A DNA stretch of 64,000 bases from Myxococcota bacterium (lineage in GTDB: Bacteria; Myxococcota_A; UBA9042; PHBI01; JAWLBL01): the NCBI GenBank assembly GCA_041687695.1, contig JAWLBL010000002.1, forward strand, positions 102,761-166,760, given 5' to 3'. Positions 1-64,000 of the stretch are shown here, piece after piece. The notes beneath the pieces were generated by a model. It was not told the origin of the DNA, did not search any database, and saw nothing but the letters and a program-made list of their open reading frames with translations. How positions within the stretch are numbered: the first letter of the stretch is position 1; every line of letters starts with the position of its first letter. Position numbers and translations under genes: made by a program.

Positions 1-3000
1 CCGCCGCCGCCACCGCCGCCGCTCGACTCCGAGGAGATCGGCACCTATCGGCGACAGGCCGACCACATCGAGCACGCCGCCGACGTGGTCTGGAGCGGCC
101 CCGAGCCGAAGGGCGGCCGCCCCAGCGCCCCCCGTCCGCCCGGCGCGCGCCCGCCGACCTCGCGCCCGCCGACCGGTGGCCGCACGGCCGCCCCGCCGCC
201 GCCCGTGCCCCGGCCGCCGGGCCCGCCGACCGGCCGCATCCCGTCGCCCCCCGTCCCGCCGGCCGCGCCCGCCCGCGGGGGCCCGCCCGGCCCGCCGCCC
301 CGCATGCCGCCAGCGCCGTCCCCGGCGACCTCGGATCTGCGCCCCGACGCGCTGTTCAAGACGATGGCCTACGGCTCGACGCAGGACGATCCCTTCGGCG
401 GCGCCGGCGCGCCGTCGGCCCCGAGCGATCCGTTCGGCCCGCCCGCGCCGTCGACCCAGAAGCGCAAGACCAAGGACACCTTCGACTTCGGCACCGGGCT
501 CGACCTCGCGCCCCGGATCGAGCCCCCCGCGGGCCGCGCGGCGTCGGGGCAGGGCGCCGATCCGTTCGCCACGGCGGGCTCCGATCCGTTCGCGGCGCCT
601 CCGCGTGACCCGTTCACCGCGGCGCCGGCCGATCCCTTCGCCGCGGCGCCGGCCGATCCCTTCGCCAGCGCGGGCGACCCGTTCGGCGGGCCGCCGTCGC
701 CGCCTCCGCGCAACGACCCCTTCGCCGGCCCCCCCTCGCCGCCGCCCCGCAACGACCCCTTCGCGACCGCGGCGCCCGCGACCGATCCTTTCGCGGCCCC
801 CCCGTCGCCGCCGCCCCGCAAGGACCCCTTCGCGACGGCGCCGCCCGCGACCGATCCGTTCTCGGCCAACCCCTTCGCCGCGGACCCCGATCCCTACGCC
901 GCGCCGTCCGACCCGTTCGGCGGGCCGCCGCCGCGCGATCCCTTCGCCGCGCCGCCGAGCGCGACCACCTCGCCGGCGTCCGACCCGTTCGGCGCGCCGC
1001 CGCCGCGCGATCCCTTCGCCGCACCGCCGACCGCGACGACCTCGCCGGCCGATCCGTTCGGCGCGCCACCGCCGCGCGATCCCTTCGGGGCCGCGCCGGC
1101 CGATCCCTTCGCCGCCCCGACCGCGAGCGACCCGTTCGGCGGCCCGCCGCCCAGCGATCCGTTCGCGGCGCCGGCCCACGACGACCCCTTCGGGCCGGCG
1201 CCCTCGTCCGATCCCTTCGCGGCGCCTACCGCCAGCGATCACTACCAGCCGCTCCCGGGCGCGCCCTACGTCCCGCCGCGCCAGCCCGCGGCCGATCCGC
1301 GCCAGGCGTCGACCTTCCACGTGCAGGCCGCCGCCGGCAAGGGCGGCCCCGGCGCCGCCATGGACGCGGGCACGCCGGGCGCCGACGAGTCGCTGTTCGA
1401 ACTGGACGTCCCGGACGCCCCGCTCAGCGAGCGAGCGCCCGGCCAGCGCGGCCCTCAGCGCCCGCCGCCCCAGCGGCGCCGCCAGCGCAGCAAGAAGAAG
1501 AACGCCAACGCCGCCCGCACGCTGGTGCTGGCCGTGTTCGGGCTGCTCATCGTCGGCCTGTCGCTGGGCCTGACGGAGTACGGCTTCTTCGGCATCGACG
1601 CGATGATGGGCAAGCCGACCCAGCGGACGGCCATCGGGCCCATGCCGCCGCCGACGACGCGTGCCAAGAAGAAGACCGTCACCGTCCTGCTGGGTGACAG
1701 CGGCGCGGACTACACCCAGCGCCTGGGCGAGCTGATGGCGGCGAACGCCAAGGAGCCGCAGGCCCAGGACGTGGCGACCGATCTGGCGCTGACCCTGGCC
1801 CGCTTCCACGAGCGGCATCCCGGGATGTACCGCGCCGATCCGACCTATGCCGAGACCTTCAAGAAGGTCGCGACGCCCGAGATGCTCGCGGCGCACAAGG
1901 CGCTCGACGCTTGGGATCTGCTGGCCCAGGGCCGCCTGGACGAGGCCGCCAAGCGGCTGGACGGGTTCATCGACGAGCAGCGCTCGCCCGGGCAGGATCT
2001 GTACCTGGCCGGACGCGTGGCGCAGCGCCGTGGCGAGCCCGAGCGCGCCATGCAGTACTACGAGCTGGCGCTCGAGCGCGTCCCGGGCTTCGAGCCGATC
2101 ATGTTCGAGATCGGGCGGCTGCGCGCCGAGGCGGGCCAGAAGGACGAGGCCCGCAAGGCGCTGGAGACGCTGCGCAAGGCCAACCCGCGGCACGTCGGCG
2201 CGGCGCTCGCGCTGGCCGAGCTGGCGCTGTCCGAGCAGGACTACGCCCAGACCGAGGCGCTGGTGAAGGCCGTGCTTCCCGCGGCGGCCGAGGCCAAGGA
2301 CCGCGAGGCCCAGTTCCAGGCCTTCCGCCTGGGCGCCCGCCTGAGCGAGCTGCAGGGCAAGGTCGAGGATCGCATCTACTCGCTCGAGCGGGCCCACGAG
2401 ATCCGGCCGCGCGACGAGGAGACGGCGCTGACGCTGAGCCGGCTGCTGGCCGAGGCCGGCAAGACGCAGGACGCGCTGTCGCGGCTGCAGGCGTGCCACA
2501 AGGCCGGCTGCGAGTCGCCGGCCTTCTACCTGGCGCTGGTCGCGCGCTACGTCGAGGCCGGTCACAAGGAGAACGCCAAGAACCACCTGTCCGAGGCGCT
2601 CGAGAAGCACCCGTCGGACACGGGGCTGCTGATGCAGCAGGCCGCCTTCGACAAGCAGATCGAGCAGTGGAACACGGCCAAGGCCACCTACGCGCTCATC
2701 ATCGGCAACGACCCGGGCTACGGGCGCGCCTACCTCGAGCTGGCGCAGCTGCAGAGCCGCGAGGGGCTCGACGCCGAGGCGCTCGAGACGCTGCGGCAGG
2801 GGCTCGACAAGGCGCGCGACCGCCAGCAGCTGATGGAGCCGGTCGCCGAGCTGCAGGTCGCCATGGGCGCCACCCTGCAGGCGCGCGAGACGATGCGCCA
2901 GCTGCTCGAGCTCGAGCCTGACAACGTCGGCGTGAAGCTGCGCTTCGCCGTGCTGCTCAAGCAGCTCGACCAGTCCGAGGAGAGCCTGAAGTACTTCAAG

Positions 3001-3936
3001 GAGCTGGCCGAGGCCGACAAGCTCGACGCCGTCGCGCGCGGCCAGTACGCCGAGGTCCTGCTCCGCCTGGGCCGCCACGACGAGGCGCTCGCCGAGGTCA
3101 CGCGCGTCCTCGAGAAGGACCCGCTGAACCTGCAGGCCAACATCCTGCGCGGCATGGTCAACACCGCCCGCGAGGACTTCAAGGCGGCCGACGACGACCT
3201 GCGTAAGGCCCTGCGCGTCAACCCCGAGAGCGCCCGCGCCTTCCACCAGCTGGCCCTCAACGAGCTGGCTCAGGGCCGGCTGCAGCCCGCGGCCGAGTAC
3301 CTGGCCAAGGCCACCGATCTGGCGCCCGACGATCTCGGCATCCGCTTCGACCTCGCGCGCGTCCTGACCGCCATCGGCGGCGCCGACAACCGCAAGAAGG
3401 CCATCACCCAGTACACCTCGATCATGCGCGTCTACGCCGGCTACACCAGCCCGCTCGACAAGCGCCAGATGCGCCCCGAGGTCTACTTCAACCGCGGGCA
3501 GCTGCACTACGACAACGGCAAGTTCGCCCAGGCGCTCGAGGACTTCCGCGCCGCCCTGCTGCTGGCCCCCGGCCGCGGCGACCTGATGGTCGAGTTCGCC
3601 AAGACCCTGGCCAACATGGGCCGCCCCGAGGAGGCCAAGGCCTACCTGGCCAAGGTGCTCGAGGACACGCCCACCCACCCCGGCGCCAACTTCCAGATGG
3701 CGGTCATCGCGCTCAAGGAGGGCCGCCGCGGCCCGGCCGAGGAGCACTTCAAGACCGCCCTGGCCAAGGGGGGCAGCGCCCGGTTCGCGGACGCGCACCG
3801 CTACCTGGGTTACCTCTACAAGGAGCGCAACCTCACCGTGCCCATGTGCAGCGAGTTCCGCGAGTACCTGAAGTACGCGCCCAAGGACTCGTACGACCGC
3901 TCGGACGTGGTGCAGCTGCTGCGGCGCTGCCGTTAG
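1..3936 (+). CDS. Membrane-anchored TPR-repeat protein with Pro-rich DPF-repeat N-terminal region (5'-truncated by window edge)
   Basis: Frame is open from base 1 (PPPPPPPLDSEEIG...). About 24 DPF motifs, one hydrophobic segment (LVLAVFGLLIVGLSLGL), then many TPR-like helical repeats to the TAG at 3934-3936. Confidence 0.85.
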   Translation, partial: PPPPPPPLDSEEIGTYRRQADHIEHAADVVWSGPEPKGGRPSAPRPPGARPPTSRPPTGGRTAAPPPPVPRPPGPPTGRIPSPPVPPAAPARGGPPGPPPRMPPAPSPATSDLRPDALFKTMAYGSTQDDPFGGAGAPSAPSDPFGPPAPSTQKRKTKDTFDFGTGLDLAPRIEPPAGRAASGQGADPFATAGSDPFAAPPRDPFTAAPADPFAAAPADPFASAGDPFGGPPSPPPRNDPFAGPPSPPPRNDPFATAAPATDPFAAPPSPPPRKDPFATAPPATDPFSANPFAADPDPYAAPSDPFGGPPPRDPFAAPPSATTSPASDPFGAPPPRDPFAAPPTATTSPADPFGAPPPRDPFGAAPADPFAAPTASDPFGGPPPSDPFAAPAHDDPFGPAPSSDPFAAPTASDHYQPLPGAPYVPPRQPAADPRQASTFHVQAAAGKGGPGAAMDAGTPGADESLFELDVPDAPLSERAPGQRGPQRPPPQRRRQRSKKKNANAARTLVLAVFGLLIVGLSLGLTEYGFFGIDAMMGKPTQRTAIGPMPPPTTRAKKKTVTVLLGDSGADYTQRLGELMAANAKEPQAQDVATDLALTLARFHERHPGMYRADPTYAETFKKVATPEMLAAHKALDAWDLLAQGRLDEAAKRLDGFIDEQRSPGQDLYLAGRVAQRRGEPERAMQYYELALERVPGFEPIMFEIGRLRAEAGQKDEARKALETLRKANPRHVGAALALAELALSEQDYAQTEALVKAVLPAAAEAKDREAQFQAFRLGARLSELQGKVEDRIYSLERAHEIRPRDEETALTLSRLLAEAGKTQDALSRLQACHKAGCESPAFYLALVARYVEAGHKENAKNHLSEALEKHPSDTGLLMQQAAFDKQIEQWNTAKATYALIIGNDPGYGRAYLELAQLQSREGLDAEALETLRQGLDKARDRQQLMEPVAELQVAMGATLQARETMRQLLELEPDNVGVKLRFAVLLKQLDQSEESLKYFKELAEADKLDAVARGQYAEVLLRLGRHDEALAEVTRVLEKDPLNLQANILRGMVNTAREDFKAADDDLRKALRVNPESARAFHQLALNELAQGRLQPAAEYLAKATDLAPDDLGIRFDLARVLTAIGGADNRKKAITQYTSIMRVYAGYTSPLDKRQMRPEVYFNRGQLHYDNGKFAQALEDFRAALLLAPGRGDLMVEFAKTLANMGRPEEAKAYLAKVLEDTPTHPGANFQMAVIALKEGRRGPAEEHFKTALAKGGSARFADAHRYLGYLYKERNLTVPMCSEFREYLKYAPKDSYDRSDVVQLLRRCR

Positions 3937-3985
3937 ACGTCGGCGCCGGGTCGGCCGAGAGGCTGGCTCGCTCGGACCGGCCCCC

Positions 3986-4504
3986 CGTGTTCACGGGCCT
4001 CCTGCAGACGTCAGGAGGCCCCGTGAACGTGTTCACGAGGGCTCCTGCAGACGTCAGGAACGGTCGTGAACGCGTTCACGGGGCTTCTGCAGACGTCAGG
4101 AACGGTGGTGAACGTGTTCACGGGGCTTCTGCAGACGTCAGGAACGGTCGTGAACGCGTTCACGGGGCTTGTGCAGACGTCAGGAGGCCATGACATCGCG
4201 GTGCGACGGCTTCTGCAGACGTCAGGAGGCCATGACACCGCGATGCGACGGCTTCTGCAGACGTCAGGAGGCCATGACATCTCGATGCGACGGCTTCTGC
4301 AGGCGTCAGGAGGCCATGACATCGCGATGCGACGGCTTCTGCAGACCTCCGGAGGCCATGACATCTCGATGCGACGGCTTCTGCAGGCGTCAGGAGGCCA
4401 TGACATCGCGATGCGACGGCTTCTGCAGACGTCAGGAGGCCATGACACCCCGGTGCGACGCGTCCTGGCGCCGTCAGGAGGCCACGACATTGCGGTGCGA
4501 CGGC
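3986..4504. repeat. 42-bp tandem array of alternating palindromic modules between convergent genes
   Basis: Core CTGCAGACGTCAGGA (with variants) at 4002, 4045, 4087, 4129, 4171, 4213, 4255, 4297, 4339, 4381, 4423 and 4465. The linker switches from CGTGAACGYGTTCACG to GCCATGACATCGCGATGCGACG. Confidence 0.95.
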
Positions 4505-4534
4505 GTACGGGTCTGGGCAGGCGAGCGGGGCGCG

Positions 4535-6076
4535 CTACAGCTGGGCCAGGGCGCGGACCAGGCGGTCGATGGCGCCGCGCAGGGCCGGCTGGCGGGCGGG
4601 GGTGGCCTTGTTGATCATGACCGAGAAGGCCAGCAGATCGCCGGTGCGGGTGGGGATGTAGCCCGACAGGCTGATGACGTCGTCCAGGGTGCCGGACTTG
4701 GCCTTGACCTTGCCGCCGGTGAGGGCGCCGGACAGGCGCTGCGACAGCGTGCCGGAGCGGCCGGCGACGGCGAGGGTGTCGATGAAGGTCGGGCCCAGGT
4801 CGGCGCTGCGGGCCATCAGCACCAGCAGGCGGGCCATGGAGCGGGGCGAGACGAAGGTGGCCTGGTACAGGCCCGAGCCGTTGACGACGCGGAAGCCCTT
4901 GGGGTCGAGGCCCAGGTCGACCAGGGCTTTGGTCACGACGTCCTTGGCGCGGTCGAAGGAGGCGGGCTCGCCGGCGGGGCCGCGGCCGAGGTGCTTGAAG
5001 ATCATCTCGGCCATGAAGTTGTTCGACCAGACGTTGACGTCGGTCAGGGCGGCGACCAGGGGCTCGGACTCGACGCGGGCCAGCTCGGGCAGGGCCTGGG
5101 GGCAGCTGTCGCCCTTGCGGATGGGCAGCTCGGTGGCGACGACGCCGGCGCGGGCGAGGTGGCCGCGCAAGAGGTGGGCCGTGAAGACGTCCGGGTGCGC
5201 GACGCGGCGGCGGCGCGAGAAGGTGGCGCGGGGGCCGATGCGGCCGCTGATGGTGAGGCGCGTGCGGCCGTCGGGCAGGGCGCTGGTGGCGACCGAGAGG
5301 CCGGAGATGCCCTTGCCGGCGGTGGTGGCGCGGTTGTCGACGTCGAAGTAGTCGCTGGCCGGGTCGATGGAGACCGAGGGGCGGTCGCCAGCGCGGCGGC
5401 CGCCGGTCACGGTGACGCGGGCGGCGCCGAAGTTGACGGCGACGGCGCCGATGGCGGCGCGGTAGCCCTCGTCGGTCGACTTCTGGTCGTAGGCGGGCGG
5501 CAGGTGCTGGGCGTCGAAGCGGCTGGCGTCGACCACCAGGTCGCCCTTGACCTCCTTGACGCCGGCGGCCACCAGCGCGTCGGCCAGCGCGCGCACGTGC
5601 TCGGGCATCAGCTTGGGATCGCCCTCGCCGACCAGGTACAGGTCGCCCTCGACCACGCCGCCGGGCCCGACCTCGCCGTGCAGCCGCGTCGCGAACCGGG
5701 TCGTCGGCGGCATCAGCCGCAGCGCCGCCGCCGTCGTCAGCAGCTTCGTGCCGCTGGCCGGGTTCATCAGGTCGTCGGCGTGGTGGCCGCCCAGGAACGC
5801 CTCTCCGCGCGGATCGACCTTGGCGACCGCGACCCCGACCTTCACGCCCTCGAGCTGCGCGCTCTTCACCCACGCGTCGACCAGCCGCTGCGCGGCCGGG
5901 ACGTCCTCGGCGCTGGCGCCAGCGACCTGCGGGATGTGCGGCCCGGCCGCGGCGCCATCGGTGCGCGACACGCCGGCCGCGAGCACGAAGGCGAACAGCG
6001 TGACGAGCAGCGGCGAGCGCAGGGTGACGGTGGGCAGGAAGCGGTGAGGGGAGGGGGAGGGGGAGGGGGAGGACAA
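4535..6076 (-). CDS. dacB: D-alanyl-D-alanine carboxypeptidase/endopeptidase (PBP4, peptidase S13); exact start uncertain
   Basis: SxxK (PASGTK), SNN, NGSGL and KSGT motifs; signal-peptide-like N-terminus. Confidence 0.9.
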   Translation of the reverse strand: MSSPSPSPSPHRFLPTVTLRSPLLVTLFAFVLAAGVSRTDGAAAGPHIPQVAGASAEDVPAAQRLVDAWVKSAQLEGVKVGVAVAKVDPRGEAFLGGHHADDLMNPASGTKLLTTAAALRLMPPTTRFATRLHGEVGPGGVVEGDLYLVGEGDPKLMPEHVRALADALVAAGVKEVKGDLVVDASRFDAQHLPPAYDQKSTDEGYRAAIGAVAVNFGAARVTVTGGRRAGDRPSVSIDPASDYFDVDNRATTAGKGISGLSVATSALPDGRTRLTISGRIGPRATFSRRRRVAHPDVFTAHLLRGHLARAGVVATELPIRKGDSCPQALPELARVESEPLVAALTDVNVWSNNFMAEMIFKHLGRGPAGEPASFDRAKDVVTKALVDLGLDPKGFRVVNGSGLYQATFVSPRSMARLLVLMARSADLGPTFIDTLAVAGRSGTLSQRLSGALTGGKVKAKSGTLDDVISLSGYIPTRTGDLLAFSVMINKATPARQPALRGAIDRLVRALAQL

Positions 6077-6263
6077 GGGAGGCTCCGGGCGGCGAGGGGG
6101 ACGCGGGGGCGCGGGGGGCGCGGGGGTGACGCCGTGAGGCGCGCGGTCCGGTCAGGGGAAGGATCGGCTGGGGCGGGGGTGTGGGCAAGGATTGGGACGG
6201 GGGGTGGGGTGGGGGGGGGAGGGGTTGGGGGCGGGGAGGGCGGTTGGAGCGCTGGTTCGTTGC

Positions 6264-6590
6264 GTTCGCGCCGAAGGCGCTGTGGAGCGCGCCGGCCGCG
6301 CCGGCGCTGTGGGTTGGAGGAGGTTTTCGGAGGGGGAGGGGGAGGGGGAGGTGCGGGTAGCCTCCGCTTCGGCCGGCATCAAGGGCTTTCTCCCCCTTGG
6401 CCGGCCGGGCGGCCGGCCAATTCCTCGCGGACGAGAAAGCCCTTGACCCCGGCCTCCGCTGCGGCTGGGGGGCCAATATCGGCCCGGACGCGGGGCGTCC
6501 GGGCCGCTGCGCGTCCCGAGACGCGGACGGGGTCGCGGAGTCCGGGAGTGGGAGGGGATGCTGCAGGTGACGTGATAGTCTGGGGTTATA
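6264..6590. ncRNA. Candidate structured non-coding element (RNA or ssDNA hairpins) upstream of HNH copy 1
   Basis: 14-bp stem TCAAGGGCTTTCTC (6379-6392) / GAGAAAGCCCTTGA (6433-6446) encloses the hairpin TTGGCCGGCC-gggc-GGCCGGCCAA. Conserved in copy 2 with a compensatory change. Transcription is not shown. Confidence 0.45.
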
Positions 6591-6613
6591 TCAGGTGCGC
6601 GGGACGGGCAGGT

Positions 6614-6984
6614 GGGTCGTCGTCCCGGGGCGGAAGCGAGCGGGTCGTCGTCCCGGGGCGGAAGTCCCAGGGCGGGTCGTCGTCCCGGGGCGGAAGTCCC
6701 AGGGCGGGTCGTCGTCCCGGGGCGGAAGCGAGCGGGTCGTCGTCCCGGGGCGGGAGCGGGCGGGTCGTCGTCCCGGGGCGGAAGCGAGCGGGTCGTCGTC
6801 CCGGGGCGGAAGCGAGCGGGTCGTCGTCCCGGGGCGGAAGCGAGCGGGTCGCCGTCCCGGGGCGGAAGCGCGCAGGTCGTCGTCCCAGGGCGGAAGCGGA
6901 CGGGTGGTCGTCCCGGGGCGGAAGCGGGCGGGTCGTCGTCCCGGGGCGGAAGTCCCAGGGCGGGTCGTCGTCCCGGGGCGGAAG
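6614..6984 (+). repeat. Tandem array of 13 units, 23-bp core GGGTCGTCGTCCCGGGGCGGAAG plus 5- or 9-bp linkers
   Basis: Units start at 6614, 6642, 6674, 6706, 6734, 6762, 6790, 6818, 6846, 6874, 6902, 6930 and 6962 (28 or 32-bp period). Confidence 0.95.
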
Positions 6985-7250
6985 GCTGGGTGGGCAGTGG
7001 GAGAGAAATCGACATCGGGAGGGGGCCGAGGAGCAAATAATTGTTGACGGATTTCGGGGGCAGAGTTGGGCCGATCGGGGGTCGCTGTTGGGCGGGGGCT
7101 GGGAGGGCCCTGGGAGGCTCTACAGCGCGCTGATCAGGGGCAAGGGTCGTCGCGCGTCGTCTGGAGGGCCTGAACGGCCGTCCAGGGGCTGCTACGAGGG
7201 GACGGGACCCCCCGTGTTATGCTGCAGGCCTCGATTGGGAGGGCTGCGGG

Positions 7251-8504
7251 ATGAGCAAGGGCTTGGAAACGCTGGCGAAGTGGACCGACGAAGGGCTGCT
7301 GGGGCGGGTCGGTGAGCTGGTCGAACTGGAGCGACGGACGACCGCCAACCTGGTGGTGCTGCTGGCCGAGGTCGAGGCGAGGGAGCTGCATCTGCTGGAC
7401 GGAAGCCCGTCGCTGTTCGAGTGGTGCCGGACGCGGTGGGGCTTTGGGGAGGACAAGGCCTACAACTACGTGAAGGCCGTCGGCTGGGTGCGGCGGTGGC
7501 CGCAGATGGGGGCGATGCTGGCCGATGGACGGCTCAGCCTGAGCGGGATGAGGGTCATCGGGCCGCATCTGGACGAAGGGAACGTCGACGAGCGGCTGGT
7601 GGAGGCGGCGGGAAAGAGCAAGCGTGAGCTGGCCGAGCTCGTGGCGAGGTGGTCGCCGCGGCCGGATGTGCCGGCGCGGGTGTTCAAGCTGCCGCCGTCC
7701 CGGGGCGGAGAGGTCGGGGCGCCCAAGCAGGCGAAGGCCGAGCCGGAGGCGGGGGCGAACGAGCTGTCGCTGGAGCGGCCGAAGGTGGAGCACCGGGTCG
7801 AGCCGCTCTCGGAGGCTCGGTATCGGGTGCAAGTGACCGTGGGGGCCAGGGTCGCCGCCAAGCTGGAAGAGGCGATGGCCATCGCCGGACATCAGGTCGC
7901 GTCGGGGGACTACGAGACGCTGCTGGAGCTGGCGCTGGACGTCTTCCTGGCCGCGAAGAAGAAGCAGCGGTTCGGGGTGGGGGCGCGGCCCAAGGCGAGG
8001 AAGGCCAAGAAGGCCAAGCAGGCGGCCGAGCGGGTCGCCATGGCCGGAGCGTCGGTCGATCGGTCGGCGCAGGCCGACGAGCGGGTCGCGACGGTTGGAG
8101 CGTCGGTCGAGGGAGGGGTGCAGGCGGACGATGGGGTCGCCACGGCCGGAGCGTCGGTCGACTCGTTGTCGGAGGAGCCGTCGGGGGAGCCGGTCGGGCG
8201 GGGACGGGCCGTGCCGATCGGGGTCCGGCGGGAAGTGGTCGCGCGGGATGGGCTGCGGTGCACCTTCGAGGGGCCGGGGGGGCGGTGCACCGAGACGAGG
8301 CGGCTGGAGCTGCATCACGACGAGGCGTTCGCGAAAGGCGGGGCGCACTCGGTCGAGAACGTCCGGGTCGTGTGTCAGGCGCACAACCTGCTCATCGCGC
8401 GGCGGGAGCTGGGGGCGGGGTCCGTGGCGCGGAAGATGGGGACGGCGGCGTCGTCCCGGGGCGGGACCGCGGGCGCTCAGGGGCAGTTGCGGGCGCGGCG
8501 GTAG
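7251..8504 (+). CDS. HNH endonuclease with helical (DUF222-like) N-terminal domain
   Basis: C-terminal RDGLRC...RC...LELHH...GG.HSVENVRVVCQAHN zinc-binding HNH signature. RBS GGAGGG upstream. 17-aa linker repeats. Confidence 0.88.
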   Translation: MSKGLETLAKWTDEGLLGRVGELVELERRTTANLVVLLAEVEARELHLLDGSPSLFEWCRTRWGFGEDKAYNYVKAVGWVRRWPQMGAMLADGRLSLSGMRVIGPHLDEGNVDERLVEAAGKSKRELAELVARWSPRPDVPARVFKLPPSRGGEVGAPKQAKAEPEAGANELSLERPKVEHRVEPLSEARYRVQVTVGARVAAKLEEAMAIAGHQVASGDYETLLELALDVFLAAKKKQRFGVGARPKARKAKKAKQAAERVAMAGASVDRSAQADERVATVGASVEGGVQADDGVATAGASVDSLSEEPSGEPVGRGRAVPIGVRREVVARDGLRCTFEGPGGRCTETRRLELHHDEAFAKGGAHSVENVRVVCQAHNLLIARRELGAGSVARKMGTAASSRGGTAGAQGQLRARR

Positions 8505-9163
8505 CCGGCGTCGCGGGCGGCCTCTTCGGTGGCGAAGGGCACGCGGTTGCGGGGCGAGACGTCGGCGTAGTTGGGGCAGTCGGGGCGGTGGTAGATGCGG
8601 CTGTTGCGGTTGCCCAGGATGGGGGCGTCGGGGGGCGGGGCGGGGCGGGGCTCCTTGGGGCCCCTGGGCTTGCGTTTGATGGCGCGGTGGTCCCAGGGGG
8701 CGGTGGGGGAGGGGGCGCTCCACAGGCCCCGGCGGGCCTGGCGGGCCTGGCGCTCGAGGCGGGCGAGGCGGGCGTCCTTGGAGTATTTGACGAAGTGCCA
8801 GGCGTGGCCGGAGCGGACCAGGGCGGCGTTGAGGGAGGTGCCGTCGGGCAGGAAGACCTCGGCGAGGCGGCGGCCGTAGACGTCGGCTCCTTGGTCGCGG
8901 ACGGTCAGGGTGCGGTGGAGGGTCAGGCGGCGGGTCTCGGCCTTGGCCTGCTGACCGAAGGGCTGGTCGAGCTCGGGACAGTCGATGCCGACGAGGCGGA
9001 TGGAGGTGCGGCGGCCCTTGGCCTCGACCACCAGGGTGTCGCCGTCGTCGACGTGGACCACCTTGGCCCGGGGCGGGACCGGCGGGTCGGCGCGGCGGGC
9101 CTCGGCCGGGGCGGCGAGGGCGAGCAGCGCGACGAGCGCGAGGGAGGCGGCGAGGCGGGGCAT
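8477..9163 (-). CDS. Secreted thermonuclease (SNase) with C-terminal Ada-type metal-binding domain
   Basis: DGDT, IRLVGIDCPE, DVYGRRLA and LNAALVRSGHA motifs; tail GNRNSRIYHRPDC...AGYRRARNC; signal peptide. Confidence 0.92.
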   Translation of the reverse strand: MPRLAASLALVALLALAAPAEARRADPPVPPRAKVVHVDDGDTLVVEAKGRRTSIRLVGIDCPELDQPFGQQAKAETRRLTLHRTLTVRDQGADVYGRRLAEVFLPDGTSLNAALVRSGHAWHFVKYSKDARLARLERQARQARRGLWSAPSPTAPWDHRAIKRKPRGPKEPRPAPPPDAPILGNRNSRIYHRPDCPNYADVSPRNRVPFATEEAARDAGYRRARNCP

Positions 9164-9199
9164 CCGCGCAGGGTAGCACGGCGGCCGGGGCGGGACGCC

Positions 9200-10435
9200 T
9201 CAGAAGAACGTCTGGCCGTGGCCGCGGTAGGTCGGGGCGCGGTGGACCAGGGTGTCGCCGCGGAAGCAGAGGACCTCGGCGAAGCGCTCGGCCAGCTCGC
9301 CCGCCTTGGCGTGGCGGCACAGGACCGGGTCGCCGATGGCCAGGGTGGGGGCGGCCGAGGTGCGGCGGAAGGGGGTCTGGACCTCTCCGAAGCCCTCCAT
9401 CGGCAGGGGGTGCAGGCCCGGCGGGAGGTGGACGACGGGTGCGCGGTCGGGGCCGGGGGCGCCGGAGGCGATGTAGCCGCCGCCCGAGCAGGTGAGGTGG
9501 TCGGGGTCGGAGGCGCGGGCGACCGGGAGGGCGAAGAAGAGGGCGGGGTGGAGGGGCAGGCCCTGGTAATGGTCGAACAGGTGCGGGGCGACGAAGCCGG
9601 AGCCGGCGGTGACCTCGGTGACCGAGCCGTCGCGGGAGGTGGAGGCGATGGAGCCGGTGCCGCCGCCGTTGACCAGGGTCACCGGGTGGCCGGCGGCGCG
9701 GAGGGCGTCGACGATGGCGCGGCGGCGGGCGGCGGCGAGCGGGCGCGAGCGGGCCTTGATGGCGCGGCGGACCGGGTCGAGGGGGCGGCTGTGGGGGTGG
9801 ACGTCGGGGAGGCCGGCGACCTGGGCCTCGTAGGCGAGGACGGCGGTGAGGGTGAGGTGGGGGGCGTCGGCGACCAGGCGGGCGAGGCGGAGGGCGTCGG
9901 CGGGGGCGCGCAGGGGGCTGCGGCGGACGCCGAAGTGGGCGAGGCCGCCCAGGGGGCGCCAGGAGGCGTCGACGTCGAGGCAGACCTCGAGGCGGGCGTC
10001 GGCGGCGCGGGCGGCGGTGGCGAGGAGGGCGACGTGCTCGGGGGCGTCGACGGTGGCGAGGACGCGGGCGCCCGAGGCGGCGGCGGTGGCGATGGCGTGG
10101 GCCTCGTCGGGGCGGGCGACGGGGTAGGCGAGCAGGAGGTCGGTGAAGCCCTGGGTGGCGAGCCAGGCGGTCTCGTGGGCGGAGAAGGTCATGAGGCCCT
10201 GGAGGCGGGCGGGGGCGTGGTCCTGGAGGTAGCGCATGAGCCAGGGGAGGCGCAGGGACTTGGAGGCGAGGCGCAGGGTCGGGCCGGGGGCGAGCTGGGC
10301 GAGCAGGGTGGCCAGGTTGTGGTCGACCGCCTCCAGATCGAGGACGGCGGCGGGGAGGCGGTGGCCTCGCAGGCGGCGGCGCCAGCGGTCCCAGTCGGCG
10401 GCGGCGGGTGGGGAGGCGAGGGGGGCGGTGGTCAT
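9200..10435 (-). CDS. Fold-type III PLP enzyme (alanine racemase-like amino-acid deaminase/aldolase)
   Basis: LRLASKSLR (PLP lysine), YEAQVAG, NGGGTGS, EVTAGSG and RHAKAGEL motifs; ATG at 10435. Confidence 0.85.
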   Translation of the reverse strand: MTTAPLASPPAAADWDRWRRRLRGHRLPAAVLDLEAVDHNLATLLAQLAPGPTLRLASKSLRLPWLMRYLQDHAPARLQGLMTFSAHETAWLATQGFTDLLLAYPVARPDEAHAIATAAASGARVLATVDAPEHVALLATAARAADARLEVCLDVDASWRPLGGLAHFGVRRSPLRAPADALRLARLVADAPHLTLTAVLAYEAQVAGLPDVHPHSRPLDPVRRAIKARSRPLAAARRRAIVDALRAAGHPVTLVNGGGTGSIASTSRDGSVTEVTAGSGFVAPHLFDHYQGLPLHPALFFALPVARASDPDHLTCSGGGYIASGAPGPDRAPVVHLPPGLHPLPMEGFGEVQTPFRRTSAAPTLAIGDPVLCRHAKAGELAERFAEVLCFRGDTLVHRAPTYRGHGQTFF

Positions 10436-10789
10436 GGGCGGCCTCGGGCGGTGGGCTCGGTTCAAGCACGCGCGGGGGGGCAAGTCCAGGGCCGCCGAGG
10501 CCGGTGATTGGCGGGTGGCGGGTAGAAAAGATGCGCGGACGGGCCGGGGAGGCCGCTTGAAGCGGTACAGACGCTCGCGGGTGTGGTAGACGGTGCGACC
10601 CGCCGCCGCCAGAGCGCGGCGGGCAACCGCCTGCCCTGGACGTATTTCACTTTGCTTCCGAGGACTTATTTTCCTTGGGAGCGCCGTGCCACGCGTCGGG
10701 GTCGTGCAGGCAGCCGACGCGATGGGGGTGCCGACCGCCCGCGCTGGCCCTGAACACCCGTGGCTACGGTCGCGACCTGGAGGATTTGT

Positions 10790-11359
10790 ATGGCTGCTCG
10801 GCTCTTCGTGGGGAACTTGTCGTACGAGACGACGGAGGCGGATCTGCGCGCCCTGTTCGGCGAGGTCGGCGAGGTGACGCAGGTGCGGATCCCGCTCGAC
10901 CGCGAGTCGGGGCGGCCGCGCGGGTTCGCGTTCGTGGACTACTCGGAGCGGGCGCAGGCCGAGGCGGCGATCCGGCGCTTCGACCAGCAGCCCTTCAAGG
11001 GGCGGCCGCTGGGGGTGAGCGAGGCCACCGAGCGGGGCGCCGGGCCGGGTGGGCCGGGTGGACCGGGGCGTGGGCCTGGGCCTGGGCCTCGGCCGGGGCC
11101 GGGGCCGCGGATGGGCGACGGCGGGCCGCCGGCGCCGGCGGGCGCCAAGAACTTCGGGGCGGACGCGCCGGCGCGCGGGTCGCGACGGGCCGAGCCCTGG
11201 GCCGCCAAGGGCGGCGACAAGGGGCCCAAGCAGCCGATCCGCGAGCGGACCGGGGGGCCCAGCTTCGCCGGCGGCTACGACGACGACGAGACGGACGACG
11301 AGCTGGACGTGCCGTTCTGGGCGCAATCGGACGCCGAGGACGGCGACGAAGAAGAATGA
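10790..11359 (+). CDS. RRM RNA-binding protein with Gly/Pro-rich and acidic tail
   Basis: RNP2 LFVGNL and RNP1 RGFAFVDY; RBS GGAGGA before the ATG at 10790. Confidence 0.93.
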   Translation: MAARLFVGNLSYETTEADLRALFGEVGEVTQVRIPLDRESGRPRGFAFVDYSERAQAEAAIRRFDQQPFKGRPLGVSEATERGAGPGGPGGPGRGPGPGPRPGPGPRMGDGGPPAPAGAKNFGADAPARGSRRAEPWAAKGGDKGPKQPIRERTGGPSFAGGYDDDETDDELDVPFWAQSDAEDGDEEE

Positions 11360-11437
11360 AAATGTGGCCCCCGGTGTTCCGAGGGCCGCGAGCGGTGCTC
11401 CAGGACAGGGGCGAACCGGTTTCCAGGAGAGTGAGCC

Positions 11438-11662
11438 ATGGCCAAGTCGAAGCCCTCGGTACAGAAGCGCGAGCGCGAGAAGCTGCGCGCGCAGAAGAAG
11501 ATGGAAAAGGACGAGCGCAAGGCCGACGCCCAGTCGCGCAAGACGCGAGGAGGGCGCGGTGAAGGCGAGGAGGATCCGGACATCGCCGGGATCGTGCCGG
11601 GTCCGCAGCCGCTGCCTGAGGCGTTCTGGGACCACGAGGACGAGCGCAAAGGCGACGATTGA
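11438..11662 (+). CDS. Small highly charged hypothetical protein
   Basis: RBS AGGAGAG, typical codon use, Lys/Arg-rich helix followed by DPDIAGIVPGPQP. Confidence 0.75.
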   Translation: MAKSKPSVQKREREKLRAQKKMEKDERKADAQSRKTRGGRGEGEEDPDIAGIVPGPQPLPEAFWDHEDERKGDD

Positions 11663-11733
11663 GAAGGTGAGGGGGCGGGCCCTTCGCGCGCAGCGCGCCG
11701 GGGGGTTCGCCGTCCTGTGACGACGGGGGGGCC

Positions 11734-12633
11734 ATGCGCATCGGCGTGGACGTCGGCGGGACCAAGATCGAGGCGATCGCGCTGGACGAGCACGGCGCGA
11801 CGCTGGGGCGCGAGCGGGTCGCGACGCCGCAGGGCGACTACGAGGCGACGGTCGCGGCCATCGCCGGGCTGGTCGCGCGGCTGGAGGCGGCCGCGGGGCG
11901 GCGCGGGACGGTCGGGGTGGGGACGCCGGGGGCGGTGTCGCCGGCGACCGGGCTGATGAAGACGGCCAACTCGGTGTGCATGAACGGGCGGCCGCTGGCC
12001 GAGGACCTGGCGCGGGCGCTGGGGCGGCCGGTGCGCGTCGCGAACGACGCGAACTGCTTCGCGCTGAGCGAGGCGAGCGACGGGGCGGCGGCCGGGGCCG
12101 AGGTGGTCTTCGGGGTCATCGTGGGGACCGGGACCGGCGGCGGGCTGGTCGTGCACGGGCGGCCGGTGACGGGCGTGAACGCGCTGGCCGGCGAGTGGGG
12201 GCACAACCCGCTGCCGTGGCCGACGGCGGAGGAGTGGCCGGGGCCGCCGTGCTTTTGCGGCAAGACCGGGTGCGTCGAGCGGTTCCTGTCGGGGCCGGGG
12301 CTGCGCGAGGACCACCAGCGGGTGACGGGGGCGGCGCTGGAGCCGCGGGAGATCGTGACGCGGGCGGCGGCGGGGGAGGCGGCCGCGCGGGCGACGATGG
12401 AGCGGTACGCCGAGCGGATGGCGAAGGCGCTGGCGGCGCTGATCCACGTGGTGGACCCGGACGTCATCGTGCTGGGCGGCGGGATGTCGAACGTCGCGTG
12501 GCTGTACGACGAGGTGCCGCGGCGCTGGGGGCGGTGGGTGTTCTCGGACCGGCTGGACACGGCGCTGCGGCCGCCGCTGCACGGGGACGCGAGCGGCGTG
12601 CGCGGGGCGGCGTGGCTGTGGCCGGCGGGGTGA
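11734..12633 (+). CDS. mak: ROK family sugar kinase (fructokinase/Mak-like)
   Basis: IGVDVGGTKIE, NDANCFALSEA, GEWGHNPLPW, CFCGKTGCVE and GDASGVRGAAWLW motifs. Confidence 0.88.
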   Translation: MRIGVDVGGTKIEAIALDEHGATLGRERVATPQGDYEATVAAIAGLVARLEAAAGRRGTVGVGTPGAVSPATGLMKTANSVCMNGRPLAEDLARALGRPVRVANDANCFALSEASDGAAAGAEVVFGVIVGTGTGGGLVVHGRPVTGVNALAGEWGHNPLPWPTAEEWPGPPCFCGKTGCVERFLSGPGLREDHQRVTGAALEPREIVTRAAAGEAAARATMERYAERMAKALAALIHVVDPDVIVLGGGMSNVAWLYDEVPRRWGRWVFSDRLDTALRPPLHGDASGVRGAAWLWPAG

Positions 12634-12666
12634 GGCGCCCAGGGTGAGGCGGTGTGAGGCGGTGCG

Positions 12667-12897
12667 TCAGCCGTGGCCGGCGCCGAGGCGCTGGAGGATG
12701 CGGATGAGCTCGGCCTGGCTGAGGTCGAGGCGCTCGACGACGCGGCCCCAGAGCTGGATGGTGGGGACGCGGCGGCCGGGGCGCTCGCGCTGCAGCTCGG
12801 CCAGGGTGACGAGGACCACGCGCTCGGCGTGGGTGAGGCCGTCGCGGACGTCCGGGAGGGCGTCGTGGTGCGGCTCGTCGTCGTGGCGGTCGGTCAT
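12667..12897 (-). CDS. 76-aa hypothetical protein with GyrA/ParC N-terminal-like motif
   Basis: ALPDVRDGLTHAERVVL resembles GyrA RALPDVRDGLKPVHRRIL; helical remainder. Confidence 0.75.
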   Translation of the reverse strand: MTDRHDDEPHHDALPDVRDGLTHAERVVLVTLAELQRERPGRRVPTIQLWGRVVERLDLSQAELIRILQRLGAGHG

Positions 12898-12998
12898 GGG
12901 GAGCAGCCTTGGGCACGGGGGCGCGCGGCGTCAACGGTTGCCGGCGCGGGGGGCCGGGGCAACTCCTTGGATGTACTTGGACATTCGAGGAGGCGACC

Positions 12999-13553
12999 AT
13001 GGAGATCGCGTGCATCGTGGGGCAGGAGTTCGAGGACTCGGAGCTGCGCGTGCCGGTGGAGCGGCTGCGCGAGGCGGGCCACCACGTCATGATCGTCGGC
13101 GAAAAGCGCGGGATCACGCTGCGTGGCAAGCAGGGCAAGGAGAAGGTCACGGCCGACCTGTCGATCGACGAGGTCTCGCCGGAGCAGTTCGACGCGCTGC
13201 TGATCCCCGGCGGGCACTCGCCCGACCACCTGCGGGCCGACCGGCGCTTCGTGGACTTCGTCGACCGGTTCGACCGCTCGGGCAAGCTGGTGGCGACGGT
13301 GTGCCACGGGCCGCAGCTGCTCATCACGGCGGGCCGGGTCCAGGGGCGCAAGATGACCGCCTGGAAGACGGTGCAGGAGGACCTGCGTCAGGCCGGGGCG
13401 AAGGTGGTCGACCGGGAGGTGGTGGAGGACGGCAACCTCATCACGAGCCGCAACCCGGGGGACCTGGAGGCCTTCAGCGACGCCATCATCCAGCGGCTGG
13501 ACCGCTCGGGGGGGCGGGCTCGGCGAGGTCGAGAGGGAACGCCCGCACGGTGA
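12999..13553 (+). CDS. PfpI/DJ-1 family protein (type 1 glutamine amidotransferase-like)
   Basis: FEDSE, LIPGGHSPD, VCHGPQLL and LITSRNPGDL motifs; RBS GAGGAGG. Confidence 0.93.
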   Translation: MEIACIVGQEFEDSELRVPVERLREAGHHVMIVGEKRGITLRGKQGKEKVTADLSIDEVSPEQFDALLIPGGHSPDHLRADRRFVDFVDRFDRSGKLVATVCHGPQLLITAGRVQGRKMTAWKTVQEDLRQAGAKVVDREVVEDGNLITSRNPGDLEAFSDAIIQRLDRSGGRARRGREGTPAR

Positions 13554-14304
13554 CCAGGTGGCGGGCGGCGGCCCAGGGGGTCTTCGGGAGCCTGCAGAAG
13601 TAGCGCATCGCGGCCGGCAGGGTGCCGAAGGTGCGCTCGAGGGCGTGGAAGGCCTCGTTGCCGGCGACGTTCTCGCGCACGGGGGCGAGGGCGTCGCGGT
13701 CCTTTCGGAAGGCGCGGACGTAGGCGAGCAGGCGCGCGTGGTAGTCGGGGTCCTCGACGATGGCGCCGATGGAGCGGGCGCGGGGGTGGGTGCCGGCGAT
13801 CATGGCGGCCGTCTGGGATTCGAGCTCCTCGAGGCCGCGCTCGTAGGTCTCGAGGAGCTGGAGATCGTAGCAGGGGTTGGCGTGCACGACCTGCAGGAGG
13901 TGGCCGATGATGGTGTCGCGGTCGCTGAAGAAGCCGACCGGGTCGATCATCGAGCGCGGGTCGTCGAGGACGCGCAGGATCTGGTGGAAGGTGAAGTCGA
14001 TGCCCTTTTGGGCGTAGTAGTCGGCCGAGGCGGGGGTGATCCAGAAGCGCAGCATGTCGAGGCTGCCGACGACGAGCTGGACGCGGGAGGGGGCCTGGTC
14101 GATGGCGCCGAGGGCGTGCAGGCGGGCGAGGCGGGCGTCGAGGGCGCGGGCGTCGGCCCAGCGGCCCAGGGTGAGGCCGAAGTCGAGGGCCTTGCGGGCG
14201 AGCTCGGGCGGGGAGCCGGCGGCCTGGCGGAGCAGGTGCCAGGGCGAGCGGGTCAGGCGGGCGGGGGCCGGCTGATCGGCCGCGGCGGGGGCGGTGGTGG
14301 CCAT
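13486..14304 (-). CDS. Hypothetical protein
   Basis: 272-aa ORF with globular composition and strong GC3 bias; convergent 68-bp overlap with the PfpI gene. Confidence 0.75.
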   Translation of the reverse strand: MATTAPAAADQPAPARLTRSPWHLLRQAAGSPPELARKALDFGLTLGRWADARALDARLARLHALGAIDQAPSRVQLVVGSLDMLRFWITPASADYYAQKGIDFTFHQILRVLDDPRSMIDPVGFFSDRDTIIGHLLQVVHANPCYDLQLLETYERGLEELESQTAAMIAGTHPRARSIGAIVEDPDYHARLLAYVRAFRKDRDALAPVRENVAGNEAFHALERTFGTLPAAMRYFCRLPKTPWAAARHLVTVRAFPLDLAEPAPPSGPAAG

Positions 14305-14408
14305 CGGGCTTGCTCCGGGCGTCGGGAGAGGGTGGGATGGGCGCGGGCGGCCGGGACGTTAACGCGGTCCTGGCGTTGGCGCCAACCCCGGGAGGAGGTG
14401 GCAGGGAC

Positions 14409-15344
14409 ATGACGAGGACGAGGGTCGGGGCGCTCGCGGTGGCGCTGCTGCTGGGGCTGGCGGGCGCGGGGCCGGTGGCGAGGGCGGCTGTGCCCAAGCC
14501 GCAGGTGTTCATCGTGGTGAAGCGAGCGTCGCTGCCGGGGCTGGTCAAGGGCATCGAGCCGAACGACCTGCTGACGGCGGCCGAGCGGGCGGTGGACCGG
14601 GCCGAGGCGCTCTATCTGAAGGCGATGGAGGCGTGGGAGGCGGAGATGGAGCGGGCCCTGGAGCAGGGGGAGGAGCCGGGGCCGATGCCGACGCTGCAGC
14701 TGGACGAGGCGGTGAAGCTGGCGCGCGAGGCGCTGGCCAAGGGCGGGGAGGGGTGGACCCACGCGGACGCGGCGCGGTACCTGCTGGGCTGGGCGCTGAG
14801 CGAGACCGAGCGCGGGGCGGAGGGGGCGCGGGCGTGGGAGGAGCTGGTGGGCAAGACGCCCAAGAGCCCGTACGCCGCGGAGGCGCACCTGAGGCTGGGC
14901 GAGCGCGCCTTCCGGCTGGGGCGGGCGGCGCAGGCCGCGGGCCACTACGAGGCGGCCACCGGCGCGGCGGAGCCGAGCGTCGCCGCCTTCGCGACCTACA
15001 TGCTGGGCTGGTCGCGCTACCAGGCCGGCGACCGGCCGAGCGCCATCGCCGCCTTCCGGCGGGTGGTGGTGCATCCGATGGCGGGCGACGCCGCCTCGAC
15101 GTGGGGGCACCTGCGCCAGGACGCGGTGGCCTCCCTGGGCGTCATCCTGGCCGAGGCCGACTGGGACGGCGACGACCGGATGGACGCCGACGCGGGGCCG
15201 GCGCGCGTGCTGCATCTGTTCCCCGGCGACGGCCCGGGCGACCGCGACGTGCTGCGCGCCTGGCTGCAGGTCCTTCGAAAGGAGTCAGCCCCCGACGCGG
15301 AGCGGGCCGAGGCCGCGCTCCGCGAGCGGGGGCTGATGCCGTGA
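14409..15344 (+). CDS. Secreted TPR-like protein
   Basis: Signal peptide; TPR-like ARYLLGW, EAHLRLGE and ATYMLGWSRY segments. Confidence 0.75.
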   Translation: MTRTRVGALAVALLLGLAGAGPVARAAVPKPQVFIVVKRASLPGLVKGIEPNDLLTAAERAVDRAEALYLKAMEAWEAEMERALEQGEEPGPMPTLQLDEAVKLAREALAKGGEGWTHADAARYLLGWALSETERGAEGARAWEELVGKTPKSPYAAEAHLRLGERAFRLGRAAQAAGHYEAATGAAEPSVAAFATYMLGWSRYQAGDRPSAIAAFRRVVVHPMAGDAASTWGHLRQDAVASLGVILAEADWDGDDRMDADAGPARVLHLFPGDGPGDRDVLRAWLQVLRKESAPDAERAEAALRERGLMP

Positions 15345-15358
15345 GGGGCTGAGGCCGG

Positions 15359-17206
15359 TCAGTCGGCGCAGACGGTCGTGTCGCTGAGCGCGCAACCCTC
15401 GCCGAGGGCCGAGACGACGCAGGCGGCGGCCGCCTCGCCGCTGGACGCCAGGGCGCTGAGGGCGCCGGTGCAGGCCGCCTCGCACAGGCTCGTGCCGTCG
15501 TCGATGCAGACCTCGGCGCCGGTGCAGGCCGTCACGCACTCGGGCGCGACCTCGGCCTCGGCCAGAGCCTGGCAGGCGTTGATGGCCTCGCACTCGCTCA
15601 GGGCGGCGCAGCTGGCCACCATCACGGCCGGCGCGCCCAGGTCGAGCGTGCCCTGGCACTCGCCCTCGCACTCCTCGATCGACGCGACCTCGCCACAGGC
15701 CAGCAGGCTCGAGCAGGCGGCCCCGCAGATGGCGTCTCCGGCCTCCTCGGGCAGGCACTGGTCGACGATGACCCCGCAGTCGCCGTCGGCGGCCGCGACG
15801 CACATCATCAGCGGCTCGAGCTCGCCCTCATTGATGCTGTCGACCTTGCAGAAGGTCGCGCACTCGACCGGCGTCGGGCCGCCTTCGCCGCCGACGATGC
15901 CGCAGGCTGCCAGATCCGTGCACAGGGCCTCGCACTCGGGCGGCGTCGCGAAGGCGCACTGCAGCAGGACGCCGAAGACGTCCTCGCCCGTCTCGGGGCA
16001 CTCGGTGATGGTGGCGACACAGGCCTCGGCGCCGGTGGCGGCGCCCAGGCCGGTCTGGCCCACGGCGCCGGTGCAGAAGCCGGGGCAGTTGTCGGCCGTC
16101 AGGTCGCCGCCCAGGTCGCCCTCGCACAGCGCGGCCAGCCCGTCGCAGGTCTCCTGGCAGGCCGGGGCGATCTCGGGCGTCAGCTCGGCGCAGACGGTCG
16201 GGTCGCCGCAGTCGTTGGTCAGCAGGCAGCCGGCGAACACCAGGCCCGCGTCGGCGTCCTCGAACGGCTGGCAGGCCGACAGGCAGGCGTCCTGGTCCGC
16301 CCAGGTGTCGAAGACCGCGCTGCCGGGCGCGCAGTACAGGTCGTTGCCGGGCTCGCCGAAGACCTGCCCGCACAGCGCCTCGCACAGGCTGCCGCCGCTC
16401 GCGCAGGCCTGCACCTCGGCCTCGTTGCAGCCGTCCGCCGTGGCGTCCGCCAGGCAGGAGATGACGCCCTCGGCCGCCGGCGAGCCCGCCAGGAAGCCGG
16501 TGCACGCGGCGCGGCACAGGTCGGGCTGGTCCTCGGGCAGGTCGATGACCCCCAGCAGGTCGCACGCGTCGAGGCCGGCGCAGCCCGCGTCGCACGCGGG
16601 CGCCGGCGCGAACGGCTGGTCCTGGAAGCACAGCTCGGCGTCGCAGACGTCGGTCGCGCAGGTGTAGCTGGCCAGCCACCACCCGTCCTCGGTCGCGTTG
16701 GCGATGCAGCCCGCAAGGCACCCCTCGAGGCTGCCGCCCACGCCCGGCCAGTCCTGACCACACGAGTCGAGGATGTCGCCGCAGAGCCCCTCGCAGGCCG
16801 CCGTCACCAGGTCGCCGTCGAGCACCAGCGGCTCGGCGCCGTTCGTGTCCGGCTCGACGTCCGGCGCGACGTCCTGGTCGACGTCCTCGTCGACGTCGGT
16901 CAGCGCGTCCTCGTCGACGTCCTCGATCACGTCCGGCGTGACGTCCGGCTCCACGTCCTCGTCCACGTCCGGGCCCACGTCGGGGGTGACGTCTTCGTCG
17001 ACATCGGGCTCGGCGTCGGGCGTCACGTCCGGCTCGGCGTCGGGCTCGGTCACGTCCTCGCCGGTGTCGTCCTCGGCGTCGGGGGTCGCGTCCGCGGTGA
17101 TGTCCGTCGTGGCGTCGGGCTTCACCTCGCCGCCGTCGTCGTCACACGCGCTCGCGAAGAGCCCCAGCGCGAGCGCGAGGGCAAGGGTGCGGGTCGGCTG
17201 TCTCAT
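15359..17206 (-). CDS. Cysteine-rich repeat lipoprotein with acidic D/P/V/T linker
   Basis: Lipobox FASAC; repeated C-x3-C modules; RBS AGGAGGA 6 nt before the ATG at 17206. Confidence 0.85.
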   Translation of the reverse strand: MRQPTRTLALALALGLFASACDDDGGEVKPDATTDITADATPDAEDDTGEDVTEPDAEPDVTPDAEPDVDEDVTPDVGPDVDEDVEPDVTPDVIEDVDEDALTDVDEDVDQDVAPDVEPDTNGAEPLVLDGDLVTAACEGLCGDILDSCGQDWPGVGGSLEGCLAGCIANATEDGWWLASYTCATDVCDAELCFQDQPFAPAPACDAGCAGLDACDLLGVIDLPEDQPDLCRAACTGFLAGSPAAEGVISCLADATADGCNEAEVQACASGGSLCEALCGQVFGEPGNDLYCAPGSAVFDTWADQDACLSACQPFEDADAGLVFAGCLLTNDCGDPTVCAELTPEIAPACQETCDGLAALCEGDLGGDLTADNCPGFCTGAVGQTGLGAATGAEACVATITECPETGEDVFGVLLQCAFATPPECEALCTDLAACGIVGGEGGPTPVECATFCKVDSINEGELEPLMMCVAAADGDCGVIVDQCLPEEAGDAICGAACSSLLACGEVASIEECEGECQGTLDLGAPAVMVASCAALSECEAINACQALAEAEVAPECVTACTGAEVCIDDGTSLCEAACTGALSALASSGEAAAACVVSALGEGCALSDTTVCAD

Positions 17207-17379
17207 CCGCCATCCTCCTGGGTCGTGGTCGGGTAGGTTCGATGCAGTGCGGCGCATTGTACGCGCGGCGCGCCACCGGCTCCAGAAGTCGACTACGCCG
17301 GACCAGCAGTCGCACCTTCACTTGTGGTAGGCGGCTCCCTATGATGTCGCGCGCTCGAACCTCGACCGACCGGAAGCCC

Positions 17380-19227
17380 ATGCATCACCGTCACCGCCCC
17401 GCCGCCTTCGCTCTTGCGAGCCTCCTGGCCGCTACCGCCTGCTCCTCCGACGCCGGGCCTACCGCGACGCCTGACGTCAAGCAGCCCGACGCACCCGACT
17501 CCTCGTCGCCGGACATCGACGGTGACCTTCTCGAGGACACCCGGGTCGAGCCCTCCCACATCGCGGTCACCCAGCTCTTCCCGAAGAGCGGCGCGCCGGG
17601 AGTGACCTTTCCCGGCTGTGTGTACGCCTCGCCGCTGCGGTCGCCCGACGGCGAGTCGGTCATCGTAGCGGCCAGCTCCGGTCAGGTGGCCGCGCTGGAT
17701 CCCCTCGATGGCTCAGCCCGCTGGACCGTCCTGATGCCGACCCCAGAGGGGGAGGACCCCTACATTCTGGCTACGCCGGTCATCGTTGGTGATCGTTTGG
17801 TCGTGGTCTACCACACCACCCCCACCCCAAGCGGAAAGCAGCCGGGCGAGGTCGGGCACAATGTGAACGACAAGCGGCTACGCCACCGGGTCGCGGTCGT
17901 CGATCTGGCCCAGGGCACGCTCGACGCCGAGTACCCGCCCTTCGACCTCGCCGCCAACCTGACCGAGGCCGATGGCGAGGGCGCCGTCCCGTTCAAGCCG
18001 ACGCACGCCCTTGCTCGAGGCTCGCTGGTCCACGGCGTGGCACCGGGAGACGAGCTGGGCCGCGTCTACGTGACCTTCGGCAACGCACGCGACATCCAGC
18101 CCTGGCACGGATGGGCCTTCGAGGTGAGCCTGGACGCCTGGCGAACTGGCGGCGGGGGCGCGGCCCAGACCGCGGTGCTGGTCACTACGCCCGAGTCGGA
18201 CTGCGGCAAGGAGGGGACGTCGGGCTCGCGCGAGCGCATCTGCGGCGGCGGCATCTGGTCGCCATCGGGGCCGTTGCTGGTCAGCCACGAGGGGGGAGGG
18301 TTCGAAATCATCCTGCCAGCAGGCAACGGCCAGCTCGACCTGTCGCGCGACGACTACGCCAACACGCTCATTCGCGTGGGGCCGGGGCTCGAGATCGACA
18401 CTGGCTGCGATCCAGTCGCGTGCGCCGGGTTCGATCCCGACGAGCCGGCGACGGCCTGCATCGAGTCGTGCTCGGATCTGTACATCCCGCGTCTGTCCCC
18501 CGAGGACCCGCCGCTGTTCGTGCACGATGGACGCTGCGAGGGCCTGACCATGTTCGAGTGCTGGCAGAAGATGGACTACGTCGGCGGTAGCACGCCGGTT
18601 CGGGTCCAGCTGGCCAGCGGCAAGGCCGTCTTCGCCTACCCGACCAAGGACGGCCACCTGTATCTGGTCGACGCCGATCACATGGGCACGCAGTACGACC
18701 GCGAGGAGCTGGTCGTCGTCTGCGGCGCCCCGGGTGACAAGTGCAAGTGGGATTGGGCGGGCATGATCGTGACCCAGCCGGCCGTCGTCGAGGGCGGTGA
18801 GCATCCGGTCATCATCGTGCCGACGTTCATGCCCGACGAGACGCACCCCGCAGGAGTCGTGGCGCTGGCCATCGTCGAGGACGCGGGCGGGCCGCGCTTC
18901 GAGCGCCTGTGGGAGTTCCCCGCCTTTGACAGCGCCGAGGCGGTGACGCGCTTTCGTCGGCACCCGTCTCGGCTGGCTACGGCGCTGGTCCCCGGCAGCA
19001 GCGCGCTGACGATGGGCTGGGTGGTCGAGACCGCGGCGCCGGGTGGCAAGGGCCGACTGGTCGGCTTGCGACTCAGCGACGGACAGGCCCTGGTGGACCA
19101 GCCGCTCGAGGTGCCCGGCATCCGCTTTTCACTGCCGCTGGTTGCCGAGGACGTCGTCTACTTCGGGTCGTGCGGCAACGATGTCGGGCCGGGCCACATC
19201 GAGGGCTGGCGAATCGACGCCGAGTGA
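17380..19227 (+). CDS. Lipoprotein with PQQ-like beta-propeller repeats
   Basis: Lipobox ATAC; GQVAALDPLDGSARW and KDGHLYLVD propeller-blade motifs; GGGIWS. Confidence 0.75.
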   Translation: MHHRHRPAAFALASLLAATACSSDAGPTATPDVKQPDAPDSSSPDIDGDLLEDTRVEPSHIAVTQLFPKSGAPGVTFPGCVYASPLRSPDGESVIVAASSGQVAALDPLDGSARWTVLMPTPEGEDPYILATPVIVGDRLVVVYHTTPTPSGKQPGEVGHNVNDKRLRHRVAVVDLAQGTLDAEYPPFDLAANLTEADGEGAVPFKPTHALARGSLVHGVAPGDELGRVYVTFGNARDIQPWHGWAFEVSLDAWRTGGGGAAQTAVLVTTPESDCGKEGTSGSRERICGGGIWSPSGPLLVSHEGGGFEIILPAGNGQLDLSRDDYANTLIRVGPGLEIDTGCDPVACAGFDPDEPATACIESCSDLYIPRLSPEDPPLFVHDGRCEGLTMFECWQKMDYVGGSTPVRVQLASGKAVFAYPTKDGHLYLVDADHMGTQYDREELVVVCGAPGDKCKWDWAGMIVTQPAVVEGGEHPVIIVPTFMPDETHPAGVVALAIVEDAGGPRFERLWEFPAFDSAEAVTRFRRHPSRLATALVPGSSALTMGWVVETAAPGGKGRLVGLRLSDGQALVDQPLEVPGIRFSLPLVAEDVVYFGSCGNDVGPGHIEGWRIDAE

Positions 19228-19240
19228 CGGTGGCGCCGGC

Positions 19241-19681
19241 TCACTTCGGCGCGCCGGCGGCCAGCCACGCCTCGACGAGGCTCACTTCGGCCTCGTCGAG
19301 GCAGTCGAACTCGCCGATGGTGCAGCCGCCTGGCGGCATGGTGCCCTCGTGGACCGACTCGAGCAGGCAGCCGCCGATGGTGGTGGCGTCGCAGAGGGTC
19401 GAGGCTGGCGTTTGGTCCAGCACGGACGGGTCGTCGAGGAAGCAGGCACCCGCGATGCAGCCGGCGCTGCCGTGACAGCCGGCGCAGACGCGCTCGAAGA
19501 TCGGCATCACGTCGTCGGTCCATGTGGGCTGGGGCGGGGATGCGTCGTCGCCGGTCTCGTCGAGCTCGGCTGCGTCGGCGGTGTCGGGCGCGTCGACGCT
19601 CACGTCCGTGGGGGCCGCTGCGGGATCGTCGTCACAGGCGCTGAGAAGGGTGAGCAGGGCCAGGGCTGCGATGAGGCGCAT
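19241..19681 (-). CDS. c-type cytochrome domain lipoprotein
   Basis: Lipobox LSAC; WTDDVMPIFERVCAGCH haem motif; distal MPP and W..AGA. Confidence 0.8.
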   Translation of the reverse strand: MRLIAALALLTLLSACDDDPAAAPTDVSVDAPDTADAAELDETGDDASPPQPTWTDDVMPIFERVCAGCHGSAGCIAGACFLDDPSVLDQTPASTLCDATTIGGCLLESVHEGTMPPGGCTIGEFDCLDEAEVSLVEAWLAAGAPK

Positions 19682-19869
19682 CGACTTCCTCCGAGCGGAT
19701 CGCGGGAGGGCTTGGATTAGCCTGCGCGCGGCCTCGGCGCAAGCTGGTGTTGCCGGCTCTGGCGCCCGGCGGTCCGGGGCCCGTCCCTGGGAAGCCGCTC
19801 CTGCCGAGACCCGGGCGTTACCCGCCGCGCGCCGGCAGAGTCTGGCCTCGATGGACGAGGGCTGGGAAG

Positions 19870-19988
19870 AGGGCGGCCCCGCGCGGGTCGAGGCCGCCCG
19901 CGGCGAGCCCGGGTCAGTTCCTCAGGACCACCTCGAGCCGTCGTCCGCCTTGCCGAGGAAGGTCTCGTACATCGGCGGCGCGTCCTCG
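19870..19988 (-). pseudogene. Frameshifted duplicate of the 3' end and downstream hairpin of the Zn-dependent dehydrogenase gene at 22974
   Basis: [16 protein letters not shown] versus [19 protein letters not shown] closely matches ~22926-23049 with a 1-nt deletion. Confidence 0.85.
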
Positions 19989-20332
19989 GTCGTGTTCCCG
20001 CCGCCGCCGCACGCGGTCAGCGACAGGAACAGGGCCAATGTGAGCGAAAATGCACGCGTCATCGAAGTCACCATCGCACCGTCGAGTCGTCTCGGCGCCA
20101 GGGGCGCCCGCCGAGCGGCGGAGCTTAGTGACCGCGCGCCGGTGGTGTCCACGCCGTCGGGCGAGAAAATGCCGGGTTGCTGCGCGAGAACTCGCGACGC
20201 CTCGGCCCGGACGCAGCGTCGTCACCGCGTCGCCTCTGGCCGATCCGACTTGGCCCGCGAGTTGCTTGCTTCCAGCATCGCTTGCTTCGTGCTGGCGACC
20301 CTGCTGCCTCCACCCCCGCCACGAGTCCAGCC

Positions 20333-21712
20333 ATGCCTCACCGCCGTCCGCGCCCCTGGCGCCGGGCTGCGCGTCGGCCCGCGCGCTGCGCCTTCCGCCT
20401 CCTCGTCGGCTCGTCGGCCCTGCTCCTGGGCGGCCTCGTCGGGCTCGCCTGCGACCCGGACGCCGTCCCCCCGGCCACCGAGACGTTCGAGATCCCCCAC
20501 GCGGGCTCGCAAGACACCGCTGCCCTGCCCGACGCTCCGCCCCCCGACGACCCGTCCGTCGAGCCGTTCGACCCCGCGCCCGTGCCGCTCATCGAGTTTA
20601 CGGTCCCCGACGACGCCCTCGCCGCCCTCGACGCCCCGGCCGACGCCCTCGAGGAGCCGCGGGTCCACGCCGAGGTCGAGATGCTCAACCGGCGCTGGGC
20701 CGACGTGCGCCTGCAGCTCCACGGCGCCACCGCGCGCCTGCACCCCAAGCGCTCGTACCGCCTGACCTTCCCCGACGACGACGAGCCGCTGGTCCCCTGG
20801 TTCGACGGCCCCCCCGACCGCCACCGCCGCCTCGTCCTGCACGCCAGCTGGATCGACCCGACCTTCCTGCGCAACGCCCTCACCATGGACCGCGCTCGCG
20901 CCCTGGGCACCCTCGCCCCGCGCGTGACGCACGCCTGGCTCCGCATCAACGGGCGCGACCAGGGCTTGTACGTCGTCATCGAGCGCATCGACCGCCCCTT
21001 CCTCCGCCGCCACGGCCTCGACCCCGACGGCCAGGTGCTCAAGGCGGTCGACCACCGCGCCGACTGGGCGGCCAAGCCCTACCCGCTGCTCGGCTTCGAG
21101 GCCAAGGTGAACCCGCTCGCGTCCCCCGCCGCGCTGGGCACGCTGCTGACGGCGCTGTCGCACACCCCGCCCTCGGCCCAGGCCTTCGAGGCCCAGGTGA
21201 CCCCGCGGCTCGAGCTCGGCGAGTTCATGGGGTGGCAGCTGGTCCACACCTTCGCCGACAACCGGGACACGTTCAGCAAGAACTACTACCTGTACCACGA
21301 CGCCTCGGCGCCGCCCGGCGACCCGCGCGCGCGCTTCCGCGTCATCAGCTGGGACGCCGACGCGACCTTCGGCCTGACCTGGAACGGCACGCCCGTCGAG
21401 CCGGCCGGCGACCGGTGGCACGGCACCGACGCCTTCGTGCCACGGCTGCTGTCCATCCCGACCTACCGGGACGCCTACCTGGCGCGCTTCGGCGCGGCCC
21501 TCGACGGCGTCCTGTCGACCACCGCGCTCGCCCACGACGTCGCGCTCGCCGCGGCCCGCATCGGCCCGGCGGCGCGGCAGGACCAGCGGCTGTGGCTGCG
21601 GGATGGCGCCTTTGACGTCGAGGTGGCGCGGCTGCTGGCCGTCATCGAGGCCCGTCACACGCAGCTGCGGCAGCTCCTGGAGGGGCTAAAGGCGACGGCG
21701 CGGCCCCGCTGA
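20333..21712 (+). CDS. CotH kinase family lipoprotein (start uncertain)
   Basis: PKRSYRL, DPTFLRN, GLYVVIERID, DTFSKNYYLY and WDADATFG motifs; lipobox GLAC. Confidence 0.85.
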   Translation: MPHRRPRPWRRAARRPARCAFRLLVGSSALLLGGLVGLACDPDAVPPATETFEIPHAGSQDTAALPDAPPPDDPSVEPFDPAPVPLIEFTVPDDALAALDAPADALEEPRVHAEVEMLNRRWADVRLQLHGATARLHPKRSYRLTFPDDDEPLVPWFDGPPDRHRRLVLHASWIDPTFLRNALTMDRARALGTLAPRVTHAWLRINGRDQGLYVVIERIDRPFLRRHGLDPDGQVLKAVDHRADWAAKPYPLLGFEAKVNPLASPAALGTLLTALSHTPPSAQAFEAQVTPRLELGEFMGWQLVHTFADNRDTFSKNYYLYHDASAPPGDPRARFRVISWDADATFGLTWNGTPVEPAGDRWHGTDAFVPRLLSIPTYRDAYLARFGAALDGVLSTTALAHDVALAAARIGPAARQDQRLWLRDGAFDVEVARLLAVIEARHTQLRQLLEGLKATARPR

Positions 21713-21827
21713 GCGCGCCCGGCGTGGCGGTCACCGGGGCCGGAGGTCGACCCGCGCACGGCGAGGCGCCGGGGGCCGGTGTCGGCCACGTCGGCGGGGG
21801 GCCGAAGCGGGCCTGGAGCGGGCTTGG

Positions 21828-22058
21828 TCAGCGGGTCTGGGCGTTGGGCGGCTCGCGCTCGATGGCGGGGAAGTCGGAGTCGTCGCCGAGGCCGAGGGCT
21901 TGGTCGAGCGCTTCGAGCTGCTGCTGGTTGGCGGCGTCGGCCGCCCGGAACTCGGGATCGATGCGGAAGAGGCTGTACCAGAGCCCGAAGCCCGCCAGGG
22001 CGGCGGTGAGCAGAGCGGCGGCGAGCAGCTTCTTCCAATGGTGTTTCACGAAGGTCAT
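21828..22058 (-). CDS. Small membrane-anchored hypothetical protein
   Basis: 76 aa, basic N-terminus plus one hydrophobic helix, GC3-rich codons. Confidence 0.6.
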   Translation of the reverse strand: MTFVKHHWKKLLAAALLTAALAGFGLWYSLFRIDPEFRAADAANQQQLEALDQALGLGDDSDFPAIEREPPNAQTR

Positions 22059-22067
22059 GAGGCGCGC

Positions 22068-22775
22068 TCACTGCAGGGTACGAGGGAGGCGGAGAGGGGC
22101 GGCGGGGGGGGGCCCCCCCCGCGTCGGGCCCGCCCCCCCCCGCCCAGGCCCCCACAGGGGCTTGACGGCCGAGAGCTGGGCCTGGATGTCGAGGGTCTCG
22201 GCGAGCTTGAGGCCGGCGAGGGCCTCGGGGACCTTGATGCCGAAGTCGCCCAGCTTCACCTGGAAGGCGGTCTTGACGCGGACCAGGTCGCCCTGGATGT
22301 AGGCCCGCTTCATCTTGTCGTTGAGCTTGTGGAAGCTGACCTTCACCGGGGCGTCGAGCGGTCGGGTGACGCCCTTGATGGTGATCTTGCCCTTGACGCG
22401 GCCGTCGAGGACCTTGCCGTCGACCAGCTTGGCGCCCTTGGGCAACGAGACGCCGGTCACCTCGAAGACGATCTCGGGGTGGCTCTTTGCGTCGAGCCAG
22501 TCGGCGCCGCGCATGTGCTCGTCACGCATGTCGTTGCCGGTCTCGAGCGAGGCGACGGGGACGCGCACCGTGCCCGTGGTGGCCTCGGGCTTGGCCACGT
22601 CGACGGTCAGGTCGCCCTGCGCCTCGGTGCTGAGGCCGGTGATGCTCTCGACGGGCGCGTCGGACTCGAAGGTGACGCGGCTCAGGCCGCTCGAGGCGAC
22701 CTTGTAGACGTCCGAGGCGAGGGCGGGGGTGGCGCCGAAGGCGAGGAGGGACAGGGCGAGGAGGAGGCGATTCAT
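22068..22775 (-). CDS. YceI family lipid/polyisoprenoid-binding protein
   Basis: Signal peptide; SLETGNDMRDEHM...WLDAKSHPEIVF and GKITIKGVTR motifs. Confidence 0.9.
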   Translation of the reverse strand: MNRLLLALSLLAFGATPALASDVYKVASSGLSRVTFESDAPVESITGLSTEAQGDLTVDVAKPEATTGTVRVPVASLETGNDMRDEHMRGADWLDAKSHPEIVFEVTGVSLPKGAKLVDGKVLDGRVKGKITIKGVTRPLDAPVKVSFHKLNDKMKRAYIQGDLVRVKTAFQVKLGDFGIKVPEALAGLKLAETLDIQAQLSAVKPLWGPGRGGAGPTRGGPPPAAPLRLPRTLQ

Positions 22776-22973
22776 GGCTGGATCCTTGGGCCGAAGCTCG
22801 GCGCGCGTGGGGGTTCGGCGACCCGCTCGTCCGCGGCGGGTGCGACAGCCTCGACCGTAGCCGCCTCCCCGGGGGCTCACTAGCCGCTGTGTGGCGAACA
22901 GATTGTTCCACCTGGCGGACAATCGAGGGCGGCCTCGCTCCAGCTTCGCGAGGCCGCCCCCGGCGCGCCCGGG

Positions 22974-24143
22974 TCAGTTCTTCAGGACCACCTTGAGGCA
23001 GTCGTCCGCCTTGCCGAGGAAGGTCTCGTACATCTGCGGCGCGTCCTCGAGGCGCGTCCGGTGGGTGATGATGAAGGTCGGGTCGATCTCGCCGCCCTGG
23101 ATGCGCTCGAGCAGCGGCGCCATGTAGCGCTGCACATGGCACTGGCCGGTGCGCAGGGTCAGCGAGCGGTTCATCAGCGACCCCATCGGGAACTTGTCGA
23201 TGAAGCCGCCGTAGACGCCGATGACCGAGACGGTGCCGCCGTTGCGGCAGGCCATGATGGCCTCGCGCAGCGCGATGGGGCGTCCGGTCTCGGACTTCAC
23301 CATCTGCTTGGCGCGGTCGTAGGCGTAGATGGGGCCGTGCCCGTGCGCCTCGAGGCCGACCGCGTCGATGCAGGCGTCGGGCCCGCGGCCGCCGGTCAGC
23401 TCGTTCAGCGCCTCGAGGACGTTGACCTCCTCGTAGTTCAACGTCTCGGCGCCGGCGCGCTCGCGGGCGACGCGCAGGCGGTACGGGAAGCGGTCGATGG
23501 CGATGACCCGCTCGGCGCCCAGCAGGTAGGCGCTGGCGATGGCGAACTGCCCGACCGGCCCGCAGCCCCACACGGCGACGACGTCGCCCGGCTGGATGTC
23601 GCACATCTCGGCGCCCATGTAGCCGGTCGGCAGGATGTCGCTCAAAAACAGCGCCTCATCGTCGCTCATCCCGTCGGGCACCTTGATGGGGCCCACGTCC
23701 GCGAACGGCACGCGCACGTACTCGGCCTGCCCGCCGGCGTAGCCGCCCAGCAGGTGCGAGTAGCCGAAGATGCCGGCCGGCGAGTGCCCCCACAGCTTCT
23801 CGGCCATCCAGGCGTTCGGGTTCGAGTTCTCGCACAGGGAGAACATCTGGCGCTCGCAGGCGTTGCACGCGCCGCACGCGATGGGGAAGGGCACCACGAC
23901 CCGGTCGCCCACCCGCAGGTTGCGCACCGCGTGGCCGACCTCGACCACCTCGCCCATGAACTCGTGCCCCAGCACGTCCCCCTTCTGCATCGTCGGCACG
24001 AACCCGTTGTACAGGTGCAGATCCGAGCCGCAGATCGCCGTCGACGTCACCCGCACGATGCAGTCGCGCGCGTTGAGGATCCTCGGGTCGGGCACCTCGT
24101 GGACCTCGACCTTCTGCTTGCCCATCCAGCAGGCTGCTCGCAT
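22974..24143 (-). CDS. Zinc-dependent alcohol dehydrogenase (glutathione-dependent formaldehyde dehydrogenase-like)
   Basis: ICGSDLH, GHEFMG, CGACNAC...C, LSDILPTG and GCGPVG motifs. Confidence 0.93.
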
Positions 24144-24170
24144 GGCGTCCCTCCTCGTCTGTCGGGTCCG

Positions 24171-25088
24171 TCAGGCCCACGTCGTCGGGTGGCGCGGCTC
24201 GCCGCTTCGGGGCCGCTCCCGCCGCCCTCGCCGCTCGCCGGCCGTCGGCTGCGCCGGGTGCTTGCCGCGCTCGAGCGTCGCGTCCGAGCAGACCTCGACG
24301 CCGGTCTCCACGAGCGCCTTGAGCGCCCGCAGCGCCTCCGAGATCCGCTGATCCGGCGCGTTGTGCCGCAGCTTCGCGGCCACCTCGCCCAGCTTGCCGC
24401 CGAAGACGTCCGCCTCGAGCGACACGCACACCTCGGTGCCCCGCCCGCCCGGCGCCTCGCGGAAGCTCACGCCCCCGCGCCCCCGCCCGGCCAGGCGCCG
24501 CAGCAGGTCCAGGTCCCCGCGCCGGTCGTGCAGCGCGCCGAACGCCTGCCGGACCTCGTCGACCGGCCGGTTGATGGTGATCGCCTTGGTCACGTGCATC
24601 CCGCGTCCCTCCGTCGGCGCCTCGTCCTGGCCGAGCCGCACCGCGCAAGTCACGTCCAGCGCCCCGGCCAGCCCGACCGTGGCCAGCCCGGTGGCGAGCC
24701 GCGCGCGGCACTGATCCGTCAGCGCCAGCTCACGCCCCAGCAGCGCCGCGTCGATGAGATCGCCGCCGACCCGGGCCCAGGCGAACGAGATCGGCCGCGG
24801 CCGCGTCAGCAGCCCCACGCCGCTCATCAGCTCGCGCAGGCCGAACAGGCGCATGGTCCTCTGCATCCCCTCGTCGTCCGGCAGGCCGGTCAGGCGCGCC
24901 ACCCGCCGCGGCGCCAGCACCTGCGCCAGGCCCAGCCCGACGCTGAACCATCCCAGGGCGCGCGCCAGGGCCCGCCCCTCGTGACGCACCGCCCCCTGCG
25001 GCTGCAGGTGCCGCCCGCCGACCAGCGCGCCCGGCGCCCGCACCGCGAGCCCGCCCGCGCGGGCCCCCTCCCCGTAGCTTGGCCTCAT
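24171..25088 (-). CDS. Membrane protein with shortened SRPBCC/cyclase-like domain
   Basis: ARALGWFSVGLG, WARVGGDLID, ITINRPVDEV and FREAPGGRGTEV motifs; co-oriented just upstream of the dehydrogenase. Confidence 0.75.
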   Translation of the reverse strand: MRPSYGEGARAGGLAVRAPGALVGGRHLQPQGAVRHEGRALARALGWFSVGLGLAQVLAPRRVARLTGLPDDEGMQRTMRLFGLRELMSGVGLLTRPRPISFAWARVGGDLIDAALLGRELALTDQCRARLATGLATVGLAGALDVTCAVRLGQDEAPTEGRGMHVTKAITINRPVDEVRQAFGALHDRRGDLDLLRRLAGRGRGGVSFREAPGGRGTEVCVSLEADVFGGKLGEVAAKLRHNAPDQRISEALRALKALVETGVEVCSDATLERGKHPAQPTAGERRGRRERPRSGEPRHPTTWA

Positions 25089-25302
25089 GGGCTCCTCCCT
25101 TCCCCGCTGTCGTGTCGTGTCCCGACCACAGAGTTAAGAACCGGACGCCGCCGGGCCGAACCGGGGTGTAGAGGAACGCCACAGAAGCGCACAGAACGTC
25201 TTCTCCTCGGGCGGGCACGTCCGCGCGGCGCGCCCAGGCCTGTGCCTTGGCACGGCGCTTGCTGAGCTGCGAGCGCAAACGCGAGCGAAGGCGAGGGACC
25301 GG

Positions 25303-27282
25303 ATGAGACGGAAGCTGGGTTGGTCGGTGTGGCTGGTGGCGGGCGCCATGTGGGCGGGCGGGTGTTCGGACCCGAGCGGCGGGGCGGCGACGCCAGACGG
25401 CGACGCCTCGGTCGAGTCGGACGCGCCGGACGGTGACGACCCGGACGCGGCCGAGCCGGACGCGACCGATCCCGACGCGAGCGAGCCGGACGCGACCGAT
25501 CCCGACGCGAGCGAGCCGGACGTCATCGACCCGGACGCCGTCGACCCGGACGCCGTCGACCCGGACGCCGTCGACCCGGACGCGGGCTCGGACGTCGGGC
25601 CCGACGTGGACCCTGGACCCGACCCGCTCGAGGGCACGCCGCTGGCGGACCTGCCGGTGGCCTGGACCGAGCCGCTCGAGCTGTGCAACGCCTGGTTCGA
25701 GGGCGCCTCGGCGGAGGACGAGCTGGCCGCCAAGGTGCGCGTGTGGTTGCCGCCGCAGGCGCGCTTCGGGTTGAGCCCGGCCCAGCTGGGCGCCGCGAAG
25801 CTCGAGGGCGTGCGCCTCGCGCGTGGTCCGCTGGCCGCCCAGCGGTTCGCGGGCGACGCCGAGGACGGCGAGGTGGTGCAGTGGGACCTGCTCTCGTTCC
25901 CAGTGAGCAGCATGCTGAGCGCCGAGCTCGAGCACGATCTGGGCGAAGGCGTCGGCGTCCTGGTCGAGCGGTACACGATCGGCCGCGCCAAGGATCAGGA
26001 GCCGGCGCCGGTCGTCGTCACCCCCGACGGCTACGAGGTCACCTTCTCGTTCCGCGCGCCGGGCAGCGAGATCGCCACGCTGCTGACCCGCTGCGAGGGC
26101 CACCCCGAGTACGAGGACGCGGTCTCGGTCCTGGTGGGCGAGGCCGGCGCGAGGCAGGCCACCCTGGTCCGGTACTGGCGCACGCAGCCCGAGGAGCTGC
26201 CCGCCGGCTCGTACGCCGTGCAGGTGGTCGGCTCGCGGCTGCTGGTCAGCGACGAGGGCTGGGGCGCGCACGACGCGCGCGGCTTCTGGGCCAACACCTA
26301 CGTCGCGCAGCACCACAACTGGGGCGACGCCTCGGTGGTCGACTTCACGCGCGACCTGGGGCGCTATCACACGACCTTCGGGCCGAACGCGACGACGTCG
26401 ACCGACGGGGCGGTCGCCCGGGTCGCGCTGGCGGACGTCGACGGCGGGGCGGGCGAGCCGCGCTTCGAGGTCACCCGGACGGACGGCGACGGCGCGCTGG
26501 CCGAGCCCGAGGTCTTCACGGTGAACGCCAAGTGGGGCGGCGGCTGGCGGCGCGTGGACGCCAACCACCTGACGCGGCTGCTGCAGGACGAGTGCGCGGG
26601 CGGCACGGTGCACGCCCTGGGCTTCGACGACGTGGTGTTCCAGGCGCTGTGGTGCCCGGGCGCGGGCGGCGCCAAGACGCTGGTCGGGTTGGTGCCGGTC
26701 GTCTTCCGCAAGCAGATGGCGCTGACGGGCGAGCGCTTCGGCCCGGCCGGGATCACGCCCCTGACGCTGCCGGGCGGCAAGCCGGGCTGGCGGGTCGCCC
26801 TGGGCGAGGGCGAGGTGGACGTCGAGACCTCCGACGGCGGCGGCTACATCGTCAACGTGCGCGACGGCGGCGGCCAGCCGGTGGCCGGCTTCTGGAGCGA
26901 GCCCTTCACCTACGGCGCGCCGTACCTCCCGGACGAGACCCTCGAGGGCGCGAGCGCCGGGGGCGAGGTCGCGCTGCGCCTCGTGCGGCGCTGGGCCGAC
27001 TTCGGCGTCGGCGAGTCGGCCATCTACGCGCCGGTGTCGCTGACCGTGAGCTGGCCGGGCGCCGCCGGCACCGAGACGCGCGAGATCGAGGCCTGGGACC
27101 GGCTGGCCTACACGAACACGCACCACAACTGGCAGGACGCGCTGGTCGCCACGACCGACGACGGGCTGGTCGTGACCTGGAAGGTCAGCTACGACTTCCA
27201 GGGCTTCACCCAGACCGTGAAGGTCGAGGACGGGCAGGGCGGCGAAGTGCTCGGCGAGACGGTGATCGTCCCGGCCGAGTGA
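25303..27282 (+). CDS. Lipoprotein with DPD/EPD repeat linker, unknown function
   Basis: Lipobox AGGC; PDAxD repeats; two similar Y...HHNW motifs suggest an internal duplication. Confidence 0.8.
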   Translation: MRRKLGWSVWLVAGAMWAGGCSDPSGGAATPDGDASVESDAPDGDDPDAAEPDATDPDASEPDATDPDASEPDVIDPDAVDPDAVDPDAVDPDAGSDVGPDVDPGPDPLEGTPLADLPVAWTEPLELCNAWFEGASAEDELAAKVRVWLPPQARFGLSPAQLGAAKLEGVRLARGPLAAQRFAGDAEDGEVVQWDLLSFPVSSMLSAELEHDLGEGVGVLVERYTIGRAKDQEPAPVVVTPDGYEVTFSFRAPGSEIATLLTRCEGHPEYEDAVSVLVGEAGARQATLVRYWRTQPEELPAGSYAVQVVGSRLLVSDEGWGAHDARGFWANTYVAQHHNWGDASVVDFTRDLGRYHTTFGPNATTSTDGAVARVALADVDGGAGEPRFEVTRTDGDGALAEPEVFTVNAKWGGGWRRVDANHLTRLLQDECAGGTVHALGFDDVVFQALWCPGAGGAKTLVGLVPVVFRKQMALTGERFGPAGITPLTLPGGKPGWRVALGEGEVDVETSDGGGYIVNVRDGGGQPVAGFWSEPFTYGAPYLPDETLEGASAGGEVALRLVRRWADFGVGESAIYAPVSLTVSWPGAAGTETREIEAWDRLAYTNTHHNWQDALVATTDDGLVVTWKVSYDFQGFTQTVKVEDGQGGEVLGETVIVPAE

Positions 27283-27353
27283 ACGCCGGACGATTGCCCG
27301 GTGGGGGCGGGCGCGCTACGACTGGGGCGCACCCGCTTCCAAAGGCCTGGCCC

Positions 27354-28802
27354 ATGCGCTTTCTGCACCCCGAGCGCGACGCGCTGCTCGAGCTCGCGCT
27401 CGACGACGTCTTCATCGTCCCCGGCTACTTCGAGGGCGGCTCGCGCCTGGACGTCTCGCTGACGCCCGGCGACTTCGCGGGCGGCTCGCACCCGGTCGTG
27501 TCGGCCAACATGAACGCGGTGACCGGCAAGCGCATGGCCGAGACCATGGCCCGCTACGGCGGCCTGGGCGTCCTGCCGCAGGACATGGATCTGCCGACGG
27601 TCGACCGCATCGTCCGGCACATCAAGCAGGCCGACCCGCGCTTCGACACGCCGCTGCTGGTGACGCCCGACGCCACGCTGCGCGACGTGCAGGGCATCAT
27701 CCGCAAGCGGTCGCACGGGCTGGTGGTGGTTACTGACGACGACGGCAAGCTGCTGGGCGTGGTGACGCAGTCGGACCTGCGCGACCGCGACCAGTACACG
27801 CGCGTCGACCGGCTGATGTCGCGCACGCTGGTGACCCTGACGCCGGGGACGTCGAACCGCGACGCCTTCGTGCAGTTCGAGCAGCAGCGCGTGCGGGCGG
27901 CGCCGGTGGTCGACGGGACCGGGCGGGTGGTCGGCGTGCTGACGCGGGACGACGCCGTGAGGCTGGATCTGCTGCGGCCGTCGCTGGACGCCAGCGGGCG
28001 GCTGATGGTCGCGGCGGCGCTGGGCATCTCGGCGGACGCGGGGCGCACGGCGGCGGCGTTGGTCGAGATCGGCGTCGACACGCTGGTGCTGGACACGGCG
28101 CACGGGCACCAGCGGCGCATGCTCGAGGCCATCCGGGCGGTGCGCGACGCCGTGGGGCCGGCCATCCCGCTGGTCGCCGGCAACGTCTGCACGCCCGAGG
28201 GCACGCGGGCGCTCATCGAGGCGGGCGCGGACGTGGTCAAGGTCAACGTCGGGCCGGGCGCGATGTGCACGACGCGCATGCAGACCGGGGCGGGGCGGCC
28301 GACGTTCTCGTCGGCGCTGCACTGCGCGCGGCAGGCGCGGGCGCTGGGCAAGCACATCTGGGCGGACGGCGGCGTGCGGGCGCCGCGCGACGTGGCGCTG
28401 TACCTGGCGGCCGGGGCGGCGCGGGTGATGGTGGGGACCTGGCTGGCCGGGACCTGGGAGAGCCCCGGCGACATCAAGGAGGACCGCGAGGGGCACCTGT
28501 ACAAGGAGAACTACGGGATGGCCTCGGCCCGAGCGGTCGGCGAGCGCACGGCCGACCTGGACCCCTTCGAGCGGGCCAAGAAGGGCTTCTTCCGCGAGGG
28601 CATCTCGACTTCGCGCATCTACATGCGCGAGGGGCGCGAGTCCGTCGGCGCCATCCTGGTCGAGATCATCACCGGGCTGCAGTCGTCGTTCACCTACGCG
28701 GGGGCGCTGGACGTCGAGTCCTTCCACGAGCGCGCGGTCATCGGCGTGCAGACCGCCTCGGCCTACGCCGAAGGGCAGCCCCACGGCAAGATCCGCCGCT
28801 GA
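27354..28802 (+). CDS. guaB1: GuaB1-family IMPDH/GMP reductase with CBS pair
   Basis: ANMNAVTGKRMAETMAR, DTAHGHQ, VGPGAMCTTRM, WADGGVR and YGMAS motifs. Confidence 0.88.
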   Translation: MRFLHPERDALLELALDDVFIVPGYFEGGSRLDVSLTPGDFAGGSHPVVSANMNAVTGKRMAETMARYGGLGVLPQDMDLPTVDRIVRHIKQADPRFDTPLLVTPDATLRDVQGIIRKRSHGLVVVTDDDGKLLGVVTQSDLRDRDQYTRVDRLMSRTLVTLTPGTSNRDAFVQFEQQRVRAAPVVDGTGRVVGVLTRDDAVRLDLLRPSLDASGRLMVAAALGISADAGRTAAALVEIGVDTLVLDTAHGHQRRMLEAIRAVRDAVGPAIPLVAGNVCTPEGTRALIEAGADVVKVNVGPGAMCTTRMQTGAGRPTFSSALHCARQARALGKHIWADGGVRAPRDVALYLAAGAARVMVGTWLAGTWESPGDIKEDREGHLYKENYGMASARAVGERTADLDPFERAKKGFFREGISTSRIYMREGRESVGAILVEIITGLQSSFTYAGALDVESFHERAVIGVQTASAYAEGQPHGKIRR

Positions 28803-28806
28803 GCCA

Positions 28807-29742
28807 TCAGACCCGCTCGACCTTCACCTGGGCCAGCAGCCGCTCGGCGTCCTCGGGCCGGCACAGCTCGGTGCCGGGGGTCAGCAGCGCGGCGGTCCCG
28901 CTGGCGACGGCGCGCGCGAAGGCCCGCTCGAGCGGCTCGCCGCGCGTGACGCCCGTCACGAGGCCCGCGGTGAAGCTGTCGCCCGCGCCGACCGCGCTGC
29001 GCACCTCGACCGGCGGCGGCGCGGCCACCAGCTGCGTCTCGGCGTTGGTCAGCAGCGCCCCCTCGGCGCCCAGGCTGACCACGAGCACCTCGACGCGCCC
29101 GGAGGCCACCAGGGCCCGCGCCGCCTCGGCCACCGCGCGCCCATCGGGCACCGCCCGCCCCGTCAGCTCCTCGAGCTCGCGCCGGTTCGGCTTGGCCAGC
29201 CACAAGCCGCGCTCCAGCGCCATCCTCAGCGCCGGCCCCGACGTGTCGACCACATACCTAGCGCCCTGCTCGGCCACCACGTCCGCCAACCGCGCATAGT
29301 ACCCGTCGTCCACCCCGGGCGGCAGGCTGCCGCTGGCCACCACGAAGCCGCCGGGCTCGATCTCGCGCGCCACCTCCATGCAGGCCTGGGCCGCCGCGGC
29401 CTCGAGCGTCGGCCCCGACAGCACGAACCGGAACTCGTGGCCCGTGCCCCGCTCCAGGATGGTCACGCTCTCCCGCGTCAGCCCGCCGGCCGGCAGCGAC
29501 CGCCGGGCGACCCCCTCGCCGTCGAGCAGCTGCCCCAGCAGCTGCCCCGTCAGCCCGCCCGAAGGGTAGACCGCGACGCACGGCACCCCGAACCGCGTCA
29601 GCACCCGCGCTACGTTCACCCCCCCGCCGCCTGGGTCGAACCGCGCGTTCTCGCACCGGATCTTGTGCTCGTGGACGACCTCCTCGGCCTCGGCCGACAG
29701 GTCCAGCGCGGGGTTCAGGGTCAACGTGACGGTGCGAGGCAT
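28807..29742 (-). CDS. pfkB: 1-phosphofructokinase-family hexose kinase (PfkB)
   Basis: TLTLNPALD, PGGGGVNVAR, SGSLPPG, KPNRREL and VGAGDSF motifs. Confidence 0.9.
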   Translation of the reverse strand: MPRTVTLTLNPALDLSAEAEEVVHEHKIRCENARFDPGGGGVNVARVLTRFGVPCVAVYPSGGLTGQLLGQLLDGEGVARRSLPAGGLTRESVTILERGTGHEFRFVLSGPTLEAAAAQACMEVAREIEPGGFVVASGSLPPGVDDGYYARLADVVAEQGARYVVDTSGPALRMALERGLWLAKPNRRELEELTGRAVPDGRAVAEAARALVASGRVEVLVVSLGAEGALLTNAETQLVAAPPPVEVRSAVGAGDSFTAGLVTGVTRGEPLERAFARAVASGTAALLTPGTELCRPEDAERLLAQVKVERV

Positions 29743-29774
29743 GCCGGTCAGCATTCGCCTCCCTTCCCCGCCGG

Positions 29775-30823
29775 TCAACGCCAGGGTCGCGACGACGGGC
29801 CCCCAGCCCGGCCCTCACCGCCCCGGGGCGGAGCGCCCCCCGCCCAACGCGCCCCCATCTTCCGCGCCACGAACCCACGCCCCAGCTCGTCCCGCGCCAG
29901 AAACTGGTTGTGCGCCTGACAGACGACCCGGACGTTGCCGACCGAGTGCACGCCGCCCTTCGCAAAGGCCTCGACGTGATGCAGCTCCAGCCGCCGCGTC
30001 TCGGTACACCGCCCGCCCGGCCCGACGAAGGTGCACCGCAGCCCATCCCGAGCGATCACCGCCCGCCTGACCTCGACTGGAATGGCCCGCCCTCGTCCAG
30101 CCGGACCCGTGTCCGGCTCATCGGCCGGGCCATCTCGGTCCGCCAGGGCCACGCTCTCGGCCGTTTCCTCGACCGACTCTCCGGCCGCGGCGCCCCGCTC
30201 GTCCGCCTCCCGGGTCGCGCCTTCGACCGACGCTCCGGCCATGGTGCCCCGCTCGTCCGCTTCCCGCGTGGACTTCTTCGCCTTCCTCGCCTTCGGCCTG
30301 GCCCCCACCCCGAACCGCTGCTTCTTCTTCGCGGCCAAAAAGACGTCCAGCGCCATCTCAAGCAGGGTCTCGTAGTCCCCCGACGCGACCTGATGCCCGG
30401 CGATCGCCATCGCCTCCTCCAGCTTGGCGGCGACCCGAGCACCGACGGTCACTTGCACCCGATACCGAGCCTCCGAGAGCGGCTCGACCCGGTGCTCCAC
30501 CTTCGGCCGCTCCAGCCTCAGCTCGTTCGGCCCCGCCTTGTCCTCAGCCGTGACCTGCTTCGCTGCCTTGGCTGCTCCGCCCCGGGACGGCGGCAGCTTG
30601 AACACCCGCGCCGGCACATCCGGCCGCGGCGACCACCGAGCCACCAGCTCGGCCAGCTCCCGCTTGCTCTTCCCGGCGGCCTCGGCCAGCCGCTCGCCGA
30701 CGTTCCGCTCGTCCAGATGCGGCCCGATGACCCTCATCCCGCTCAAGCTCAGCCGCCCGTCGGCCAGCATCGCCCCCATCTGCGGCCACCGCCGCACCCA
30801 CCCAACGGCTTTCACATAGTTGT
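29775..30823 (-). pseudogene. 5'-truncated second copy of the HNH endonuclease (lacks about the first 70 codons)
   Basis: Aligns with 7251-8504 from NYVKAVGWVRRW onward; HNH motif intact; fused directly to the motif array with no RBS. Confidence 0.8.
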
Positions 30824-30826
30824 TCT

Positions 30827-31113
30827 ACCGCCCCGGGACGGCAACCCGCCCTGGGACCTCCGCCCCGGGACCGCGTCCCGCCTCTGGGATTTCCGCCCCG
30901 GAACGACGACGCGCCCCCGAGGGAGTTCCGTCCCGGGACAACGGCCTTGGGAGTCCCGTCCCGGGACGACGCCCGCTCGTCCTGTCGCCCCGGAACTCCG
31001 ACCAGCGCTCCCGCCCCAGCGCTCCCGTCCCGGGACGACGCCCGCTCGTCCTGTCGCCCCGGAACTCCGACCAGCGCTCCCGCCCCAGCGCTCCCGCCCC
31101 GGGACGACGACCC
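30827..31113 (-). repeat. Degenerate array of the CGYCCCGGGRCG motif (about 9-11 copies, includes a 69-bp duplication)
   Basis: CCGCCCCGGGAC/CCGTCCCGGGAC-like motifs at ~30828, 30860, 30893, 30928, 30956, 31025 and 31094; the block at 30954 repeats at 31023. Confidence 0.85.
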
Positions 31114-31137
31114 GCCCACCCACGCCCCGCACCCACG

Positions 31138-31395
31138 ATAACCCCAGACTATCACGCCCCACCTGCCGCACCCCCTCCCACGCCAGCAGCCCAGCGACCC
31201 AGTCCGCGTCGCGGGCCGCGCCGCGGCCCGGACGCCCCCACGGGGGCTGCGCCCCCGCGCCCCGCTATGAAGGCCACCCAGCCGCAGCGAAGGCCGGGGT
31301 CAAGGGCTTTGTCGTCCGCGAGGAATTGGCCGGCCGCCAGGTCGGCCAAGGGGGACAAAGCCCTTGATGCCGGCCGTAGCGGAGGCTACCCGCGC
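31138..31395. ncRNA. Candidate structured non-coding element, copy 2
   Basis: Stem TCAAGGGCTTTGTC (31300-31313) / GACAAAGCCCTTGA (31354-31367); 19-bp box at 31138-31156 is the exact reverse complement of 6571-6589. Confidence 0.45.
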
Positions 31396-32113
31396 CTCGT
31401 CCCATCTCTCGCGGTCGATAGCGCCGACGTGGCCGGCGCGCTCCACAGCGCCTTGGGCGCGAACGACACCCATGTCCGCCACCCGTCCCCCGCTATCCGC
31501 AGCTCCTCTCATCTCTCGCGCTCGATAGCGCCGGCGTGGCCGGCGCGCTCCACAGCGCCTTGGGCGCGAACGACACCCATGTCCGCCACCCGTCCCCCGC
31601 TACCCGCACCTCGTCCCATCTCTCGCGCTCGATAGCGCCGGCGTGGCCGGCGCGCTCCACAGCGCCTTGGGCGCGAACGACACCCATGTCCGCCACCCGT
31701 CCCCCGCTATCCGCAGCTCCTCTCATCTCTCGCGCTCGATAGCGCCGGCGTGGCCGGCGCGCTCCACAGCGCCTTGGGCGCGAACGACACCCATGTCCGC
31801 CACCCGTCCCCCGCTACCCGCACCTCGTCCCATCTCTCGCGCTCGATAGCGCCGGCGTGGCCGGCGCGCTCCACAGCGCCTTGGGCGCGAACGACACCCA
31901 TGTCCGCCACCCGTCCCCCGCTATCCGCAGCTCCTCTCATCTCTCGCGGTCGATAGCGCCGGCGTGGCCGGCGCGCTCCACAGCGCCTTCGGCGCGAACG
32001 ACACCCATGTCCGCCAACCGTCTCCCGCTACCCGCAGCTGGTCCCATCTCTCGCGGTCGATAGCGCCGGCGTGGCCGGCGCGCTCCACAGCGCCTTCGGC
32101 GCGAACGACACCC
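31385..32113. repeat. 107-bp tandem repeat, 7 units (last partial), alternating A/B variants
   Basis: Units start at 31385, 31492, 31599, 31706, 31813, 31920 and 32027; CTCCACAGCG recurs every 107 bp. Confidence 0.97.
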
Positions 32114-32384
32114 AACCCATCCAGCCCACCCACCCCCACCCATTCCTGTCCCGCCCACCTCACACCAACCCATCCTATCCCGCCCACCTCACCCCACCTC
32201 ACCCCACCTCACCCCGCCCACCCCAGCCCATCCACCCAGCCCACACCCCACCCACCCCACCCCACTCCCCCCACCCACCCAGACGTGACGCGCCACCCGC
32301 CCGGGGTTATCTTCCTCGCCCACGCGCGGCCTGCCGCTGCGCGCGAGCCGACGCGAGCTGACGCGAGCTGACGAGGAACCCACG

Positions 32385-34028
<1,644 letters not shown>

Positions 34029-34081
34029 GGGCGTCGCGAAGGGCTGGACGAGGACGCGCCCGGGCGGCTAGCTTGCCCGCC

Positions 34082-34549
34082 ATGAAGTGGTCGCGCCTCG
34101 TCCTCGCCTCGCTCCTGGCCCTGTCCGCCCCGTCCGCGCTCTCCGCCTGCGACGCCGAGGCCGAGGTCGTCGCCGTACGCGTCGCCAGCTTCGGCGCCGA
34201 CGGCGGCGTCGACATGACCACGGGCGCGGTCCAGGTGCCCGGGAACTTCGCCAACAGCGATCTGTTCGCCTCGGCCAACGGCGGCCACCTCAAGCTCGCC
34301 ACCGGCAGCGACAAGCCGACCACGAACCGGCCCGTGAACTGGTTCATCGGCGCCGGCGGCGTGGCCGCGACCTTCGCGGGCTTGGATGACGTGCCGGACG
34401 ACAGACCCGACGCCGCGACCACCCAGGCCCTGCCCCACGCCAAGACCGGCAACGGCTTCGTCCTGATGACCAGCCGCGGCACCTGGTTCAAGGGCTTCAT
34501 CCGCGAGGCCACGGCCACGCAGATCACCGTCGAGTACGGCCCGCTTTAG
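34082..34549 (+). CDS. Small lipoprotein, unknown function
   Basis: MKWSRLVL...LSAC lipobox; beta-rich body. Confidence 0.75.
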   Translation: MKWSRLVLASLLALSAPSALSACDAEAEVVAVRVASFGADGGVDMTTGAVQVPGNFANSDLFASANGGHLKLATGSDKPTTNRPVNWFIGAGGVAATFAGLDDVPDDRPDAATTQALPHAKTGNGFVLMTSRGTWFKGFIREATATQITVEYGPL

Positions 34550-35009
34550 GCCGCTCGCGCGGCGCTCCCTCGCGCTCGGCCTCCCCGGCGGTGTCGCGGA
34601 AGGCCGCCTCGGCGTCCTCGGCGCGCCAGTCCTCGGCCCGATGGCCGTCTCGCGGCGCCGCGAAGTACAGCCGCAGCGGGTCCAGGTAGTACTCGTGCCA
34701 GCCGCGCTCGGCCCGCTGGCGGCCGCCGCTGGGCACGTCGGAGTGCCGCAGCGTCACCCGCGTGCCGCCCGCGATGGCGTCCAGGACGACCTCGACGCGC
34801 GACTCGGGCGCGTCCTCGGGGAACCCGACGGTGTGCCAGGCCTGCACGATGCGGCGCCCCGGCTCGAGGGCCAGCGGCCGCCCACGTCCGAACCCCTCGG
34901 CCGGCGGGTTGTCGCGCAGCGCCGGGTGTCGGTCGGGGTCGAGCCACGCCTCGTACACCTCTTCGGGCGTCGCAGGCAGGTCTCCCCACAGCTCGTAGTC
35001 TTGATCCAC
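34524..35009 (-). CDS. SRPBCC/AHSA1-like domain protein
   Basis: PEEVYEAWLD, LEPGRRIVQAW, GTRVTLRH and GWHEYY motifs; RBS GAGGAGG before the GTG at 35009. Confidence 0.8.
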   Translation of the reverse strand: MDQDYELWGDLPATPEEVYEAWLDPDRHPALRDNPPAEGFGRGRPLALEPGRRIVQAWHTVGFPEDAPESRVEVVLDAIAGGTRVTLRHSDVPSGGRQRAERGWHEYYLDPLRLYFAAPRDGHRAEDWRAEDAEAAFRDTAGEAEREGAPRERPKAGRTRR

Positions 35010-35133
35010 GTCGGCCTCCTCTGCCCAGGCAACGGTCCCCGATGGGCGCGGCGCCCCCCCGACGAGGGGCGCCATCCATGCCCAACGAGATCAGTAACCC
35101 CGCGAGCCAAAAGGCCAACGCTGCTCGCGTCGG

Positions 35134-36132
35134 TCAGGCGCCGGCGCCACGCAGCCGGTCGAGCACCTGGCGCGCCTTGGGGCTGAGGGTCAGGCGGATG
35201 AAGTCGTGCAGATCCATCTGATCGCCTGGCGGCAGCTCCTCGCGCTCGAGCGCGCGCGACAGATCCCGCAGCATCACCCGGACCCGGTCGTAGGTGCCGC
35301 CGTCGGGCAGCCCCGACAGGTCGAGCCCAGGGTGGAACCAGCGCGACTGCAGGCGGAAGCTGGACGGCCGCACGCACACGTGACGTCCGGGCGCCCACAG
35401 GGCCGGCAGCACGGTCGCCAGCTGCCAGGAGGGGCCGGCGTCGCCGCCGCCGCTCAGGGTCGCCACGAAGGCGTCGAAGCGCTCCGCGTGCTCGCCCTCG
35501 CCGTGCAGCAGCTCGCGCGCCGCGCGGACGAACGCCGAACGCGCCGCGGGGTCGAGGTCCGCGACCAGCCCCACGTCCCGCTGCGTGGTCACCAGATCGG
35601 TGCGGCCGAGCAGCTCGACCACCGACTGCCACAGCTCGTCGCCGCGGCCCTCGGCCAGCAGCGTGTCCATCCGCTCGCGCGCGAGCACCTCGCCCGCCGC
35701 GGCCAGCGCCGGCTCGCGCAGCGACTTGCGGTCGCTGTCGGCGTCGCCGCGGATCTTGGCCAGCCAGTTCGCGTCCTCGAAGCCCTCGGGGAACAGCGCC
35801 TTGAAGACCTGCACCTGCTCGGGGAAGGTCGTGACCTGCTGCCCGGACGAGCGGGCGTCCGCGATGAGCTTGCGGCGCGCCGTGGCGACGCCGTGCTTGC
35901 GCATCAGCTCGTCGTGGATGCGGGCGGCGTCCTCGCTGGGCTTGTCGACCGGCTCCATCAGCTCGAACCAGCCCTGCTTGAACGTGCGCATGCGCCCGTC
36001 CTGGAACTGGAAGGTCCGCTGCGTGCGCTCGTCCCGCGTCAGGATCGCCAGGCCCCACTCGGCCCGCTTGGCATGCACGTACAGGGTCTCACCGGCCGCC
36101 TCGACCACGTTGCTCTCGATCTCCACCGACAT
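35134..36132 (-). CDS. Hypothetical protein
   Basis: 332-aa globular ORF, RBS AGGAGG; N-terminal H...EWGL...FQDG suggests an SH3-like module. Confidence 0.8.
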   Translation of the reverse strand: MSVEIESNVVEAAGETLYVHAKRAEWGLAILTRDERTQRTFQFQDGRMRTFKQGWFELMEPVDKPSEDAARIHDELMRKHGVATARRKLIADARSSGQQVTTFPEQVQVFKALFPEGFEDANWLAKIRGDADSDRKSLREPALAAAGEVLARERMDTLLAEGRGDELWQSVVELLGRTDLVTTQRDVGLVADLDPAARSAFVRAARELLHGEGEHAERFDAFVATLSGGGDAGPSWQLATVLPALWAPGRHVCVRPSSFRLQSRWFHPGLDLSGLPDGGTYDRVRVMLRDLSRALEREELPPGDQMDLHDFIRLTLSPKARQVLDRLRGAGA

Positions 36133-36133
36133 C

Positions 36134-36331
36134 TCAGGCCTCCTTCCGGTCGCGCAGTTCGAAGACGTAGCTCTCGAGCGCGCCGTTGCGGAAGGTCATC
36201 CGCTCGCGGCCGTTGGGGTCGAGCACCTCGACGTCGCCGCGGTGGCGCCCGCTGAGGTCCTTGGCCTCGGCGATGGCCGTGGCCCGTGTGTCGTGGCCGG
36301 TGGTCTCGTCCCGGGTAATCACCTGGTACAT
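36134..36331 (-). CDS. Small hypothetical protein (65 aa)
   Basis: MYQVITRDE...; RBS AGGAG; stop abuts the next start. Confidence 0.65.
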   Translation of the reverse strand: MYQVITRDETTGHDTRATAIAEAKDLSGRHRGDVEVLDPNGRERMTFRNGALESYVFELRDRKEA

Positions 36332-36765
36332 GCACGCTCCTGGTCGGCGCGGATGTGCCACGCGGGGTGGCGCGACCGTGATCGTCGGGGCCCCACGAGG
36401 CGGCCCCCCCGCGACCGCTCGGGTCCGGGCTGAGGCCATCCGCTGGTTGCAGTGTCGCTCGAGCGGGCGCGTCGTCACGCAGGCCCCGGGCCTGCCGCGC
36501 CCAGCGACGTCGGACCACTATAGCCGCGGCGGCGGTGCGGTTCAACCTTGGCGCGGCGCAGTCTCAGGCAGCAGGCCGCTCCGGGGCCAAATGTGCTGCG
36601 ATGCAGCATGGCGCGCACCGCGCCGCCGGCGCCAATTGTTCGGGGCGGCGTGACGCGGCACTCGCGCGCGGGTATGCTCCCTGACCGGAGCCGGCGGCCA
36701 CCAGGGGACAGGCCGCTCGGCCCTCGGCACCGACCGCGGGTTCGCCCGCGCTGCGGCATGGACCC

Positions 36766-38010
36766 TTGAACCCGAGCGCCAACGACAACGGCCCCCTGCG
36801 GGTGGGCGCGATCCTCCAGGGTCGCTATCGCCTCGAGGCCGAGCTCGGCAGCGGGGCGATGGGCAGCGTCTACCGCGCCCGCACGCTCGAGGGCGCGGGG
36901 CCGGGCGCCGCCGCCCAGGTGGCCGTCAAGGTGCTGCGGCCCGAGCTCATCCACGACGCCCGCACGGTGGTGCGCTTCGAGCAGGAGGCGCGCGCCGTGG
37001 GCCGGCTGCGCCACGCGAACGTCGTGCACCTCATCGACGTCGGCCGCACGGCGGGGGGCGAGCTGTTCCTCGTCATGGAGCTGGCCGAGGGCGTGCCGCT
37101 GTCGCAGGTCATCGCGCGGGACGCGCCGCTGCCCATGCGCCGGATCATCCGCCTGGCGCGCCAGATCGCCTCGGCCCTGCGCGAAGCCCACGAGCAGGGC
37201 TTCATCCACCGCGATCTGAAGCCCGACAACATCATCGTCGGCCGCCCCGGGCAGCCCGACGAGCGCGTGAAGGTGCTGGACTTCGGCGTGGCCAAGGACA
37301 CCGGCGCGGTGGGCAGCAGCGTCACGGCCACCGGGATGGTGGTCGGCACCCCGGGCTACATGTCGCCCGAGCAGGCCAACGCCAAGCCGGTCACGGCCAA
37401 GGCGGACCTGTACGCCTTCGGCGCCATCGTCTACGAGCTGCTGTGCGGCCGGCCGGTCTTCCCGGCCGAGACGGTCATCGAGAGCATGATCGCCCACGTC
37501 CACCAGACGCCCGAGCTGCCCTCCGTGCGCGGGCGGCGCCTGGACGGGCCCATGGTCGAGCTGGTCATGCGGTGCCTCGAGAAGGGGCCCGAGGCGCGGC
37601 CCGACAGCGCCGACGCCATCCTTGGCGTGCTGGACGACTGCGAGGCGCGGCTCATCATCGACGAGAGCTTGGGGCGCTCGGCCGAGGTGGCCCTGCACGG
37701 GGCCGAGACGATCCCGCCGGGCACCCTCCCCCGCCCGAACGCGCGGTCCGAGGCGGCCATCGACCCGCTCGCCAAGACCATCCCGCCCGACGGGCTCGGC
37801 CTCATGAACGCGCAGGTCATGGCGACGGTGGTCGCGCCGATCAAGGTACCCACGCCGCCGCGCGCCGGGACGCCGCCGGCCACGCCGCAGGCCTCGACGC
37901 CCGCGCCGGCGCCGGGGCGCCGTCGCCAACGCATCCCCTGGGGCGCGGTGGTGGCGGGGCTGGCCTTCGCCGGGCTGCTCGTGGCCGCGCTGACCCTGGC
38001 CGGGGTCTGA
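36766..38010 (+). CDS. Hanks-type Ser/Thr protein kinase with C-terminal membrane anchor
   Basis: GSGAMG, VAVK, HRDLKPDN, DFG and GTPGYMSPEQ motifs. Confidence 0.95.
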   Translation: MNPSANDNGPLRVGAILQGRYRLEAELGSGAMGSVYRARTLEGAGPGAAAQVAVKVLRPELIHDARTVVRFEQEARAVGRLRHANVVHLIDVGRTAGGELFLVMELAEGVPLSQVIARDAPLPMRRIIRLARQIASALREAHEQGFIHRDLKPDNIIVGRPGQPDERVKVLDFGVAKDTGAVGSSVTATGMVVGTPGYMSPEQANAKPVTAKADLYAFGAIVYELLCGRPVFPAETVIESMIAHVHQTPELPSVRGRRLDGPMVELVMRCLEKGPEARPDSADAILGVLDDCEARLIIDESLGRSAEVALHGAETIPPGTLPRPNARSEAAIDPLAKTIPPDGLGLMNAQVMATVVAPIKVPTPPRAGTPPATPQASTPAPAPGRRRQRIPWGAVVAGLAFAGLLVAALTLAGV

Positions 38011-38030
38011 GGCCAGACGAACGGACGCGA

Positions 38031-38801
38031 CTAGAGGCTACCGCCGACGGCGACGCGAAGGGCAACGCCCAGGTAGTCGAATGCGTCGCGCGCCTGGTGC
38101 GTGACCTCGAGGCGGTAGTCGAACCAGGCGAACTGGTTGAACGAAGCCTTGGTCCGGAGCCCCAGCCGGTACCAACCGCCGCGTAGGCTGGCCCCGCCTT
38201 CCAGGCGTCCGACCCGAGTCGGCACCGTCGCGCCGACGATGAGCTCTCCCGTGACGTCCTGGATGGCGTCGAGGTCGTCTCCGGTCGTGTAGTTGAAGAA
38301 GGAGCGGTCCCAGATCTCGCCGTACAGCAGATGAACGGTGGGGGCCCGGTCGTCCTCGCCGAAGACCGCCTGCGCGCCCACGGCGAGCAGCGCCGATAGA
38401 TAACTGGTGTCGATGGTCTGGTCGGAGCTGCCGACGACCTGATCACCCACCTTGTCGACGGCCGTGTAGGAGACGTCGCCGAAGCCGATCATGATCTCGC
38501 CTACGAACAGCGGCTGGAGGATCCAGCCGCGCTTGAAGAGCGGGATCTCCGGCCAGAGCGGCCAGAACAGCTCGACGTCCATGTAGGCGAAACCCGTCGA
38601 GGTCGTCTGGCGGCGGTTGTCGCTGCCGTGGGCGAGACGCAGGCCCCAGCTGAACTCGAACCACTCCGGGCGGGCTGGTACCTCGTCGGCGTGCGCGGCC
38701 GCCGAGGTGGTCAGGAGCGACATGGTCGCGGCCAAAGCCCCGAGCCGCGCCGCCCATCGCCCCTGTCGCGCGCAGCTGCCCCCCATCGCGCACCCTCCCA
38801 A
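38031..38801 (-). CDS. Secreted/outer-membrane beta-rich hypothetical protein (start uncertain)
   Basis: Signal-like AAAHA cleavage site; alternating beta-strand pattern. Confidence 0.65.
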   Translation of the reverse strand: MGGCAMGGSCARQGRWAARLGALAATMSLLTTSAAAHADEVPARPEWFEFSWGLRLAHGSDNRRQTTSTGFAYMDVELFWPLWPEIPLFKRGWILQPLFVGEIMIGFGDVSYTAVDKVGDQVVGSSDQTIDTSYLSALLAVGAQAVFGEDDRAPTVHLLYGEIWDRSFFNYTTGDDLDAIQDVTGELIVGATVPTRVGRLEGGASLRGGWYRLGLRTKASFNQFAWFDYRLEVTHQARDAFDYLGVALRVAVGGSL

Positions 38802-38945
38802 CCGAAGTCGTCGAGCTTCAGACCAAGCGGTCCCCCTACTGTCGCAGCTTGTGGCACGACGCCGTCGGTACGGTCAAGACGGAGCCGAGCGAGGGATTTG
38901 CGGGTGTGGGCTCGGCGGCGGATACTCGCGGCCGGAGGTCGACGC

Positions 38946-39413
38946 ATGCAGTGGTATCGAGTGGTGGTGGCCGCGGATCGTTCGGGCGAGCGCCGGGCGC
39001 GACACGCCGTCGCGTACGTGGAGGCGGCCGACGAGGCGGCGGCTCGGGAGGCCGGCCTCGAGGCGGCCCGGGCCGACTGGCAGGCGCTGACCCACACGCC
39101 GATGCACGTCGACGGCGTCCCGCTGCAGGGCCACCGGATCGTGACCTGCACGCGCATGACCGAGGACGACCTGCACGCGTACGCCCATCACCGGCTGGAC
39201 TTCGAGACGGCGGACCGGCGGCGCCTCGTGCGCGGCTACGATCTGATGGAGGACGGCGACGCCTGGTGGGTCGTGCTGGGCGAGCTGCGGCGGCGTCTGG
39301 GGCAGGCCGAGGCCGAGGTCCGGCGGCTGCGCGAGCGCCTCGGGGCCGAGCCCGAGGTCGAGGAGCTCTCGGCCGAGGACATCCTGGAGGCGGTCGACCT
39401 CAGCGGTCGATGA
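38946..39413 (+). CDS. Hypothetical protein with C-terminal coiled coil
   Basis: RBS GGAGG, ATG at 38946, coding-like codon use. Confidence 0.65.
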   Translation: MQWYRVVVAADRSGERRARHAVAYVEAADEAAAREAGLEAARADWQALTHTPMHVDGVPLQGHRIVTCTRMTEDDLHAYAHHRLDFETADRRRLVRGYDLMEDGDAWWVVLGELRRRLGQAEAEVRRLRERLGAEPEVEELSAEDILEAVDLSGR

Positions 39414-39864
39414 CGACCAGCTTCACGCGCGCCTCGCCGGCCTGGATGAGGTCCAGCGCCTGAGCCGCGGCCCGCGACACGTCGACGATGCGGCGGCCCG
39501 TGTGGGGCCCGCGGTCGTTGACGCGCAAGACGACGGACTTGCCGTTGCCGAGGTGCTCGACCCGGACGGTGGTGCCGAAGGGGAGCGTCGGGTGGGCGCA
39601 GGTCATCGCGCGCTCGTCGTAGCGCTCGCCGCTGGCGGTGCGGCGCCCGTGGAAGCGGCGCGCGTAGTAGGAGGCCTTGCCGATCTGGGGGGTGACCCGG
39701 GGCGGCGCCTTCTTGGGGGGCTTGGCCTTGGGGGCGGCGCGCCTGGTCGGCTCGGGTTTGGCGGCCCAGGCCGGCGCGGGGGCCAGGACCGCGGCGGCGG
39801 GGGCGGCCGCGACCGCGAAGGCGAGGGCCAGGAGCAGGCGGCGGACGGGGCGGAGCGCGCGCAT
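39400..39864 (-). CDS. rlpA: Septal ring lytic transglycosylase RlpA family protein
   Basis: GKASYY...TASGE...AHPTLPFG...VNDRGP...IVDVS double-psi beta-barrel motif. Confidence 0.9.
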   Translation of the reverse strand: MRALRPVRRLLLALAFAVAAAPAAAVLAPAPAWAAKPEPTRRAAPKAKPPKKAPPRVTPQIGKASYYARRFHGRRTASGERYDERAMTCAHPTLPFGTTVRVEHLGNGKSVVLRVNDRGPHTGRRIVDVSRAAAQALDLIQAGEARVKLVVIDR

Positions 39865-39943
39865 CACCCGTAAGGTAGCATGCGCGTTGGGGTTTGGGGT
39901 CGCGATTGCGGACGGTGGGCGGGCGCGTGTAGCCTCTGGGGCC

Positions 39944-41389
39944 GTGAACGAATCCGCCGAACGCCGCGCGAGCAAGCTGCAGACCATCCTCGAGGTCGCC
40001 AAGGCCATGGTGGGCCTGCGGGACCTGGATCGGCTCTTGGCGACGGTCACGACGGCGGCGGCGAGCGTGGTCGAGGCCGAGCGCTGCACGCTGTTCCTGG
40101 TCGATCGCGAGCGGGGCGAGCTGTGGAGCAAGATCGCGCAGGGGGAGACGCGCGAGATCCGGGTGCCGGTGGGGCTCGGGCTGGCGGGGCACGTGGCGGC
40201 GACCGGCGAGGCGGTGCGGCTCGAGGACGCCTACGCGGACGCGCGGTTCAACCGGGCCGTGGACCTGTCGACGGGGTTCCGGACGCGGAGCCTGCTGTGC
40301 GTGCCGATGGTGAACACGCGCGAGCAGGTCGTGGGCGTGCTGCAGGCGCTGAACCGGACGGAGGGCGTGTTCACGGCCGAGGACGAGGAGCTGCTGGTGG
40401 CCTTGGGCGGGCAGGCGGCGATGGCGATCGAGAACGCGGTGCTGCACGAGGAGATTCAGGCGCTGTTCGAGGGCTTCGTGCGGGCGTCCGTGGTGGCCAT
40501 CGAGTCGCGCGATCCGACGACGGCCGGGCACTCGGATCGGGTGGCGGTGCTGACGGTCGATCTGGCCAGGGCCGCCGAGAAGGCGCCGCCCGCGGGGCCC
40601 GAGTACGCGGGCCTGCGCTTTTCGGCCGACGATCTGAAGCAGCTGCGGTACGCGGCGCTGCTGCACGACTTCGGCAAGGTGGGCGTGCGCGAGCACGTGC
40701 TGGTCAAGGCGGACAAGCTGTACCCGCACGAGCGCGAGCGGCTCGAGGCGCGCTTCGAACTCATCCGCGCGCGGGCCGAGGTCGAGGCGCTGCGGGCGCG
40801 GCTCGAGGGACGGGATCCCGCGGGGCACGAGGCCGAGCTGGCCGAGCTGGACGCCCTTTGGGACGTCGTCGAGCGCGCCAACCGGCCGTCGCTGCTGGAC
40901 GGCGAGGTCTCCGAGCGGCTGCGCGAGCTGGCGGCGCGGACCTTCGTGGACGCGCGTGGGCGGGTGCAGCCCTACCTGACGCCGGCCGAGGTGGCGTCGC
41001 TGTCGATCACGCGCGGGACGCTGACGGCGGCCGAGCGGCAGGAGATCGAGCGGCACGTGACGCAGACCTACCGGTTCCTGTCGCAGATCGCCTGGACGCG
41101 CGAGCTGCGGCGGGTGCCCGAGATCGCCTGGGCGCACCACGAGAAGCTGGACGGGCGCGGGTACCCGCGGGGGCTGTCGGGGGCGCAGGTGCCGATCGAG
41201 AGCCGGATGATGGCCATCGCGGACATCTTCGACGCGCTGACCGCCGCGGACCGGCCCTACAAGAAGGCGGTGCCGCGCGATCGGGCGCTGGACATCCTCA
41301 GCGCCGAGGCCCACGCCGGAAAGCTCGACGCTGGGCTGCTGGACGTCTTCGTGGGCGCGCGCGTGTGGCAGGCGACGGATCAGCCCTGA
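39944..41389 (+). CDS. GAF + HD-GYP cyclic-dinucleotide phosphodiesterase
   Basis: GAF domain (FRTRSLLCVPM...F..EDE); GHSDRV, LHDFGK, HHEKLDGRGYP and ADIFDALT motifs. Confidence 0.93.
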   Translation: MNESAERRASKLQTILEVAKAMVGLRDLDRLLATVTTAAASVVEAERCTLFLVDRERGELWSKIAQGETREIRVPVGLGLAGHVAATGEAVRLEDAYADARFNRAVDLSTGFRTRSLLCVPMVNTREQVVGVLQALNRTEGVFTAEDEELLVALGGQAAMAIENAVLHEEIQALFEGFVRASVVAIESRDPTTAGHSDRVAVLTVDLARAAEKAPPAGPEYAGLRFSADDLKQLRYAALLHDFGKVGVREHVLVKADKLYPHERERLEARFELIRARAEVEALRARLEGRDPAGHEAELAELDALWDVVERANRPSLLDGEVSERLRELAARTFVDARGRVQPYLTPAEVASLSITRGTLTAAERQEIERHVTQTYRFLSQIAWTRELRRVPEIAWAHHEKLDGRGYPRGLSGAQVPIESRMMAIADIFDALTAADRPYKKAVPRDRALDILSAEAHAGKLDAGLLDVFVGARVWQATDQP

Positions 41390-41431
41390 CCGGGGCTTGG
41401 CACGAGACGAGGCCGGGCCTAGCCTACGGGC

Positions 41432-42010
41432 ATGACCGCGCACGCACCTCAGCCGCCGCCGCGAACGCCACAGCGCAAGTGGGGAGTCGATGAAGTCCTC
41501 CGGATGGTCGAGCTCGGCATCCTGCGAGACGACGAGCCGCTCGAGCTCATCGACGGCGAGCTGGTCATCGTGAGCCCCCAGGGACCTGCGCATCTCGCGG
41601 TGACGGCTGGGCTCCGACGCATGCTCGAGGGCGCCTACGGCCCTCGTCACCTCGGGATCACCCACAGCCCACTCCTGGCGGGTGACGGTTCGCTTCCCGA
41701 GCCCGACGTCATGATCGTGCGCGGCGACCATCACGCGTTCGTGCGCCGACTGCCTACGGGCTCGGATGCCGTGCTGGTCGTGGAGATTGCGCAGACCAGC
41801 CAGGCGGCCGACCGACGCAAGGCCGAGATCTACGCCAGGGCCGGCGTGGCCGTGTACTGGCTGCTGGATCTGGTGGCGCGGCGGCTCGAGGTGCGCACCG
41901 GGCCGACCGAGGACGGGCAGTACACCGAGACGCGCCTGCTCTTGGAGGACGAGGAGGTCGCGCTGCCGGGCCTCGACCAGCGCATGGCGGTCAAGGATAT
42001 GCTGCCCTGA
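41432..42010 (+). CDS. Uma2 family (PD-(D/E)XK) endonuclease
   Basis: ELIDGEL, PEPDV, LVVEIA and K..IYARAGV..YW motifs. Confidence 0.92.
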   Translation: MTAHAPQPPPRTPQRKWGVDEVLRMVELGILRDDEPLELIDGELVIVSPQGPAHLAVTAGLRRMLEGAYGPRHLGITHSPLLAGDGSLPEPDVMIVRGDHHAFVRRLPTGSDAVLVVEIAQTSQAADRRKAEIYARAGVAVYWLLDLVARRLEVRTGPTEDGQYTETRLLLEDEEVALPGLDQRMAVKDMLP

Positions 42011-42019
42011 TGCCCTGAG

Positions 42020-43225
42020 TCAGGGCTTGGCGCTGAAGCTCACCGCGGGCGAGACCTGGACGTCGCCCGAGAGCAGGGCGTCGACCGTGGGGTCGCCCAG
42101 GACGTGCCGACGCGCGAAGCCCAGGGCGTAGTGGTTCACGATGCCGAAGCCCTCGGCGTCGGAGATCGCGTCGCACCCGCCCAGGGCGAAGACCTGGTGG
42201 CAGCCGCCCGCGATGTCGACGCGCAGGGCGGGGCCGGTCAGCGCCGCCCAGGTGGGGTCGCCCTCGCCGAGGTTCTTCACCGAGTCGTCGGCGGCGCCGG
42301 TCATCATCAGGATGGGCGCCTGCACGGCGGCGTAGCCCGCGTCTCCGAACATCGCGCGGTTGCCGGCGGCCATCGGGATGGCGGCGACGACGCGCGGGTC
42401 GCGGGTGCCGGCGGCGAAGACGGCCAGCTCGTCGTCGCTGCAGGGGGCGCCGCCCGGGCCCTGGCCCGCGGCGCAGTCGGCCTGAAGGCGCGCCATGTCG
42501 AAGGCGGCGCCGGCGACGGCGAAGGTGGTGTAGCCGCCGTAGCTGTGGCCGCTCATGACGACCGCGTCCAGGGCGAGCTGGCCGGCCAGCGGGTCGGCGG
42601 CGTCGCCGTCGGCGGGCAGGGCGGCCAGGTGGTCGAGCGAGGCGGAGATGTCGAGCCCGCGCACGAAGTACATCCAGGTGGGGCGCGGGTTGAGGGCGTC
42701 GGCCAGGGTGTTGCCGGTGTGGTCGGGGGCGGCGACGACCCAGCCGTGGGTGGCGAAGTGGCGCATCAGCGAAGCCGAGGAGCCGGCGAAGCCCATGTGG
42801 CCGTGGGAGTGGACGTGGACCGGGTAGCGGTCGCCATAGCCGGCCTCGGGCGGGGCGAGCGAGGCGTCGACGAAGCTGTCGTCGTCGGGGAACAGGCCCA
42901 GGTAGCGGGCGCCCTCGCCGGTCTCGTCGAGGGTCGGGTACCACAGGTGCAGCTTGACGGTGCGCGGGGCGGGGGCGCCGGCCGGGTCGTAGGTGACCTG
43001 CATCGTGCGGTAGCCGACGCGGTAGGGGCCCGCCTCGCCGACGGGCCAGGTCAGCGGCTCGGGCAGCGGCACGTCCGGGTCGTCGGTGTCGGGCTCGGCG
43101 TCGGGCTCGGCGTCGGAGTCCTTCACCTCGGCCTCTGCGTCGGGCAGCTCGGTGAAGGTGGTGGCGGGGTCACCCTCGCAGCCGGCGAGGAGGGCGAAGC
43201 TGAGCAGCAGGGGCAGTCGGCGCAT
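42020..43225 (-). CDS. Alpha/beta hydrolase lipoprotein
   Basis: Lipobox LAGC; HSHG, APDHTGN and GHSYGG nucleophile motifs. Confidence 0.88.
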   Translation of the reverse strand: MRRLPLLLSFALLAGCEGDPATTFTELPDAEAEVKDSDAEPDAEPDTDDPDVPLPEPLTWPVGEAGPYRVGYRTMQVTYDPAGAPAPRTVKLHLWYPTLDETGEGARYLGLFPDDDSFVDASLAPPEAGYGDRYPVHVHSHGHMGFAGSSASLMRHFATHGWVVAAPDHTGNTLADALNPRPTWMYFVRGLDISASLDHLAALPADGDAADPLAGQLALDAVVMSGHSYGGYTTFAVAGAAFDMARLQADCAAGQGPGGAPCSDDELAVFAAGTRDPRVVAAIPMAAGNRAMFGDAGYAAVQAPILMMTGAADDSVKNLGEGDPTWAALTGPALRVDIAGGCHQVFALGGCDAISDAEGFGIVNHYALGFARRHVLGDPTVDALLSGDVQVSPAVSFSAKP

Positions 43226-43318
43226 GGGATGGAGTTAGCAGCAGCGCGGCGGTGGCGTCCAGCTTGCCCGGGGCGGCGCGCGTGATTAGCCTCCCCGCCG
43301 CGATCGCGAGGTGAGTCG

Positions 43319-43558
43319 ATGCCGCTGTACGAGTACCGATGCAAGGCGTGTGGCCAGACGACCGAGGCGCTGCAGCGCATGGCGGACGCGCCGCTGACCG
43401 ACTGCCCGACCTGCGCCGCCAGCGCGCTCGAGAAGCTGATGAGCGCGCACAACGTGGGCGCGGGTGGGCCCGGCGGGGGCGCCTCGCCGGCCGTGATGGG
43501 GCCGCCGCCCGGGTGCGGGCGGTGCGGCGATCCCCAGGGGCCCTGCGGGTTGTCGTGA
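43319..43558 (+). CDS. FmdB-family zinc ribbon protein
   Basis: MPLYEYRCKACG...CPTC signature. Confidence 0.92.
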   Translation: MPLYEYRCKACGQTTEALQRMADAPLTDCPTCAASALEKLMSAHNVGAGGPGGGASPAVMGPPPGCGRCGDPQGPCGLS

Positions 43559-43585
43559 TCGGACGGCCGCGCTAAAAGCCGGCCC

Positions 43586-44899
43586 ATGACACACCCGACG
43601 CACCCCACCGCGAAAGACCTCGTCGCCTACATCAACGCCAGCCCGACCCCGGACCACTGCGTGGCCGAGTCGGCGCGGCGCCTCGACGAGGCCGGCTTCC
43701 AGGCGCTCGACGAGGGCGAGGGCTGGTCGCTCGAGGCGGGCGGCGGGTACTACGTCGTGCGCGGCGGGTCCATCACCGCGTTCCGCGTGGGCACGGGCGC
43801 GCCGCACGAGGTCGGCTTCCGGCTGACGGGCGCCCACACCGACTCGCCGAACCTGCGCGTCAAGCCGATCGCCAACGTGACGGCGTCGGGGTGGCTGCAG
43901 CTGGGCGTCGAGACCTACGGCGGGCTGCTGGACTACACGTGGCTGGACCGCGACCTGGGCCTGGCGGGCAGCGTGCGCCTGCGAGAGCCGGGCGGGCGGG
44001 TGACGCGGCGGCTGGTGCGGGTCGACCGGCCGATCCTGCGCATCCCGTCGCTGGCGATTCACCTCAACCGCGAGATCCGCGACGGCGGCCTGAAGCTGAA
44101 CGCGCAGAAGCACCTGCCGCCGCTGATGGCGCTGGCGCCTTCGGGGGCGGACGGCAAGGCGGGGATCGGCGCGCTCGAGCGGCTGCTGGGCGACGAGCTG
44201 GGGGTCGATCCCAAGACCATCCTCAGCTGGGATCTGTCGCTGATGGACGTGGTCCCGGCCACCATCGGCGGCCTGCACCACGAGCTGGTCTTCGCGCCGC
44301 GGCTGGACAACCAGGCGATGTGCCACGCGACGCTGATGGCGCTGTTGCGCAGCCGCGCGAGCGAGGCGACGCAGGTGGTGGCGCTGTACGATCACGAGGA
44401 GGTCGGCAGCGGGTCGACGGCGGGCGCCGAGGGCAACGTGGTCGAGGTGATCCTGCGGCGCGTGGCCGAGATCGAGGGGCCCGCCGCCAAGCCGGGAGGC
44501 CTGACCCGCGCGGCCGCGCGCTCGACCCAGGTCTCGGCCGACATGGCCCACGGCGTGCACCCCAACTACGCCGACAAGCACGAGCCGATGCACCTGCCGC
44601 GCGTCAACGGCGGGCCGGTCATCAAGATGAACGCCCAGCAGCGCTACGCGACCAACGCCGACACGGCCGCGCTGTTCGAGGCGCTGTGCCAGGACGCCGA
44701 GGTCCCGGTCCAGAAGTTCGTCACCCGCACCGACCTGGCCTGCGGGTCCACCATCGGCCCCATCGCGGCGGCGCGGCTGGGCATCCAGACGGTCGACGTC
44801 GGCAACGCCATGCTGTCGATGCACTCCATCCGAGAGACCACCGGCGCCGAGGACCCCGAGCGCATGGTGACCGTGCTCGAGCGCTTCCTGCAGAGCTGA
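43586..44899 (+). CDS. apeB: M18 family aspartyl aminopeptidase
   Basis: AHTDSP, RLDN, DHEEVGS, SADMAH..HPNY, CGSTIGP and SMHSIRE motifs. Confidence 0.93.
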   Translation: MTHPTHPTAKDLVAYINASPTPDHCVAESARRLDEAGFQALDEGEGWSLEAGGGYYVVRGGSITAFRVGTGAPHEVGFRLTGAHTDSPNLRVKPIANVTASGWLQLGVETYGGLLDYTWLDRDLGLAGSVRLREPGGRVTRRLVRVDRPILRIPSLAIHLNREIRDGGLKLNAQKHLPPLMALAPSGADGKAGIGALERLLGDELGVDPKTILSWDLSLMDVVPATIGGLHHELVFAPRLDNQAMCHATLMALLRSRASEATQVVALYDHEEVGSGSTAGAEGNVVEVILRRVAEIEGPAAKPGGLTRAAARSTQVSADMAHGVHPNYADKHEPMHLPRVNGGPVIKMNAQQRYATNADTAALFEALCQDAEVPVQKFVTRTDLACGSTIGPIAAARLGIQTVDVGNAMLSMHSIRETTGAEDPERMVTVLERFLQS

Positions 44900-44970
44900 G
44901 CGCGCCGCGGCGGGGGCCTTTCGCGGCGACCGGCCGTGTCCTACGATGGGGCCTCACGACGAGGTGACCC

Positions 44971-46233
44971 ATGCCATGCCGTCGCGTCCTGCGCGCCTGC
45001 GCCCTGCTCGCCAGCGTCCTCGTCCTGGGCTCGGCTCCCGGGTCGACGGCCCGCGCCGACGGCGCCCGGATCGAGTCGCGCATCGACCTCGGGCAGCTGG
45101 TGCAGCGCAGCGACGTCATCTTTTTGGGCACCGTGCGCCGGGTCGCGCACCAGCGGCAGACGACGCGGGCCTACGGCGAAGACCGCGTGTGGATCGCGAC
45201 CTATCGGCTGCAGATCGAGGTCGGCGAGGTGCTGCGGGGCGCCGACCGGCTCGAGGTGAAGCCGGGCCAGCGGGTCTGGGTGCACCGCGGGTCGGACTCG
45301 CGGCCGGGCAAGTGGGTGCTGCTGCGCGACTTCTACGACTCGGGCTACGGGCTCCCGGGCGCCAAGGCCGGCGACCGGGTCCTGGTCTTCGGCAGCAACG
45401 GGACGCTGCAGGAGGGCAAGCCAGCCTATCTGCAGATCTCCGAGGTCGAGCGGGCCGACCGCGCCGAGGCCGCGCGGGAGGCCATCGCCAAGGCCGAGGC
45501 CAAGGTGCGGGCAGGCTGGCGCGATGGCAGCAAGTGCAAGGCGGGCAAGTTCCTGCACGACGGCCGGTGTCGGACGCCCGAGCAGATCGTCGCGGGCGTC
45601 GCCTGTCCCGAAGGGGCCCAAGCGGAGGCCGAGGAGCCCGCGCCGGGCGCGCTGAGGGTGCAGTGCAGCAACGCCGGCACCTTCGAGGGGCCGTCGCTGA
45701 GCTGGGGACGCGCCGGGTATCCGTCCGCCGCAGGGGCGATGGCCGCCGGGCAGCGGGAGGGCGAGTGGCGGTTCTGGGACGGGCAGGGGCGGCCGCAGCG
45801 GACGACCCACTACCTGGCCGGCAAGCGACACGGCGCCGAGGTGCGGTTCCACGACAACGGGCAGATCGCGTGCGAAGGCCGCTGGGCGGACGATCTGCAG
45901 GATGGGACCTGGACCTGCTACACCGAGGCCGGGGCGGTCGCCGGCCGTTACGAGATGCAGCGCGGGACCGGCGCGGTGCGCGGCTGGCGCCCCGACGGGA
46001 CGCTGCAGAGCGAGCAGGAGCAGGTCGCGGGCCGCGCGATGGGGCTCAATCGCCTGTACGACCGGGACGGGAAGCTCGAGCTCGAGGGCGCCTACGTCGA
46101 CGGCCGGATGCACGGCCTGTTCCGCTACCTGCGGCCGGACGGCACTGTGCGGCTGACCCTGTGTTATCGGAGAGGCGACGAGGTCTGGCGCGCCGAGGAG
46201 CCCGCCGAGGCGGCCCAGCGGCGGTGCCCGTGA
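44971..46233 (+). CDS. Secreted protein with MORN-variant (YwqK-like) repeats
   Basis: G.REGEWRFW..G, GKRHG...FHDNG and GAYVDGRMHG repeats; signal peptide. Confidence 0.8.
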   Translation: MPCRRVLRACALLASVLVLGSAPGSTARADGARIESRIDLGQLVQRSDVIFLGTVRRVAHQRQTTRAYGEDRVWIATYRLQIEVGEVLRGADRLEVKPGQRVWVHRGSDSRPGKWVLLRDFYDSGYGLPGAKAGDRVLVFGSNGTLQEGKPAYLQISEVERADRAEAAREAIAKAEAKVRAGWRDGSKCKAGKFLHDGRCRTPEQIVAGVACPEGAQAEAEEPAPGALRVQCSNAGTFEGPSLSWGRAGYPSAAGAMAAGQREGEWRFWDGQGRPQRTTHYLAGKRHGAEVRFHDNGQIACEGRWADDLQDGTWTCYTEAGAVAGRYEMQRGTGAVRGWRPDGTLQSEQEQVAGRAMGLNRLYDRDGKLELEGAYVDGRMHGLFRYLRPDGTVRLTLCYRRGDEVWRAEEPAEAAQRRCP

Positions 46234-46240
46234 CCGCGGG

Positions 46241-47839
46241 TCAACGCGCCAGCTCGAAGCGCCAGCGGTTGGCGCCGACGTCGTAGCGGTCGACCCGCAG
46301 GCCCAGCGCGTCGCCCAGGCGCAGCACCGGGGCGCCGTCGGGGTCCGTGAGCGCGTCCTCGTGGCGGGTGGGCGTCAGCGCCGCGCCGAAGGCGGCCTCG
46401 AGGTCGCCGGCGTAGACCTTGAGCTCGTGGTCCGGCGCGTCGAGCTGGACGTAGATCCGGTCGCGACGCAGGCCGACGACCGTGCCGACGCGCCGCGGCC
46501 GCTCGGCGGCCGGAAGGGCCAGATCGGCGCCGAACAGCGCGTCGAGCCCCAGCTTCGCGGCCTCCTTGGTGAGGGTCGACTGCAGGCGCCGCGCCCGCTC
46601 GCCGGCCTCGATGACGGCCTCGCGCAGGACTTCGTCGCGGGCGATGGCGTCGGCGGACGGCGACACGCCCTCGAGCAGCTCGACCGCCTCCTTGTGGGTG
46701 TACACGCCGATGATCTCTCGCATGGGCGAGGACAGGCGGGCGTAGGGCTCGGCGCCGACGCCGAAGTGCGGCCCCGGCTCGGCCGACAGGCTGGAGGCCT
46801 GGTTCAGGACGAGGGCCTGGCGGTGCAGCGCCATCGCGAGACGGCGCGCCTCGTCGTCGTCGCCGTCGACCGGCAGGCGCCGCAGGTAGTCGGACAGGCT
46901 CTCGCCCGGCTGGCCATGGCCGGAGCGTCGTCGCCAGCGCCACGCGTCGGCGTGCGCCCCGGCGCGTTGGGCGATGGCGCGGGTCATCGCCGCGAACCGG
47001 ACGAGGCGCGGCTCGGGGGGCGAGGGGTGCACGCGGAAGATCGGCTGGACGTGGGCCGCGGGGTGGCGCGCGAGCAGGCGGCCGCCTTCGGCGTTGCACA
47101 TCAGCGAGATCTGCTCGTTGTAGCGCTCGGTCATGTAGCGGTCGCCGCGGTGGTAGACCACGACGTCACGGCGCTCGGCCTCGGCGATGCGCAGCAGGCC
47201 GACGGTGCGCAGCAGCTGCAGCGTCTCGGTGAAGGGCTGGCCCGCGAGGGCGCCTGCGTCGCCGGCGTCGTAGAAGGCCTGCACCCCGCCGTAGGTCAGC
47301 TTGGCGCGGCTGCGGATGCGGGCGCGCAGTAGCTCGGCGCCGACGCACGCGCCGTCTGGGGAGAGCGTCAGGACGACCACCAGCGCGCGGCGCGGCTGGG
47401 CCTCGTTGAGCGAGACCAGCCCCTCGCTGAGGGCGCGGGGGAGCATGGGGACCGTGAAGCCCGGCAGGTAGTAGCTGGCGCCGCGGCGCAGGGCCTCGTC
47501 CCACAGGCGGGCGCCGGGCCGGACGTAGTAGGCGGCGTCGGCCAGCGCGTAGTGGATGACGTACCCGCCGTCGGGCGCCGGCGCGATGTGCAGGGCCTGG
47601 TCGAGGTCGCGGGAGTCGGGGTTGTCGATGGTGACGAAGGGCAGGGGCTCGAGGTCGCGCAGGGCCGGGTCGTCGAGGCCGGGGGCGGCGAGCCAGGCCT
47701 CGGCCTCGGCCAGCACGTCGTCGGGGAAGCCGGGGTCGAGCGCGTGCCGGGCGGCCAGGGCGGCGATGGCCGCGGGGCTGGGCGCCGGCGGCAGGGACGA
47801 CGCGGCTGGGGGCACGGTCGGGGTGGTCGGTGTGGTCAT
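46241..47839 (-). CDS. RNB-domain exoribonuclease (RNase II/R family)
   Basis: FVTIDNPDSRDLDQA, EALRRGASYYLP, PMLPRALS and HFG...YARLSSPMR motifs. Confidence 0.9.
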   Translation of the reverse strand: MTTPTTPTVPPAASSLPPAPSPAAIAALAARHALDPGFPDDVLAEAEAWLAAPGLDDPALRDLEPLPFVTIDNPDSRDLDQALHIAPAPDGGYVIHYALADAAYYVRPGARLWDEALRRGASYYLPGFTVPMLPRALSEGLVSLNEAQPRRALVVVLTLSPDGACVGAELLRARIRSRAKLTYGGVQAFYDAGDAGALAGQPFTETLQLLRTVGLLRIAEAERRDVVVYHRGDRYMTERYNEQISLMCNAEGGRLLARHPAAHVQPIFRVHPSPPEPRLVRFAAMTRAIAQRAGAHADAWRWRRRSGHGQPGESLSDYLRRLPVDGDDDEARRLAMALHRQALVLNQASSLSAEPGPHFGVGAEPYARLSSPMREIIGVYTHKEAVELLEGVSPSADAIARDEVLREAVIEAGERARRLQSTLTKEAAKLGLDALFGADLALPAAERPRRVGTVVGLRRDRIYVQLDAPDHELKVYAGDLEAAFGAALTPTRHEDALTDPDGAPVLRLGDALGLRVDRYDVGANRWRFELAR

Positions 47840-47908
47840 GGGGCCGCCATCGTACCCACTGCGCGTGCGCCTGTCGCCCGGGTCGGGGGCGTGTTATGGT
47901 CCGCCGCG

Positions 47909-48349
47909 ATGACCGCCCCCGGCCCGCCGCCCGAACTCGCCGAGCTCCGCGACCTCATCCGCGCGGCCGGGCTGCGCGTGACGTCGGGGCGCGTCGCGGT
48001 CTACCAGGCGGTGCGCGCCAGCGAGGCGCCGCTGAGCCACGCGGAGATCGCGCGGGCGCTGTCGCCCGGCGGGTTCGATCGGGCCGCGATCTACCGCAAC
48101 CTGCGTGACCTCGAGAAGGCCGGCCTGGTGAGCCGCAGCGATCTCGGCGACCACGTCTGGCGCTACGAGGCGGCGGGCGCGGCCGGGCACGAGGGCGGGC
48201 ACCCGCACTTCGTCTGCACCGACTGCGGGGACGTGGCGTGCCTGCCGACGGTGCAGGTCACCATCACGGCGTCGCCCGAGGCCCCGGTCGCGGCCACCAG
48301 CCAGCGGGTCGAGGTGCAGCTGCGCGGGGTCTGCGACCGCTGCACCTGA
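47909..48349 (+). CDS. Fur family transcriptional regulator
   Basis: GLRVT..R, IYRNL, HPHFVCTDCG and C-terminal GVCDRC motifs. Confidence 0.92.
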   Translation: MTAPGPPPELAELRDLIRAAGLRVTSGRVAVYQAVRASEAPLSHAEIARALSPGGFDRAAIYRNLRDLEKAGLVSRSDLGDHVWRYEAAGAAGHEGGHPHFVCTDCGDVACLPTVQVTITASPEAPVAATSQRVEVQLRGVCDRCT

Positions 48350-48378
48350 GCGGCGAGGGGGCTCGGCCGCTCGGCCGC

Positions 48379-49857
48379 TCAGGCGGCGGGGCGGACGGGG
48401 GCGGGGCCGGTCTCGAGGAAGCGCTCGGGCAGCTGGACGCCGACCGTGGCCAGCGAGGGGGGCACGCGCTCGTCGGGGAAGATGTAGCGGCGGTAAAGGC
48501 GGTGGAAGTTCGCCTCGGCGCCCAGCTTCTGGAAGATGGCGTTGAGGCCGAAGGTGATGCGGTTGAAGAAGATGAGGTCGGGCGGCAGGTTCAGGCGCCG
48601 CAGGTTGGACGGGACCATGACGTCGCGCGCCGCGGCGGCCACGTAGTCGGGCGTGAAGGTGAAGACCTCGTCCTTGGCGAAGGGCGCCGCGTGGTAGGCG
48701 AAGAAGTCCCACATGAAGTCGGAGTCGTAGGGGCGGCCGGGCAGGACGATGCCCAGCTCGTGCACCGAGCGGTCGAAGGCCTGTCGGTCGCCCTGGGTGA
48801 TGGCGCGGTTCATGCGGTGCAGCGAGGCGATGAACGCGGGCTCGAAGTACTTGATGCAGCCGAAGTCCAGGAAGGTGATGCCGCCGTCCTCCTGGAACAG
48901 GTAGTTGCCCGGGTGCGGGTCGCCGTTGAAGACGTGGAAGCGATGCATCGAGTCGAAGATGAAGTCGTTGAGCACGAAGACGGCCATCTTCTTTTCGCGC
49001 TCGGTCGCCGCCTCGAGGAAGTCGTAGAAGCCCAGGCCGCGCACGAACTCCTGGCACAGCACCTTCTTGGTCGAGTGCTCGGGGTGGACGGCGGGGATGC
49101 GCACCAGCGGGTGGCCGGCCCAGAGCTTTCGGAAGAGCTGCTGGTTGGCCAGCTCGCGCCGGTAGTCGACCTCCTCGACCAGGCGCTCTTTGAGCTCGGC
49201 CACGATGGCGTTGGCGTCGGCGTTCTTGTGGACGCTGGTGATCATCGCGGCGATGCCGCCGGCGAACTTGAGGTCGTTCTCGATGGCGGTGTCGACGCCC
49301 GGGTACTGCACCTTGAGGACGACCTGCTCGCCCGTCAAAAGCCGCGCCCGGTGCACCTGGCCGATGGAGGCGGCAGCGAGCGGCTCCTCGTCCACCGACT
49401 TGAAGCGCCGCCCGAGATCCCCGCCCAGCTCGGCCTGTAGCACCTCGCGCACCACCGACCACGCCATGGGCGGCGCCTGCTGCTGCAGCCCCCGCAGCGC
49501 CTGCTGCGCCTGCTCGGGCATCGCGTCGCTCGCGAACGAGACGATCTGCCCGATCTTCATGAACACGCCCTTCATGTTGCCCATCAGGGCCGCGGCCTCG
49601 GCCGCCGTCTGGACGTGGAACTGCTCCTCGAGCTCGCGCCGCCGCTCGCGCGCCGCCACCAGCTGCCGCATCCGCAGCCACACCCGCCGCGCCAGCGAGC
49701 GCCCCACCAGCCCACCGACCCGCGCGCTCCGCGCGGTCATGCCCGTGGTGATCCCCGCCGCGCTGCGCCGCCCCAGCCAGACGACCAGCAGGACCAGCGC
49801 GAGCGCGACGGAGAGCAGAATGATGAGCGTAGTCGTGTTCATGGGCTCGGGCGCCAT
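48379..49857 (-). CDS. AarF/ABC1/UbiB family atypical kinase
   Basis: MKIGQ, AAASIGQVHRA, KVQYPG, DPHPGN and LDFG motifs. Confidence 0.93.
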   Translation of the reverse strand: MAPEPMNTTTLIILLSVALALVLLVVWLGRRSAAGITTGMTARSARVGGLVGRSLARRVWLRMRQLVAARERRRELEEQFHVQTAAEAAALMGNMKGVFMKIGQIVSFASDAMPEQAQQALRGLQQQAPPMAWSVVREVLQAELGGDLGRRFKSVDEEPLAAASIGQVHRARLLTGEQVVLKVQYPGVDTAIENDLKFAGGIAAMITSVHKNADANAIVAELKERLVEEVDYRRELANQQLFRKLWAGHPLVRIPAVHPEHSTKKVLCQEFVRGLGFYDFLEAATEREKKMAVFVLNDFIFDSMHRFHVFNGDPHPGNYLFQEDGGITFLDFGCIKYFEPAFIASLHRMNRAITQGDRQAFDRSVHELGIVLPGRPYDSDFMWDFFAYHAAPFAKDEVFTFTPDYVAAAARDVMVPSNLRRLNLPPDLIFFNRITFGLNAIFQKLGAEANFHRLYRRYIFPDERVPPSLATVGVQLPERFLETGPAPVRPAA

Positions 49858-49869
49858 AGGCGCCGAACC

Positions 49870-52800
49870 TCAGCGGGCCGGCGCGTCGTCGTAGGAGAGG
49901 TAGCGGAAGCCCGCACCCGACTGGCGCGGGTCGGGATACCAACGGCCCGGGTTTTGCCTGAACCCGGCGAAGCCGTCGAGGTCTTCCCAGTCCAGCAGCT
50001 CGGCGCTGGCTCCACCCGTCATCCAACTGGCCATCTCGGGGCCGTAGTTGGCCAGGGGCCCGGGCAGCTCGGGCATGATGGCCTGCCCCGCCGTGCCTTC
50101 GGCGGGCGAAACGGCGCGCCAGCGCACCCAGAGCCAACCCGACTCGTCGCCGGGATCGACCTCCCACTCGGCCCCCAGGAGCATGCCGTCGGCCTGCAAA
50201 CCAGCCTCGGCTTGCCAGGACGCCACGAAGCGGCCGGCGGTCTCGTCGTAGACGAACTCGGCGGAGTCGGGGCCGTTCGGAAGCTCCTGCCAGTCGAGGT
50301 CCACCCCGTTGGTGCCCTCCGGGATCGCCTTCCAAAGCTGCACCTGGCCCGCGAAGGTCCAGGCCTGCAGATAGGCGAGCGCCTGTGAGCCGGGCACGAG
50401 CGGGTACTCGAACTTGCTGGTGCTCGGCTCATCGGTCCAGCCGCTGTAGTCGTCATCGATGGACTGCACCCATGGGCCGACGCGGATGGCCAGGCCCCAC
50501 TCGAGGTACTCCCCGGAGGGCGCATTGACGGGCGTGACTGCAAGGGGCTTGGACTCACCGGCGGTCCACGGCGGCAAGCTCACGTTCGTGACATCGTCCG
50601 GCTTCAACACGACGTCGCCCAGGAAGGACCAGGCCATGCCCTCGTCCGCGCCCGTCAGCGGCTCGACGAGATTGACGAGCGCCAGGAGGTTCACCGTCCC
50701 GTCCAGCGACATGTTCCACGGACCCGCCCAGAAGCCCGCGGGTTCGGCTGCATTGCTGTAGGTGTTCATGTAAGTGCCGCCGCTGCCGAGGCGGTACGTG
50801 CCCTGGGAAGGAGTGTTCGGCAGCGGCGCGGGCCATTGGGCCTCGCCATACAGTTCCGACTCTCCGAAATACCCAGGCTCGACCGCGAAGGTGTAGCTCT
50901 CGTCCGGCGCCACTTGCCGCACCGTCGTGAGGCGGAGTTCTTGACCTTCCCCCTGGATGAATTGGGCATAGGTGACCATACCGCCCGGGACGACGAGGAC
51001 CTTGGCGTCGCCAGCGTCGCCGGTCTCGACGGCCTGGCCCAGGCTGCCGTCGGGGAAGCTGCTGAACACGGGCGTGCCCGCCTGAGGCAGCCCCAGGCCC
51101 TCGATGGAGGTCACGACGTCGACGTAGCCGACGAGGGCGACCGAGTCGGTCGAGCAGGGGCCGGCGTTGCCGACGGCGTCGACGGCGGAGGCGTAGACGA
51201 CGGCCTCGGCGTCGTCGGGGACGCTGAGGACGACCGACCAGTAGTCCTCGGCGGAGGCGACCGTGGTGGTCAGCGGCTCGTCCGAGCAGTCGGGGGTCAG
51301 GTGCAGGCGGACCTGGGCGCCGGCCTCGAGCAGGCCGGAGACGGTGCCCGTGACGGTGCCGGGCTCCCAGGTGGGCTCGGTCAGCGTGAAGCCGGCCGGG
51401 GCGTCCGGCGCGGTGCTGTCGTTGACGTAGGTGGTCAGGGCCACGCAGTCGGACTCGTTGCCGACGGCATCACGGCTGAGGCCGTACAGGGCGGTCGCCT
51501 CGTCGGGGTCGACGGCGACCGTGACCTGGGCCGCGCCTTCGGCGTCGAAGGTCGCGGTGGCCAGCAGGCCCTCGCTGCAGCTCGGGGTGCCCCAGATCTC
51601 GACGATGGCGCCCGGCTCGCCCTCGACGGTCAGCGCCGGGGCGGTCGAGGTCGACGGCGACTCGGGCGAGGCGGACTCGAAGGTCGGCTCGATGGGGGCC
51701 GTGTCGTCGTGGGTGAAGGTCGTCAGCAGGACGCAGTCCGAGGTGAGGCCGGCGAGATCCGTCGCCTGGGCGTAGACGGTCAGCGTGCCGTTGAGGACGG
51801 CCCCGATCTCGACGGTGTAGACGCCCTCGTCGTCGGCCGCCGTGGTCGCCAGCTCCTCGGTGCAGGCGTCGTCGCTGAAGAAGGCGAGGTCCGTGCCCGC
51901 CTCGGCCGAGCCGGTCAGGGCGAAGACCTCGGCCGTCGCGGGCGACTCGGGCGAGACCTGCCCCAGCAGGGGGGCCGCCGGCGGGGCGTCGTCGTGCTGG
52001 TAGATCAGGGTCGAGGTGGAGCAGTCCGAGCGGAGGTCCGCCGGGTTGATGGCGATGGCCGAGAACGACGTCGCCGCGCCGGTCGCCACCGTCAGCGAGA
52101 TGGAGAAGGCGCCCTGGGCGTCCGCCTGCCCCACCGTCACGTCGTCACCCTGGCAGCCGGCGACCTGGAAGACGTGGATGGTCGCGTTGGCCTCGGCCGT
52201 GCCCTGGACGGCGATCTCGGTGGCCGCGCTGGGGCTGGCCGGGTCGGTGCCGGTCAGCACCGGCGGGGCGGGCTCGTCGCAGGCGTCGCCCGCGCCGTCC
52301 CCGTCCGCGTCGCCCTGCAGGGGGTTGGCCACGTCGGGGCAGTTGTCCTGCGCGTTGTCGACGTCGTCGCCGTCCCGGTCGGGGTCCACGCAGTCGGCCA
52401 CGCCGTCCTGGTCGGCGTCGGGGGCGCCCTCGTCGGTCTCGCCGTCGCAGTCGTTGTCCAGGCCGTCGCAGGTGGCCTCGTCGGACTCGTAGTCGGGCAC
52501 GTCGTCGAGGACGCAGCGCGCCTCCTCGCCGCCGCCGGGGCACGTCACGGCCGGCGCGTCGCCCGCGCACACGCCCACCCGCGGGCAGACCAGGTCGCGC
52601 ATCAGCTCGGGCGCGTCGCCGGGGGTGTCGTTGTTGGGGTCGAGCTGGTCGACGACGCAGTCCTCGTCCGCGTCGAGCAGCAGGCTCTCGAGCACGTCGG
52701 GGATGCCGTCGCCGTCGGTGTCGATCGGGGCGTTCGGGTCGTCGCCGACCTCTTGCGGGTCGGGGATGCCGTCGCCGTCGCTGTCGGCGGCGCGCGGATC

Positions 52801-53004
52801 GCTGCCGAGGAGCTTCTCGATGCCGTTGGCGAGGCCGTCGCCGTCGTCGTCGTCCTCGAGCGCGAGGCAGGTGCCCGAGCAGTAGCCGGACGCGCACTGG
52901 TCGTCCGAGCTGCAGCTGGCGCCGTTCTTGCGGCGGTCCTCGTCGCAGGCGGCGAACGCGAGCGCGAGGGCGATCGTGAGGGACACGAAGCGCAGGGTCT
53001 TCAT
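49870..53004 (-). CDS. Large surface lipoprotein with Ca-binding (thrombospondin type 3-like) repeats, CDGLDNDCDG motif and Ig-like repeats
   Basis: MKTLRF...FAAC lipobox; DxDxDG repeats, DNCPDVANPLQ.D.DGDG.GDAC; four ~100-aa G.AE...D..GN.S.C repeats. Confidence 0.88.
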   Translation of the reverse strand: MKTLRFVSLTIALALAFAACDEDRRKNGASCSSDDQCASGYCSGTCLALEDDDDGDGLANGIEKLLGSDPRAADSDGDGIPDPQEVGDDPNAPIDTDGDGIPDVLESLLLDADEDCVVDQLDPNNDTPGDAPELMRDLVCPRVGVCAGDAPAVTCPGGGEEARCVLDDVPDYESDEATCDGLDNDCDGETDEGAPDADQDGVADCVDPDRDGDDVDNAQDNCPDVANPLQGDADGDGAGDACDEPAPPVLTGTDPASPSAATEIAVQGTAEANATIHVFQVAGCQGDDVTVGQADAQGAFSISLTVATGAATSFSAIAINPADLRSDCSTSTLIYQHDDAPPAAPLLGQVSPESPATAEVFALTGSAEAGTDLAFFSDDACTEELATTAADDEGVYTVEIGAVLNGTLTVYAQATDLAGLTSDCVLLTTFTHDDTAPIEPTFESASPESPSTSTAPALTVEGEPGAIVEIWGTPSCSEGLLATATFDAEGAAQVTVAVDPDEATALYGLSRDAVGNESDCVALTTYVNDSTAPDAPAGFTLTEPTWEPGTVTGTVSGLLEAGAQVRLHLTPDCSDEPLTTTVASAEDYWSVVLSVPDDAEAVVYASAVDAVGNAGPCSTDSVALVGYVDVVTSIEGLGLPQAGTPVFSSFPDGSLGQAVETGDAGDAKVLVVPGGMVTYAQFIQGEGQELRLTTVRQVAPDESYTFAVEPGYFGESELYGEAQWPAPLPNTPSQGTYRLGSGGTYMNTYSNAAEPAGFWAGPWNMSLDGTVNLLALVNLVEPLTGADEGMAWSFLGDVVLKPDDVTNVSLPPWTAGESKPLAVTPVNAPSGEYLEWGLAIRVGPWVQSIDDDYSGWTDEPSTSKFEYPLVPGSQALAYLQAWTFAGQVQLWKAIPEGTNGVDLDWQELPNGPDSAEFVYDETAGRFVASWQAEAGLQADGMLLGAEWEVDPGDESGWLWVRWRAVSPAEGTAGQAIMPELPGPLANYGPEMASWMTGGASAELLDWEDLDGFAGFRQNPGRWYPDPRQSGAGFRYLSYDDAPAR

Positions 53005-53149
53005 CGGCGATTCTCCGGGGGATCGAGTCGGGGCGGGACGTATACCGGACCCGGGACGTCGATGCCAGTGGCCGGGGCGCGGCGGAGCGTCGGCGCAGCG
53101 AGCTGCGCCAGGCCGGAGCACGAGCGAGCTCGTGCAGTCCGGTCGCAGC

Positions 53150-53222
53150 GCCACGGCCACGCTCACGGCCACCTTCACGGCCACGGCCACGCTCACGGTC
53201 GCGGCCCCGGCCCCGGCCCCGG
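53150..53222. repeat. Intergenic hexamer microsatellite (GCCACG/GCCCCG)
   Basis: About 12 imperfect 6-bp units. Confidence 0.7.
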
Positions 53223-54452
53223 TCACCGCCCGAAGGCGACGCGGAGCTGCGCAGGGTCGGCGCCCGGCACGCGCGTGGCGAGCCAGTCCAGGTCGAGGTC
53301 CTCGCCCATGGCGCGGGCGCGGCGGGCCCAGGCGTCGGACAGGGCGCGCAGGCCCTCGGTGTTGGCGTCCGTGGTGCTGGCCTCGGCGCTCATGAAGGGC
53401 AGGCTGACGAAGGCGATGACCAGCACGCAGGCCAGACGGTAGTCCTCGGCGAGGGCCTCGCGCGTGTAGCCGGTGACGCCACCGGCCACCAGTCCGGCGT
53501 GGTAGCGGTCGAGCAGCGCGTCGGCGTGGGCGCGGCGGACCTCGGGCTCGAGGCTGAGGACGGCGAAGTAGGCGACGTCGAAGGCCGCCTTGCCCTTGCG
53601 CGCCGCCTGCCAGTCGATGAAGGCGAAGCGGCCCTCGGGCGCGCCGGGGAAGAGCATGTTGCCGACGCGCGCGTCGCCGTGGAGGACCGTGACGGGGGCC
53701 TCGCCGTCGTGGCGCCAGACGTGACGGAGGACCGGCGCCAGGGCCGCGCGCCGGTCCTTGGGGATGAGGGTCGCGAACCAGTCGATGACCGGCGGCGGGA
53801 CGGTGCTCAAGAAGGAGGCGCGCGGGTCGTCGCCGCCCCAGTAGGTCGCGTGCAGGGCGGCGAAGGCGTCCATGGCCTGCTCGGCCAGGGGAAGCGGGCA
53901 GCCGACGGCCTCGGAGACCTCCTGGGCGCCGTCCAGGCGCTCCATCAGGACGCAGAAGTTGCCGGAGCTCTTGTGGGCGGCGGCGAAGTAGGGGCGCGGG
54001 GCGGCGACGGCGGGGTCGTCGGCCAGGCGGGCGTAGACGCCGACCTCCTTGAGGTGGTTCTCCTGGGCGATGTAGACGGCGTGGTCGCGCAGGCTGGTCG
54101 CGCGCGGGGCGAACTTGGCCAGCAGCGCGGTGGCGCCCTGCTGGTCGCCCGAGCGCCACCGCACGTCGACGCGGGCGACGCGCGAGCGGAAGGCCTCGCC
54201 GCTCTTGAAGTCGTGCACGTCGCAGGCGACCAGGCGGGCGTCGGCGGGGACGGCGCCGGCGCGGCGGAGCGCGGCGAGGGCCCACTCGGGGTCGCGGCGC
54301 AGGGCCTCGGGGTCGCGCGGGAACGGCAGCCTGGGCTTGAGGGCGCGGTCGAGCCAGGCGACGACCATCAACAGGGCCAACGAGGCGCGGACGATGGCGC
54401 CGAAGACCAGGGTGCGGGCGCGCGAGGGGGGAGGCGGGGGGGCGACGGCCAT
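53223..54452 (-). CDS. APH/ecdysteroid-kinase-like phosphotransferase
   Basis: EVGVY, LMERL, LHGDARVGN and FIDWQ motifs. Confidence 0.85.
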   Translation of the reverse strand: MAVAPPPPPSRARTLVFGAIVRASLALLMVVAWLDRALKPRLPFPRDPEALRRDPEWALAALRRAGAVPADARLVACDVHDFKSGEAFRSRVARVDVRWRSGDQQGATALLAKFAPRATSLRDHAVYIAQENHLKEVGVYARLADDPAVAAPRPYFAAAHKSSGNFCVLMERLDGAQEVSEAVGCPLPLAEQAMDAFAALHATYWGGDDPRASFLSTVPPPVIDWFATLIPKDRRAALAPVLRHVWRHDGEAPVTVLHGDARVGNMLFPGAPEGRFAFIDWQAARKGKAAFDVAYFAVLSLEPEVRRAHADALLDRYHAGLVAGGVTGYTREALAEDYRLACVLVIAFVSLPFMSAEASTTDANTEGLRALSDAWARRARAMGEDLDLDWLATRVPGADPAQLRVAFGR

Positions 54453-54640
54453 GGAGGTGATGGTCCCACGGGGCGCGGCGGCCGTCGACGGCAATCGAGG
54501 GGATCCGGCGGCGAAGGTCGGCTTGGGCGCCATTTTCGGATTGTGTTCGCCATCGCGAACCCGTAGCTTCGCCGGCTTTCCACAGCACATGATCGAGGCC
54601 ACACGCCGGGCGGACGCCCGCGGGCCCGAGGGAGAGGACG

Positions 54641-56188
54641 ATGCGACGGCTGCAGGGGGCGGCGATCCACGGGATCGCGATGTTGGGACTGGTGGTGATG
54701 GGCTGCGACGACGCCGGCGGGGGCAGTGGCACGCCGGGGCCGACGCCGGACGCGTCGACCGAGGTCGACACGACGACCGGTGACGATGTGGCCGGCGACG
54801 ACACGACGACCGGCGACGACACGACGACCGGCGACACGACGACGCCGGACGCGACGACGCCCGACGCGACGACGCCCGACGCCGTCAGCGACGCGGTCGA
54901 GGACACCACGACCCCGCCGGACACCCAGGGGGCGGACACCACCACGCCCGACGCGACGCACGACGGGGGCGGCGACGCTGTGACCTTCCCCGAGGGCGTC
55001 AACTCGCCGTGCCAGACCTCGACCGCGCCGGGCTCGTCGAACGCGGCCATCACGGCTTGCACCTGCGGCGAGGACGCCTACTGCTGCACCAACGAGTGGG
55101 ACTCGTACTGCGTCGAGGAGGCCCAGGCCAGCTGCGGGCTCGTCTGCGACTGCACCGACGCCGCCGGCGTCGACTGCGCGGTGGACGCGGACTGCGGCTT
55201 CTGCACCGAGTCGGCCTGCGACGCGACCTACGCGTGCGTCGAGGGCAAGTGCCAGGTGTCGGCGCCCGGGCTGACCTGCGACGCCACGAACGACACCGAG
55301 TGCGCCAAGAACGTGTGCGTGCCCGAGCTGGACGCCTGCGAGATCGTGCCGAACGACGCGCTGTGCGCCGACGACGGTGACGTCTGCACGGCGAACATCT
55401 GCACGGCCGAGGGCACGTGCGGGGTCGAGCCGGTCGCGGAGTGCGGGACGACCCACCCGTGCACGCCGGCCGCCGGGCCGCTGACCAAGGACGCCGACGT
55501 GAACGCGTGCATCTGCGCGATCGACGACTATTGCTGCGAGACGGCCTACGACTCGATCTGCGTCGAGCAGGCGCAGGACGAGTGCGGCGTCGTCTGCGAC
55601 TGCACCCAGCTGACGGGCGAGGACATCGCCTGCGAGACCGATGCGGACTGCGCCTTCTGCGACGACGGCAACGCCTGCAACGGCGCGTGGGCCTGTGACA
55701 CCGAGGCGAGCACTTGCGTGCAGACCGAGGCGGTCGTGTGCGAGCCGCTCGAGGACAGCGAGTGCCTGGTCAACACCTGCAACCCCGCCTCCGGCGCCTG
55801 CGAGCCGGTCCCGACCCCGTCGGCCTGCGACGACGAGACGGCCTGCACCGTGGACGCCTGCGACGCCGAGACCGGCGCCTGCTCGCACACGCCGATCGAG
55901 GGCTGCGAGGGCGAGCCCACCTTCGAGTGCCTGGGCCCGAACCAGCCGTCGGCCGAGGGCTGCGTCCTGGACATGGCCACCGAGTTCGAGGGCTGCTGCG
56001 ACATGTTCGGCCGCGTGGTCTGGTGCGAGGACGGCTTCACCTTCTGCATCGACTGCATCAACATCAACCCGATGTGCGGCTGGTCGGGCGAGGGCTACTA
56101 CGACTGCGGCAGCGACGGCGCCGCCGAGCCCACGGGCGAGATCCCGAAGGCCTGCGTGCTGGCCGAGCCGGTGACGCCCGCCGAGTAG
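54641..56188 (+). CDS. Cysteine-rich repeat lipoprotein with D/T/P linker
   Basis: Lipobox VMGC; duplicated C.C..D.YCC...WD/YDS.CV.....C module; CDDGNAC-type repeats. Confidence 0.87.
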   Translation: MRRLQGAAIHGIAMLGLVVMGCDDAGGGSGTPGPTPDASTEVDTTTGDDVAGDDTTTGDDTTTGDTTTPDATTPDATTPDAVSDAVEDTTTPPDTQGADTTTPDATHDGGGDAVTFPEGVNSPCQTSTAPGSSNAAITACTCGEDAYCCTNEWDSYCVEEAQASCGLVCDCTDAAGVDCAVDADCGFCTESACDATYACVEGKCQVSAPGLTCDATNDTECAKNVCVPELDACEIVPNDALCADDGDVCTANICTAEGTCGVEPVAECGTTHPCTPAAGPLTKDADVNACICAIDDYCCETAYDSICVEQAQDECGVVCDCTQLTGEDIACETDADCAFCDDGNACNGAWACDTEASTCVQTEAVVCEPLEDSECLVNTCNPASGACEPVPTPSACDDETACTVDACDAETGACSHTPIEGCEGEPTFECLGPNQPSAEGCVLDMATEFEGCCDMFGRVVWCEDGFTFCIDCININPMCGWSGEGYYDCGSDGAAEPTGEIPKACVLAEPVTPAE

Positions 56189-56214
56189 GCGCGGCGCACG
56201 CCCAGGCGTGAACG

Positions 56215-56257
56215 AGGGCCGGCAGGGCGCGCGACGATGGCGCGGCCTGCCGGCCCT
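56215..56257. terminator. GC-rich hairpin between convergent genes
   Basis: AGGGCCGGCAGG...CCTGCCGGCCCT inverted repeat followed by TCGTGTTT. Confidence 0.7.
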
Positions 56258-56291
56258 TCGTGTTTGACGGCGGGACGGGGCGCGGCGCGGC

Positions 56292-56909
56292 TCAGGGCTT
56301 GCGGGCGATGAGGCGGACGACGTTCGCGGGGCCGCGGTGGCCCGGGCCTTCGTCGAGGACCACCTCGCAGGCCTCGAGGTGCTCGAGGTCGAAGCCGGCG
56401 AAGTCGGCGCGCAGGCGCTCCTCGGTGAAGAGCAGGTCGACGTCGCGGGGGCCGCCGCTGGTGCGGCCGAGGAGGCGCTGCTCGGGCGAGAAGGCCTCGA
56501 GCAGGACGACGCCGCCGGGGCGCAGGAGGTCGCGCGCGCGTTGGTGGATGGCCTCGCGCTCGCCGGGTGGCGCGTGCAGGTAGACCAGCACGACCCCGTC
56601 GAACGGCACCTCGGCGGTGAAGTCCTGGGCGCGGGCCTGCACGGCGTGGACGTGCACGCCGCGGGCGGTCGCGAGGCGATGGAGCTTGGTGAGGCCGACC
56701 GTCGACGGCTCGACGGCGGTGACGTCGAAGCCTTGCTCGGCGAGCCAGACGGCGTTGCGGCCCTCGCCCTCGCCCAGGCTGGCGACGCGCGCGCCCGGCG
56801 GGAAGGTCGCGCGGGCGCGCTCGGCGAGGAAGGCGTTGGGGACGGTGCCGTAGAAGTGCTCGTCGCCGGCGAACTTCTCGTCCCAGTTGGGGCCGGTGGG
56901 CTTGGTCAT
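56292..56909 (-). CDS. Class I SAM-dependent methyltransferase (TehB-like)
   Basis: YGTVPNAFL, GEGEGRNAVWLA and LRPGG motifs. Confidence 0.92.
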   Translation of the reverse strand: MTKPTGPNWDEKFAGDEHFYGTVPNAFLAERARATFPPGARVASLGEGEGRNAVWLAEQGFDVTAVEPSTVGLTKLHRLATARGVHVHAVQARAQDFTAEVPFDGVVLVYLHAPPGEREAIHQRARDLLRPGGVVLLEAFSPEQRLLGRTSGGPRDVDLLFTEERLRADFAGFDLEHLEACEVVLDEGPGHRGPANVVRLIARKP

Positions 56910-56937
56910 GGGGGATCTCCTGGGCGGGGTGCCGCGG

Positions 56938-58179
56938 TCAGAGGTCGGAGCCTTGGATGAAGCGCTTGAAGCGCAGGACCTGCTTGAACTCGGGGCGGAT
57001 GGCGATGGCGCGGTCGCAGTCGCGGATGGCCCCCGGGATGTTGCCGAGGTCGTACAGGGTCAGGGCGCGGGCGTAGAGCGTGTCGGGCCACATGGGGTCG
57101 AGCTCGAGCGAGCGGTCGAGGTCCCCCATGGCCTCGTCGAGGCGGCCGGCCATCCGGCGGGCGATGCCGCGGTTGGTGTAGGCGCGGGCCTGGTCGGGGG
57201 CCAGCTCGAGGGCGGCCGTGAAGTCCGCCGCGGCCTTGTCGTAGTCCGACAGGGCGATGTAGGCGAGGCCGCGGTGGTTGTAGACGGCGTAGGTGGGGCG
57301 GACGGCGAGCACGGACGAGTACAGGGCGACGGCTTCGGCGACGGCGCCGTCGACGTGGGCCTGCAGCGCCCGCACCAGCAGGCCGGACAGGTGGGCGTCG
57401 GGGGCGTCGGGGGCGAGGCGCGGCTCGGGGAGCGCGGCGGAGGTCGGCGTCGGGGTGGGGTGGGCCGGGCGGCGCGCCAGGGTCTCGGGGAGGGTCGAGA
57501 CCTTGTCCATGAGGTCCTGGTGGCGGCGCTGGAGATCGGCGAAGCGTTGGCGCTGGAAGTTGCGCAGCTCCTGGAAGATGGTGTCGGCGAGCGACAGCGT
57601 CGCGTTCAAGGCGAGCAGCTTGCGGCGGATGGTCTGGTCGATCATGTCGACGTCGGCCTTGTAGACCAGCTCGTGCTCGACCTCGGCCCACGCCTCCTGC
57701 AGGGTCGTCCGCAGCTGGACCTCGACGACGCGGAGCCCGACGCCGTGCGCGAGGCGCAGCTCGTCGGGGATCACCATCAGCAGGTGGGTCGAGCTGTAGC
57801 CGAACTCGCCCACCGACAGCAGCTGGCCCTTGTCGTCCGTCTCCTCGATGGCGAAGCGCTCGCGCAGCGCCGCCTCGACGCGCCCGACGTCCTCGAGGAA
57901 GGGCGCGACGACCCGCAGGCCCACCGTGTCGGTCAGGAAGGTGAAGGGGTCCTCGATCTCGGCGGTCCGGCTGCGCTCGAGCAGCTTGTGATACAGGCCC
58001 GGGAAGGTCTTGACGCGGCCCTTGACGGCGACGGGCAGCTGGCGCTCGGACAGCAGCGCGTCGATGTCCTGGACCAGCGCCTGCTGGACCGCGCGGAAGC
58101 CGGCCAGCTGCTCGTGGTAGGCCGCCTCCAGCGCCTCGCGTCGCTGCCACCAGCCGCCGCTCGGGTGCTCGCTGCTCAT
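56938..58179 (-). CDS. RelA/SpoT-type nucleotidyltransferase domain (small alarmone synthetase-like) fused to TPR repeats
   Basis: GRVK, D..GLRV, FGYSSTH and EVQLRT..Q.AWAEVEH...YK motifs; C-terminal YNHRG/YTNRG TPRs. Confidence 0.9.
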   Translation of the reverse strand: MSSEHPSGGWWQRREALEAAYHEQLAGFRAVQQALVQDIDALLSERQLPVAVKGRVKTFPGLYHKLLERSRTAEIEDPFTFLTDTVGLRVVAPFLEDVGRVEAALRERFAIEETDDKGQLLSVGEFGYSSTHLLMVIPDELRLAHGVGLRVVEVQLRTTLQEAWAEVEHELVYKADVDMIDQTIRRKLLALNATLSLADTIFQELRNFQRQRFADLQRRHQDLMDKVSTLPETLARRPAHPTPTPTSAALPEPRLAPDAPDAHLSGLLVRALQAHVDGAVAEAVALYSSVLAVRPTYAVYNHRGLAYIALSDYDKAAADFTAALELAPDQARAYTNRGIARRMAGRLDEAMGDLDRSLELDPMWPDTLYARALTLYDLGNIPGAIRDCDRAIAIRPEFKQVLRFKRFIQGSDL

Positions 58180-58319
58180 CGTCGACTCCCTGGCTCGTCG
58201 GATGGGTGGGGTGACGGTGACGGGTGCGCGCCCGGAGCGCAAGTGACGGCTCCGTGGCGCGTGGCGGGCCGCTCGCAGCTGGGTTAGGGTCGGGGCTCAC
58301 CGAGACCTGGGGGTGGGCG

Positions 58320-59327
58320 ATGCGGAGGCGACGGGGCGGCGTGGCGTTGGCGGCGGGCTTGCTGTTGGCGCTCTCGGGGTGCGACGGCGACGCGGCCGCG
58401 GGCGCGGGCGAGGGCGACGGCGTCGATGACGTCGAGGTGAAGGGCGGCGAGGACGGCGAGGGCGACGGCGCCGGGGAGGTGACGGGGCCCGACGCGCCCG
58501 ATGTCATCGACGAGCCCGAGGTCCCCGGGCCGCCGCCGCTGCCGGTGTATGGCGGCGGGGCGTGCCCCGAGCTGGTCGCGGGGCGGCAGGCCATCAGCTC
58601 GAACGGGGTCGAGCGCTGGGTGAACCTGGCGCTGCCCAGCGCGCCGGAGGGGGCCTCGGTGGCCTTCCTGTGGCACGGGTTCGGCGACTCGGCGGCCAAC
58701 TTCTCGGCCGCGTTCTCGGCCAAGCAGGTGGCGGCGGCCGAGGGGCTGATCGTCGTCACGCCCGAGCCGGCGTTCGAGCCGGGGCCGGCGTTCCCGCCGA
58801 CCTGGGGCCTGCTGGGTGAGCCGGAGCCGGATCTGGCGCTGTTCGACGACGTGCTGGCCTGCCTCGAGGATCAGTGGGACATCGACGAGCGGCGCGTCTA
58901 CACGATGGGCTTCAGCGCGGGCGCCCTGTGGAGCTCGCTGCTGGTCATACAGCGATCGGAGTTCCTGGCGGCGGCCACCCTGTGGAGCGGGGGTGACGAG
59001 GAGGCCGGCCTGGTGTCGGTCGTCTACGAGACGCCGGCGCATCGGACGCCGGTGCTGGCGGCGTGGGGCGGCGCCGACGACATCTGGGGCGGCGGCTTCG
59101 TGGACTTCCGCGCCGGGGCCGCGAGCCTGACGGGCAAGCTGGAGGCCGACGGACACGTCGTCGTGCGTTGCGATCACGGGCTGGGGCACACGGTGCCGTG
59201 GGACGGGCCGGGCTGGGGGTGGGACTTCCTGCTGGCCCACACCTGGGCCGAATCTGACAGCCCGTGGGCGGGCCACGACGGGGCCGGGTTTCCGGACTAC
59301 TGCGAATTTCCCGAAGGATCCCGGTGA
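58320..59327 (+). CDS. Esterase/PHB-depolymerase-like lipoprotein
   Basis: Lipobox LSGC; WHG, IDERRVYTMGFSAG, GG.DD and H..GH motifs. Confidence 0.85.
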   Translation: MRRRRGGVALAAGLLLALSGCDGDAAAGAGEGDGVDDVEVKGGEDGEGDGAGEVTGPDAPDVIDEPEVPGPPPLPVYGGGACPELVAGRQAISSNGVERWVNLALPSAPEGASVAFLWHGFGDSAANFSAAFSAKQVAAAEGLIVVTPEPAFEPGPAFPPTWGLLGEPEPDLALFDDVLACLEDQWDIDERRVYTMGFSAGALWSSLLVIQRSEFLAAATLWSGGDEEAGLVSVVYETPAHRTPVLAAWGGADDIWGGGFVDFRAGAASLTGKLEADGHVVVRCDHGLGHTVPWDGPGWGWDFLLAHTWAESDSPWAGHDGAGFPDYCEFPEGSR

Positions 59328-59410
59328 CCTGAGTTGGGGTGGGGTTGACGCCCCGGGCGGGGTCCACTAAGCCTCGCCGGCACATTTCCCAGCGAGGGAG
59401 GAGGGACACC

Positions 59411-61150
59411 ATGCGTATCCGTCGAATGATCGCCGTCGCGGCCTGCGTCGGCGCCGTCGGCCTGACCGGCTGCAGCACCATGAAGAAGCTGGCGCGGGGC
59501 GGCACGATCACCACCAACGATCTGGTGAACGAGTACGACAAGCACGAGCAGGAAAAGGAGCAGGCGCGGGAGCTGGAGAAGCGCATCGACGGCGAGCTGG
59601 CCGAGATCCAGGCCAAGCGCGAGTCGGGCAACTTCTCGTCGGCCGAGTACCGCGAGCAGAGCCTGCAGCGCATGCTCGAGCAGCTCAAGAAGCTCGACGA
59701 CGAGAGCCCGCAGCTGACCGCGGCGCCCAAGAAGCTCGAGGAGATCAAGAAGACCTACACCAAGGAGGTCTACGAGCGGAAGGCGCTGGCCGAGGAGTGC
59801 TCCAAGGCCATCGAGTCCTCGAAGAAGGCGCGCGCCGAGGACCGCTGGAGCGACGTGGACTACGCGCTCGAGCGCTTCGTGAAGGCGCGGCGCAAGCTCG
59901 TCGACGCCAAGGGCGACCCGGCCGTGGTCAAGCAGCTGGACGCCGGGGCCCTGGGCGAGTGGGAGCTGTTCGCGGCCAACGCCCTGAAGCAGACCAAGGC
60001 CTGGCGCATGGAGCAGAGCTTCTGGAACGCCGTCGGCATGGAGAAGAACCTGGCCAAGAAGGCCGAGGGGCTGGCCGAGGCCGAGCAGAACGCCGCGGGC
60101 AACACCGCCAAGACCGACAAGATCCTGGCGGACATGAAGGCCATCCAGATGGCCCACCGCGACCCCAAGGAGATCGAGGCCGAGCAGGCCAAGGGCGCGT
60201 TCGAGGCGTGGGTGAAGAACGCGACCGAGATCTTCCAAAAGGAGTGGGCGGTCGTCGCGGCGGCCGAGGCGGCGGCGCGGCCGACGTACCAGGCGGGCGT
60301 GGCGGCGCTGGAGGCCGGGGACTACGCCGGCGCGCTGACCAAGCTGCACGAGGCGCGCCAGGCGCTGTTCGAGAAGGCGTGGCCGTCGTCGGTCGCGCTC
60401 GAGGCGGCCGTCAACCAGGGCGACGTCAATAACGGCCTGTCCTACGAGATCGCGGCGGCCATCGCCCGGGTGCACTTCGAGAAGGGCGACACCGCGGCGC
60501 TGTACCCCGAGCTGGCCATCATCAAGGAGGGCCGCAAGTGGGGTACGCCCGAGCAGGAGCTGCAGGTGCGCCTGTACAACATCCTGGCGGACCGCAACGG
60601 GCGCCTCGCCCCGCAGGCGACGGATCTCGTCAAGCGCTACGCCTCGAGCTACTCGAACGAGGCCAAGCCGTGGCGCAACGCCCGTGAGGCCGCCGAGGCC
60701 GCCGAGGGCGAGGCGTACAACATGCTGGGCGTCGCCCTGAAGACCGTCAGCCACCGCCACGCGGCGAGCGAGCCCGACAAGAACGCGGGCGCCGTGGTCT
60801 TCATCGACGAGAAGGTGACGGAGGTCGCGGGCAACAAGCTGCGCTTCGACTTCCGCCAGAGCTACCAGGTCCCGACGAACTGCTGGCGCACGGGCCGCAT
60901 CTCGAGCGTCAACATCTACACGGGCCGCGTGTATTACGAGCAGAAGTGCAACTACAAGACCGTCAAGGAGGGCTACTTCCTGGTGGTCGACAAGCCCAAG
61001 GGCGCGACGGTCAAGAAGGGCGACAAGGTCTCGTTCTACGCGACCGTCGGCAAGAAGACCGGGTCCAACCTGAACCTCGACAACGCCGGCTTCATCCGCG
61101 TGGCGCCCGAGGGCAAGACGACCTGGTTCCTGGGTGTGAAGGTCAAGTAG
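59411..61150 (+). CDS. Helical lipoprotein, unknown function
   Basis: RBS GGAGGAGG; lipobox LTGC; Lys/Glu-rich helices and a beta-rich C-terminal domain. Confidence 0.85.
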   Translation: MRIRRMIAVAACVGAVGLTGCSTMKKLARGGTITTNDLVNEYDKHEQEKEQARELEKRIDGELAEIQAKRESGNFSSAEYREQSLQRMLEQLKKLDDESPQLTAAPKKLEEIKKTYTKEVYERKALAEECSKAIESSKKARAEDRWSDVDYALERFVKARRKLVDAKGDPAVVKQLDAGALGEWELFAANALKQTKAWRMEQSFWNAVGMEKNLAKKAEGLAEAEQNAAGNTAKTDKILADMKAIQMAHRDPKEIEAEQAKGAFEAWVKNATEIFQKEWAVVAAAEAAARPTYQAGVAALEAGDYAGALTKLHEARQALFEKAWPSSVALEAAVNQGDVNNGLSYEIAAAIARVHFEKGDTAALYPELAIIKEGRKWGTPEQELQVRLYNILADRNGRLAPQATDLVKRYASSYSNEAKPWRNAREAAEAAEGEAYNMLGVALKTVSHRHAASEPDKNAGAVVFIDEKVTEVAGNKLRFDFRQSYQVPTNCWRTGRISSVNIYTGRVYYEQKCNYKTVKEGYFLVVDKPKGATVKKGDKVSFYATVGKKTGSNLNLDNAGFIRVAPEGKTTWFLGVKVK

Positions 61151-62288
61151 TAGTGGCGTCAGAGAGGTCCGGGCAGCTCGCGGCGGCGTCGAAGGCGCTC
61201 AGGATGGCGAGCAGGGTCCGGACCTCTCGCGCGAGCAGGGGGGCCTTGCGGGCGTAACCCGCGAGGCCCGCCTGGCCCGTGTGGGCGTATAGGCCGGTGA
61301 CGAGGGCGCGCGCGCGGGCGGCCGGGGGGAGCGCGGCGGCCAGGGCGGCGGCGTGCGTCACGGGGATGACGTCGTCCTCGGCGCCGTGGACGACCCAGGT
61401 CGGGGTGGCGACGCGGGGCAGGAGGGGGCGCGGGTCGAGCCAGGCGTGGCGGGCGTCGGAGGCGTCGAGGGCGCCGAGGGCCCAGTCGAGGGCGCCGGGG
61501 GCGCAGCCGCAGCCGCGCAGGAAGGGGTCGCGCAGGGCGGCGGGGAGCGCGGCGGCGAGGTCGGCGGCGACGGCGGCGTGGCGGTCGGGGTGCTTGAGCT
61601 CGGGGCGGCCCCAGGTGCGGTGGACGTAGCGGGTCCAGGCGGCGGCGAGCGTGGGCTGGTCGGCGGCGGGGAGGCCGAGGCGGTCGAGCAGGTTGAGGAA
61701 GATGACCGGCTGGTTGAGCGGGTCGCGGGGCAGGTCCGGGGCGCCGGGGGCGAGGCCGGTGAGGCTGAAGCGCATGGCGTCGCGCCAGTCGAGGTAGCCG
61801 CCGAAGAGGACGAGGCCGCCGAGGTGGGGGCCGAGGGTGGGGGAGGCGGCGAGATCGAGGGCGACGCGGGAGCCGAAGGAGATGGAGACGACGCCGGGGC
61901 GGAGGCCGGCGGGGCGGTCGGGGGCGGCGAGGAGGGCGGTCAGGGCGCGGGCGGCGTCGTGCAGCAGGGTGGGGGCGAGGCGCAGGGCGAGGAAGTCGGG
62001 CAGGTAGGGCGCCCAGACCTGCAGGCCGGCGGCGGCGAGGACGCGGGCGAAGCGGGCCATGCGGGGGTCGGCGGGGCCGAGGAAGTGCAGGCCCGGGATG
62101 AGCAGGAGGAGGCCGGTGGGGCGGGCGTCTCGGGGCTGGAAGACGTCGACGCGGAGGGGGCGGTCGTCGGGGCGGGTCGGCGGGAGGTGGCGCGCGTCGA
62201 CGCGGACGGCGGCGGGGGCGCGGGTGTCCGGGGTCCAGGGGCCGAGCCAGCGGGCGAGGGTGGCGAGGCGGCGGGCGCGGGTGAGCAT
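61143..62288 (-). CDS. Alpha/beta hydrolase-fold protein
   Basis: PGLHFLG, SISFG nucleophile elbow, VHGAEDDVIP and a C-terminal His. Confidence 0.8.
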   Translation of the reverse strand: MLTRARRLATLARWLGPWTPDTRAPAAVRVDARHLPPTRPDDRPLRVDVFQPRDARPTGLLLLIPGLHFLGPADPRMARFARVLAAAGLQVWAPYLPDFLALRLAPTLLHDAARALTALLAAPDRPAGLRPGVVSISFGSRVALDLAASPTLGPHLGGLVLFGGYLDWRDAMRFSLTGLAPGAPDLPRDPLNQPVIFLNLLDRLGLPAADQPTLAAAWTRYVHRTWGRPELKHPDRHAAVAADLAAALPAALRDPFLRGCGCAPGALDWALGALDASDARHAWLDPRPLLPRVATPTWVVHGAEDDVIPVTHAAALAAALPPAARARALVTGLYAHTGQAGLAGYARKAPLLAREVRTLLAILSAFDAAASCPDLSDATTT

Positions 62289-62326
62289 GGGGCGAGCGTG
62301 GGTGAGGGGGGGGCGTGGGCGCGATC

Positions 62327-62740
62327 TCAGTCGCGCGAGGGGAGGCGCCAGAGCCAGACGATGACGGACAGGCCGATGGCGACGAGCAGGAGCTTGACGG
62401 AGAGCAGGGGGACGACGAAGGCGGCCGAGGAGCCGACGGAGAGGGCGATGAGGGCGATGGCGAAGCGTTTGGCGCGGCGCGGGACGGTGCGGGTGGCGCG
62501 CCACTCGGCGACGAGGGGGCCGATGGCCGGGCGGGTGAGGACCCAGGTGTAAAGGCGCGGCGAGGAGCGGAAGAAGCAGGCGGCGGCGACGATCATGAAG
62601 GGCGTGGTCGGCAGGACGGGGAGCACCACGCCGGCCAGGCCGAGGCCGGTCGCCAGGATCCCGAGCGTCAGCCAGAGCAGGCGCCACGCGAGCGGCGTGG
62701 CGGCGGCGCGGAGGGCGGCGTCTTCGGGGCGGTCGGACAT
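62327..62740 (-). CDS. YbaN (DUF454) family membrane protein
   Basis: GVVLPVLPTTPF.......F.RSSPR signature. Confidence 0.92.
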   Translation of the reverse strand: MSDRPEDAALRAAATPLAWRLLWLTLGILATGLGLAGVVLPVLPTTPFMIVAAACFFRSSPRLYTWVLTRPAIGPLVAEWRATRTVPRRAKRFAIALIALSVGSSAAFVVPLLSVKLLLVAIGLSVIVWLWRLPSRD

Positions 62741-62751
62741 GGCCACTCGGG

Positions 62752-63468
62752 TCAGCGGAGGAGGAAGACGACCCCCATCACCATCAGGACGGAGAGGACC
62801 CCCTGGCGGAAGCGGATGGCGTCGACGCGGGTGTACAGGCGCGTCCCCAGCCAGACGCCGCCGAGCAGGGCCGGCATGAGGGCGCCGTTGACGAACAGGG
62901 CCTCGGGGCTGAGCATGCCCGAGGCCAGAAAACCGATGGTCTGCGGGACGGTCATGCACAGGAAGAAGGTGACCGTGGTCGCCTTGATGGCGTCCTTGTC
63001 CCAGCCGGTGAGCGAGGTGTAGATGATGACCGGCGGGCCGCCGGTGTTGAGACCCGCTTGAAGGAGGCCGCCGACGGCGCCGAAGGGGACGGCCCACCGG
63101 CCGGGCAGGCGGGCGCGGGCGAGGCGGCCGCCGGCCAGGGCGAGCAGGCAGTAGGCCACGATGATGACGCCCAGGGCGACCTGGAGGATGGCCGTGTCGA
63201 TCGTGCGCAGGGCGAAGACGCCGAAGGGGGCGCCGATCAGGCCGCCTAGGACGAGGGGGAGGACCTTGCGGCGGTCGAGGTGCGCGCGCAGCTGGGTCAC
63301 GAGGTAGACGTTCAGGACCAGCGTGAAGACCGCCACGATGGGGACGGCCTGCTGGATGGTCATGAACAGGGGCAGGACGCTCATCGAGAGCATGCCGAAG
63401 CCGAACCCCACGATGCCCTGCAACGTGGCGGCGGCGAAGACGACCGAACCGATGAGGAGCCAGCTCAT
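62752..63468 (-). CDS. TauE/SafE family (sulfite exporter) membrane protein
   Basis: QGIVGFGFG and GGPP motifs; multiple transmembrane helices. Confidence 0.9.
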   Translation of the reverse strand: MSWLLIGSVVFAAATLQGIVGFGFGMLSMSVLPLFMTIQQAVPIVAVFTLVLNVYLVTQLRAHLDRRKVLPLVLGGLIGAPFGVFALRTIDTAILQVALGVIIVAYCLLALAGGRLARARLPGRWAVPFGAVGGLLQAGLNTGGPPVIIYTSLTGWDKDAIKATTVTFFLCMTVPQTIGFLASGMLSPEALFVNGALMPALLGGVWLGTRLYTRVDAIRFRQGVLSVLMVMGVVFLLR

Positions 63469-63527
63469 GCGGCGCGGAGGATAGCGGGCGCGGCTGCGCT
63501 TGGATACCGCGGCGACGGCTCGGCGCG

Positions 63528-64000
63528 TCAGAGGTGGCGGACGATGGCGCCGGCCATGGCGTCGATCGGGGCCTCGACCGTCGCCACGCCCTCCTCGCGG
63601 ACGCGCCGCGGCATGCCGTAGACGATGCAGCTGGATTCGGCCTCGGCCAGGACCAGGCCGCCGGCGTCGCGGAGGGCGCGCGCGCCCTGCAGGCCGTCGT
63701 CGCCCATGCCGGTGAGCACGACGCCGAGAGCGCGTCCGCCGGTGGCGCGTGCCGCCGAGGCGAACAGGGCGTCGACCGAGGGGTGATAGAGGCTGTCGAT
63801 GGGCTCGTGGCCGACCTGGGCGACGAGGGTCCCGTCGCGGCGGGCGATGGTGAGGTGCTGCCCGCCTGGGGCGATGTAGACGTGGCCGGGCTGCAATGGG
63901 TCGCCGTCGTCGGCCTCGCGGACGGTGACGGCGCAGGACTGGTCGAGGCGGCTCGCCATCGCGGCGGTGTAACCCGAGGGGATGTGAAGGGCGACGGCGA
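63528..64000 (-). CDS. cheB: CheB methylesterase, C-terminal part (gene starts beyond window)
   Basis: HIP, YIAPGG.H, PSVD.LF, LTGMGDDG and YGMP motifs; frame open to the window edge. Confidence 0.92.
   Translation of the reverse strand, partial: AVALHIPSGYTAAMASRLDQSCAVTVREADDGDPLQPGHVYIAPGGQHLTIARRDGTLVAQVGHEPIDSLYHPSVDALFASAARATGGRALGVVLTGMGDDGLQGARALRDAGGLVLAEAESSCIVYGMPRRVREEGVATVEAPIDAMAGAIVRHL

Follow-up and report, generated by a model that had tools for sequence, protein, structure and literature searches.

The window analysed here, a 64,000-nucleotide stretch of a Myxococcota genome, holds two copies of a branched hairpin module that is portable among mobile elements and most likely acts as structured single-stranded DNA (ssDNA). 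In this genome the module caps a 22-copy cassette whose gene encodes a protein with HTH, ribbon-helix-helix (RHH) and HNH parts, and elsewhere it is found within unrelated IS elements and plasmid regions. Two aspects of this finding are new: the signature carried by the outward strand, that is, the strand running away from the HNH gene, and the spread of the module across element families.

Anatomy of the hairpin module in the window

The first-pass annotation of this DNA had described two copies of a nested hairpin that differ by a compensatory base pair, and this description was accurate: C6390:G6435 in copy 1 corresponds to G31311:C31356 in copy 2, and the 14-bp stem is perfect in both. The two copies and their hairpin are real, and the structure is larger than had been proposed, with two further outer stems, an invariant small hairpin, a second hairpin and a mini-hairpin, and with 41 near-full copies in the genome. 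The parts of the two window copies are as follows.

6357..6466, folding strand minus: hairpin module, copy 1
6357-6360, read on plus: boundary tetranucleotide GTAG of copy 1
6359-6362/6463-6466: stem P0 of copy 1
6363-6370 and 6455-6462: two facing GNA-GC-GNA 8-mers of copy 1
6371-6376/6449-6454: stem P1 of copy 1
6379-6392/6433-6446: 14-bp stem P2 of copy 1, holding C6390:G6435
6397-6420: inner hairpin P3 of copy 1
6422-6431: small invariant hairpin of copy 1
6481-6505, minus: second hairpin of copy 1
6506-6512, read on minus: GCGNAGC DNA mini-hairpin of copy 1 (with the second hairpin, 6481..6512)
6574..6590, no strand: short A+T-richer inverted site directly ahead of the palindrome array
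31280..31389, folding strand plus: hairpin module, copy 2, inverted relative to copy 1
31300-31313 and 31354-31367: arms of the 14-bp stem of copy 2, holding G31311:C31356
31200..31270, no strand: second-hairpin region of copy 2, variant
31385..32112, no strand: 107-bp tandem array adjoining the outer boundary of copy 2

In total the module measures about 110 nt and is branched, with a three-way junction. The 127-nt segments that contain the two copies are 94% complementary and differ at 8 of 127 positions. These differences comprise the compensatory pair, a G>A change in the inner stem (6404), one position of the inner loop (6407), the free N of two GNA motifs (6369 and 6456) and two positions in the flanks. 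Folding z-scores ranged from -3.15 to -5.94 for both copies on both strands, as RNA and as DNA; folding energies, in which most sheared G.A pairs go uncounted, do not distinguish the strands. The A+T-richer site is replaced by a different A+T-rich motif in other copies. The 107-bp tandem unit beside copy 2 ends at the boundary tetranucleotide and contains a REP-like palindrome common to many other arrays genome-wide. This palindrome (window 6263-6308 and 31385-32112) is also present in an array beside a Y1 gene at contig position C15:152243.

Base pairing among the genomic copies

A search of the genome (7.97 Mb, 73% G+C, 63 contigs) returned 47 matches to the module, 41 of them near full length, and the hairpin is therefore not a chance structure. 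Among the 41 copies, 563 of 574 cells of the 14-bp stem were Watson-Crick paired, with double changes at 6 of its 14 positions, and the stem next to it was paired in 236 of 240 cells. At the position of C6390:G6435, 32 copies had G:C, eight had C:G and one had C.C. Over the named structure as a whole, 97.6% of the cells paired in 25 aligned rows, which were drawn from the 41 copies, two of them duplicating the copy of another row, and both partners had changed in 11 of 37 pairs. None of 500 shuffles reached any of these measures, a figure that is not a probability because the aligned rows are related, and slid controls paired at 26-55%. The stems are kept by paired changes, and the covariation first noticed between two sequences persisted in the larger alignment. 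The accompanying proposal, that selection acts on base pairing, survived in part: the kept pairing stands, while selection itself does not follow from it, since gene conversion among copies or template-switch correction could generate the same pattern. On a tree of the 22 HNH proteins with 19 labelled copies, strongly supported branches force at least three separate changes to the C:G form, which points to recurrence or conversion rather than a single event. The C.C intermediate is present in a sister copy.

The boundary tetranucleotide sits at the foot of the stem and reads GTAG in 36 of the 41 copies, and similarity among copies stops sharply at this point. A 12-nt unpaired segment is invariant in all 41. 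By location, 28 of the 47 matches lie near an HNH gene, nine face a contig end and ten are elsewhere, these last being mostly gene-less inverted pairs or tandem modules on contigs C3, C7 and C27. Three gene-less inverted module pairs are present. At one gene-less inverted pair (G000 C27:85508-86585; L110, L111) the outer stems and GNNA loops are kept and the three-way junction is absent.

Partial duplications of the first 10-60 nt of the module lie just beyond the boundary in six copies (pattern matches in 8 of 41, two of them weak), at G000 C2:186871, C3:293109, C9:2201, C13:394, C13:226166 and C33:12440. Where they are stacked, these duplications look as if copying had stalled in the stem and then restarted; a strict tandem-duplication test was positive at only 3 of 38 boundaries. 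In 37 of 38 copies the outer 100 nt (for example, window 6180-6356 and 32113-32281) show a G skew on the inward strand, above 0.3 in 58% compared with about 3% of controls, and simple repeats are frequent in these flanks. A skew is also seen in the inner spacer, in 33 of 37 copies.

Strand signature of the module

The first-pass annotation had suspected, from one substitution, that the folded strand is the one running away from the HNH gene. As it had noted, the G>A change at 6404 pairs as a G.T wobble on the outward strand only, and the larger set of copies bears out the suspicion. Across the genome, 26 of 28 inner-stem mismatches were G.A or G.T on the outward strand, in nine distinct position-type combinations; the 14-bp stem alone had no wobble bias (4 vs 3). 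The inner loop read on the outward strand was C-G(N1-3)A-G in 36 of the 41 copies and GNRA in none. At the four GNA sites the G and the A were kept in 35-39 of 37-39 copies and the N varied, and the 8-mers of the terminal internal loop read GNA-GC-GNA. The second hairpin was followed by GCGNAGC or GCGNNAGC in 32 of 36 parsed copies, with all four nucleotides occurring at N. In PMC13037366 these two patterns define DNA mini-hairpins, with a Tm of 76.5 C as DNA against 39 C for an RNA octamer; the same paper describes them as nuclease-resistant and poorly bound by SSB, and locates them at the N4 promoter, at RSF1010-type ssiA and where priming occurs in phage G4.

The loop cUNCGg occurred once among the 41 copies, counted in stems of 3 bp or more because the complement of GNA-type loops can mimic UNCG. 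In 66 distant homologues (described below), interior hairpins that lie outside the search pattern held 70 GNA triloops on the outward strand vs none on the inward strand, and cUNCGg three times; random genome pieces gave 377 vs 406 in the same strand count. Eleven inward GNA triloops were seen, in variant second hairpins, and the loop of the invariant small hairpin, GCGA, is compatible with an RNA GNRA loop too. One strand thus carries the sheared-G.A-type loops and the mini-hairpins, and these data support the outward strand as the one that folds.

The Rfam comparison suggested in the first-pass annotation gave no match at gathering score in the window. Matches in 6200-7300 and in nine distant loci were weak and sub-threshold, except for a group II intron domain at one of these loci (L083:2966-3188), which lies about 370 nt outside the distant module. 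No sigma-70 promoter or terminator pattern was present in 6050-7300. As a candidate outward sigma-70 promoter we considered a TTGA/TTTA word found 16-18 nt ahead of the boundary T in 65 of the 66 homologues, but no fitting -10 hexamer accompanies it, and its spacing is set by stem length. With DNA mini-hairpins present and GNRA inner loops in none of the 41 copies, the RNA reading implied by the first-pass annotation is less likely than folded ssDNA.

The HNH cassette

The genes and arrays associated with the two window copies are listed here.

6617..6983, plus: palindrome array of 13 sites, 16-bp and CCCGGG-centred, period about 28 bp
7005..7250, plus: conserved leader of the HNH gene, about 250 nt
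7251..8504, plus: HNH gene of copy 1, encoding P0001 (417 aa)
P0001 residues 26-141, HTH (ParB/KorB-like); 190-242, RHH; 316-387, HNH nuclease
30825..31110, minus: degenerate palindrome array of copy 2, six sites, fused straight to codon 72 of the HNH gene
29775..30823, minus: 5'-truncated HNH gene of copy 2, with one palindrome site at 29819

The full cassette order is boundary tetranucleotide, branched hairpin, second hairpin, mini-hairpin, spacer, A+T-richer site, palindrome array, leader and gene, followed 3' of the gene by a single palindrome or by an inverted array and module. The array sites are candidate binding sites for P0001. The copy 1 cassette has a palindrome site at 8452, in the tail of the P0001 gene, and no right-hand hairpin; in copy 2 the leader and codons 1-71 were lost at a palindrome site. 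A staphylococcal-nuclease-like gene with an Ada-type zinc domain converges on the P0001 gene and overlaps its tail (8477-8504), and a 42-bp tandem array with a palindromic core lies between two genes at window 3986-4543.

The P0001 gene is present in 22 copies at 50-100% identity, together with one weak partial match, and the HNH motif (His-Asn-His/Asn with zinc cysteines) is intact in all 22. The module lies upstream of all 19 copies with enough flank, 480-1310 bp away and in the same orientation. An inverted module lies downstream of seven copies, and 12 of the 19 are without a right-hand module. The 16-bp palindrome has 280 genome matches; 236 are no more than 1.5 kb from a module, and the 11 Y1 matches have none nearby. 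No common target-site duplication was detected: the longest exact direct repeat was 0-5 bp, with no shared length, in eight two-ended units under 11 boundary choices.

The predicted structure of P0001 had a mean pLDDT of 80.6. Its HTH region resembled the ParB-parS complex (Z 6.7, rmsd 4.7, 101 aligned), its RHH resembled NikR (Z 5.0), and its HNH part resembled EcoKMcrA (Z 7.4, rmsd 2.9, 66 aligned) and the GVE2 HNH (Z 7.3); because the VIA Z-scores are all under 8, these domain labels are of moderate strength. Foldseek returned nothing at E<=0.001 and Pfam no family at E<=0.01, and DUF222 appeared as a weak lead, on 21% of one rank-29 Atlas cluster. P0001, the one protein surveyed for this, had no Pfam, NCBIfam or fold match to a DDE transposase, and the cassette has no recognisable transposase or recombinase. 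The P0001 profile matched at least 17 of 201 genomes of the phylum; metagenome contigs yielded no confirmed relative.

HNH relatives in genomes G223 (nine copies) and G069 (four copies) share a non-coding leader of about 260 nt, and most have a single CCCGGG-centred palindrome ahead of the leader and another near the gene end. No hairpin module was seen in either set. In the five multi-copy HNH genomes the module head was at chance level (0, 0, 0, 1 and 2 against 0, 1, 1, 0 and 0 in controls). The bounding palindromes differ between copies in G223 (L049-L057) and G069 (L066), those of one copy tending to match, which suggests duplication of the palindrome or recombination at it; at L066 a longer direct repeat surrounds both. 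The leader (window 7005-7250; L049-L066) is shared among HNH copies within each examined genome. A TTGAC word stands close to where it begins, and a further conserved block is close to the start codon. The spacing of these blocks is too long for one promoter, and the leader is possibly a structured element of its own.

Module homologues in other bacteria and elements

A scan with a degenerate terminal-stem pattern gave 133 loci, 33 from genomes and 100 from metagenomes. Of these, 81 also carry two inner motifs, the further criterion by which they were selected, and comprise 66 different sequences that form 16 groups. The search pattern itself fixes the terminal GNA motifs of this set. A stricter filter (27 of 141 passed) was replaced, as it missed evident members. 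The 52 loci that failed the motif filter were, where inspected in the first scan, mostly Ala/Glu-rich coding repeats. Records with names belong to Acidobacteriota, Dormiibacterota, Binataceae and Spirochaetales. Features outside the selection confirm the homologue family: a T precedes the pattern in 63 of 66 sequences, a second hairpin of at least 7 bp is present in 57 of 63 compared with 8 of 56 control windows, and the GNA triloops lie on one strand. The boundary reads ATAG in 32 of 66 and GTAG in 27 of 66.

We scanned the longest ORFs at 28 of the 81 loci. Twenty of them have a transposase, integrase, plasmid replication, partition or mobilisation, or primase gene, four have only toxin-antitoxin or HTH_17 genes, and four have nothing informative. 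The identified neighbours at these 28 loci were as follows.

IS genes: ISL3, 6; IS3, 4; IS110, 2 (one shared with IS3); IS21 IstB, 1
Other genes: integrase-core, 1; tyrosine integrase, 1; DnaG-like primase, 2; NikA with TrwB, 1
Plasmid and Y1 genes: ParB, 1; RepA with iterons, 1; Y1, 1

The 5' leader of ISL3 holds the module, about 25-45 nt inward of a conserved word that we take to be the ISL3 left end. In IS3 it follows the transposase stop and precedes the right end, in IS21 it comes immediately after istB, and at L089 it is just 3' of RepA and its iterons. Replication or transfer regions hold the module at L089, L069, L083 and L164, and most other loci are inside IS elements. The folding strand is the template strand for 17 of 19 identified neighbour genes. 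The closest distant relative of the variant in this genome (L183:91-188) retains the invariant small hairpin in part, together with a long A+T stem; its neighbour is an integrase-core gene, not an HNH gene.

The first-pass annotation had linked the hairpin to an HNH gene. This link holds for all 19 assessable HNH copies of the genome studied but is not specific, as an HNH gene of the A1 type was near none of the 81 distant loci in flanks of up to 2-2.5 kb per side, often less. Since the module occurs inside ISL3, IS3 and IS21 and beside RepA iterons and mobilisation, integrase and primase genes, it is portable and probably not the cassette's own end. Most members of the ISL3, IS3, IS21 and IS110 families, and the HNH relatives in the five multi-copy genomes, do without the module, which is therefore not required for mobility. 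Close relatives were scarce: blastn against 40 genomes, none closer than order level, gave one weak 41-nt match, the long pattern matched twice in 400 genomes of the phylum, and eight pattern matches in viral contigs all lacked the module architecture.

Comparison with known systems

Single-strand initiation (ssi) signals, such as the phiX174-type primosome assembly site (PAS), G4-type origins, RSF1010 ssiA/ssiB and Frpo, resemble the module in being strand-specific ssDNA of about 100 nt with GNA or GNNA mini-hairpins. They are folded ssDNA found by plasmid origins and transfer regions (PMC13037366, PMC5778457 and PMC11541004). The module has a strand-specific DNA fold with mini-hairpin loops as defined in PMC13037366. 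It is set apart by its three-way junction, terminal double-GNA internal loop and second hairpin, and by its location inside IS elements and at the ends of HNH cassettes; Frpo has a -10 hexamer, whereas the module has none. With the phiX174 F-G intergenic region the module has no more than short motifs in common, and a PLSDB blastn search for known ssi signals or PAS gave six short, chance-level matches only.

REP, REPIN and BIME sequences served by TnpA-REP (RAYT) share with the module GTAG at the stem foot, inverted doublets, tandem arrays and an ssDNA substrate. The module is far longer than REPs, which are 20-50 nt (PMC8266576), and it is branched and not beside Y1 genes; it accompanies HNH cassettes here and DDE-type IS elements elsewhere. 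It thus has the 5' GTAG of a REP but neither a 20-50-nt palindrome nor a flanking cognate tnpA-REP. Like the cassette, HEARO/OMEGA (IscB) systems place an HNH gene beside a conserved structured non-coding element. The cassette differs from them in having no RuvC match and no Rfam HEARO match, and in a structure that is far shorter and DNA-like; the IscB model scored 20.6 bits on P0001 against a cut-off of 175, over residues 318-379 only. We also liken the cassette to DUF222-HNH/REP13E12 loci, which we take to be multi-copy, free-standing HNH genes with a helical N-terminus and no transposase. We know of no hairpin module or arrays in the DUF222-HNH family, and P0001 had no Pfam DUF222 match at E<=0.01.

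The module also resembles the ARRPOF, GEBRO, PAGEV and attC-like motifs of Weinberg et al., which covary, occur on mobile DNA and were proposed as ssDNA (PMC5737381). Neither the window nor nine distant loci had an Rfam match, and the PMC5737381 collection may include motifs that are not in Rfam. None of four short words of the module occurs in the PMC2864571 (2010) supplement. The literature covered, with subscription papers on ssi signals and IS anatomy mostly outside its scope, contained no description of the module or the cassette.

Discussion

The module probably folds when its outward strand is single-stranded DNA, and its reader is then probably a host protein and not any one transposase, as a host factor is the simplest reader of a structure that elements with unrelated enzymes have in common. 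That it is folded ssDNA of some function is likewise highly probable. The trait shared by the elements that bear it is an exposed single-strand phase, in plasmid replication or transfer and in circle-forming IS elements. In 10.1101/2023.06.07.543989, IS3, IS21, IS110 and ISL3 are circle-forming and presumably copy-out-paste-in elements that need host replication, and known ssDNA hairpin signals load primosome or RNA polymerase (PMC5778457 and PMC11541004). Since these elements share an exposed ssDNA phase and such hairpin signals are known, we tentatively favour a single-strand initiation (priming) signal, a reading drawn from context that may well be correct. A PriA zinc-ribbon match is present in this genome.

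The same strand evidence would fit folded ssDNA that does not prime, serving as a nuclease shield, in SSB exclusion or as a fork or transcription barrier, or a near-neutral palindrome kept by template-switch correction and gene conversion. Mini-hairpins that resist nucleases and bind SSB poorly (PMC13037366) would suit a shield, the partial duplications outside the boundary in six copies are what hairpin polymerase slippage would give, and the C:G state is scattered across the HNH protein tree. However, neutral correction would not hold unpaired motifs such as the 12-nt segment invariant, nor preserve one architecture across phyla and element families, and we regard this explanation as unlikely. 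We give a low probability to a structured RNA, whether a HEARO/OMEGA guide-like partner of the HNH protein, an antisense RNA, a 5' UTR or a terminator. Covariation alone cannot tell RNA from ssDNA (PMC5737381), the orientation to neighbour genes is constant, one invariant loop is GNRA-compatible and the module is within the 5' leader in ISL3. Against these points stand the weak, sub-threshold Rfam matches, the lack of a sigma-70 promoter or terminator pattern in 6050-7300, loops that are GNA triloops and non-GNRA GNNA with a single cUNCGg in 41 copies, and an IscB score on P0001 that is far below the cut-off and confined to the HNH part.

The module might instead be the cassette's own end or nick site, read by the HNH protein as a terminal inverted repeat or rolling-hairpin origin. 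Its place upstream of every assessable HNH copy and inverted downstream of seven, the three gene-less inverted pairs and the sharp stop of similarity at the tetranucleotide would all agree with such a role, but the G223 and G069 relatives are bounded by single 16-18-bp palindromes with no module, none of the 81 distant modules is near the A1-type HNH family, and in ISL3 and IS3 the module is internal, not terminal. Together with the 12 copies that have no right-hand module and the missing target duplication, this makes an own end rather improbable. It is also improbable, and more so, that the module hitch-hikes with the cassette and IS elements as a REP/REPIN-type substrate for a Y1 (RAYT) transposase. 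In favour are the 36 of 41 copies whose stem foot reads GTAG, the resemblance of inverted doublets and tandem modules to BIMEs, the 11 Y1 matches in the genome and the REP-like array adjoining copy 2. On the other side, the module is about 110 nt long with a three-way junction, beyond the 20-50 nt of REPs (PMC8266576), and the surroundings of the 11 Y1 matches, several of them close to contig ends, have no module motif out to 1.5 kb. Moreover, just 10 of the 47 matches have neither an HNH gene nor a contig end nearby, ATAG is commoner than GTAG in distant homologues (32 vs 27 of 66), and a Y1 gene was found at 1 of 28 scanned distant loci.

If the module is a priming signal, host priming proteins (a PriA-type primosome, DnaG or RNA polymerase) would start second-strand synthesis at it on a displaced strand. 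For the cassette, the HTH and RHH parts of P0001 would bind the palindrome arrays and its HNH part would nick one strand; host replication from the 3'-OH would displace a strand, on which the module would fold and prime the complement, and the copy might re-enter by recombination at palindromes or by repair. The combined proposal, that ISL3, IS3, IS21, IS110, integrative elements and plasmids share an exchangeable, undescribed ssDNA priming module and that an HNH-nickase cassette moves by nicking, displacement and host priming, is speculative, and we hold it to be a possibility on the unlikely side.

If true, it would mean that transposition can proceed with no DDE, HUH or recombinase enzyme. 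Second-strand synthesis of the displaced strand of copy-out-paste-in IS elements is left to unspecified host replication in the available text of 10.1101/2023.06.07.543989, and a module common to several such IS families and to plasmid origins is a concrete cis-acting candidate for where that strand starts. GNA triloops and G.A mismatches on one strand offer covariation screens a rule for telling ssDNA from RNA, and the module offers a handle on the otherwise unexplained spread of a widespread, multi-copy HNH gene family.
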